A stretch of DNA of 30,687 bases from Myxococcota bacterium (GTDB taxonomy: Bacteria; Myxococcota_A; UBA9160; PR03): assembly GCA_041611735.1 (NCBI GenBank), contig JBFIML010000046.1, positions 1-30,687 on the forward strand, in the 5' to 3' direction. The position numbers and the translations under genes are program-made. The notes under the pieces were generated by a model, which ran no database searches, had not been told where the DNA came from, and saw only the letters and a program-made list of their open reading frames with translations. Shown here piece by piece: positions 1 through 30,687 of the stretch (the first letter of the stretch is position 1; the number at the start of each line of letters is the position of its first letter).

Positions 1-66
1 GGCAATCTGAGCCCCGACTACGACGCCCACCTGATCGCCGTCTCGCTGATCTACGAATGGTGGTGA
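1..66 (+). CDS. 3' end of a gene entering the window; probable outer-membrane beta-barrel, possibly MtrB/PioB family
   Basis: Frame 1 reads GNLSPDYDAHLIAVSLIYEWW then TGA (64-66). It has an amphipathic terminal strand ending in an aromatic residue (beta-signal-like). The DY-x-AH-hydrophobic-S-x-x-Y pattern recalls MtrB/PioB C-termini. Only 21 residues are visible. Confidence 0.45.
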   Translation, partial: GNLSPDYDAHLIAVSLIYEWW

Positions 67-73
67 GCGAGGA

Positions 74-100
74 CCCGATGGAGCCACCGGCTCCATCGGG
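74..100. terminator. Perfect 12-bp hairpin between convergent genes, candidate bidirectional terminator
   Basis: CCCGATGGAGCC (74-85), loop ACC, GGCTCCATCGGG (89-100). It lies between the stop at 66 (+) and the stop at 103 (-). There is no U-tract. Confidence 0.55.
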
Positions 101-102
101 GT

Positions 103-1383
103 CTAGCCGCTGGCGCCGGTGGAGGCGCCCAGGGCCTCGAGGACGTTGGCCCGGGCGCCCAGGCTGTGGGCGATCCCGGAGAGCAGCGAGAAGACCCGGC
201 CCACCAGCACGAAGTCGCTGGGAACCCGCACCACCGGGTTCTCGCGAATGGCCTCGAACAGCTCGCCGGTCATCTCCTCGGTGAACTCGCCCTCGAAGCG
301 CCCGCTCTCGCTGCGCGCCATCATGCGCCGGGCGATGGCCACGAAGGTGGCGGGGTCGCCGCTGCGGGTCTCGAAGCCGAGCTCCTGGAAGGCGCGGATC
401 ATGGCCGACTCGTTGAGCGTCATCATGGAGAACATGAGCTCGAAGAGCCCGAGCCCGAAGCCCGCGGGCAGCTCCTTGGAGAGCCCGAAGTCGAGCAGCA
501 CGATCTTCCCGTCGGGCTGGACGAACAGGTTGCCCGGGTGGGGATCCGCCTGGAAGAAGCCCGCCGCCAGGATCATGCGCGTGTAGATGCGCATCAGCTC
601 CTGCACCACCAATGCCGGCCGCAGGCCCGCCGCCTCGATCCGCGCCCTCTCGGTGATCTTGATGCCCCCCACCAGCTCCATGGTGAGGACGCGCCGGGTG
701 GACCACTCGCGGTGGATGGCCGGCACCACCACCGTCCCGTCCCGGACGAAGAGCTCGCGCACGCGGTCGGCGCAGTCGGCCTCGCGCTCGAAGTCGAGCT
801 CCAGGGCCAGGTGCCGGGTGAACTCGGTCACGAGCGGGAGCAGCTCCAGGGGCTGGCGGTCGAGGCGCGCGTAGATCCGGCACACGCGGCGCATGTTGGC
901 CAGGTCCGTCTGCACGATGCGCTCGATGTCCGGATACTGGACCTTCACCGCCACGGGGCGGCCGTCCAGCAGGACCGCCCGGTGCACCTGGGCCAGGGAC
1001 GCCGCCGCCATGGGCTCCGGCGCGAACTCCCGGAAGACGGCATCCAGGGGCTGGCCGAGCTCCCGCTCCACCTGGCCGCGGATCTCCGGGAAGGGGTGGG
1101 GCGGCACGGCGTCGTGGCACTGCTTCAGGACCTCGATCACCGGCGGCGGAAACAGGTCGGCCCGGGTGGCCACCACCTGGCAGAACTTGATGGTGACCCC
1201 GCGCAGCGCGAGGGCGGTGCGCAGCAGCAGGCGCGCCGCGCGCTCGTGGGTGGCATCCCGGCTGGCGGGGGGAGGCCGGCGCGCCAGCCGGCGCAGCGCG
1301 CCCGGCAGCTTGTAGAGCAGATAGATCGCCGCGGCGGTGGCGCCGATGCGCAGGCTGCGCCAGGCGCGGACGAGGAGGTTCAA
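103..1383 (-). CDS. ABC1/UbiB/AarF family atypical kinase/ATPase
   Basis: Motifs IKFCQVVATRADLFP (KxGQ-like), AAASLAQVHRA, VAVKVQYP, ELDFEREA, FFQADPHPGN and LLDFG. The likely start is TTG at 1383, overlapping the upstream TGA (TTGA). Confidence 0.9.
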   Translation of the reverse strand: MNLLVRAWRSLRIGATAAAIYLLYKLPGALRRLARRPPPASRDATHERAARLLLRTALALRGVTIKFCQVVATRADLFPPPVIEVLKQCHDAVPPHPFPEIRGQVERELGQPLDAVFREFAPEPMAAASLAQVHRAVLLDGRPVAVKVQYPDIERIVQTDLANMRRVCRIYARLDRQPLELLPLVTEFTRHLALELDFEREADCADRVRELFVRDGTVVVPAIHREWSTRRVLTMELVGGIKITERARIEAAGLRPALVVQELMRIYTRMILAAGFFQADPHPGNLFVQPDGKIVLLDFGLSKELPAGFGLGLFELMFSMMTLNESAMIRAFQELGFETRSGDPATFVAIARRMMARSESGRFEGEFTEEMTGELFEAIRENPVVRVPSDFVLVGRVFSLLSGIAHSLGARANVLEALGASTGASG

Positions 1384-2462
1384 CCCGCGTCCGGGGCGGC
1401 TGCCTCGAAGCCCGTGCGCTCGGGGGGCGTCCACGGCGTCTCCAGGGCGTCGAAGCGCTCCAGCAGGCCGGCGGGATCGCGGTGCACGCGCATGGAGTCG
1501 ACGACGCTCTGGCGGATGTCGGCGCGCTGCTCTTCGCGGCGCTCGTGGGTCAGGCCTCGCAGTGTGCGGTGGAGGAGACCCTGCACCACCTGGCGACCGG
1601 GAACGGTCTTCCCGTCGACGCGACGCAGCGTCCGCGCGGCCAGCTCCGAGAGCGCCGTGCGCAGGTACTCCACGTGGGGGCTCTCGTCGCTGCGGATGAA
1701 GCGGATCATCCGGCCGGCAGCCTCCGGATCCGCCGAGACCGAGGCATCCGAGAGCAGCCGCTCCCCCCAGTCGAAGGCCCCCATGGCGAACACCTCCACG
1801 GCGAGCACCTGGACCATGGTGGCGAGCATCCGCTCGAGATCCTCGTCGAGCTGCGGCAGGACGCGCCGGCGCTCCCGGCGTCGGCCAGGCCCCTGACCCA
1901 TCATGCGCAGCAGCACGTCGCCGGGGATCCTGGGCCGCTCCAGGGCGAGGTCGCGGGCGGCCTCCCACATCTGCTTGTGGCCGCCTTCGTCCCGGTAGCC
2001 GGCCTCGTCGCGGGCGTGGGCCTCGAACAGGCCGCCGGCCAGGTGGGCCAGGGCCGTGCCGCCGATCGGCTCGACCACCAGGCCGGCGAGGTCGGGCACC
2101 CGGACGTCCCGGATGATGGCCCCGAAGCCCTCGACGATGGAGATGATGGTGAGGCGGCGCACCACCGGGTCGCGCACGCCTTCCTGGAGCAGGAGCGTGG
2201 CCTGGGCGACGTTCGGATACTGGGGCGGCATGAGAGCCGGGTCGATGGCGACGAGCGGGTGCCCGTCGCGCTCGAGGCGCGCCTGCCAGGCGCGGATCGC
2301 CGGCGCGCGGTGGACGCTGCGGGGCGAGCGGTAGCGTCCGTCGGGCTCGAAGCCGCCGTGACAGCGCACGCCGCCGGCGATCAACGGCTCGGTGTACGGG
2401 CCACTCTCCAGCAGCTCCTCGCGGCTGTATTCGAGCGGCAGATCGACGGGAGGCGGAGCCAT
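1380..2462 (-). CDS. Ferritin-like diiron-carboxylate protein (uncharacterised)
   Basis: 360 aa with E (IVEGFG), DEGGH, E (AVEVFA) and DESPH, giving an E/ExxH/E/ExxH ligand set. An AAGGA RBS precedes the ATG. Confidence 0.7.
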   Translation of the reverse strand: MAPPPVDLPLEYSREELLESGPYTEPLIAGGVRCHGGFEPDGRYRSPRSVHRAPAIRAWQARLERDGHPLVAIDPALMPPQYPNVAQATLLLQEGVRDPVVRRLTIISIVEGFGAIIRDVRVPDLAGLVVEPIGGTALAHLAGGLFEAHARDEAGYRDEGGHKQMWEAARDLALERPRIPGDVLLRMMGQGPGRRRERRRVLPQLDEDLERMLATMVQVLAVEVFAMGAFDWGERLLSDASVSADPEAAGRMIRFIRSDESPHVEYLRTALSELAARTLRRVDGKTVPGRQVVQGLLHRTLRGLTHERREEQRADIRQSVVDSMRVHRDPAGLLERFDALETPWTPPERTGFEAAAPDAG

Positions 2463-2680
2463 GGCGTCCTTCGGGCGGGCGCGGACTCGCCGAGCCTAGC
2501 CCGGGCGTCATCGAAACGAAAGGCACGCTTGCGGCGCCGGGCTTCCGGGTGCAGAATGGAGCGGTCGCCCCGTCTGCCGGTCTGCCGCTCCCGTGGCCGC
2601 TCCGGCGCCTCTTCCGGCCCCTGCCGCCGCTCCGAGACGTGCTCGTTCCCCACCCCTGGGCGACGCACAGGAGGAATCCC

Positions 2681-3151
2681 ATGTCGATCGCCGCACGACT
2701 CAAGTGGTACCTCGAGAGCCACGGTGTGGACTACGAGCTGGTCCATCACGACCACGCGACCCGCAGTCTGGAGACGGCGCGGGCAGCCCACCTGCCAGGC
2801 GGACGGGTTGCCAAGTGCGTGCTTCTCGAGGACGAGCGCGGCTACGTGATGGTGGTGATCCCGGCCTCGTGCCGGGTCGACCTGCGCGAGATCCGGCAGC
2901 AGCTGCATCGTCGGCTCGAGCTGGCCAGCGAGCCGGAGCTCGGCCCGCTCTTCCGCGACTGCGAGCTCGGGGCCGTGCCGCCCATGGGGTCGGCTTACGG
3001 GATCCCGACGGTGGTGGACGACAGCGTGCTGCGCCTGCCGGACCTCTACTTCGAGGCCGGTGACCACGAGGAGCTGGTGCACGTGTCGGGGGAGGCGTTC
3101 CGCACCCTGCTGGCCGACGCCCCGCACGGACGCTTCGCGCGCCCGAACTGA
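2681..3151 (+). CDS. YbaK/EbsC/ProX family aminoacyl-tRNA deacylase
   Basis: YLESHGVDYELVHH, VAKCVLL (conserved Lys), LASEPEL, CELGAVPPMG and YFEAGDHEEL. A GGAGG RBS precedes ATG 2681. Confidence 0.88.
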   Translation: MSIAARLKWYLESHGVDYELVHHDHATRSLETARAAHLPGGRVAKCVLLEDERGYVMVVIPASCRVDLREIRQQLHRRLELASEPELGPLFRDCELGAVPPMGSAYGIPTVVDDSVLRLPDLYFEAGDHEELVHVSGEAFRTLLADAPHGRFARPN

Positions 3152-3210
3152 CCGCTCGCCGCGGGTCCGCAGGCCTGGCATCCTGGGGCCGAGCTCCGGG
3201 GAGATCGGCC

Positions 3211-4089
3211 ATGCCGCTCCAGCATCTGGCTGCGTCCGACGGATCCGAGCGCGTCGCCGAGGTCCTGGCCCGCGACGGCTGCGTGGTGGTGGACCGGCTC
3301 GTCCCGGGGGAGACGCTGGGGCGGGTGCGGGACGAGATCGCGCCGTGGCTCCAGGCGACGGAGCCCGGCCGGGACGACTTCAGCGGCCGCCGCACGCAGC
3401 GCACGGGCGCCCTCATCGCGCGCTCCCCGACGGCCCGGGAGCTCGTCACCCACCCGCTGGTGCTCGGCGCCGTCGGCGGGGTGCTCGGCCACGCCACCCA
3501 CTTCCAGCTGCACCTGACCCAGGTGATCGCGCTCGGGGCCGGCGAGGCCGCCCAGGCCATCCATCGCGACCAGTGGGCCTTCGACTTCTTCCCCTTCCCC
3601 AAGGGCTACGAGGTCCAGTGCAACACGCTCTGGGCCATGACGGAGTTCACGGCCGGCAACGGCGCCACGCGAGTGATCCCGGGCAGCCATCGCTTAGAGG
3701 ACCGGCTCGCCTTCACCGAGGCGGACACGGAGGCGGCGGAGATGGAGGCGGGCTCCGTGCTCTTCTACACCGGCGCGCTCTACCACGGCGCCGGCGCCAA
3801 TCGCTCCGACGCGCCGCGCTTCGGGCTGAACCTCACCTACGCGGTGGCCTGGCTGCGCCAGGAGGAGAACCAGTATCTCTCGGTGCCCTTCGAGGTGGCG
3901 CGCGAGCTTCCGGAGCCCCTGCTGCGGCTCATGGGCTACGCCCGGGGCGCCTACGCCCTCGGCTACGTGGACGATCTCCGCGACCCGATCGAGGTGCTCC
4001 GCCCGGGGACCGCCCGCTCGGGCCTGGGCGAACTGGAGCGGGCCCGGTCCCGCCTGCGCGGGGCCGGCGGATCGCGTCCCCAGCGTTGA
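3211..4089 (+). CDS. Phytanoyl-CoA dioxygenase (PhyH) family Fe(II)/2-oxoglutarate dioxygenase
   Basis: QAIHRDQ (HxD), NGATRVIPGSH, LYHGAGAN (distal His) and WLRQEENQYL. Confidence 0.9.
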   Translation: MPLQHLAASDGSERVAEVLARDGCVVVDRLVPGETLGRVRDEIAPWLQATEPGRDDFSGRRTQRTGALIARSPTARELVTHPLVLGAVGGVLGHATHFQLHLTQVIALGAGEAAQAIHRDQWAFDFFPFPKGYEVQCNTLWAMTEFTAGNGATRVIPGSHRLEDRLAFTEADTEAAEMEAGSVLFYTGALYHGAGANRSDAPRFGLNLTYAVAWLRQEENQYLSVPFEVARELPEPLLRLMGYARGAYALGYVDDLRDPIEVLRPGTARSGLGELERARSRLRGAGGSRPQR

Positions 4090-4166
4090 CTCGAGTGGGA
4101 GCCTGCCCCACGGGGAGCCTGTCTCGCTCGGGGCTCTCGGCGGGACCGCCCCAAGGAACGCGTCAC

Positions 4167-5261
4167 ATGGCCAGACCGAGGGACAGGACGACCCCTTGCG
4201 GGGCTACCGGGACGATCTCCGCCCTGAGAGGCAGCGGGGTCGTCTCACGCAGCCTCCGCACCCCGTCCTGGCTCGGGCTCCTGCTCACCCCGCTGCTGGC
4301 CGCGTCCTGTGCCGGGGGATCGGACGTCTGGGAGGCTCCCCTCGGCCACCGCCACCCGCTGGCCGGCCGCATCTGGGCGGTGCGCGCCGGCGCCTTCGTG
4401 ACTCCCGAAGCGCTGCTCTCGCGGCTGGCCGACTTCCCCCTGGTGCTGCTCGGGGAGAAGCACGACAACCCGGACCACCATCGGCTCCAGGCGCGGGTCG
4501 TGGAGGAGCTGGTGGCGCGCGGCCGGCGACCGGCCCTGGCCTTCGAGATGCTCTCCGCCGACGTGGCGCCGGACCTGGCCGCGGCCCTGGCCCGCCCGGA
4601 TCCCAGCGCCGACGCCGTGCGCCGGGCCGTGCGCTGGGACACGAGCGGCTGGCCCGCGTTCTCGCTCTACGAGCCCGTCTTCGCAGCAGGGCTGCGGGCC
4701 GGGCTCCCGCTGGTCGCCGCGGATGCACCCCGCGCGACCCTGCACGCCGTCGCCCGCGGCGGGCTCGCGGTCCTGTCGCGTCCCCTGGCCGAGCGTCTCG
4801 ACCTGGACGCGCCGCTTCCGGAGCCGGTGCGCCGCGCCCTCCAAGCGGAGATCCGGGAGGCCCACTGCGGGCACCTTCCCGAGGCACGCCTCGACGATCT
4901 GGTGGCGGCCCAGTGGCTGCGCGACGCGCATCTGGCCAGCGCGGTGCTCGGCGCGACGCACGAGCCGCGGTCCCAGGCTGACGGCGCCGTGCTCGTGGCC
5001 GGGACGGGCCACGTGCGACGCGACCTGGGGGTGCCCCGCCATCTGGAGCGCCTCGCTCCGGGCACGCGGGCGGCGAGCCTCGTGTTCCTGGAGGTGCCGC
5101 GGGCGCGGAGCGGCGCCGCCCGGGCCCTCGCAGGGTTCGGCGCGCCGGCGCCCTTCGACTGGGTGTGGTTCACGGCGCGGGTCGACGATCAGGACCCCTG
5201 CGAGCGCTTCCGGAACCAGCTCGAAACCCTGCGCGAGCGTCCCGGGAAGGCGGACCGCTAG
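4167..5261 (+). CDS. ChaN family (EreA/ChaN-like) lipoprotein
   Basis: Lipobox-like LLAASC; motifs VLLGEKHDNPDHHRLQ, LAFEML, W..SGWP.F..Y.P, QWLRDAHLA and AGTGHVRRDLGVP. The start is uncertain: the only in-frame ATG gives a long N-region. Confidence 0.8.
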   Translation: MARPRDRTTPCGATGTISALRGSGVVSRSLRTPSWLGLLLTPLLAASCAGGSDVWEAPLGHRHPLAGRIWAVRAGAFVTPEALLSRLADFPLVLLGEKHDNPDHHRLQARVVEELVARGRRPALAFEMLSADVAPDLAAALARPDPSADAVRRAVRWDTSGWPAFSLYEPVFAAGLRAGLPLVAADAPRATLHAVARGGLAVLSRPLAERLDLDAPLPEPVRRALQAEIREAHCGHLPEARLDDLVAAQWLRDAHLASAVLGATHEPRSQADGAVLVAGTGHVRRDLGVPRHLERLAPGTRAASLVFLEVPRARSGAARALAGFGAPAPFDWVWFTARVDDQDPCERFRNQLETLRERPGKADR

Positions 5262-5262
5262 G

Positions 5263-5838
5263 TCAGCCGGCCAGCCGCTCGTCGTCGCCGCCGGGGCGCG
5301 CCAAGGCGGCGCAGCCATCGCAGACCCGGTACTCGAGCCGGGGCAGGCGAGTGGAATCGAACAGGTCGAGCCGCGCCACGGCGGCTTCCGCCTCGAGCCA
5401 CTCGGCGCCCGCGACGAGGATGCGCCGGCAGAAGCTGCACATGGGCAGACTGCGTTCGGAACGCGGAAAGGCCCGGTCCAGGATCGAGAAGAAGGGGCGC
5501 GTCTGCTCGCGCACCAGCGTCGCCCGGCACTCCATGCGGCCGGCCGCGGAGGGCTGGATGGCGAGCTCCATGAAGCGGAAGCGGTCGGGCGAGTCGCAGC
5601 GGAAGGGGACCACGACGGGGCGCTCCATGCGGCGCACCCGTTCGAAGATCGCCTCGTAGACCCGGCGGGTCTCGTCTCCGGCCACGAATGCCCAGAGCGG
5701 ATGGCCGAGCACGCGCTCGCGCGTGAGCTCCGGGGCTCCATTCCCGCGCGCGAAATCGAGCCAGCTCTCGCTCACGAAGGAGATGCAGTCGGCGGCATCC
5801 AGTTCGTAGACGGACGCGGGCACGGATGTCTCGGCCAT
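5263..5838 (-). CDS. Stand-alone PAS-like protein with C-terminal CxxC...CxxC (putative Zn) module
   Basis: VYELDAADCISFVSESW and RERVLGHPLWAFV are PAS-like. The C-terminus has LPMCSFCRRI and RVCDGC. Confidence 0.7.
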   Translation of the reverse strand: MAETSVPASVYELDAADCISFVSESWLDFARGNGAPELTRERVLGHPLWAFVAGDETRRVYEAIFERVRRMERPVVVPFRCDSPDRFRFMELAIQPSAAGRMECRATLVREQTRPFFSILDRAFPRSERSLPMCSFCRRILVAGAEWLEAEAAVARLDLFDSTRLPRLEYRVCDGCAALARPGGDDERLAG

Positions 5839-6052
5839 GGCTTCGACCTGTGCAGAGCGTAGCGGCCGGCGGGCGGCGGCGTGCCGAGCGCCCCGGGGGT
5901 TCGGGCGGCCGGGGGGGCAGGGGCCGGACCCCCATGAATCTCCCCGCGAGGCCCGGGGTCGAAGCAGACTGGCGGGTCCGGGGCTGTTGGGTCCCGGCGC
6001 CCCACACCGGATCTCCGGTGGGGGGGTGGATTGGCCAGGGGGAGGGCGCGCC

Positions 6053-7195
6053 ATGACCAGCTCCCGCGACGATTCGGGGGTCGCCTACCCGGAGATCCTG
6101 ACGCTCCACTGGGAGGGACCCGCCTCGGCGGTGGATCCTCCGGAGCCCCGCTTCCGGGGCTCGCAGGCGGAGGAGAGAGAGCAGCAGGAGGCGCTGCGCA
6201 GGCGGGAGCTGATCGAGATCCAGCGCACCCGGCAGGGGTGCGCGCTCTGGGAGCAGATCGAACGCGAGGCCGCGCGCAAGGGCGACGCGGAGCTGTGGCG
6301 CCGCAAGCTCTCCGCCTACTGGTGGGTGAAGGTCAAGCTGGAGGGCAACGCCGCGGACTACGCGCGGCGCTTCGGCGTGAATCACGCCACGGTGCGGACC
6401 TGGATCAGCGAGGTGGCGAAGCTCGCCTACCAGGTGGGCTACCGGCTCCACGAGGACCGGCTGCTGCTGGTGGGTGAGGCGCCGGCGGGGCTCGCGCGCC
6501 TGCGCGAGCTCGTGAACCGGGACGCGGCCTCGCCGGAGGCGTGGCGGGAGCTGCGGGCCGTGGAGCGCGAGTTCCGCGGCGAGGAGCCCTACTTCCACCT
6601 GAACGAGGGTCACGTGCTGCGCGCCCGGGGCCTGCTGCGGGAGTCGGACGAGACCCTGAAGGAGGGGCTCGCCATCGCCGAGGCACCACGCGTGCGCTCC
6701 CTGCTCTGGAACGCGCGCGGCCAGACCCTGTGGGACTGCTCTCCCGACTCGGGTTGCTGGGTCGCCGACCACCTGGAGCGCGCCGAGAAGGCGTTCCGGC
6801 GCGCCGTCATCCTGGACCAGTCCACCTACTTCCCCTACGTCAATCTGGCCCAGCGCGCGGTGGATGCGGGGGATCTACGGCGTGCGGAGTACTGGCTCGG
6901 TGAGCTGGCGACGGCGCGCAAGAACATGGAGGAGGCCATGAAGGACGATCTCGCCCGCTACCTGCACCAGGCCGAGTGGACCGGCGCCGTGGAGGGCAAG
7001 CGCTTCTGGCGCAGCGGTCCGCGGCGCTGGCTGCGGGAGGCCACCCGCAAGGGCTTGCTCGCCCTCTTCGCGCTCGTGTTCGGGCTCGGGCTGCCGGCGC
7101 CCCCCGCCCACGCCGACGCCTCCGACGCGGCCGCCATCGAGCGGGTCGCCCACGACGGCGAGAAGGCCCGCAACAGCGGGGCGGGAGGGAACTGA
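6053..7195 (+). CDS. HTH + TPR protein with C-terminal signal-peptide-like segment and short tail
   Basis: GGAGG RBS then ATG 6053; 380 aa. HTH is AADYARRFGVNHATVRTWISE (aa ~100-120). Three TPR-like repeats span aa ~179-292. The C-terminus is TRK-GLLALFALVFGLGL-PAPP-AHA plus 26 aa. Confidence 0.75.
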   Translation: MTSSRDDSGVAYPEILTLHWEGPASAVDPPEPRFRGSQAEEREQQEALRRRELIEIQRTRQGCALWEQIEREAARKGDAELWRRKLSAYWWVKVKLEGNAADYARRFGVNHATVRTWISEVAKLAYQVGYRLHEDRLLLVGEAPAGLARLRELVNRDAASPEAWRELRAVEREFRGEEPYFHLNEGHVLRARGLLRESDETLKEGLAIAEAPRVRSLLWNARGQTLWDCSPDSGCWVADHLERAEKAFRRAVILDQSTYFPYVNLAQRAVDAGDLRRAEYWLGELATARKNMEEAMKDDLARYLHQAEWTGAVEGKRFWRSGPRRWLREATRKGLLALFALVFGLGLPAPPAHADASDAAAIERVAHDGEKARNSGAGGN

Positions 7196-7201
7196 GCCGC
7201 G

Positions 7202-7837
7202 CTAGCCGGGCTTCACGAAGTTGAGGGTGAAGGCCCAGGGGGGGCCGAGGCGCTGCTCGGGGACGAAGCCCGCCGCCTGCGCGAGTCGCAGCACCCGGGA
7301 CGCTTGCTGGTAGTGCGGATCGGGCAGCACCTCGGTCACGGAGAGGAGACCGCCGGGCTTGAGCGCCGCGTGAATCTCCCGAAGCGCCGCGTCCTGGTCC
7401 GGGATCTCGCCGAGCACCGTGACCAGGAACGCGCGGTCGAAGACGCCGCGCTCGACCCGACCCTCTCCAGCACCCCCCAGGAGGGTCCGCACGTTGCGGC
7501 ATCCGCTGCGGGTGATGCGTTCCTCGAGGCGGCGGATCATGCCCGGCTGGATGTCGAGGGCAACCACCTCGCCGCAGGGCCCGACCCGCTCGGCGGCCGG
7601 TAGCGTCAGGCGTCCGGGCCCGCAGCCCACGTCGAGGACGCGCATGCCGGGCCCCACCCGGGCCCGCTCGAGCAGCTTGGCGCTGCCGGCCAGGGCCTCC
7701 ACGTAGGGATTCTCGAGCAGGGGCGCGAGCCAGGGCGGACAGGGGAGGGAGCGCCGGCGCGAGAGCGCTCGCCATGCGAAGCCCACCGCCAGGACTGCGA
7801 GCACCAGGCCCGCGAGGACCGCCGCGACGCGGCTCAT
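7202..7837 (-). CDS. Class I SAM-dependent methyltransferase with N-terminal membrane anchor
   Basis: VLDVGCGPG (motif I), VVALDIQ and LKPGGLL. The N-terminus is hydrophobic and a GGGAG RBS precedes ATG 7837. Confidence 0.9.
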   Translation of the reverse strand: MSRVAAVLAGLVLAVLAVGFAWRALSRRRSLPCPPWLAPLLENPYVEALAGSAKLLERARVGPGMRVLDVGCGPGRLTLPAAERVGPCGEVVALDIQPGMIRRLEERITRSGCRNVRTLLGGAGEGRVERGVFDRAFLVTVLGEIPDQDAALREIHAALKPGGLLSVTEVLPDPHYQQASRVLRLAQAAGFVPEQRLGPPWAFTLNFVKPG

Positions 7838-7862
7838 GGCGGCTCCCGGAGCACGCGGGTCC

Positions 7863-9008
7863 TCAGGCCGGTGACCCGGCGAAGAACTTCTCCACCGCAT
7901 CCCGCTGGGCCCGCACGTCGTCGCGCCCCAGCTCCATCAGCCGTCCGCAGAACTGCGTGTCGAAGAGCAGGTAGCTCGCCAGCTCGGTGATCGACTCGTC
8001 CGTGCCGAGGCCGCGCATCAGGTAGCGGACGATGGCCGGTATGCGATGGCGCAGCTCCGCCGCGATCGAGCCGAAGTCGCGCGAGGGGCTGAGCCAGAGC
8101 ACGTCGACCCAGCGGAAGGGATTGGCGGGGTCCCCGGTGGGGCAGGTGAGCACGCTCCGGTTGACCCGCTCGCTGTGCTCGACATCGGTCTCGATGGCGT
8201 CGAGCATCACCGCGTCCAGCAGCACGCCCGCGATCTGGGCGACCGTCGGCGGCGGCCGGCCGGAGACGCCCGGCAGCTCAACGGCGCGGCCGGCTTGCCG
8301 GACCCCGACTGCCACGACGCGGTCGGCGCCGAGGTTGATGGCGGGGCTGAGCGGAGCCGTGTTGCGGATGCAGCCGTCGCCCAGGTGACGCCCTTGGATC
8401 TCGACGGAAGGGAACAGGATCGGAATCGCGCTGGAGGCCATCAGGTGGTCCACACCGATCGGCGTGCGCTCCACGCTCCAGCGGCCGCGTTGCCACAGCG
8501 GCACGTCCGGCCCGGCTTGCACGAAGACGACCCCATCGGAGGTGTAGAGGTTCGTGGCGGGCACGGCGAGCGCCCGGAGCGCACCGCTTCGCAGGTGCCC
8601 GGCGATGCGGTCGAAGGGAACGCCCTCGTCCAGCAGGGTGCGCAGGGGCGCGGTGTCGAGCAGCGCCTTGGGCGCCACGCGGCGCAGCATGCCCCCGAAG
8701 GAGAGGTCCCGCACCCAGCGCCACCCGATGCCGCCCAGCGAGCGCAGATCGGTGCGGAACACCTGTTCGGCCCGGATCCCGCCCCAGATCCCCTCCAGCC
8801 GCTCCACCCCCTCCGCAAGACGGTCGGCGTGGGCCGCCAGCACGGCGGCGTTGATGGAGCCGGCGCTGGACCCCACCAGGACGTCGAAGGCGCTGGCGGC
8901 CCCGGGAAGGATCCCGAGGTCCAGCAGGCCGCGCAGGGCGCCCACCTGGTAGGCGCCGCGCGCCCCGCCCCCGGACAGCACCAGCGCCGTGCGCGGAGCG
9001 CCACTCAC
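7863..9008 (-). CDS. Patatin-like phospholipase
   Basis: LVLSGGGARGAYQ, GSSAG nucleophile elbow, ASSAIP and LGDGC (DGx). The GTG start overlaps the upstream TGA (GTGA). Confidence 0.92.
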   Translation of the reverse strand: MSGAPRTALVLSGGGARGAYQVGALRGLLDLGILPGAASAFDVLVGSSAGSINAAVLAAHADRLAEGVERLEGIWGGIRAEQVFRTDLRSLGGIGWRWVRDLSFGGMLRRVAPKALLDTAPLRTLLDEGVPFDRIAGHLRSGALRALAVPATNLYTSDGVVFVQAGPDVPLWQRGRWSVERTPIGVDHLMASSAIPILFPSVEIQGRHLGDGCIRNTAPLSPAINLGADRVVAVGVRQAGRAVELPGVSGRPPPTVAQIAGVLLDAVMLDAIETDVEHSERVNRSVLTCPTGDPANPFRWVDVLWLSPSRDFGSIAAELRHRIPAIVRYLMRGLGTDESITELASYLLFDTQFCGRLMELGRDDVRAQRDAVEKFFAGSPA

Positions 9009-9430
9009 GCGGGCGGCTCCAGGCCCGTGGCGCCGCCCAGGCGCGGGAGCGCGTCGCCCACCTCCACCCACTCGGCGCGGTCGTCGAAGAAGACGTGGAG
9101 CTGGGGATGGCGGTCCGCCGGCTCGTCCAGGCAGGCGTAGGCCACGTCCAGGTCCCCGGGAGTGCGCGACGACTCGCACAGGAGCGAGCTCCCGCAGCGC
9201 CCGCAGAAGCTGCGCGTCCCGTGGTCCGAGGAGCGGTAGCGGACCACCGCCTCGCTGCCGGTGAGCCAGCGGAAGCGATCGCGCGGCAGGCGCAGCCACG
9301 TCACGTACGGGGCAGCATGGGCCTTGCGGCACTGGGAGCAGTGGCAGTGCGCGCAGACACGGCTCGGGGACCCCACCTCGAAGCGGACCCCTCCGCACAG
9401 GCAGGACCCTCGCGCCGTCTGCATCGACAT
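9005..9430 (-). CDS. GFA/CENP-V family Zn protein
   Basis: GSCLCGGVRF, HCHCSQCRK and RSFCGRCGSSL. A strong GGAGGAGG SD favours ATG 9430 over 9454. Confidence 0.9.
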   Translation of the reverse strand: MSMQTARGSCLCGGVRFEVGSPSRVCAHCHCSQCRKAHAAPYVTWLRLPRDRFRWLTGSEAVVRYRSSDHGTRSFCGRCGSSLLCESSRTPGDLDVAYACLDEPADRHPQLHVFFDDRAEWVEVGDALPRLGGATGLEPPA

Positions 9431-9460
9431 GACGTCCTCCTCCGCCCGGGCCATGCGGTG

Positions 9461-9501
9461 ATCATACGGCGATTGCAGGCGTCCGTCCGCGACCGGATAC
9501 T
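9461..9501. promoter_or_regulatory. Divergent sigma70-like promoters (GFA / mazG)
   Basis: Plus strand: TTGCAG (9473-78), 17 nt, GATACT (9496-9501), ending 6 nt before GTG 9508. Minus strand: TATGAT (9466-9461). Confidence 0.45.
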
Positions 9502-9507
9502 CCGCCC

Positions 9508-10311
9508 GTGGCGGGAATCGAACGGCTGCTCGCGATCATGGCGCGGCTGCGGGACCCGCAGGGCGGCTGCCCCTGGGACCTGGAGCAGGACTTCGCGAGC
9601 ATCGCCCCCTACACCATCGAAGAGGCCTACGAGGTCGAGGACGCCATCCGCCGCGGGGATCTGGACGACCTGCGCGACGAGCTCGGGGACCTGCTGCTCC
9701 AGGTCGTCTTCCACGCCCAGATGGCCCGGGAGGCCGGCCACTTCGGGTTCGACGGCGTGGTGGAGGCGATCTGCCAGAAGCTGGTGCGACGCCACCCGCA
9801 CGTGTTCGCGGATGCCGAGATCGGGAGCGCCGAGGCGCAGCTGCGGGCCTGGGAGGACCACAAGGCCGCCGAGCGCGGGCGACGCGCGGGCCCGGCTCGG
9901 AGCCCGAGCGCCCTGGACCACCTGGCCCGGGGCCTGCCGGCGCTCCTGCGGGCCGCCAAGCTCCAGCGGCGCGCCGCGCGCAGCGGCCTCGATTGGCCGG
10001 AGACGGGCGACGCCCCGGCTCGCCTCGAGCAGGCGGCCATGGCGCTGGTGGCGGCGGTCCGTCACGGCGGGACCCGCGCCCGAGGATCGCGGGCGCTCGG
10101 GGAGCTGCTGTTCGCCGCAGCCAGCCTGGCGCGCCACCTGGATCTCGACCCGGAGCAGGCGCTGCGGGAGGCCAACGCCGGCTTCGAGCGGCGCTTCCGC
10201 GCCGTCGAGGTCGGGCTTGCTGCCGAGGGACGCCGGCCCGAGACGCTCTCGCCCGCCGAGTGGCGTGTGCGCTGGCGGGAGGCCTCCCCCTCCCAGGACG
10301 AGGCCGGCTAG
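9508..10311 (+). CDS. mazG: Nucleoside triphosphate pyrophosphohydrolase MazG
   Basis: LRDPQGGCPWDLEQ, IEEAYEV, DELGDLLLQVVFHAQMA, KLVRRHPHVF, LPALLRAAKLQ and ALREAN..FERRF. Confidence 0.92.
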   Translation: MAGIERLLAIMARLRDPQGGCPWDLEQDFASIAPYTIEEAYEVEDAIRRGDLDDLRDELGDLLLQVVFHAQMAREAGHFGFDGVVEAICQKLVRRHPHVFADAEIGSAEAQLRAWEDHKAAERGRRAGPARSPSALDHLARGLPALLRAAKLQRRAARSGLDWPETGDAPARLEQAAMALVAAVRHGGTRARGSRALGELLFAAASLARHLDLDPEQALREANAGFERRFRAVEVGLAAEGRRPETLSPAEWRVRWREASPSQDEAG

Positions 10312-10376
10312 ACGGATCCCGAGGGTCGATCCCCGGGGGCCGAGGGTCGCGCTCGGGGACCCCGGCGATTCGCCGC

Positions 10377-10406
10377 TTGACCCGGCTTCCAGAGCCGAGT
10401 TAGAAA
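10377..10406 (+). promoter_or_regulatory. Putative sigma70 promoter for the BPI-like/PLC operon
   Basis: TTGACC (10377-82), 18 nt, TAGAAA (10401-06) in an AT-richer patch upstream of ATG 10495. Confidence 0.4.
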
Positions 10407-10494
10407 AGTTCGTTGGGGTGCCGGGGACGGCGTGGTGCGCGCCGACTTCCCGCTGGCCTCGCGTGCCGCCCCTCTCCACCGAACGGGAAGCGCC

Positions 10495-12393
10495 ATGCAA
10501 GCTCGTGGATCCTCCCCGGTCGTCCGGGTGCGCGCCGTGGCCTCGGTCGCCAGCGCCGTGCTGCTCACCCTGCTGCTGGGCACGCAGGCCCGGGCGGGCG
10601 CCTTCCGGCCACCCAGCATCGTGATCCATTCCCCGACCCACGGCAGCTTCTCCCTCGACGCCCAGGTGACGGTGACCGGGGAGGTCCAGAGCATCTCGGT
10701 CGCGACCGCGATCGTGAAGGTGAACGGGGTCCAGGTGCCGGTGCAGCCCGACCGCAGCTTCTCGGCCGTAGTCGCCCTGGACCCGGCCAAGATCTTCAAC
10801 CCGATCCTGGCCGAGCTGACGGCCACCAACAGCGCCAACCTGAAGAAGCGCGCTCGCGTCACGGTGGTCGCGGGCCCGTCGGTGGCGGACGGGCTCTTCT
10901 CGCCGCAGAGCGTCGCCATGCGCATCAACGACTCGGGGCTCGACGCCATCGAGCCGACCGTGGAAGACCTGGTGGATCTGGACATCGCCTCGCTGATGCC
11001 GGTGGGCACGGTGGTGATCCGCAACTTCTGCGCCATCGACAGCATCTTCGGCTGCCTGGGTCGGGTGGACGCGGTGGTCACGAATCCACCGCCCTCGATC
11101 ACCGGCTTCGGGATCGACGTGGACTCGATGACCAACGCGGTGGCCGGAGACATCGCGATCCAGAACCTGAGGGTCGATCTCAACCTGATCGGCTCGGGCC
11201 TCGCGCCCTCCTGCGGTCTGCGGCTCACCGCCACGACCACCAGCATCCTGGGCGACTACGACCTGACGGGCGATCCGGTCATCCCGACCCAGGTGGACGT
11301 GAACCAGATGGGGGGCGTGAGCGTCTCCTTCTCCAACTTCAACCAGCAGTTCACCAGCGGCCTGTGCGACTTCCCGCTGATCGGCGACCTGATCCAGCTC
11401 ATCATCGGCGACATCCAGAACGACGTGCGCCAGGGGCTCGAGGACTTCCTGGACGATCCCGACGGGGCGGGTCCGGCGGATGGACCGATCGCCGATGCCA
11501 TCGAGGAGGCGCTGGCGGCGGTCGAGATCACCGGGCCGATCGGCGAAGGTCTCGGCGTGAACCTGGAGACCCCGATCTTCGACATCTTCGAGGACGTAGA
11601 TGGCCTGACCTTCGACAACGATGCGCGCGTCGTCTCCAGCATCGGGAGCGGGCCGGGCCAGTGCCAGCCGCCGGCCGGCGCTCCGGACCTCGCCGCCTCC
11701 TACCACGTGGTGACGAGCTTCCCGAGCTTCGGAGCCACGACGCCCGTGGGAGGGCTGCCCTACGGCCTCGGGCTGTGCATCTCGCCCTCGGCCTTCAATC
11801 AGCTCCTCAAGGCGGAGACCGAGTGCGGCCTGCTGCGCGTCGACCTGACGCAGTTCGACTTCGGCGGGGGCCCGATCCCGATCAACGCCGGGACGCTGGC
11901 CCTCTTCGTGCCGGAGTTCGGCACGCTCGACCCGAACGTACCGCTCGTGATCCGGCTGCGACCGACCCTGGCGCCCGCCCTGACCGGGAACCCGGGACCG
12001 GGCGGAGAGCTGGGGGAGATGCGGATCGGCGCCCTCAAGCTCGACGTCGTGACCGACTCGCCGGGCGCGACGCCCTGGATCGAGATGCAGGTGGACGCCC
12101 GGGTCGGCCTGAACTTCGCCTTCGACGAGGTCGCAGGCGGCCTCTCCGTGACCCTGGGCACGGTGAACCCGGCGAACATCACCGTCGCGATCCTCGAGAA
12201 CCGCATCAATACCAACGAAGTCTCCCTGCTCACGATCCTCCCCAGCCTGCTCGCCTTCGTGCTGCCGAGTCTGACCGACGCCCTGGGCAGCTTCCCGCTG
12301 CCGGACTTCCTGGGGCTGAGCCTGCAGGGGATCGAGGTCTCGAATCAGGGCCAGTTCATGTCGGTGTTCCTCGATCTGGTGCCCACACCGTGA
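10495..12393 (+). CDS. Secreted protein: Ig-like domain plus BPI/LBP/CETP-like (TULIP) lipid-binding region
   Basis: Signal peptide ending ARA. Ig-like segment: PPSIVIHSP..VTVTGEV..VKVNG..FSAVVAL..NPI. BPI-like motifs: VAMRINDSGLDAI, GLCISPSAFNQLL and LPSLTDALGSFPLP...QGQFMSVFLDL. The CDS is secure; the family call is inference. Confidence 0.7.
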   Translation: MQARGSSPVVRVRAVASVASAVLLTLLLGTQARAGAFRPPSIVIHSPTHGSFSLDAQVTVTGEVQSISVATAIVKVNGVQVPVQPDRSFSAVVALDPAKIFNPILAELTATNSANLKKRARVTVVAGPSVADGLFSPQSVAMRINDSGLDAIEPTVEDLVDLDIASLMPVGTVVIRNFCAIDSIFGCLGRVDAVVTNPPPSITGFGIDVDSMTNAVAGDIAIQNLRVDLNLIGSGLAPSCGLRLTATTTSILGDYDLTGDPVIPTQVDVNQMGGVSVSFSNFNQQFTSGLCDFPLIGDLIQLIIGDIQNDVRQGLEDFLDDPDGAGPADGPIADAIEEALAAVEITGPIGEGLGVNLETPIFDIFEDVDGLTFDNDARVVSSIGSGPGQCQPPAGAPDLAASYHVVTSFPSFGATTPVGGLPYGLGLCISPSAFNQLLKAETECGLLRVDLTQFDFGGGPIPINAGTLALFVPEFGTLDPNVPLVIRLRPTLAPALTGNPGPGGELGEMRIGALKLDVVTDSPGATPWIEMQVDARVGLNFAFDEVAGGLSVTLGTVNPANITVAILENRINTNEVSLLTILPSLLAFVLPSLTDALGSFPLPDFLGLSLQGIEVSNQGQFMSVFLDLVPTP

Positions 12394-12403
12394 GGTTTCT
12401 TGC

Positions 12404-13672
12404 GTGCTGCGACGAACGCTCCTGCTGGTTCTGACCTTCGCCCTGGGCCTGCTACCCACCGCATCGGCCCACGCGGCCCCCGGACGGGGCCGCGGCTTCG
12501 ACTGCCAGGCGGCCGAGCGGCTGCTCGCCCTGCTGGGGACCCACCCGGGCCAGGGTGTCGGGCGGGGTCTCCTGGAGCGGGCGCGCCGCCAGGCGCTGCA
12601 AGCGCTCGAGGGCCACTACGCGGACCGCTGCGTGGCGTTGAACCACCTGCAGGTCCTGGGCACCCACAACAGCTATCACGTGGAACCGGTGCCGGAGCTG
12701 CTGCGGCTGCTCCTGATCTTCGACGACCAGTTCCTGGCCTGGGAGTACACCCACCTGCCCCTGGATCAGCAGTTCGAGCGCCAGGGCATCCGCCAGATCG
12801 AGCTGGACGTCTTCCACGACCCGCAGGGGGGCCTGTACGCCCAGCCCTTCGGCCTGTTCGCGGTGCAGCAGGACCCGAACCAGCGCATTCCGGAGCTGGA
12901 GCCCCCCGGCTTGAAGGTGCTCCACGTGCAGGATCTCGACTTCGAGACCCGCTGCCCCACGTTGGTCGCGTGCCTCCAGGTGGTGAAGGCGTGGTCCGAC
13001 GCCCACCCGGGGCACCTGCCCCTCACGATCCTCGTGGAAGTGAAGGACGATCCGATCCCGGACCCGCTGGGGATCGGCTTCGTGCGGCCGCTCCTGTTCG
13101 ACGCGGCGGCCTTCGACACCCTCGACGCCGAGATCCGCTCCGTCTTCCCGGCGGGCCAGCTCCTCACGCCCGACGACGTGCGCGGCGGGCGCGCGACCCT
13201 GGAGGAGGCGGTGCTCCTGGACGGCTGGCCGGTGCTCGCCGACGTGCGCGGGCGCGTGCTCTTCGCGCTCGACAATGGGGGCGCGAAGCGCAGCATCTAC
13301 CGGCAGGGGCGCCCCTCCCTGGAGGGACGCGTGCTCTTCACCAACGCGGTCCCGGGCGATGCGGACGCCGCCTTCGTGAAGCTCAACAACCCGATCGCCG
13401 ACGGCGCCCGCATCTCGGAGCTGGTGGCCGCCGGCTACGTGGTGCGGACCCGCGCCGACGCGGACACCCTGGAGGCGCGGCTGGGCGACACGACCCAGCG
13501 GGACGCGGCCCTGGCCAGCGGCGCGCAGTTCGTGAGCAGCGACTACCCGGAGCCGGACCCCCGCTTCGGCACGGGCTACCAGGTCACGATCCCGGGCGGC
13601 GCTCCCGCCCGCTGCAACCCCGTGAGCGCCCCGCCCGGCTGCCGCAACACGGCCCTCGAGCGCCTGGACTGA
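12404..13672 (+). CDS. Secreted Ca2+-dependent phosphoinositide phospholipase C-like phosphodiesterase
   Basis: Signal peptide MLRRTLLLVLTFALGLLPTASAHA. Motifs GTHNSYH, GIRQIELDV, VLHVQDLD, WSDAHPGHLP..ILVEVK, VRTRAD and SGAQFVSSDYP. Confidence 0.85.
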   Translation: MLRRTLLLVLTFALGLLPTASAHAAPGRGRGFDCQAAERLLALLGTHPGQGVGRGLLERARRQALQALEGHYADRCVALNHLQVLGTHNSYHVEPVPELLRLLLIFDDQFLAWEYTHLPLDQQFERQGIRQIELDVFHDPQGGLYAQPFGLFAVQQDPNQRIPELEPPGLKVLHVQDLDFETRCPTLVACLQVVKAWSDAHPGHLPLTILVEVKDDPIPDPLGIGFVRPLLFDAAAFDTLDAEIRSVFPAGQLLTPDDVRGGRATLEEAVLLDGWPVLADVRGRVLFALDNGGAKRSIYRQGRPSLEGRVLFTNAVPGDADAAFVKLNNPIADGARISELVAAGYVVRTRADADTLEARLGDTTQRDAALASGAQFVSSDYPEPDPRFGTGYQVTIPGGAPARCNPVSAPPGCRNTALERLD

Positions 13673-13822
13673 GCTCCGTCCTCGTTCCATCTCGCAGGAA
13701 ACCGGGCTCGCCGCCTCCCTTCGAACCCTCTCCGACGAGGAGCGCGTGAGACTGTCAACCGGCTTCCCCGCCCGGTGTCGCCGGCCCGTGATGGATCGAA
13801 GCCGGTCTCCCCGACCGTCTTC

Positions 13823-13850
13823 TTCACGCCCTTCCCGGGTCTGGCATAAT
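13823..13850 (+). promoter_or_regulatory. Putative promoter with extended -10
   Basis: TTCACG (13823-28), 16 nt, CATAAT (13845-50) preceded by TGG. An AGGAGG SD lies at 13863-68. Confidence 0.5.
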
Positions 13851-13872
13851 CCAACCGGGGGCAGGAGGCACG

Positions 13873-14910
13873 ATGGCGACGCGCGACCGCTACGTGATCC
13901 CGAGCGAGGACGGCGACTGGCAGGTCCCCGAGTCCTTCGAGACGACCTTCCGCTGGGAATACCAGGACGGCACCGACGCCCTGCTCGGCCTCTACGCCAA
14001 GGGCAAGTCCCTCCAGTGGGACGCCGCACGACGCATCGACTGGTCCCTCGATCTGGATCCCGAGAATCCCCAGGAGATGCCCGACGACTCCATCTCCATC
14101 TACGGCTCCGAAGTCTGGGAGTGCCTCACCCGCGAGGAGAGGGCCCGCCTTCGCCGCCACAGCCAGGCCTGGCAGCTCTCCCAGTTCCTGCACGGAGAGC
14201 AGGGAGCGCTGATCTGCTCGGCCAAGATCGTGCAGCAGGTGCCGCGCATGGACGCCAAGTACTACGCCGCCACCCAGGTGATCGACGAGGCCCGGCACGT
14301 GGAGGCCTACTCACGCCTCCTGCACGACAAGTTCGAGCTCGCCTACCCGATCAACCCGCACTTGAAGCACCTGCTGAACGACGTCCTGGCAGACGCCCGC
14401 TGGGACATGACCTACCTGGGCATGCAGGTGCTGATCGAGGGACTGGCCCTGGCCGCCTTCCAGCAGATCCGCGACAGCGCCCGGAACCCGCTGGCCGCCC
14501 AGGTCAATGCCTACGTGATGCAGGACGAGGCCCGGCACGTGGCGTTCGGGCGCATCGCCCTGCGCGAGTACTACCCCCAGCTCACCCACAAGGAGCGCGA
14601 CGAGCGCGAGGAGTTCGCGGTGGAGGCCTGCTACCTGATGCGGGACCGCTTCCTGGCCGAGGAGGTGTGGGAGGCGGTGGGGCTCCCCGTGGAGCGGTGC
14701 GTCGCCTTCGTGGACGGCTCCCAGAGCATGCGCGAGTTCCGCTCGCGCCTCTTCAGCCGCATCGTCCCCACCATGAAGGACATCGGGCTGTGGGGTCCCA
14801 GGATCCGCCGAGCTTATGCCAACATGGGCATCCTGGGTTTCGCCGAGGTGGATGTGGAGTCTCTCATGAAGGAGGACGAGCGCATCGCCGAGGGCTTCGA
14901 CCGGCCCTAA
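13873..14910 (+). CDS. Ferritin-like diiron protein (AurF/N-oxygenase-like)
   Basis: QFLHGEQGAL, QVIDEARHVE, QVLIEGLAL and MQDEARHVAFG, with a strong SD. Confidence 0.85.
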   Translation: MATRDRYVIPSEDGDWQVPESFETTFRWEYQDGTDALLGLYAKGKSLQWDAARRIDWSLDLDPENPQEMPDDSISIYGSEVWECLTREERARLRRHSQAWQLSQFLHGEQGALICSAKIVQQVPRMDAKYYAATQVIDEARHVEAYSRLLHDKFELAYPINPHLKHLLNDVLADARWDMTYLGMQVLIEGLALAAFQQIRDSARNPLAAQVNAYVMQDEARHVAFGRIALREYYPQLTHKERDEREEFAVEACYLMRDRFLAEEVWEAVGLPVERCVAFVDGSQSMREFRSRLFSRIVPTMKDIGLWGPRIRRAYANMGILGFAEVDVESLMKEDERIAEGFDRP

Positions 14911-14945
14911 ACCGGCCTGCTCGGTGCGCCGATGACTCCGGCGGG

Positions 14946-15458
14946 ATGGCGGACGTCGGCAACCTCTTCCTCGAGTACGTGCACCTGGACCGCCGGCGGA
15001 CCCAGGAAGGGCTGTCGGTGGCGGAGCTCGAACGCTGGAGCGAGCTCAAACGTGCCCTCGGCGAGCACTTCGGCGCTGACCCCGCGGCCCGGGAGCGCCG
15101 GGATTCACTCCGCGTCCCCACCCGCCTGGCCTGCAGCTTCGACTCCCTCGGAAGCTTCGAGCAGGCCCGCATCACCAACCTGTCGCGGGGCGGCGTCTTC
15201 ATCCTGACGAGCGCGCCGCTGCCCGTGGGGACCCGGCTGCAGCTGCGCATCCAGATCGGGACCACCGGGAGCGAGCTCGACGTGGCCGGGGTCGTGGTCA
15301 CGAACCACGTGGGGCCGAGCCTCGACACGCACCGCTCGGGCATGGGGGTCCGCTTCTCGGAGCAGGTCCCCGAGATCCTGAAGCAGATCGACGAGCTCTA
15401 CGAGCGCATCGGGCGCAGCCACCTGCGGGGTGGCGAGGACGAGACCGGCGCCTCCTGA
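14946..15458 (+). CDS. PilZ domain protein (c-di-GMP effector)
   Basis: RERRDSLR (RxxxR), NLSRGGVFI (D/NxSxxG), PLPVGT and GMGVRF, with a helical N-terminal extension. Confidence 0.85.
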   Translation: MADVGNLFLEYVHLDRRRTQEGLSVAELERWSELKRALGEHFGADPAARERRDSLRVPTRLACSFDSLGSFEQARITNLSRGGVFILTSAPLPVGTRLQLRIQIGTTGSELDVAGVVVTNHVGPSLDTHRSGMGVRFSEQVPEILKQIDELYERIGRSHLRGGEDETGAS

Positions 15459-15530
15459 GGCCCCCGCGGGGCCATGAGGCCAGCGCGCCTCCGGCCAGCA
15501 CCGGGATCCGCTGGGACCCCCACCGCGCTG

Positions 15531-16358
15531 CTAGGCACCCAGCGCGGCTGCGAACTCCTTCACGCCCTCCGGCCAGGGCGGCAGCGGAATCAAGGGGCGC
15601 TGCAGCGAGGTGAGCGCCGAGAAGCGGGGCCGACGTGCCGGCCGCGGCACCGCCGGGGTGGGCACCGGACGCACGGGCGTCCCCAGACCGAGCTCCCGGA
15701 AGATCGCGCAGGCGAGCTCGTACCAGCTCGCCACCCCACGGTTCACCAGGTGGTAGGTGCCGTAGCTCCCGGTCTCGATCAGCCGCTCGAGCGCCGCGGC
15801 CAGGTGTGGTGCATAGGTGGGTGAGCCGAACTGGTCGCTCACCACCGCGACCTCCGCCCGCTCGGCGAGCGACCGCATGGTGAGGGCGAAGTTGCGGCCC
15901 ACCGGCCCGTAGAGCCAGGCCGAGCGCACCACGAAGTGGCGCGGGTTCATGGCCCGCGTCTCCTGCTCGCCGGCCAGCTTGCTGCGCCCGTACACGGACA
16001 GGGGCGCGGGCGCGTCGAACTCGTGGTAGGCGCGGCCCGCCTCCCCGTCGAAGACATAGTCGCTCGAGAGGTGCACCAGGGGAATGCCGCGCTCGGCCGT
16101 GGCCAGGGCCAGGATGCGCGGCGCGACGGCGTTGCCCGCGAAGGCCGCTGCCGGATCGCGCTCTGCCCCGTCCACGTCGGTGTAGGCGGCCGCATTCAAG
16201 ACGAGGTCCGGCCGCTCGGCGTCGAGACGCGCGCGCACCGCTCGCAGCTCGCACACGTCGAGCTCCGCGTGCGGAGCCGCAATCACGACGTGCCGCGTCC
16301 AGGTCGCCTGGATGGCCCGGCCGAGCTGGCCGCCGGCGCCGCTCACGAGCACCCTCAC
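15531..16358 (-). CDS. rfbD: dTDP-4-dehydrorhamnose reductase
   Basis: GAGGQLG, NAAAYTDVD, SSDYVFDG, YGRSKLAGE and DQFGSPT. Confidence 0.95.
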   Translation of the reverse strand: MRVLVSGAGGQLGRAIQATWTRHVVIAAPHAELDVCELRAVRARLDAERPDLVLNAAAYTDVDGAERDPAAAFAGNAVAPRILALATAERGIPLVHLSSDYVFDGEAGRAYHEFDAPAPLSVYGRSKLAGEQETRAMNPRHFVVRSAWLYGPVGRNFALTMRSLAERAEVAVVSDQFGSPTYAPHLAAALERLIETGSYGTYHLVNRGVASWYELACAIFRELGLGTPVRPVPTPAVPRPARRPRFSALTSLQRPLIPLPPWPEGVKEFAAALGA

Positions 16359-16918
16359 CGCTCCGGCCCCTCCCAGCGCGGCAGCAGCGCCTCCACCTCG
16401 TCGAGGCGCGGGGCGCCGCGGTCCTTTTCGGAGAGCAGGGGCTCACGCACCGGCCAGGGGATGCCGATGCGTGGGTCGTTCCACGCCACCGCGAACTCGT
16501 CGGCCGCGTCGTAGAGCTCGGTGCACTTGTATTCCACTTCCGCCACCTCGCTAAGCACCGCGAAGCCGTGGGCAAAGCCGGGCGGAACCCAGAGCTGGCG
16601 GAAATTCTCGCCCGAGAGGCGCACCGCCACGAAGCGGGCGAAGCTGGGCGAGCCGCGCCGCAGGTCCACGGCCACGTCGTATACCTCACCGGTCACGACC
16701 CGCATCAGCTTCCCCTGCGGGCGGTGGCGCTGTGCGTGCAGGCCCCGCACCGTGTCCCCCACGGACCGTGAGAAGTTGTCCTGCACGAAGCGGGCCGGGA
16801 TCCCCGCCTCGGCGTACTTGACCGCATGCCAGGTCTCCAGGAAGAAGCCGCGCGCGTCCCGGTAGACGTCGGGCTCGACCACCACCACGTCGGGGATCTC
16901 CGTGGGACGGAACTTCAC
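16355..16918 (-). CDS. rfbC: dTDP-4-dehydrorhamnose 3,5-epimerase
   Basis: DARGFFLE, FVQDN.S.S, RGLHAQ, DVAVDLRRGSP, PPGFAHGF and LSEKD. Confidence 0.95.
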   Translation of the reverse strand: MKFRPTEIPDVVVVEPDVYRDARGFFLETWHAVKYAEAGIPARFVQDNFSRSVGDTVRGLHAQRHRPQGKLMRVVTGEVYDVAVDLRRGSPSFARFVAVRLSGENFRQLWVPPGFAHGFAVLSEVAEVEYKCTELYDAADEFAVAWNDPRIGIPWPVREPLLSEKDRGAPRLDEVEALLPRWEGPER

Positions 16919-16921
16919 GGC

Positions 16922-17794
16922 TCAGCGCTCGTCCTTGGCCAGCCGGGCCAGGTACTCGCCGTAGGAGTTCTTGCGCATCTCGTGGGACATGCGCAGCAGG
17001 TCCTCGCGGCTGAGCCAGCCCTTGCGGAAGGCGATCTCCTCCGGCGAGGAGATCTTGAGCCCCTGGCGCTCCTGCACCGCCTGGATGAAGTTGGAGGCCT
17101 GGAGCAGCGACTCCAGGGTTCCCGTGTCGAGCCAGGCGATGCCGCGCCCCAGCAGCTCCACCTGCAGCTCCCCGGCCCGCAGGTAGTCCAGGTTCACGTC
17201 GGTGATCTCGAGCTCGCCGCGCCGGGAAGGGCGCAGCCCGGCGGCGATGTCGACGACCCGCGCATCGTAGAAGTAGAGGCCCGTCACCGCGTAGCTGGAA
17301 CGCGGCACCTTGGGTTTCTCCTCGAGACCCACTACGCGGCCGTCCTCGGAGAACTCCACCACGCCGTAGCGCTCCGGGTCGCGCACCCAGTAGCCGAATA
17401 CGGTTCCGCCGCGCTCCCGGGCTGCCGCCCGCTCGAGCACCGTGGGAAAGCCGTGGCCGTAGAAGATGTTGTCTCCCAGGGCCAGGGCCACCCGCTGCGA
17501 GCCGATGAATTCGCGTCCGATCAGGAAGGCCTGGGCGATGCCCTCGGGGCGCGGCTGGGCCGCGTAACGGACGTCCAGACCCAGGTGGGAGCCGTCGCCG
17601 AGCAGGCGCTGGAAGGCCGCCTGGTCCTCCGGGGTCGAGATGAGCAGGATCTCCCGGATGCCCGCCAGCATCAGCGTGGCGAGCGGGTAGTAGACCATGG
17701 GCTTGTCGTAGATGGGAAGCAGCTGCTTGCTCACCCCGCGCGTGATCGGGTAGAGCCGCGTGCCCGAGCCGCCTGCGAGAAGGATGCCCTTCAT
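16922..17794 (-). CDS. rfbA: Glucose-1-phosphate thymidylyltransferase
   Basis: [48 protein letters not shown] and WLDTGT, with a GGAGG SD. Confidence 0.97.
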
Positions 17795-17845
17795 GCCCTC
17801 CCTCGACGTGGGCGAGATCGTACAATGGGGTCGGGAGGATCGCTC

Positions 17846-18517
17846 ATGGGCGCGACCGGGATCATCGCCGCGCTGTGGCTCGCCTTTGCCGCTTCCCACA
17901 TGGGGCTCTCGAGCCAGCGGCTGCGGCCGCGGCTGGTGGCGCGCCTGGGCGAGTCCGGCTTCCTCGGCTTCTACTCGCTGGTGGCCTTCGCCACGTTCGT
18001 CCCGCTGGTGTGGTTCTACTGGGAGAGCCGCCACGCCGGTGCGCTGCTCTGGACCCTGGCACCGGGGCCGCTGCTGCGCTGGGCCCTCTACGCGGGCATG
18101 GGCGTCGCCTGGGTGCTGGTGGTCGTCTCGCTGGTTCAGCCGAGCCCGGTGCTGGTGGGAGCATCCGGCGACACCCGGGTCCGGGGAGCCCACCTGCTGA
18201 CCCGACACCCGCTCTTCATGGGGCTCGCCCTGTTCGGTGCCCTGCACCTCGCGCTGATGCCGGCGGTGTTCGCCGCGGACGGGGTGTTCTTCGCGGGCTT
18301 CACCCTCTTCTCGGTGGTGGGTGCCTGGCACCAGGACCGCCGCAAGCTGGTCACGGCGGGGGAGAGCTTCCGCGCCTGGCACGCCGCGACGCCCTTCCTG
18401 CCCTTCACGGGGCGCGAGACCCTGCGGGGCCTGCGCGAGCTCCCGCCGCTGGGCGTGCTCGCCGGGGTCCTGCTCACCCTCACCCTGCGCTGGCTCCACG
18501 GGCCGCTCTTCCACTGA
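17846..18517 (+). CDS. NnrU family membrane protein
   Basis: [37 protein letters not shown] and T.FLPF, in a multi-TM protein with a GGGAGG SD. Confidence 0.85.
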
Positions 18518-18577
18518 TCCGGCGCCGGGAGCGGAGAAGTTCTCCCCCAGGCAGGGGAGTCGACCCGAGGGCGAGGC

Positions 18578-19348
18578 TCACGGCCACGGGACGCCGGCCG
18601 CGCGCCGGGCGAGCCGCGCATCGCGGGCCTCGCTGGCGGCGACGGCCAGCGCGCGGGGCTCGGGCGTTCCCCAGCGCCCGCTGGAGGTGAAGTACGCGTC
18701 CGGGAGGTCCTGGAGGACCCATGCGCGCCGGGCCGTTCGCGTGTAGTCCACGTCCGGCGCGGGGTGGCCGTTGGCCCGGAAGATGGCCATCAGCGTGTGC
18801 AGCAGCTCGTGCTCGAAGTAGCGGTCCAGCGTGTCGCGCTTCCAGGCCATGGGGATGGCGAAGTAGGCTGCCTTCCCCATCAGCCGGTTCACGCCCCAGG
18901 AGGCGCCGCCGTAGGAGCTGCGGTGTCCCGGTCCGTTGCGCCAGGCGTAGAAGACGCCGATCACGTCATGGACGTCGCGGGGCACCCCGAGCCGGGTCAG
19001 GTCCCTCTCGACCACGCGTCCGGCGCGAGAGCGGTCGCTCAGCCAGTAGTGTCCGCGCTGCGTCCCGCGCATGAAGTCGGTCTCCGGAACGACGCGCTCG
19101 ACGGTCACCCAGTCCACGGCCACGTGGAGCCGCGAGCGGCTCCCGCGCCACAGGGCGCGCGCCGCCTGGTCCACCTCGCGACGCAGGTTGGCGATCTCGC
19201 CTCGCGTTGCCCGGTCGGTGAAGGTGTGCCGGTAGACGACGACCAGCACCCGCAGGCGCAGGGACTCGGAGGCCTCGGCCGGCAGCGCGGCAGCCGACGC
19301 GCCCAGCAGCGCGAGCACGCACAGCGCCCGGCGGATCCAGGCCCGCAT
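18578..19348 (-). CDS. Secreted hypothetical protein with HExxH zincin-like motif
   Basis: Signal peptide MRAWIRRALCVLALLGASAAALPAEA, motif YFEHELLHTL, and a GGAGG SD. Confidence 0.65.
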   Translation of the reverse strand: MRAWIRRALCVLALLGASAAALPAEASESLRLRVLVVVYRHTFTDRATRGEIANLRREVDQAARALWRGSRSRLHVAVDWVTVERVVPETDFMRGTQRGHYWLSDRSRAGRVVERDLTRLGVPRDVHDVIGVFYAWRNGPGHRSSYGGASWGVNRLMGKAAYFAIPMAWKRDTLDRYFEHELLHTLMAIFRANGHPAPDVDYTRTARRAWVLQDLPDAYFTSSGRWGTPEPRALAVAASEARDARLARRAAGVPWP

Positions 19349-19512
19349 CCTCCCCTCCCCCCGCGGGATCGCACCCGCGCAAGGTCGGACGTCGGCCCGG
19401 ACGCCGATATTCGCCCGGGGGCCGAGTACCTGCCCTCCATTCCGGGCGTTATCCTGCCGGGAGCGCGTTCGACGCTCGTCGAGGCGTGCGAAGCGTGCGG
19501 TGGATTCCCGCC

Positions 19513-19851
19513 ATGCTGGGTTCGCTGAAGCTCGGGGTGGCCGTCGTGTTCGGGGCAGGCGCGCTTGCGGCCCTGTCCCCGGCGGCTGCGGAGCCGGGAG
19601 AACCTTCGGTCCTGCTCGGAGCGGCCGGACTGGAGGCGGGCAGCCCCGACCCCGCCTGGGCGGTGCCGCGCGAAGGCGCGCCTTCCACCACGACACCCTG
19701 CGAACGCCAGGCCGGACCGGCAAGCGGGGTTCGCAGGTTCGGCGACACGGCGCTTCCGGTCGCCCGCTGCGTCCTGGAGCCGGCGAGCCTTCCCCAGGCC
19801 GCGCTCCGGCGCTGGTGCCTCTCCCACAGTACGGCCACGGCAATTCCCTAG
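19513..19851 (+). CDS. Small hypothetical protein with signal peptide
   Basis: MLGSLKLGVAVVFGAGALAALSPAAA is signal-like, followed by a low-complexity linker and the C-terminus RRWCLSHSTATAIP. There is no clear SD. Confidence 0.4.
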   Translation: MLGSLKLGVAVVFGAGALAALSPAAAEPGEPSVLLGAAGLEAGSPDPAWAVPREGAPSTTTPCERQAGPASGVRRFGDTALPVARCVLEPASLPQAALRRWCLSHSTATAIP

Positions 19852-19990
19852 CCGGGGACGGAGCGCGCCCGCGTGCGCTCCGAGCGCGTGGTGCCACCGC
19901 GCGCTGCCGATCTCCCGGCACCCCGGCACGGCCGCACGGCGCGGCCGCCGAAGGGCGTGCCGCCGTCTCCGGGATGGAGAGGAACCTTCC

Positions 19991-20185
19991 ATGAATCCCC
20001 AGCTTCGCGCTCTGCTCTTCTTTGGCTGCCTGCTCGTGGCGCCCGGCCTCTGGATGCTCGGCGAGAGGCTCGGCGGCACACCCGGTGCCGTGGGACTCAC
20101 GAGCGCGGTGGTGGCAGGCGCAGCGCTGTACGCCTTCCGCTCCGGCAGCTCCCCGAAGCCGCCGGCCGGCGCCATGCCCTCGTAG
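19991..20185 (+). CDS. Small two-TM membrane protein (64 aa)
   Basis: A GGAGAGGA SD precedes ATG 19991. The protein has two hydrophobic segments: LRALLFFGCLLVAPGLWML and AVGLTSAVVAGAALYAF. Confidence 0.55.
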   Translation: MNPQLRALLFFGCLLVAPGLWMLGERLGGTPGAVGLTSAVVAGAALYAFRSGSSPKPPAGAMPS

Positions 20186-20218
20186 CCGGCGCAGGCCGAT
20201 GCGGGGAACGGGCCGGCT

Positions 20219-21343
20219 TCAGGTCGGGGCCGGCGAGGCCGCTTCGAAGACGAGCCGGAAGCGCCGCTTTCCGAGCCGATGACGTGCTGGATGGGCCAGC
20301 AGGGCCTCGCAGCCGGTGCCGGCCAGGGCCCGGTCCACGGCCCGGCGTGCCTCCGGCGCGAGGCCCCGGTACGCGTCCCAGGAGCGCTGCGCCATCCAGA
20401 GCGTGTAGGCGCTCGTGTAGCGCTCGAACTCGACGCCCCGCAGGCGCGTGCGGTGCGTTCCGACCGCCCGCGGTGGGCCCTCGAGATCGGGGGGTCGTGT
20501 ATCGGCCCAGGCCTCGTAGGCGCGCAAGGTGTCGAGGACCAGCGGGACGGCGTCGGCGCCGATCCGCTCGAGGATCGGCCGCAGGGTCTCGGGCAGCGCG
20601 TCGCCGGCCAGCCACTCTCCCGACCCGTCGGGATCCGGGTGGTTCATGCGCTCGATCCAGTGGCAGACGCGCGGGGCCCGCTCCCGCAGCAGGCGGCCCG
20701 GGGCCACGTCCAGGTACAGATGGGCATAGAGGGGGCCCATGAGCGCACAGTCCGCCACGGACGGACGCTCCCCGAGCAGGTAGCCGTGGCGCGCGAAGTG
20801 CGCGGAGAGCCCGTCCAGCAGCTCGCGGGTGTGCGCTTCGATGGCGGGGACCGTCTCCGGCTGCACGCCGAGCGCGGGGACGAAGCTCTTCATGCGGTCC
20901 GCGAAGCCCCCGGAAGCTTCCGAGTCTCCCGTCACCGCCGCGAAGTCGCCGCGGGCCTTCGCCTCGCTTTCGGGGAAGTTCCAGCGGTAGTGCATGGCGG
21001 GGAGCAGCAGGAACTCGTCCGCGTAGAGCTCCACGAGCAGCGCCACCAGCCGCTGCAGCGGGCCGGCCGGCACGAGCGGCGGCGTGGGGAAGCGCGCTTC
21101 GAGGGCGTCGAGGATGTCGCTCGAGTCCTGCCAGGTCTCGTCCTCGGGGGTCACGATCACGGGTATGAAGGCGAAACCCGTCCGTGGCACGATGACGTCG
21201 CGATAGGCCTTCGGGTCGCTCAGCAGCTCGACGTAGGGCACGCCCTTGTAGCGCAGCGCCGGGCGCACCTTGGCGGAGAAGTACGAGACCTCCACCGCAT
21301 AGAAGCGGAAGCGGGCGGGCCGCGGGTCGGGAAGTTTCGGCAC
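20219..21343 (-). CDS. Glutathione S-transferase family protein
   Basis: SYFSAKVRPALRYKGVP, FIPVI (cis-Pro), QDSSDI, ADEF...PAMHYRW and YLLGERPSVADCAL. Confidence 0.88.
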   Translation of the reverse strand: MPKLPDPRPARFRFYAVEVSYFSAKVRPALRYKGVPYVELLSDPKAYRDVIVPRTGFAFIPVIVTPEDETWQDSSDILDALEARFPTPPLVPAGPLQRLVALLVELYADEFLLLPAMHYRWNFPESEAKARGDFAAVTGDSEASGGFADRMKSFVPALGVQPETVPAIEAHTRELLDGLSAHFARHGYLLGERPSVADCALMGPLYAHLYLDVAPGRLLRERAPRVCHWIERMNHPDPDGSGEWLAGDALPETLRPILERIGADAVPLVLDTLRAYEAWADTRPPDLEGPPRAVGTHRTRLRGVEFERYTSAYTLWMAQRSWDAYRGLAPEARRAVDRALAGTGCEALLAHPARHRLGKRRFRLVFEAASPAPT

Positions 21344-21399
21344 CTCTTCCTTCTACGGCGCTTGCCGCGCGAACGCAAGTTGGCGTAGCGTCCGGAGCC

Positions 21400-23616
21400 A
21401 TGGCGCGAGGAAGGGCCGTGGCGGCCGCGTGGCTGGCGGCAGGGCTGCTCGCCGTCGGGTGCCGGGGCCGCCACGAGGACCCGGGCCAGGTGACGCCCGT
21501 CGAGGTGCCGCGCCACGTCGTCGAGGCGCGCGCTGCCCGGCAGGCGGAGGTGGCAGCGCCGCGTGCCCGCCAGATCCTGTTCGGAGATCTCCACGTCCAC
21601 ACCACCTTCTCGGTCGACGCCTTCAATCGTTCGCTCCCCTTCCTCCAGGGAGAGGGAGCCCATCCGCCGGCCGATGCCTGCGACTTCGCGCGTTACTGCT
21701 CCGACCTCGACTTCTGGAGCATCAACGACCACGCGGAGGGTTTGACGCCGCGCCACTGGCAGGAGACCCAGGAGGCCCTACGCCAGTGCAACGCCGTGGC
21801 GGGTGATCCGCGCGATCCGGACGTGGTGGCGTTCCTGGGCTGGGAGTGGACCCAGGTGGGTGAGACCCCGGAGACCCACTGGGGCCACAAGAACGTGATC
21901 CTCCGCGAACTCTCACCCGAACGGATCCCGAAGCGTCCCATCAGCGCCCGCAACGACCGCCTGGTGGGGGCCCTGCTCCAGGACCTGCCGCTGCGCGCGC
22001 GCCTCGGGTTCCTGGTGCGGGACTTCGGGAACCGCCAGCGCTACCTGGAGCGCGCCCGCTTCCTGCGCGAGATCCGCGACGTCCCCCTGTGCCCCGAGGG
22101 CGTGGACGTGCGCCAGCTCCCGACCGACTGCCACGAAGTGGCCTCCACGCCGGAGACCCTGTTCGAGAAGCTCGACCAGTGGGGCTTCGACTCCCTCGTG
22201 ATCCCCCATGGAACGACCTGGGGCTTGTACACGCCGCCGGCAGCGCGACTGGACAAGCAGCTCGATCCCGCGCAGCACGATCCCGAGCGTCAGGGTCTGT
22301 TCGAGATCTTCTCGGGCCACGGCAACTCCGAGGAGCACCGGCCGTGGCGGGCCGCCGAGATCGGACCCGATGGGGAGGCGCGCTGCCCGGCGCCCAGCGA
22401 GGACTACCTGCCCTGCTGCTGGCGGGCCGGCGAGATCATCCGCTCGCGCTGCGAGGAGGCGGACTCCGTCGAGTGCGAGCAGCGGGTGGAGGAAGCGCGT
22501 CGTCGGCATCTGGAGGCGGGGGTGGCCGGGCACCTGACGGTGCCGGGCGCCGAGGTGGAGGACTGGCTCGACTGCGGCCAGTGTCGCGACTGCTTCAACC
22601 CGGCCTTCAACTACCGGCCGGGGGGCTCCGGCCAGTACGCCCTGGCGCTGAGCCGCTTCGACGGCAACGCGGCGCCCCGTCGCTTCCGCTTCGGCTTCCT
22701 CGCCTCGAGCGACAACCATACCGCCCGGCCCGGCACTGGCTACAAGGAGTACGGGCGGCGGCGCATGACCGAGGCCACCGGAGCGCGCGACGCCTCCTGG
22801 CGGGAGCGCTTGTGGGGCCCGACTGCGGAGCCGGGACCCGCAGCGATCCCGCCGGAAGCCATCGAGGTGGCGCAGCCCTTCCTGCTGGCCGAGTTGGAGC
22901 GTCAGATGTCCTTCTTCCTGACCGGAGGGCTGGTGGCGCTGCACGCCGAAGGCCGCGACCGGGACGCGGTCTGGGAGGCGTTGCGCCGCCGCGAGGTCTA
23001 TGGCACCAGCGGCGAGCGGATCCTGCTCTGGTTCGACCTGCTGAACGGACCGCAGGGAAGGCTTCCAATGGGCTCGGAGACCTCCCTCGCAGGAGTCCCC
23101 CGCTTCCGGGTCCGCGCCGCCGGTGGCTTCGTGCAGCAGCCCGGCTGCCCGGAGCACTCGTTGCACGCCCTGGGTGCCGAGCGCCTCGAGTTCCTGTGCC
23201 GCGGCGAGTGCTACCATCCGGGCGACGAGCGCCGGCGCATCTCGCGCATCGAGGTGATCCGCATCCGGCCGCAGACCGCCCCCGAGGAGCCGATCGCAGC
23301 CCTCATCGAGGACCCCTGGCGGAGCCTCGACTGCCCCCCGGGCCCGGCAGGCTGCACGGTCGAGTTCTCGGACCCGGCCTTCCCGGAGTCCGGGCGGGAG
23401 GTGGTCTACTACGTCCGGGCCATCCAGGAGCCGACCCCGGCGGTGAACGCCGGCGGGCTGCGCTGCCAGCGCGACGAGGCCGGCCGCTGCCTGCGGGTGC
23501 GGCCCTGCTTCGGGGACTACCGCACCCCCTTCGACGACGACTGCCTCGCCCCCAACGAGGAGCGCGCCTGGTCGTCGCCCATCTACCTTCGGCCGGAGGA
23601 CGGCGACGGCCCGTGA
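21400..23616 (+). CDS. DUF3604 family lipoprotein (PHP-like metallohydrolase fold)
   Basis: Lipobox-like LAVGC. Motifs FGDLHVHT..S.DA, LDF..INDHAE, GWEWT, IPHG, ASSDNH, RREVYGTSG.RI, YYVRAIQEPT and ERAWSSPI. Confidence 0.88.
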   Translation: MARGRAVAAAWLAAGLLAVGCRGRHEDPGQVTPVEVPRHVVEARAARQAEVAAPRARQILFGDLHVHTTFSVDAFNRSLPFLQGEGAHPPADACDFARYCSDLDFWSINDHAEGLTPRHWQETQEALRQCNAVAGDPRDPDVVAFLGWEWTQVGETPETHWGHKNVILRELSPERIPKRPISARNDRLVGALLQDLPLRARLGFLVRDFGNRQRYLERARFLREIRDVPLCPEGVDVRQLPTDCHEVASTPETLFEKLDQWGFDSLVIPHGTTWGLYTPPAARLDKQLDPAQHDPERQGLFEIFSGHGNSEEHRPWRAAEIGPDGEARCPAPSEDYLPCCWRAGEIIRSRCEEADSVECEQRVEEARRRHLEAGVAGHLTVPGAEVEDWLDCGQCRDCFNPAFNYRPGGSGQYALALSRFDGNAAPRRFRFGFLASSDNHTARPGTGYKEYGRRRMTEATGARDASWRERLWGPTAEPGPAAIPPEAIEVAQPFLLAELERQMSFFLTGGLVALHAEGRDRDAVWEALRRREVYGTSGERILLWFDLLNGPQGRLPMGSETSLAGVPRFRVRAAGGFVQQPGCPEHSLHALGAERLEFLCRGECYHPGDERRRISRIEVIRIRPQTAPEEPIAALIEDPWRSLDCPPGPAGCTVEFSDPAFPESGREVVYYVRAIQEPTPAVNAGGLRCQRDEAGRCLRVRPCFGDYRTPFDDDCLAPNEERAWSSPIYLRPEDGDGP

Positions 23617-24482
23617 GCGAGCGGCGGGCGCGCGTGGCGCTGGCGCTCGGAGCGGCAGCGGGCCTCGCGCTCGCGGTCACCCAGCTGCTGGTCGTCGAGG
23701 GCGAGGGACTCCCCGCCGACCTCGTGGCCACGGTGAACGGGGTCCCGATCCGGCGCCAGACCTGGGAGCGGACCCTGGCCGGCCTCGTCAGCGACCGCCG
23801 CAATCCGATGACCGACGAAGAGCGCGCGCGTGCCCTCGACCGGCTGATCGAGGAGGAGCTCCTCGTGCAGCGCGGGCTCGAACTCGGTCTCGCGCGCCTC
23901 GACCGGCGCGTCCGCAGCGACCTGGTGCATGCCATGATCGAGTCGGTGCTGGCCGACGTGGCGGACCGTGAGCCGAGCCGCTCGGAGCTGGCCCGCTTCC
24001 ACCGGGAGAACGCCGACTACTTCACGGCGCCGGGCCGCCTGCGCGTGCGGCAGGTGGTGGTCCAGGCCGATGGCCGCCGCAGCGCCGAGGAGGCGCTCAG
24101 CCGCGCCCGGCAGGCCACGGCGCGCCTGCGCGCGGGCGAGCCCCTGGAGACCGTGGCGCACGAGCTCGGCGATCCCGAGCTGCCGCCCGTTCCGGACGAC
24201 CTCCTGCCCCCCACCAAGCTGCGCGAGTATCTGGGCCCGACCCCCCTGCGCGCGGTGCTCGAGCTCGAGCCCGGGCAGGTGAGCGACCCGGTGCGCTCCT
24301 CCAGCAGCTTCCACGTGCTGCTGCTCGTGGAGCGCGAGTCCGAGCGGATTCCGCCCCTCGAGGAGATCGAGCACGAGGTGCGCGCGGAGCTGCGCCGGCG
24401 CGTGGGGGACCGTGCCCTGCGCGAGTACCTGGAGGAGCTGCGTCGCCAGGCGGACGTGCGTCTGGCGGAGCCGCTTCCGTGA
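23613..24482 (+). CDS. PpiC/SurA-like peptidyl-prolyl isomerase (foldase)
   Basis: N-terminal TM, VATVNGVPI, LDRLIEEELLVQ and LEPGQVSDPVRS...FHVL. The start overlaps the upstream stop (GTGA). Confidence 0.85.
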   Translation: MSERRARVALALGAAAGLALAVTQLLVVEGEGLPADLVATVNGVPIRRQTWERTLAGLVSDRRNPMTDEERARALDRLIEEELLVQRGLELGLARLDRRVRSDLVHAMIESVLADVADREPSRSELARFHRENADYFTAPGRLRVRQVVVQADGRRSAEEALSRARQATARLRAGEPLETVAHELGDPELPPVPDDLLPPTKLREYLGPTPLRAVLELEPGQVSDPVRSSSSFHVLLLVERESERIPPLEEIEHEVRAELRRRVGDRALREYLEELRRQADVRLAEPLP

Positions 24483-25690
24483 GGAGCGCCCGGATCGCGG
24501 CGATGCTTGCCCTGACCCTCGCGGCCGGGCTCGCGCCGATGGCGGCGGGCGCCCACGGGCGCAGCCTCTCCTACTCCACCTGGGAGGTGTCGCGCCTCGG
24601 TGCCCAGGTGCGCGTGCGATTGCCGCAGCTCGAGCTGACCCGCCTTCCGCCGGAGCGGCTGGGCGACGTGGGCGGCTATCTGACCGCCCGCCTCGAGCTG
24701 GTCGCGGCGGACCAGCCCTGCGTGCCCACCCGGTTGCCCCGGGCGCTGGTGGCGCCCGAGGGATGGGTGTCCTTCGAGTGGCGAGTGCGGTGTGCCGATC
24801 CGGATGCGCCGCGCGCGCTGCGAAGCGCGCTCTTCCTGGACGTGGCGCCTTCCCACCTGCACTTCGCGCGGGTGCGCCTGCCCGACGGGGCGCTGCGCGA
24901 ACGGGTGCTCTCGGAGGCCGAGCCGAGCTGGGCCCTGGCCCCGGCGGCCGGGACGGACGCGAGCGAAGGAGCCCGGGGAACTCCCCTGACCGGCTACCTC
25001 GCCCTCGGCATCGAGCACATCGTGACGGGGTGGGACCACGTGGCCTTCGTGCTGGCGCTCCTGCTCCTGGCCCGGACGCTGCGCGAGGTGACGGGCCTGG
25101 TCACGGCCTTCACGGTCGCCCACAGCTTGACGCTCGGGCTCGCCACCCTGGGCGTGGTGCGACCGGAGCCTTCGGCCGTCGAGGCGCTGATCGGTTTCTC
25201 GATCGCCCTGGTGGCAGCCGAGAACGCATGGCTGCTGGCGGGCCGCGACCGCCTGGTGCCGGCCGCCTCGATCGGGGCGCTGCTGGCCCTCGCGGCCGGC
25301 GCCGCGGCAGGCCACGGCGGCCTGGCCCCCGCCACCCTGCTCGGCCTCGCGCTCTTCACGGCCTGCCACTTCGCACTGCTCCGCCGCGCAGAGCGACCGG
25401 CCGTGCTGCGCGCGGCGGTGGCGTTCGGCTTCGGGCTGGTGCACGGCTTCGGCTTCGCCGGCGTTCTGGCGGAGCTGGAGCTACCGAGGATGCGTCTCGT
25501 TCCAGCGCTCTTCGGCTTCAACGTCGGCGTCGAGCTGGGACAGCTCGGCGTCGTGGTCGTCGTCTGGCCGCTGCTGCATGCCCTGGAGTCGAGGGCCGCC
25601 GCGCGCTGGCATCGGGGCGTGGCCGAGTGGGCCTCCGCCGGCATCTGCGGCCTCGGCCTGTTCTGGTTCGTGACGCGGACCTACGGCTAG
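24479..25690 (+). CDS. HupE/UreJ family membrane protein
   Basis: Signal peptide ending A-H. Motifs YL.LGIEHI.TGWDH..F, TAFTVAHSLTL, VEALI..SI, FGLVHGFGFAG.L and FN.GVELGQL. GTGA overlap with the upstream gene. Confidence 0.9.
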   Translation: MRSARIAAMLALTLAAGLAPMAAGAHGRSLSYSTWEVSRLGAQVRVRLPQLELTRLPPERLGDVGGYLTARLELVAADQPCVPTRLPRALVAPEGWVSFEWRVRCADPDAPRALRSALFLDVAPSHLHFARVRLPDGALRERVLSEAEPSWALAPAAGTDASEGARGTPLTGYLALGIEHIVTGWDHVAFVLALLLLARTLREVTGLVTAFTVAHSLTLGLATLGVVRPEPSAVEALIGFSIALVAAENAWLLAGRDRLVPAASIGALLALAAGAAAGHGGLAPATLLGLALFTACHFALLRRAERPAVLRAAVAFGFGLVHGFGFAGVLAELELPRMRLVPALFGFNVGVELGQLGVVVVVWPLLHALESRAAARWHRGVAEWASAGICGLGLFWFVTRTYG

Positions 25691-25781
25691 CGCGAGTAGC
25701 GGCCAGGATCGCCGCCTCAAGCGTGTCCTGCGCGCTTCCGATGAGCCTTCGGGCCGCCGGGCCCGGCGGGGAGCCGTCTCC

Positions 25782-26552
25782 ATGGATCCGATCCGCGCAG
25801 CCGGCGTGGTTTCGTTCGTCGCCGTGAGCTTCCTGGTCGGGCTGCGCCTGCTCGGCCTGGCACGGCGCCGCGGCGAGATGCCGGAGCTGGCCGTGGGCCT
25901 GGCCCTGCTGCTGGGGGGAGGCCTCGGCTACCTGCTGATGTTCGCCAGTGCCCGCCTCGGGGAGGACCCGGGGGTCCGCGGAGCACTCACCTCCCTCGGG
26001 GCCCTGTGCCTGAACCTGGGCGCCATCTGCCTCTGGTACTTCACCTGGCGCGTGTTCCGCCCGGACCGGGCCTGGGCCGGGATCCTGGTGGCCGTCGCGG
26101 CCGCTGCGGCCATGAGTAGCTACCTGCACGAGGCCCTGACCACCGGCTTCGCCTTCCGTCAGTTCCGCGGCTTCTGGTACTGGAGCGGATTCGGGGCCCG
26201 GAGCCTGTGCTACGGGTGGGCCGCCTTCGAGTCGTTGAACTACTACGTCCTGATGCGGCGTCGCATGCGCCACGGCCTGGCGGACCCGCTGCTCGCCAAT
26301 CGCTTCCTGCTATGGGCGCTGGCCGCCGCGGGCGCCTTCCTCATCTTCCTGGTGATTTTCGTCAACCTGCTGGGCGCCTCGGGAGGCAACCCCACCGCGG
26401 GCGTCTTCGACAACGACGCTGCGCTGCTCATCTCGGCGCTCGGGCTGGTGGCGTCCCTGGCCTTGTGGCTCGCCTTCTTCCCGCCGCCGGCCTGGCGACG
26501 GCGCTTCCGGCCCGGGGCGCTCGCCTCGGCGGGGCGCGGAGCCCGGGGGTAG
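25782..26552 (+). CDS. Hypothetical integral membrane protein with about 7 TM helices
   Basis: Seven hydrophobic segments by eye, a GGGAG SD, and no output domain. Confidence 0.75.
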   Translation: MDPIRAAGVVSFVAVSFLVGLRLLGLARRRGEMPELAVGLALLLGGGLGYLLMFASARLGEDPGVRGALTSLGALCLNLGAICLWYFTWRVFRPDRAWAGILVAVAAAAAMSSYLHEALTTGFAFRQFRGFWYWSGFGARSLCYGWAAFESLNYYVLMRRRMRHGLADPLLANRFLLWALAAAGAFLIFLVIFVNLLGASGGNPTAGVFDNDAALLISALGLVASLALWLAFFPPPAWRRRFRPGALASAGRGARG

Positions 26553-26554
26553 GC

Positions 26555-26860
26555 ATGGCCGAGGCCTTCGAGTGGGTGGCGGCGCGCCTGGAACGGGAGA
26601 CCGAGCTCGGTCGCCTGGAGGCGCGTGGCACGGTGCGGCTCGCGCTCAAGCAGGCCGGCCTCGAGGCACGCAGCGTGAGCGCCTGGCAGATGCAGGTGGT
26701 CCTGCGCCGGGTGCTGCCCGAGGAGCTGCGCCGTCGCGGTGTGGCGGACGCGGGCAGGCTCTGCGAGCAGCTCGCCGCCGGACTGCCGGCCGGCGAGCCG
26801 GACGGGGAGGAGGAGCGTCCCGCCACCCCCGAGAGCATCTTCCGCCGTCTGGGCGGGTGA
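26555..26860 (+). CDS. Small helical cytoplasmic hypothetical protein (101 aa)
   Basis: The ATG lies 2 nt after the upstream stop. The sequence MAEAFEWVAARLERETELGRLEARGTVRLALKQAGL...TPESIFRRLGG is protein-like with GC-rich third positions. Confidence 0.7.
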   Translation: MAEAFEWVAARLERETELGRLEARGTVRLALKQAGLEARSVSAWQMQVVLRRVLPEELRRRGVADAGRLCEQLAAGLPAGEPDGEEERPATPESIFRRLGG

Positions 26861-26861
26861 G

Positions 26862-27512
26862 TCAGCGGACGGGCGGCTGCGCCCGGCGGGCGAGGACGCG
26901 TTCCACCAGGGCCACCACCTGCGGAGTCGCCTTGCGCGGCGAGCCGGAGTCGAAGGGCGGCTCCGGGTCGTACTCGATGCCGAGCTGGATGGCCTGGGCC
27001 ACCTGGTCACCGCCCAGGCGGGCCGCGAGGCGCAGGGCCATGTCGATTCCCGCCGAGACGCCGGCCGCCGTGACGAGGCGTCCCTCCTCGACGACCCGCG
27101 CCTCGGTGGGTATGGCGCCCAGGGCCTCCAGGCGCTCCCGGGCGCGCCAATGGGTGGTGGCGCGCACGCCCCGCAGCAGGCCCGCCGCCCCGAGGATCAA
27201 GGATCCCGTGCAGACCGACGTGGTGAAGCGGGAGTGGTCGTGGGCGGCGCGTAGCCAGTCGAGCACCGCGGCGTCGGCCATGACGAGCTCGACGCCGGCG
27301 CCTCCCCCCGGCACCACCAGGACCTCCGGGCGCGGGAGGTCTGCGAGAGGCCGGTCGGCCACCAGGGCCAGGCTGCCGTCGCCGCTGCGCTTGGGCCCCG
27401 GCTCCCGGGCGACGAAGTGGGCGCGGGCGCCGGGCAGACGAGCCAGGACCTCGTAGGGGCCCACGGCGTCCAGGGGGGTCAGTCCCTCGAAGAGCAGAAT
27501 GGCCACGTCCAT
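26862..27512 (-). CDS. DJ-1/PfpI family protein (isonitrile hydratase-like)
   Basis: LTPLDAVGPYEVL, VPGG, SVCTG (catalytic Cys), ATTHW, TAAGVSAGIDMAL and EYDPEPPFDSGSP. Confidence 0.9.
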   Translation of the reverse strand: MDVAILLFEGLTPLDAVGPYEVLARLPGARAHFVAREPGPKRSGDGSLALVADRPLADLPRPEVLVVPGGGAGVELVMADAAVLDWLRAAHDHSRFTTSVCTGSLILGAAGLLRGVRATTHWRARERLEALGAIPTEARVVEEGRLVTAAGVSAGIDMALRLAARLGGDQVAQAIQLGIEYDPEPPFDSGSPRKATPQVVALVERVLARRAQPPVR

Positions 27513-27523
27513 GGCGATCGCGC

Positions 27524-27565
27524 AGATTACAGCCGTTGACCCGATTCCGCAGCTGGCTGTAATCT
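27524..27565. promoter_or_regulatory. 11-bp inverted repeat overlapping divergent promoters; candidate PaaX-family operator
   Basis: AGATTACAGCC (27524-34), 20 nt, GGCTGTAATCT (27555-65). TTGACC (27536-41) lies 18 nt before TAATCT (27560-65). Confidence 0.65.
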
Positions 27566-27571
27566 TTCCCC

Positions 27572-28402
27572 GTGTCCCCCACGCCGAAGACCCTGATCCT
27601 GGAGCTTCTCTCGACCCTGCGCGAGGGGGCCATGCCGGTGCGGGTCCTGGTGGCGGGGGGGGAGCTCTTTGGCATCGCGGAGAACAGCGTGCGGGTCACC
27701 CTGGCACGCCTGCACCGATCGGGGCTGGTGGAGCGCGACCGGCGCGCCCGCTACCGATTGGGGAACGCCGCCGCCGCGGTGCAGCGCCGCGTCGCCTGCT
27801 GGCGTCGGCTCGACGATCGCGTGCGCCTCTGGGAGGGGGGCTGGCTGGCCGCGCACACGGCGGGTGTGCGGCCGCTTCCCGGCCGCGCCGCCCGGCGCCG
27901 CCAGACGAGGGGTCTGCGATTGCTGGGCTTCCGGGAGCTCAAGCCCGGGCTCGCCGTGCGCCCGGACAACCTCGCGGCACCCATCCAGGAGATACGCGCC
28001 GAGCTGCAGGCCCTGGGCCTGGCCCCGGGGATTCCAGTCTTCGCCGTGGCGCACCTCGATGCCCATCACGAGATGCAGGCGCGCCGCCTGTGGGACGCGG
28101 AGACCCTGGTCGACGGCTACCGGGCATCCTGCGAGGCGCTGCGACGGAGCGCCGCGCGCCTCGGCCGTCTCGAACAGGACGAGGCCCTGGTGGAATCCTT
28201 CCAGCTCGGGGGCCGGGTGATCCGACAGCTGGTGCTCGACCCGCTCCTCCCGGAGCCGATCGTGGCGGCCAAGCAGCGCTCTGCCTTGCTGTCCGCCATG
28301 CTCCGCTACGACCGTCTGGGGCGGGCCTGCTGGACCGGCTTCCTGAAGCGCTTCGACGGGCCCGAGCGGAGGCCCGGGTGGGCGCGGGAGCAGGCGGCGT
28401 GA
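27572..28402 (+). CDS. PaaX family transcriptional regulator
   Basis: Winged HTH: LILELLS..LV...ELFGIAENSVRVTLARL..SGLVE..RR.RY.L. Also WEGGWL, LRLLGF..L, RPDNL, LWD and DPLLP. Confidence 0.85.
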   Translation: MSPTPKTLILELLSTLREGAMPVRVLVAGGELFGIAENSVRVTLARLHRSGLVERDRRARYRLGNAAAAVQRRVACWRRLDDRVRLWEGGWLAAHTAGVRPLPGRAARRRQTRGLRLLGFRELKPGLAVRPDNLAAPIQEIRAELQALGLAPGIPVFAVAHLDAHHEMQARRLWDAETLVDGYRASCEALRRSAARLGRLEQDEALVESFQLGGRVIRQLVLDPLLPEPIVAAKQRSALLSAMLRYDRLGRACWTGFLKRFDGPERRPGWAREQAA

Positions 28403-29415
28403 CGGCGGCGGCGGCCCCGGCGGCCCGGCCCTGGCGCGAGGCGCTGGCCCCCGGCGAGCTCGCCGAGCTGCTGGCGGTGAGCGACGCCCGGGCCTGGCTC
28501 TCCCTCGTCACGAACTGGGGCCTCGTGGCCGCCGCCTTCGCTCTGGTGGCCTGGGCGCCGAATCCCGTGACGGGGCTGGCCGCCCTCTTCGTGATCGGCG
28601 GACGCCAGCTCGGCTTCGCGATCCTCATGCACGACGCCGCTCACCGCATCCTGCTGCGCGACCGGCGCTGGAACGACGCGCTGGGCGCGTGGCTGTGCGC
28701 GTATCCCATCTGGAGCGACCTGCGTGCCTATCGTCCCTATCACCTCCAGCACCACGCCAAGAACTGGACGGCCGAGGATCCGGACCTCAACCTGGTGATG
28801 CCGTTCCCGATCACGCGAGCCAGCCTGCGCCGCAAGATCTGGCGGGACCTCTCGGGCCAGACCGGTTGGAAGCGCGCCCGCGCCACCCTGCGGCGCGATC
28901 TCGGCCGCTCCCGGGGCAAGGTGCGTCGCCGCAACGACGCAGGCAGCCATGCGCTGCGCGGCATGCTGCTGACGAACGGCGTGCTCTTTGCCGCCCTCGC
29001 CGCCGCCGGCCACCCGGCGCTCTACGCGCTCTGGGTCGGCGCCTGGTTCACCACCTACAGCCTCGCCATGCGCGTCCGGGCCATCGCGGAGCATGCCATG
29101 GTGCCCTCACCCGACGACGAGCTGCGCAACACGCGCACGACCGTCGCCAGCTGGTGGGAGCGTCTGCTCTGGGCCCCGAACCGGGTGAACTACCACCTGG
29201 AGCACCATCTGCTCATGACGGTTCCCCATTACCGGCTACCCCGCCTGCACCGACTGCTCCGCGAGCGGGGCGCGCTCACGGGGGCCTGCATCACCCCGGG
29301 CTATCTCGCGGTGCTGCGTCTCGCGGCGAGCCGCGCGTTTGCGGACGGCGATGGCGAGGAGGACGCGGCCCTGCCCGGCGGGCCGCCACCGTCGTCCGAC
29401 GACCCGCCGTTCTGA
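28399..29415 (+). CDS. Membrane fatty acid desaturase family protein
   Basis: His boxes HDAAH, HLQHH and YHLEHH, plus AEH and VPHYRLP.LH. GTGA overlap with the upstream gene. Confidence 0.9.
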   Translation: MTAAAAPAARPWREALAPGELAELLAVSDARAWLSLVTNWGLVAAAFALVAWAPNPVTGLAALFVIGGRQLGFAILMHDAAHRILLRDRRWNDALGAWLCAYPIWSDLRAYRPYHLQHHAKNWTAEDPDLNLVMPFPITRASLRRKIWRDLSGQTGWKRARATLRRDLGRSRGKVRRRNDAGSHALRGMLLTNGVLFAALAAAGHPALYALWVGAWFTTYSLAMRVRAIAEHAMVPSPDDELRNTRTTVASWWERLLWAPNRVNYHLEHHLLMTVPHYRLPRLHRLLRERGALTGACITPGYLAVLRLAASRAFADGDGEEDAALPGGPPPSSDDPPF

Positions 29416-29425
29416 TGGAGAGCGC

Positions 29426-30235
29426 GTGAGCCCGGACCCCTTCCGCGACCGGGTGGCGGTGATCACCGGCGGAGCCGGGGGCATCGGCTTCGCCCTGGCC
29501 CGGGCCTTCGCCGCCCGGGGCGCGCGGCTCGTCCTGGCCGACCTCGACGAGGCCGGGCTGGCCGCGCGTCGGGCGGAGCTCGAGGCCGCCGGCGCACAGG
29601 TGCTCCCGGTGCGGACGGACGTGCGCGAGCGGGGCAGCGTCCGCGCCCTGGCCGACGCCACCTGGAAGCGCTTCGGCGCCGCCCACGTGATCTGCAACAA
29701 CGCCGGCATCGCGCTGGCGGGCGAGCTCCTGAAGGCCACGCCCGAGGATTGGGCGCTCACCATGGACGTGAACTTCTGGGGCGTGGTCCACGGCATCGAG
29801 GCCTTCGTGCCGCGGCTGCTGGACCAGGGGCAGGGCGGATACGTGCTGAACACCGCCTCCATGGCTGGTCTGGTGGGCATGCAGTGGCTGGGCGTCTACT
29901 GCGCTTCGAAGTTCGCCGTGGTGGGGCTCAGCGAGGCGCTCCACCGCGAGCTGCGGCCCCACGGCATCGGGGTGAGCGTGCTGTGTCCGATGATCGTCGC
30001 CACCGGGATCGACGCGAACTCGGCCCGCCTGCGGGGCGCCGAGGCGCCGGCAGCGTCGCCCCTGGAAGCGCCGCCGGCGGGTGCCATGAAGGGAGGCGTG
30101 ATCGCCCCCGAGGAGGTGGCCCGACGCGTGGTGCAGGGCATGGAGCGGGGCGCCCTGTACATCCTCACCCACCCGGAGCAGCGCGACATCCTCCGCCGCC
30201 GCGCCGCCCGTCTGGAGGGGGACGTTCTCGACTGA
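29426..30235 (+). CDS. Short-chain dehydrogenase/reductase
   Basis: TGGAGGIG, NNAG, NTAS and YCASK. The GTG start follows GGAGAG. Confidence 0.92.
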   Translation: MSPDPFRDRVAVITGGAGGIGFALARAFAARGARLVLADLDEAGLAARRAELEAAGAQVLPVRTDVRERGSVRALADATWKRFGAAHVICNNAGIALAGELLKATPEDWALTMDVNFWGVVHGIEAFVPRLLDQGQGGYVLNTASMAGLVGMQWLGVYCASKFAVVGLSEALHRELRPHGIGVSVLCPMIVATGIDANSARLRGAEAPAASPLEAPPAGAMKGGVIAPEEVARRVVQGMERGALYILTHPEQRDILRRRAARLEGDVLD

Positions 30236-30298
30236 TTGACTTTTCGCGCGCCCTCCGCCTTCCGCGGGGCAAGAATTCAATCAGTCGAGAACGTCCCC
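30218..30298. repeat. Perfect 22-bp inverted repeat with a 37-bp spacer, spanning two convergent stop codons
   Basis: GGGGACGTTCTCGACTGATTGA (30218-30239) and its exact reverse complement TCAATCAGTCGAGAACGTCCCC (30277-30298). Confidence 0.9.
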
Positions 30299-30565
30299 GT
30301 CTCTCTCCCGGCGGATGAGCATGAGGTTGCGGACGTAGACGAGCGAGTTTGGCAGATAGGCAAGCGTGAAGATCGGATCGCGCCGGTGTACGGCGTAGAT
30401 CAGCAGGATCAGCGAGCCGACGACGCTCAGGTGCCAGAACGCGAGCGGGATTAAGCTTCGCCGGGCTCGCTCCGACGCGATCCACTGCACCAGGAAGCGT
30501 GAGAAGAAGCAGACGTTTCCGAGCAGCCCGAAGACGATCCAGCCCGGCGACTCGCCCCAGTCCAT
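30281..30565 (-). CDS. Lipid A biosynthesis N-terminal (LAB_N) domain small membrane protein
   Basis: FGLLGNVCFFSRFLVQWIASER..RS.IP.AFW.LS..GS...LIYA..RRDPIF and YVRNL, with an AGGAGG SD. Confidence 0.88.
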   Translation of the reverse strand: MDWGESPGWIVFGLLGNVCFFSRFLVQWIASERARRSLIPLAFWHLSVVGSLILLIYAVHRRDPIFTLAYLPNSLVYVRNLMLIRRERDGDVLD

Positions 30566-30680
30566 GCCATCCCTCCTCGGGCCGGCGAGGCCCGCCGGCG
30601 ACGGAGTGTTCCCCGCGGCGTCGCCGGGCGCGACCCGGCGGCTTCGCTACCTTCATCCGGGGTTCACGTCCGGAGGCCCC

Positions 30681-30687
30681 ATGCCCC
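30681..30687 (+). CDS. Probable start of a gene leaving the window
   Basis: GGAGG (30672-76) followed by ATG at 30681. Only two codons are visible. Confidence 0.35.

Follow-up and report, generated by a model that had tools for sequence, protein, structure and literature searches.

A single Myxococcota polypeptide may combine an HTH-TPR regulator with its own exported peptide ligand

Introduction

Recognition of free C-termini by cytosolic TPR domains is well known from PEX5, which reads PTS1, and from Hop, which reads EEVD, and groove Asn residues in the TPRs of PEX5, Hop/Sti1 and OGT contact the peptide in an extended form. TPR extensions also characterize ECF42, a group of ECF sigma factors, and ToxR/CadC and RseA-type proteins are membrane-tethered regulators or anti-sigma factors of N-in/C-out topology. 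Among the closest described systems are the RRNPP systems (Rap-Phr, NprR-NprX, PlcR-PapR, PrgX and AimR-AimP), whose receptors carry an XRE-type HTH and whose mature peptides derive from the extreme C-terminus of a precursor.

The gene of an RRNPP receptor lies adjacent to a separate small gene for a propeptide of 10–100 aa, and the signature of such systems comprises five criteria, including a receptor of 250–500 aa with TPRs and a Sec-exported propeptide (PMC10075063). That article treats peptide signalling via cytoplasmic TPR receptors as a feature of Firmicutes and their phages, always with the receptor gene beside a propeptide gene, and the words "fused" and "fusion" have no occurrence in it (PMC10075063).

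Here, we analyse a gene in a 30,687-nucleotide stretch of Myxococcota DNA (contig JBFIML010000046.1 of assembly GCA_041611735.1; hereafter, the window). The original prediction took this gene for an RRNPP-like receptor fused to its own signal; the adjacent gene pair of RRNPP systems is absent here, peptide and receptor being one gene. We tentatively propose that this gene encodes, as one polypeptide, a transcription regulator and an exported peptide that is its ligand, and that a single protein may both send and receive a peptide signal.

Results

The features of the gene are collected in Table 1. The ORF, the HTH, the Asn residues, the signal-like segment and the tail that the original prediction had described are all found where it had placed them. 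The frame has a GC3 of 0.91, and the gene is present in one copy in the 4.09-Mb source genome. At E ≤ 1e-3, 126 proteins match the ORF, nearly all of them approximately 380 aa long; the homologues have N-terminus and length in common, and the family is narrow in range (Myxococcota metagenome genomes). Family counts given out of 121 refer to the query plus the 120 hits listed, and residues are called invariant on the basis of an alignment of 37 sequences.

Table 1. Features of the regulator gene and its product, with positions in the window
Feature	Residues (aa)	Coordinates	Strand	Basis or remark
Whole ORF		6053..7195	+	380 aa plus stop; P0001
N-terminal motif PE(I/V)xTLHWEGP	13–23	6089..6121	+	Conserved, in an otherwise low-confidence region
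Sigma-70-region-4-like HTH, four helices	60–142	6230..6478	+	Domain model and structure comparison
TPR domain, ~4.5 canonical repeats	143–307	6479..6973	+	AF2 model, structure comparison
Juxtamembrane motif WxxGPxxW	319–326	7007..7030	+	Conservation
Signal-peptide-like segment	331–354	7043..7114	+	n-h-c layout
Predicted extracytoplasmic tail, variable spacer and invariant end	355–380	7115..7192	+	26 residues
C-terminal octapeptide RNSGAGGN	373–380	7169..7192	+	Predicted TPR groove ligand
Stop codon, immediately after Asn380		7193..7195	+	

The original prediction had worried that the fusion might be an assembly error, to be excluded by mapping reads; independent assemblies with an identical junction contradict this. 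Specifically, positions 6571–7400 are spanned by a contig of a different study whose one difference, at 7305, falls beyond the ORF; another contig, of a third study, spans 7050–7320; and no indel within 7043–7195 is listed between the independent assemblies. No RNA sample is listed as carrying the stretch. A lost stop codon or mis-assembly that fused a regulator gene with a gene for a small secreted peptide could draw on two singleton 70-aa gene calls, P0141 and P0143, which lie on contigs of 2700 and 1788 nt and start at the residue equivalent to V312. However, only 9 of 14 loci have a start codon at the V312 position, and the frame runs through without interruption in 14 distinct DNA loci and in over 110 proteins of many samples, so that an artefact of this kind has next to no probability. 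Receptor and peptide share one reading frame in these 14 loci and in the 113 proteins that end in GAGGN. A nested peptide gene with a conserved internal start is likewise ruled out by the 9-of-14 occurrence of the V312 start codon. A metagenome scan found no relatives of the 70-aa P0143, and where the original prediction had raised the prospect of relatives encoding the peptide separately, no clear separate peptide gene was found.

Family searches say little about the protein as a whole. No significant Pfam or NCBIfam family is found (TPR_2 at E 0.16 and PrsT at E 0.1 only), a PDB profile search gives 0 matches at E ≤ 10, and Foldseek with the full model returns nothing at E ≤ 1e-3 and generic TPRs only. 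The ESM Atlas likewise yields generic TPR clusters, with a best score of 0.90.

Structure comparison assigns the DNA-binding part to the sigma region 4 fold. The HTH sequence AADYARRFGVNHATVRTWISE occupies aa 100–120, its helices span aa 100–107 and aa 111–134, and the domain model has a pLDDT of 86.4. The best VIA matches of this domain are almost all sigma region 4 domains, among them SigL, CnrH, SigD4, SigW, SigR r4 and SigE r4, with Z scores of 7.8–8.4 and rmsd values of 1.7–3.2 Å over 63–72 aligned residues. Foldseek neighbours are similar kinds of protein, yet at E values of at least 0.33 only, and Pfam Sigma70_r4_2 matches distant relatives below threshold (E 8.3e-4 and 2.3e-3). Neither sigma region 2 nor any other sigma match is found in the protein at E ≤ 10 in Pfam or NCBIfam; since no sigma region 2 is detected, the protein cannot be a sigma factor as such.

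The HTH is followed by a TPR domain. The claim of three TPR-like repeats in the original prediction was right as to the fold and too low as to the count, because the AF2 model contains approximately 4.5 repeats (nine helices, residues 145–306), with a pLDDT of 84–95 across most of the domain. The tandem 34-residue helix-turn-helix units form the superhelix that defines TPR proteins. In VIA, the domain matches the OGT TPR at Z 16.4 and the APC/C and designed consensus TPRs at Z 14–16; the structural neighbours listed also include the PEX5 TPR and Hop/Sti1 TPR-peptide complexes. The concave groove is the most conserved surface of the domain, with N184, H187, R190, N220, Q224, W227, F260 and N264 invariant; the three Asn residues N184, N220 and N264, singled out in the original prediction, are thus present and invariant in the 37-sequence alignment. 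Membership in the RRNPP family, on the other hand, finds no support, given the sigma-region-4 HTH, the match of the TPRs to generic TPRs only and the Myxococcota MAG host. No RRNPP family appears in the Pfam or NCBIfam matches of the protein, and no RRNPP receptor among the structural matches listed by Foldseek and VIA. In length (380 aa) and TPR content, the protein lies within the 250–500 aa, TPR-containing range of RRNPP receptors.

Towards the C-terminus, the juxtamembrane motif WxxGPxxW is found in 120 of 121 family proteins, and W319, G322, P323 and W326 are invariant; its counterpart in distant relatives reads GPARW. The segment that follows begins approximately 330 residues past the N-terminus and is laid out like a signal peptide, with the basic TRK (aa 331–333) as n-region, GLLALFALVFGLGL (aa 334–347) as h-region and PAPPAHA as c-region (PAPP, aa 348–351; AHA, aa 352–354, the A-H-A site). 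Across the family, the hydrophobicity of the segment is kept and its sequence is not. A twin-arginine signal is ruled out, since the RR pair ahead of the segment in the window protein is not a family-wide feature. In 113 family members, K and R number 4 in the 15 residues before the uncharged stretch and 1 in the 15 residues after it, and the net charge before the stretch exceeds that after it in 113/113. From this distribution of charge, we infer that the HTH-TPR part is probably cytoplasmic and that the tail, whose median length past the uncharged stretch is 26 residues (range 14–48), would traverse the inner membrane in an N-in/C-out orientation.

Conservation of the AxA site, which the original prediction had proposed to examine, is borne out in number and weak in enrichment: a small-x-small motif, counted 3–11 residues past the h-region after a Pro/Gly/Ser break, is present in 116 of 119 proteins, but composition shuffles used as control reach 72%. 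Additionally, the uncharged stretch, with a median of 22 residues (range 16–30) in the 113 members, is enough to span the membrane and could equally serve as a stable membrane anchor. Both observations favour the main rival to our proposal, a possible though doubtful one, in which an uncleaved single-pass (tail-anchored) transmembrane regulator, permanently anchored by this segment, would use its GAGGN end to dock a periplasmic partner or protease.

The end of the tail is its conserved part. GAGGN terminates 113 of 121 proteins and GTGGN one, and the remaining seven are truncated or extended beyond the motif; G376, G378, G379 and N380 are invariant. The expectation in the original prediction that the terminal G/N-rich residues would be conserved while the spacer varies thus holds, the spacer varying in both sequence and length. 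At 14 loci, the Gly, Ala and Asn codons of GAGGN are all synonymously variable, and the stop after Asn is always there in differing codons (TGA in nine, TAG in four and TAA in one). This variation in synonymous and stop codons indicates selection on the peptide and not on a DNA motif, and the constant position of the stop behind Asn indicates that the free carboxyl on Asn itself is conserved. A Shine-Dalgarno (GGAGG) origin of the conserved end is ruled out by the synonymous variation and by the distance to the next gene, which in relatives begins over 200 nt further on. None of the literature matches listed for GAGGN deals with a bacterial C-terminal motif or a peptide signal.

The AF2 monomer leaves the tail unplaced (pLDDT 31–38). 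In contrast, when the TPR domain (aa 140–330) and the tail (aa 350–380) are modelled as a complex, the terminal octapeptide comes to lie along the Asn ladder of the TPR groove, as the original prediction had anticipated. The ipSAE values are 0.73, 0.66 and 0.69, against 0.02 for the highest control; the tool's mark is reached by 116 of 157 solved complexes and 2 of 215 mismatched pairs, counts that apply only roughly to this run because of the custom alignment used. Only tail residues 373–380 are in confident contact with the TPR domain, and the runs have at least 51% of contacts in common. The pLDDT of the partner is 44, and the fold of the tail partner itself is uncertain in this prediction. 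The 21 contact residues have a mean column entropy of 0.25 versus 1.05 for the other 144 TPR residues, and 9/21 of the former versus 22/144 of the latter are invariant. The mutual information between tail and pocket is near zero; this lack of covariation follows from tail and groove both being invariant. Taken together, the last eight residues are predicted to fit the protein's own TPR groove on Asn184, Asn220 and Asn264, and the score may partly mirror the resemblance to many solved TPR-peptide complexes.

The same fit could arise without export, if the groove captures its own or a sister C-terminus before or instead of membrane insertion. The two partners would then share a compartment, re-import would be unnecessary, and cytosolic TPR readers of free C-termini are known from PEX5-PTS1 and Hop-EEVD. 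However, a very hydrophobic core of 14–17 residues would be left exposed in the cytosol, the single chain in AF2 is without a docked tail, and the signal-peptide layout, the 113/113 positive-inside pattern and the peptidase-type motifs of distant relatives would be left unexplained, and we consider this reading unlikely. The capture could produce an auto-inhibited or oligomeric state, or a switch between soluble and membrane-held forms. A further candidate cytoplasmic ligand, which would compete for the TPR groove, is the N-terminal HWEGP motif. H19, W20, G22 and P23 of this motif are invariant, the pLDDT around it is 40–53 in the AF2 model, and the motif is not found in P0125, a relative at 36% identity.

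Distant relatives carry long extracytoplasmic regions in place of the short tail. All five with long C-terminal regions have a signal-peptidase-type motif after the segment: A-Q-A in P0144 and a lipobox-like G-C in P0146, P0148, P0155 and P0157. Their tails contain repeated short motifs (three copies of KD[DE]YI and two of KGEGWIQPR) that resemble multi-copy peptide precursors. These relatives hint at a possible wider class in which a cytoplasmic HTH-TPR part would stand ahead of signal peptides and exported, peptide-bearing tails.

Repeated motifs of this kind, the predicted groove fit and an invariant core with a strictly conserved final Asn behind a variable spacer would also suit a bacteriocin-like or modified peptide precursor, for which the HTH-TPR part is only an intramolecular holder or chaperone. 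This explanation is very unlikely, because no modifying enzyme or dedicated exporter is conserved beside the gene, the DNA-binding domain would be without a role, and the end is identical across species that are approximately 60% identical elsewhere, which is unusual for an antagonistic peptide. The targets of such a product would be other cells or the envelope rather than its own receptor.

Upstream of the gene lies a divergent region of 217 nt (5836–6052). In the window, the neighbours of the gene are a 190-aa ORF without a Pfam family and a methyltransferase gene, and counterparts of these are found beside the gene in none of 18 genome loci or 28 metagenome loci. Most relatives instead adjoin a conserved envelope operon. 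Of the loci with ~600 nt or more of sequence past the gene, 11 of 12 from genomes and 13 of 16 from metagenomes have the operon as the immediate downstream neighbour; in the sample from the order, its gene d1 is present in 16 of 17 gene-bearing genomes. Its products are secreted or membrane proteins, including an ExbD-like protein and an SLT lytic transglycosylase, and one distant relative also adjoins it, in divergent orientation. In the source genome, which is 95% complete, d1 was not found, and the operon genes d0–d4 give no tblastn match at E ≤ 1e-3.

This linkage, together with the long extracytoplasmic regions of the distant relatives, again suits the uncleaved membrane regulator. Conceivable readers of GAGGN for such a protein are a PDZ-type C-terminus reader or a product of the neighbouring operon. 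Its TPR groove could bind something else, for example its own N-terminal HWEGP motif or another protein. But the GAGGN tail persists without change where no operon was found, both at individual loci (the window, L011, L042 and L058) and in the source genome as a whole, which argues against an operon-encoded partner as its sole reader. Moreover, the controlled prediction puts the tail in its own groove (0.69 versus 0.02), the predicted contact groove is the most conserved TPR surface, and signal-peptidase-type motifs recur in distant relatives.

Discussion

We tentatively favour a regulator that is made together with its own exported ligand. In favour of this reading are the conserved end with its free carboxyl, the positive-inside charge pattern, the n-h-c layout, the peptidase-type motifs and repeats of the distant relatives, the predicted docking onto strongly conserved groove residues and the constancy of the tail where no operon was found. 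In this proposal, signal peptidase I would cut after the A-x-A/G site and free a peptide of ~20–40 residues into the periplasm, and the uncut signal segment would keep the regulator at the membrane. Because the TPR domain and the tail are predicted on opposite sides of the membrane, the receptor-propeptide model needs release followed by re-import. Uptake of the peptide, whole or trimmed to a C-terminal piece, would follow, and its binding to the groove would alter the activity of the regulator. A family-5 peptide-binding protein gene is present in the source genome, so an import route exists in principle. To our knowledge, a peptide of 20–40 residues would not cross the outer membrane of a diderm unaided. 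The output would report peptide accumulation, and with it how dense or confined the cells are, or how far the envelope lets peptide leak out and be taken up. For most relatives, the envelope operon next to the gene is the likely target, and the linkage to it also fits a plain envelope sensor. It is conceivable, though we hold it doubtful, that the gene represents a one-polypeptide circuit of diderms, of separate origin from the RRNPP systems of Firmicutes, in which signal peptidase sheds one tail per receptor and the cytoplasmic TPR groove reads the GAGGN peptide on its return.

If the proposal is true, the fused form in Myxococcota extends the logic of TPR-receptor peptide signalling to diderms, provides a new means of fixing the stoichiometry of sender and receiver, and offers a rare example from nature of a signal peptide that follows a cytoplasmic domain of 330 residues. 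Pipelines that seek adjacent small genes would by design miss such a fused form. Even under the main rival, the gene defines an uncharacterised class of regulator tied to an uncharacterised envelope operon. Among the literature matches listed, none describes a fused RRNPP receptor-propeptide or a case comparable to the C-terminal signal peptide, and none of those on Gram-negatives and myxobacteria contains the term RRNPP.

The likeness to RRNPP systems lies in a cytoplasmic TPR receptor with an HTH that would bind a short peptide, and in a ligand encoded with a putative Sec-type signal, whose active part would be the C-terminal end of the precursor. However, the propeptide here is within the receptor polypeptide, whereas RRNPP systems have two adjacent genes; the HTH has a sigma-region-4 fold and is not XRE-type; the TPRs are short canonical 34-residue repeats with generic TPR matches only; and the gene comes from the MAG of a diderm, a member of the Myxococcota, and not from a Firmicute or one of its phages. 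In addition, the uncut signal segment would hold the receptor at the membrane.

With PEX5, Hop and OGT, the protein has in common the canonical TPR superhelix, the groove Asn residues and a predicted ligand that is a free C-terminal end. Those proteins, however, are eukaryotic cytosolic adaptors for the tails of other proteins, whereas the tail here belongs to the same polypeptide and is predicted across a membrane. The union of a sigma-region-4-like four-helix HTH with a TPR domain recalls ECF sigma factors and regulators of the sigma-4/LuxR type, but no sigma region 2 is detected here, and a C-terminal membrane segment and an exported tail are predicted in addition. Finally, the arrangement of a cytoplasmic regulatory domain with an extracytoplasmic C-terminus resembles that of ToxR/CadC and RseA-type proteins, and release by intramembrane proteolysis is possible; unlike in those proteins, the outer part is only 14–48 residues long and lacks a folded domain, and the prediction fits its conserved end to the cytoplasmic domain of the protein itself.

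A single-copy gene of conserved architecture

The source genome (4.09 Mb in 118 contigs, estimated to be 95% complete) carries one copy of the gene, on the 30.7-kb contig C46, which constitutes the entire window and has a G+C content of about 73%. The HTH, the Asn residues, the signal-like segment and the tail that the original prediction assigned to this ORF were all found in place. Contigs from two further studies agree across the regulator–tail junction: one spans 6571–7400 and differs solely at 7305, outside the ORF, and the other, from a third study, spans 7050–7320; none of the differences listed is an indel within 7043–7195. For practical purposes, a lost stop codon or mis-assembly is thus ruled out as the origin of the fusion.

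Pfam and NCBIfam searches with the protein returned no significant family. A word-indexed search yielded 126 matching proteins at E ≤ 1e-3, nearly all of about 380 aa and 56–73% identical, the few named ones all coming from Myxococcota MAGs, and searching 1.84 billion cluster representatives exhaustively with HMMER gave only 36 matches: one full-length cluster, some fragments and a few distant relatives. Among 150 other genomes sampled from the same order, 17 contain a strong match, and the family spans 14 of the 65 genera in this sample, its own included. The family is narrow and patchy, and its uncharacterised members share a real, conserved and unusual architecture.

The AF2 model (alignment of 37 sequences, mean pLDDT 71) runs from a poorly placed N-terminus through long helices and the HTH to a TPR block of pLDDT 84–95 and an unplaced tail. 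Modelled alone, the HTH domain (residues 60–142) reaches a pLDDT of 86, and its structural neighbours are almost all sigma-factor region 4 domains (SigL, CnrH, SigD, SigW, SigR, SigE, SigH and others; Z 7.3–8.4, rmsd 1.7–3.2 Å over 62–72 residues), absolute scores that are modest for a small domain, so that the argument lies in the uniformity of the list. Foldseek returned the same kinds of protein with E of 0.33 at best, and the HTHs of distant relatives give sub-threshold Pfam Sigma70_r4_2 matches. No sigma region 2 is detectable in the protein, which is therefore not a sigma factor.

The TPR domain (residues 143–307) is modelled as nine helices, about 4.5 canonical TPRs. Its best structural matches are generic (the OGT TPR at Z 16.4, APC/C, designed consensus TPRs), and further matches include the Hop/Sti1 and PEX5 TPR–peptide complexes. 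The three Asn residues singled out earlier, N184, N220 and N264, prove invariant in the family. They occupy the groove-lining position at which consensus TPRs likewise carry Asn, so their presence alone is unremarkable; the notable feature is their joint invariance with H187, R190, Q224, W227 and F260.

An invariant free end behind a signal-peptide-like segment

As had been anticipated, a G/N-rich end is conserved behind a spacer that differs in sequence and length. Specifically, GAGGN forms the C-terminal end in 113 of 121 proteins (the query and the 120 matches listed) and GTGGN in one, the remaining seven being truncated or extending beyond the motif. Across 14 distinct DNA loci, the codons for each Gly, Ala and Asn in the motif vary synonymously, and termination is by TGA at nine loci, TAG at four and TAA at one; selection therefore acts on the peptide sequence and its free terminal carboxyl behind Asn rather than on any nucleotide signal. 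A ribosome-binding site as the cause of the conserved end was rejected, since the motif codons vary synonymously.

In the preceding hydrophobic segment character alone is conserved, not sequence. Measured on 113 full sequences, the uncharged stretch has a median of 22 residues (range 16–30) and the tail past it 26 (14–48). The 15 residues before and after the stretch hold medians of 4 and 1 K+R and of 1 and 3 D+E, respectively, and net charge is higher before than after in 113/113, a pattern that predicts an N-in/C-out topology. The predicted signal-peptide pattern holds family-wide in its layout: a basic n-region, a strongly hydrophobic core of about 12–17 residues (estimated by eye from the sequence listing), Pro/Gly/Ser and a small-x-small site (PPASA, HPASG, PPAHA). 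Its cleavage-site component fares less well, because a small-x-small site 3–11 residues past the core, present in 116 of 119 sequences, is weak evidence when shuffling the Ala/Ser/Gly-rich residues already gives 72%.

Five more distant proteins (P0144, P0146, P0148, P0155, P0157) keep the HTH, the TPRs, a GPARW motif and the hydrophobic segment, with long C-terminal regions unlike the short tail described here. In P0144, A-Q-A directly follows the segment and KGEGWIQPR occurs twice; in the other four, a lipobox-like G-C follows, its Cys succeeded by Asp in three of them, and KD[DE]YI occurs three times each. The tail of this subfamily is acidic and carries two or three copies of KD[DE]YI[RKH]P or KGEGWIQPR. 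These peptidase-type motifs and repeats would each fit a signal peptide in front of a precursor that bears peptides. Separately, P0141 and P0143, singleton 70-aa gene calls from other metagenomes (contigs of 2700 and 1788 nt), start at the V312 equivalent and extend as far as GAGGN; these may be fragments caused by contig edges or frameshifts, or else propeptide genes of a rare, free-standing kind.

The terminal residues are predicted to dock in the TPR groove

In the AF2 monomer model the tail is neither placed nor docked in the groove (pLDDT 31–38). Complex prediction of TPR residues 140–330 with tail residues 350–380, both supplied as alignments, gave ipSAE values of 0.73, 0.66 and 0.69 in three runs against 0.02 for the best of three controls, with a partner pLDDT of 44 and at least 51% of contacts common to the runs. 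Among the 157 solved complexes used to calibrate the tool, 116 reach its mark, as do 2 among the 215 mismatched pairs, counts that apply just roughly here because a custom alignment was used; the score may also partly reflect likeness to known complexes, since many TPR–peptide complexes have been solved. The proposed docking of the protein's own end is thereby favoured at the level of prediction, with confident tail contacts confined to residues 373–380. Their partners in the TPR domain are residues 151, 154–155, 180, 183–184, 187, 190, 217, 220–221, 224, 227–228, 258–260, 263–264, 267 and 303. Mean column entropy is 0.25 for these 21 residues versus 1.05 for the remaining 144 of the domain, and 9/21 versus 22/144 are invariant. 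The model therefore places an invariant peptide on that part of the TPR surface which is most conserved. With tail and pocket both invariant, the mutual information between them is close to zero. P0125, 36% identical to the target, ends in GAGGV, has Cys at the N184 position and is without the N-terminal HWEGP motif, a single anecdote of groove and tail apparently changing together. That N-terminal motif could be a second, cytoplasmic groove ligand or a docking site, and is a candidate competitor for the groove.

We tentatively propose that the tail would be exported and severed by signal peptidase I, and would afterwards re-enter the cell to bind the TPR groove. This reading alone uses all four conserved features, namely the HTH, the invariant groove, the signal-like segment and the invariant free end, but it requires that the peptide be released and then taken up again through a diderm envelope; the source genome has one gene for a family-5 peptide-binding protein. 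Self-binding in the cytoplasm is improbable, and an exported product for which the TPR domain serves as holder is more improbable still.

A downstream operon accompanies the gene in relatives

None of the window neighbours recurs beside homologues, and the 217-nt gap between the divergent ORF and the target is a candidate operator region. In most relatives, a conserved same-strand operon, itself uncharacterised, lies directly downstream (L010, L001, L002, L004, L007–L009, L013, L014, L018, L031–L033, L036 and other loci).

Coordinates and content of the target gene, its neighbours and the operon of relatives
Feature	Coordinates	Strand	Remarks
PhyH and ChaN-like genes			further upstream of target
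Divergent ORF	5263–5835	−	about 190 aa; no Pfam family; two CxxC pairs near C-terminus
Target ORF	6053–7195	+	encodes 380 residues
N-terminal motif PE(I/V)xTLHWEGP	6089–6121		invariant H19, W20, G22, P23; low model confidence
Interval between stops	7196–7201		6 nt; terminator hairpin cannot fit
Methyltransferase gene	7202–7900	−	convergent; own stop 6 nt past that of target
Patatin, GFA, MazG genes			among window neighbours
d0			resembles a small lipoprotein
d1			secreted coiled-coil protein, about 280 aa
d2			small secreted protein
d3			weak resemblance to ExbD
d4			membrane protein with Pro-rich linker
Gene after d4			SLT lytic transglycosylase
Gene after transglycosylase			beta-lactamase-family protein; some loci only
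Operon example	L010:7353–12085
Distant-subfamily gene	L032:3086–4276	−

At loci with at least about 600 nt of downstream DNA (threshold judged from coordinates; duplicates included), the operon follows the gene in 11 of 12 from genomes and 13 of 16 from metagenomes. In the order sample, d1 is present in 16 of the 17 genomes carrying a homologue and in seven without one, and in one of these seven a P0144-type distant relative adjoins the operon divergently. Because of this downstream frequency, the co-occurrence of d1 and the divergent relative, the link between regulator class and operon is strong, and the operon is the regulator's most likely target.

The linkage would also suit a permanent membrane anchor whose tail docks a periplasmic partner. 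We consider this somewhat less likely than the exported-ligand reading: it is weakened by the predicted self-fit of the tail and by intact tails where the operon is missing. Indeed, a search of the source genome found no operon genes, and the operon is absent downstream at L011, L042 and L058, yet GAGGN is retained in all four cases.

Comparison with RRNPP systems

The original interpretation of a receptor fused to its own propeptide is partly upheld, by the unusual conserved architecture and the predicted self-fit; membership of RRNPP, the peptide quorum-sensing receptors best known from Firmicutes and their phages, is not. No homology to RRNPP receptors was detected in Pfam, in NCBIfam or among the structural matches listed, the defining two-gene layout is missing, and the protein belongs to another phylum. 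RRNPP receptors have XRE-type HTHs, whereas the HTH here is sigma-4-type. In the portions of PMC10075063 consulted, RRNPP are defined by five criteria and fusions go unmentioned. Open-access papers and bioRxiv yielded no description of a GAGGN end or of a receptor–propeptide fusion. The proposed system would nonetheless act like an RRNPP circuit, and its architecture offers a sharp and cheap experimental test.
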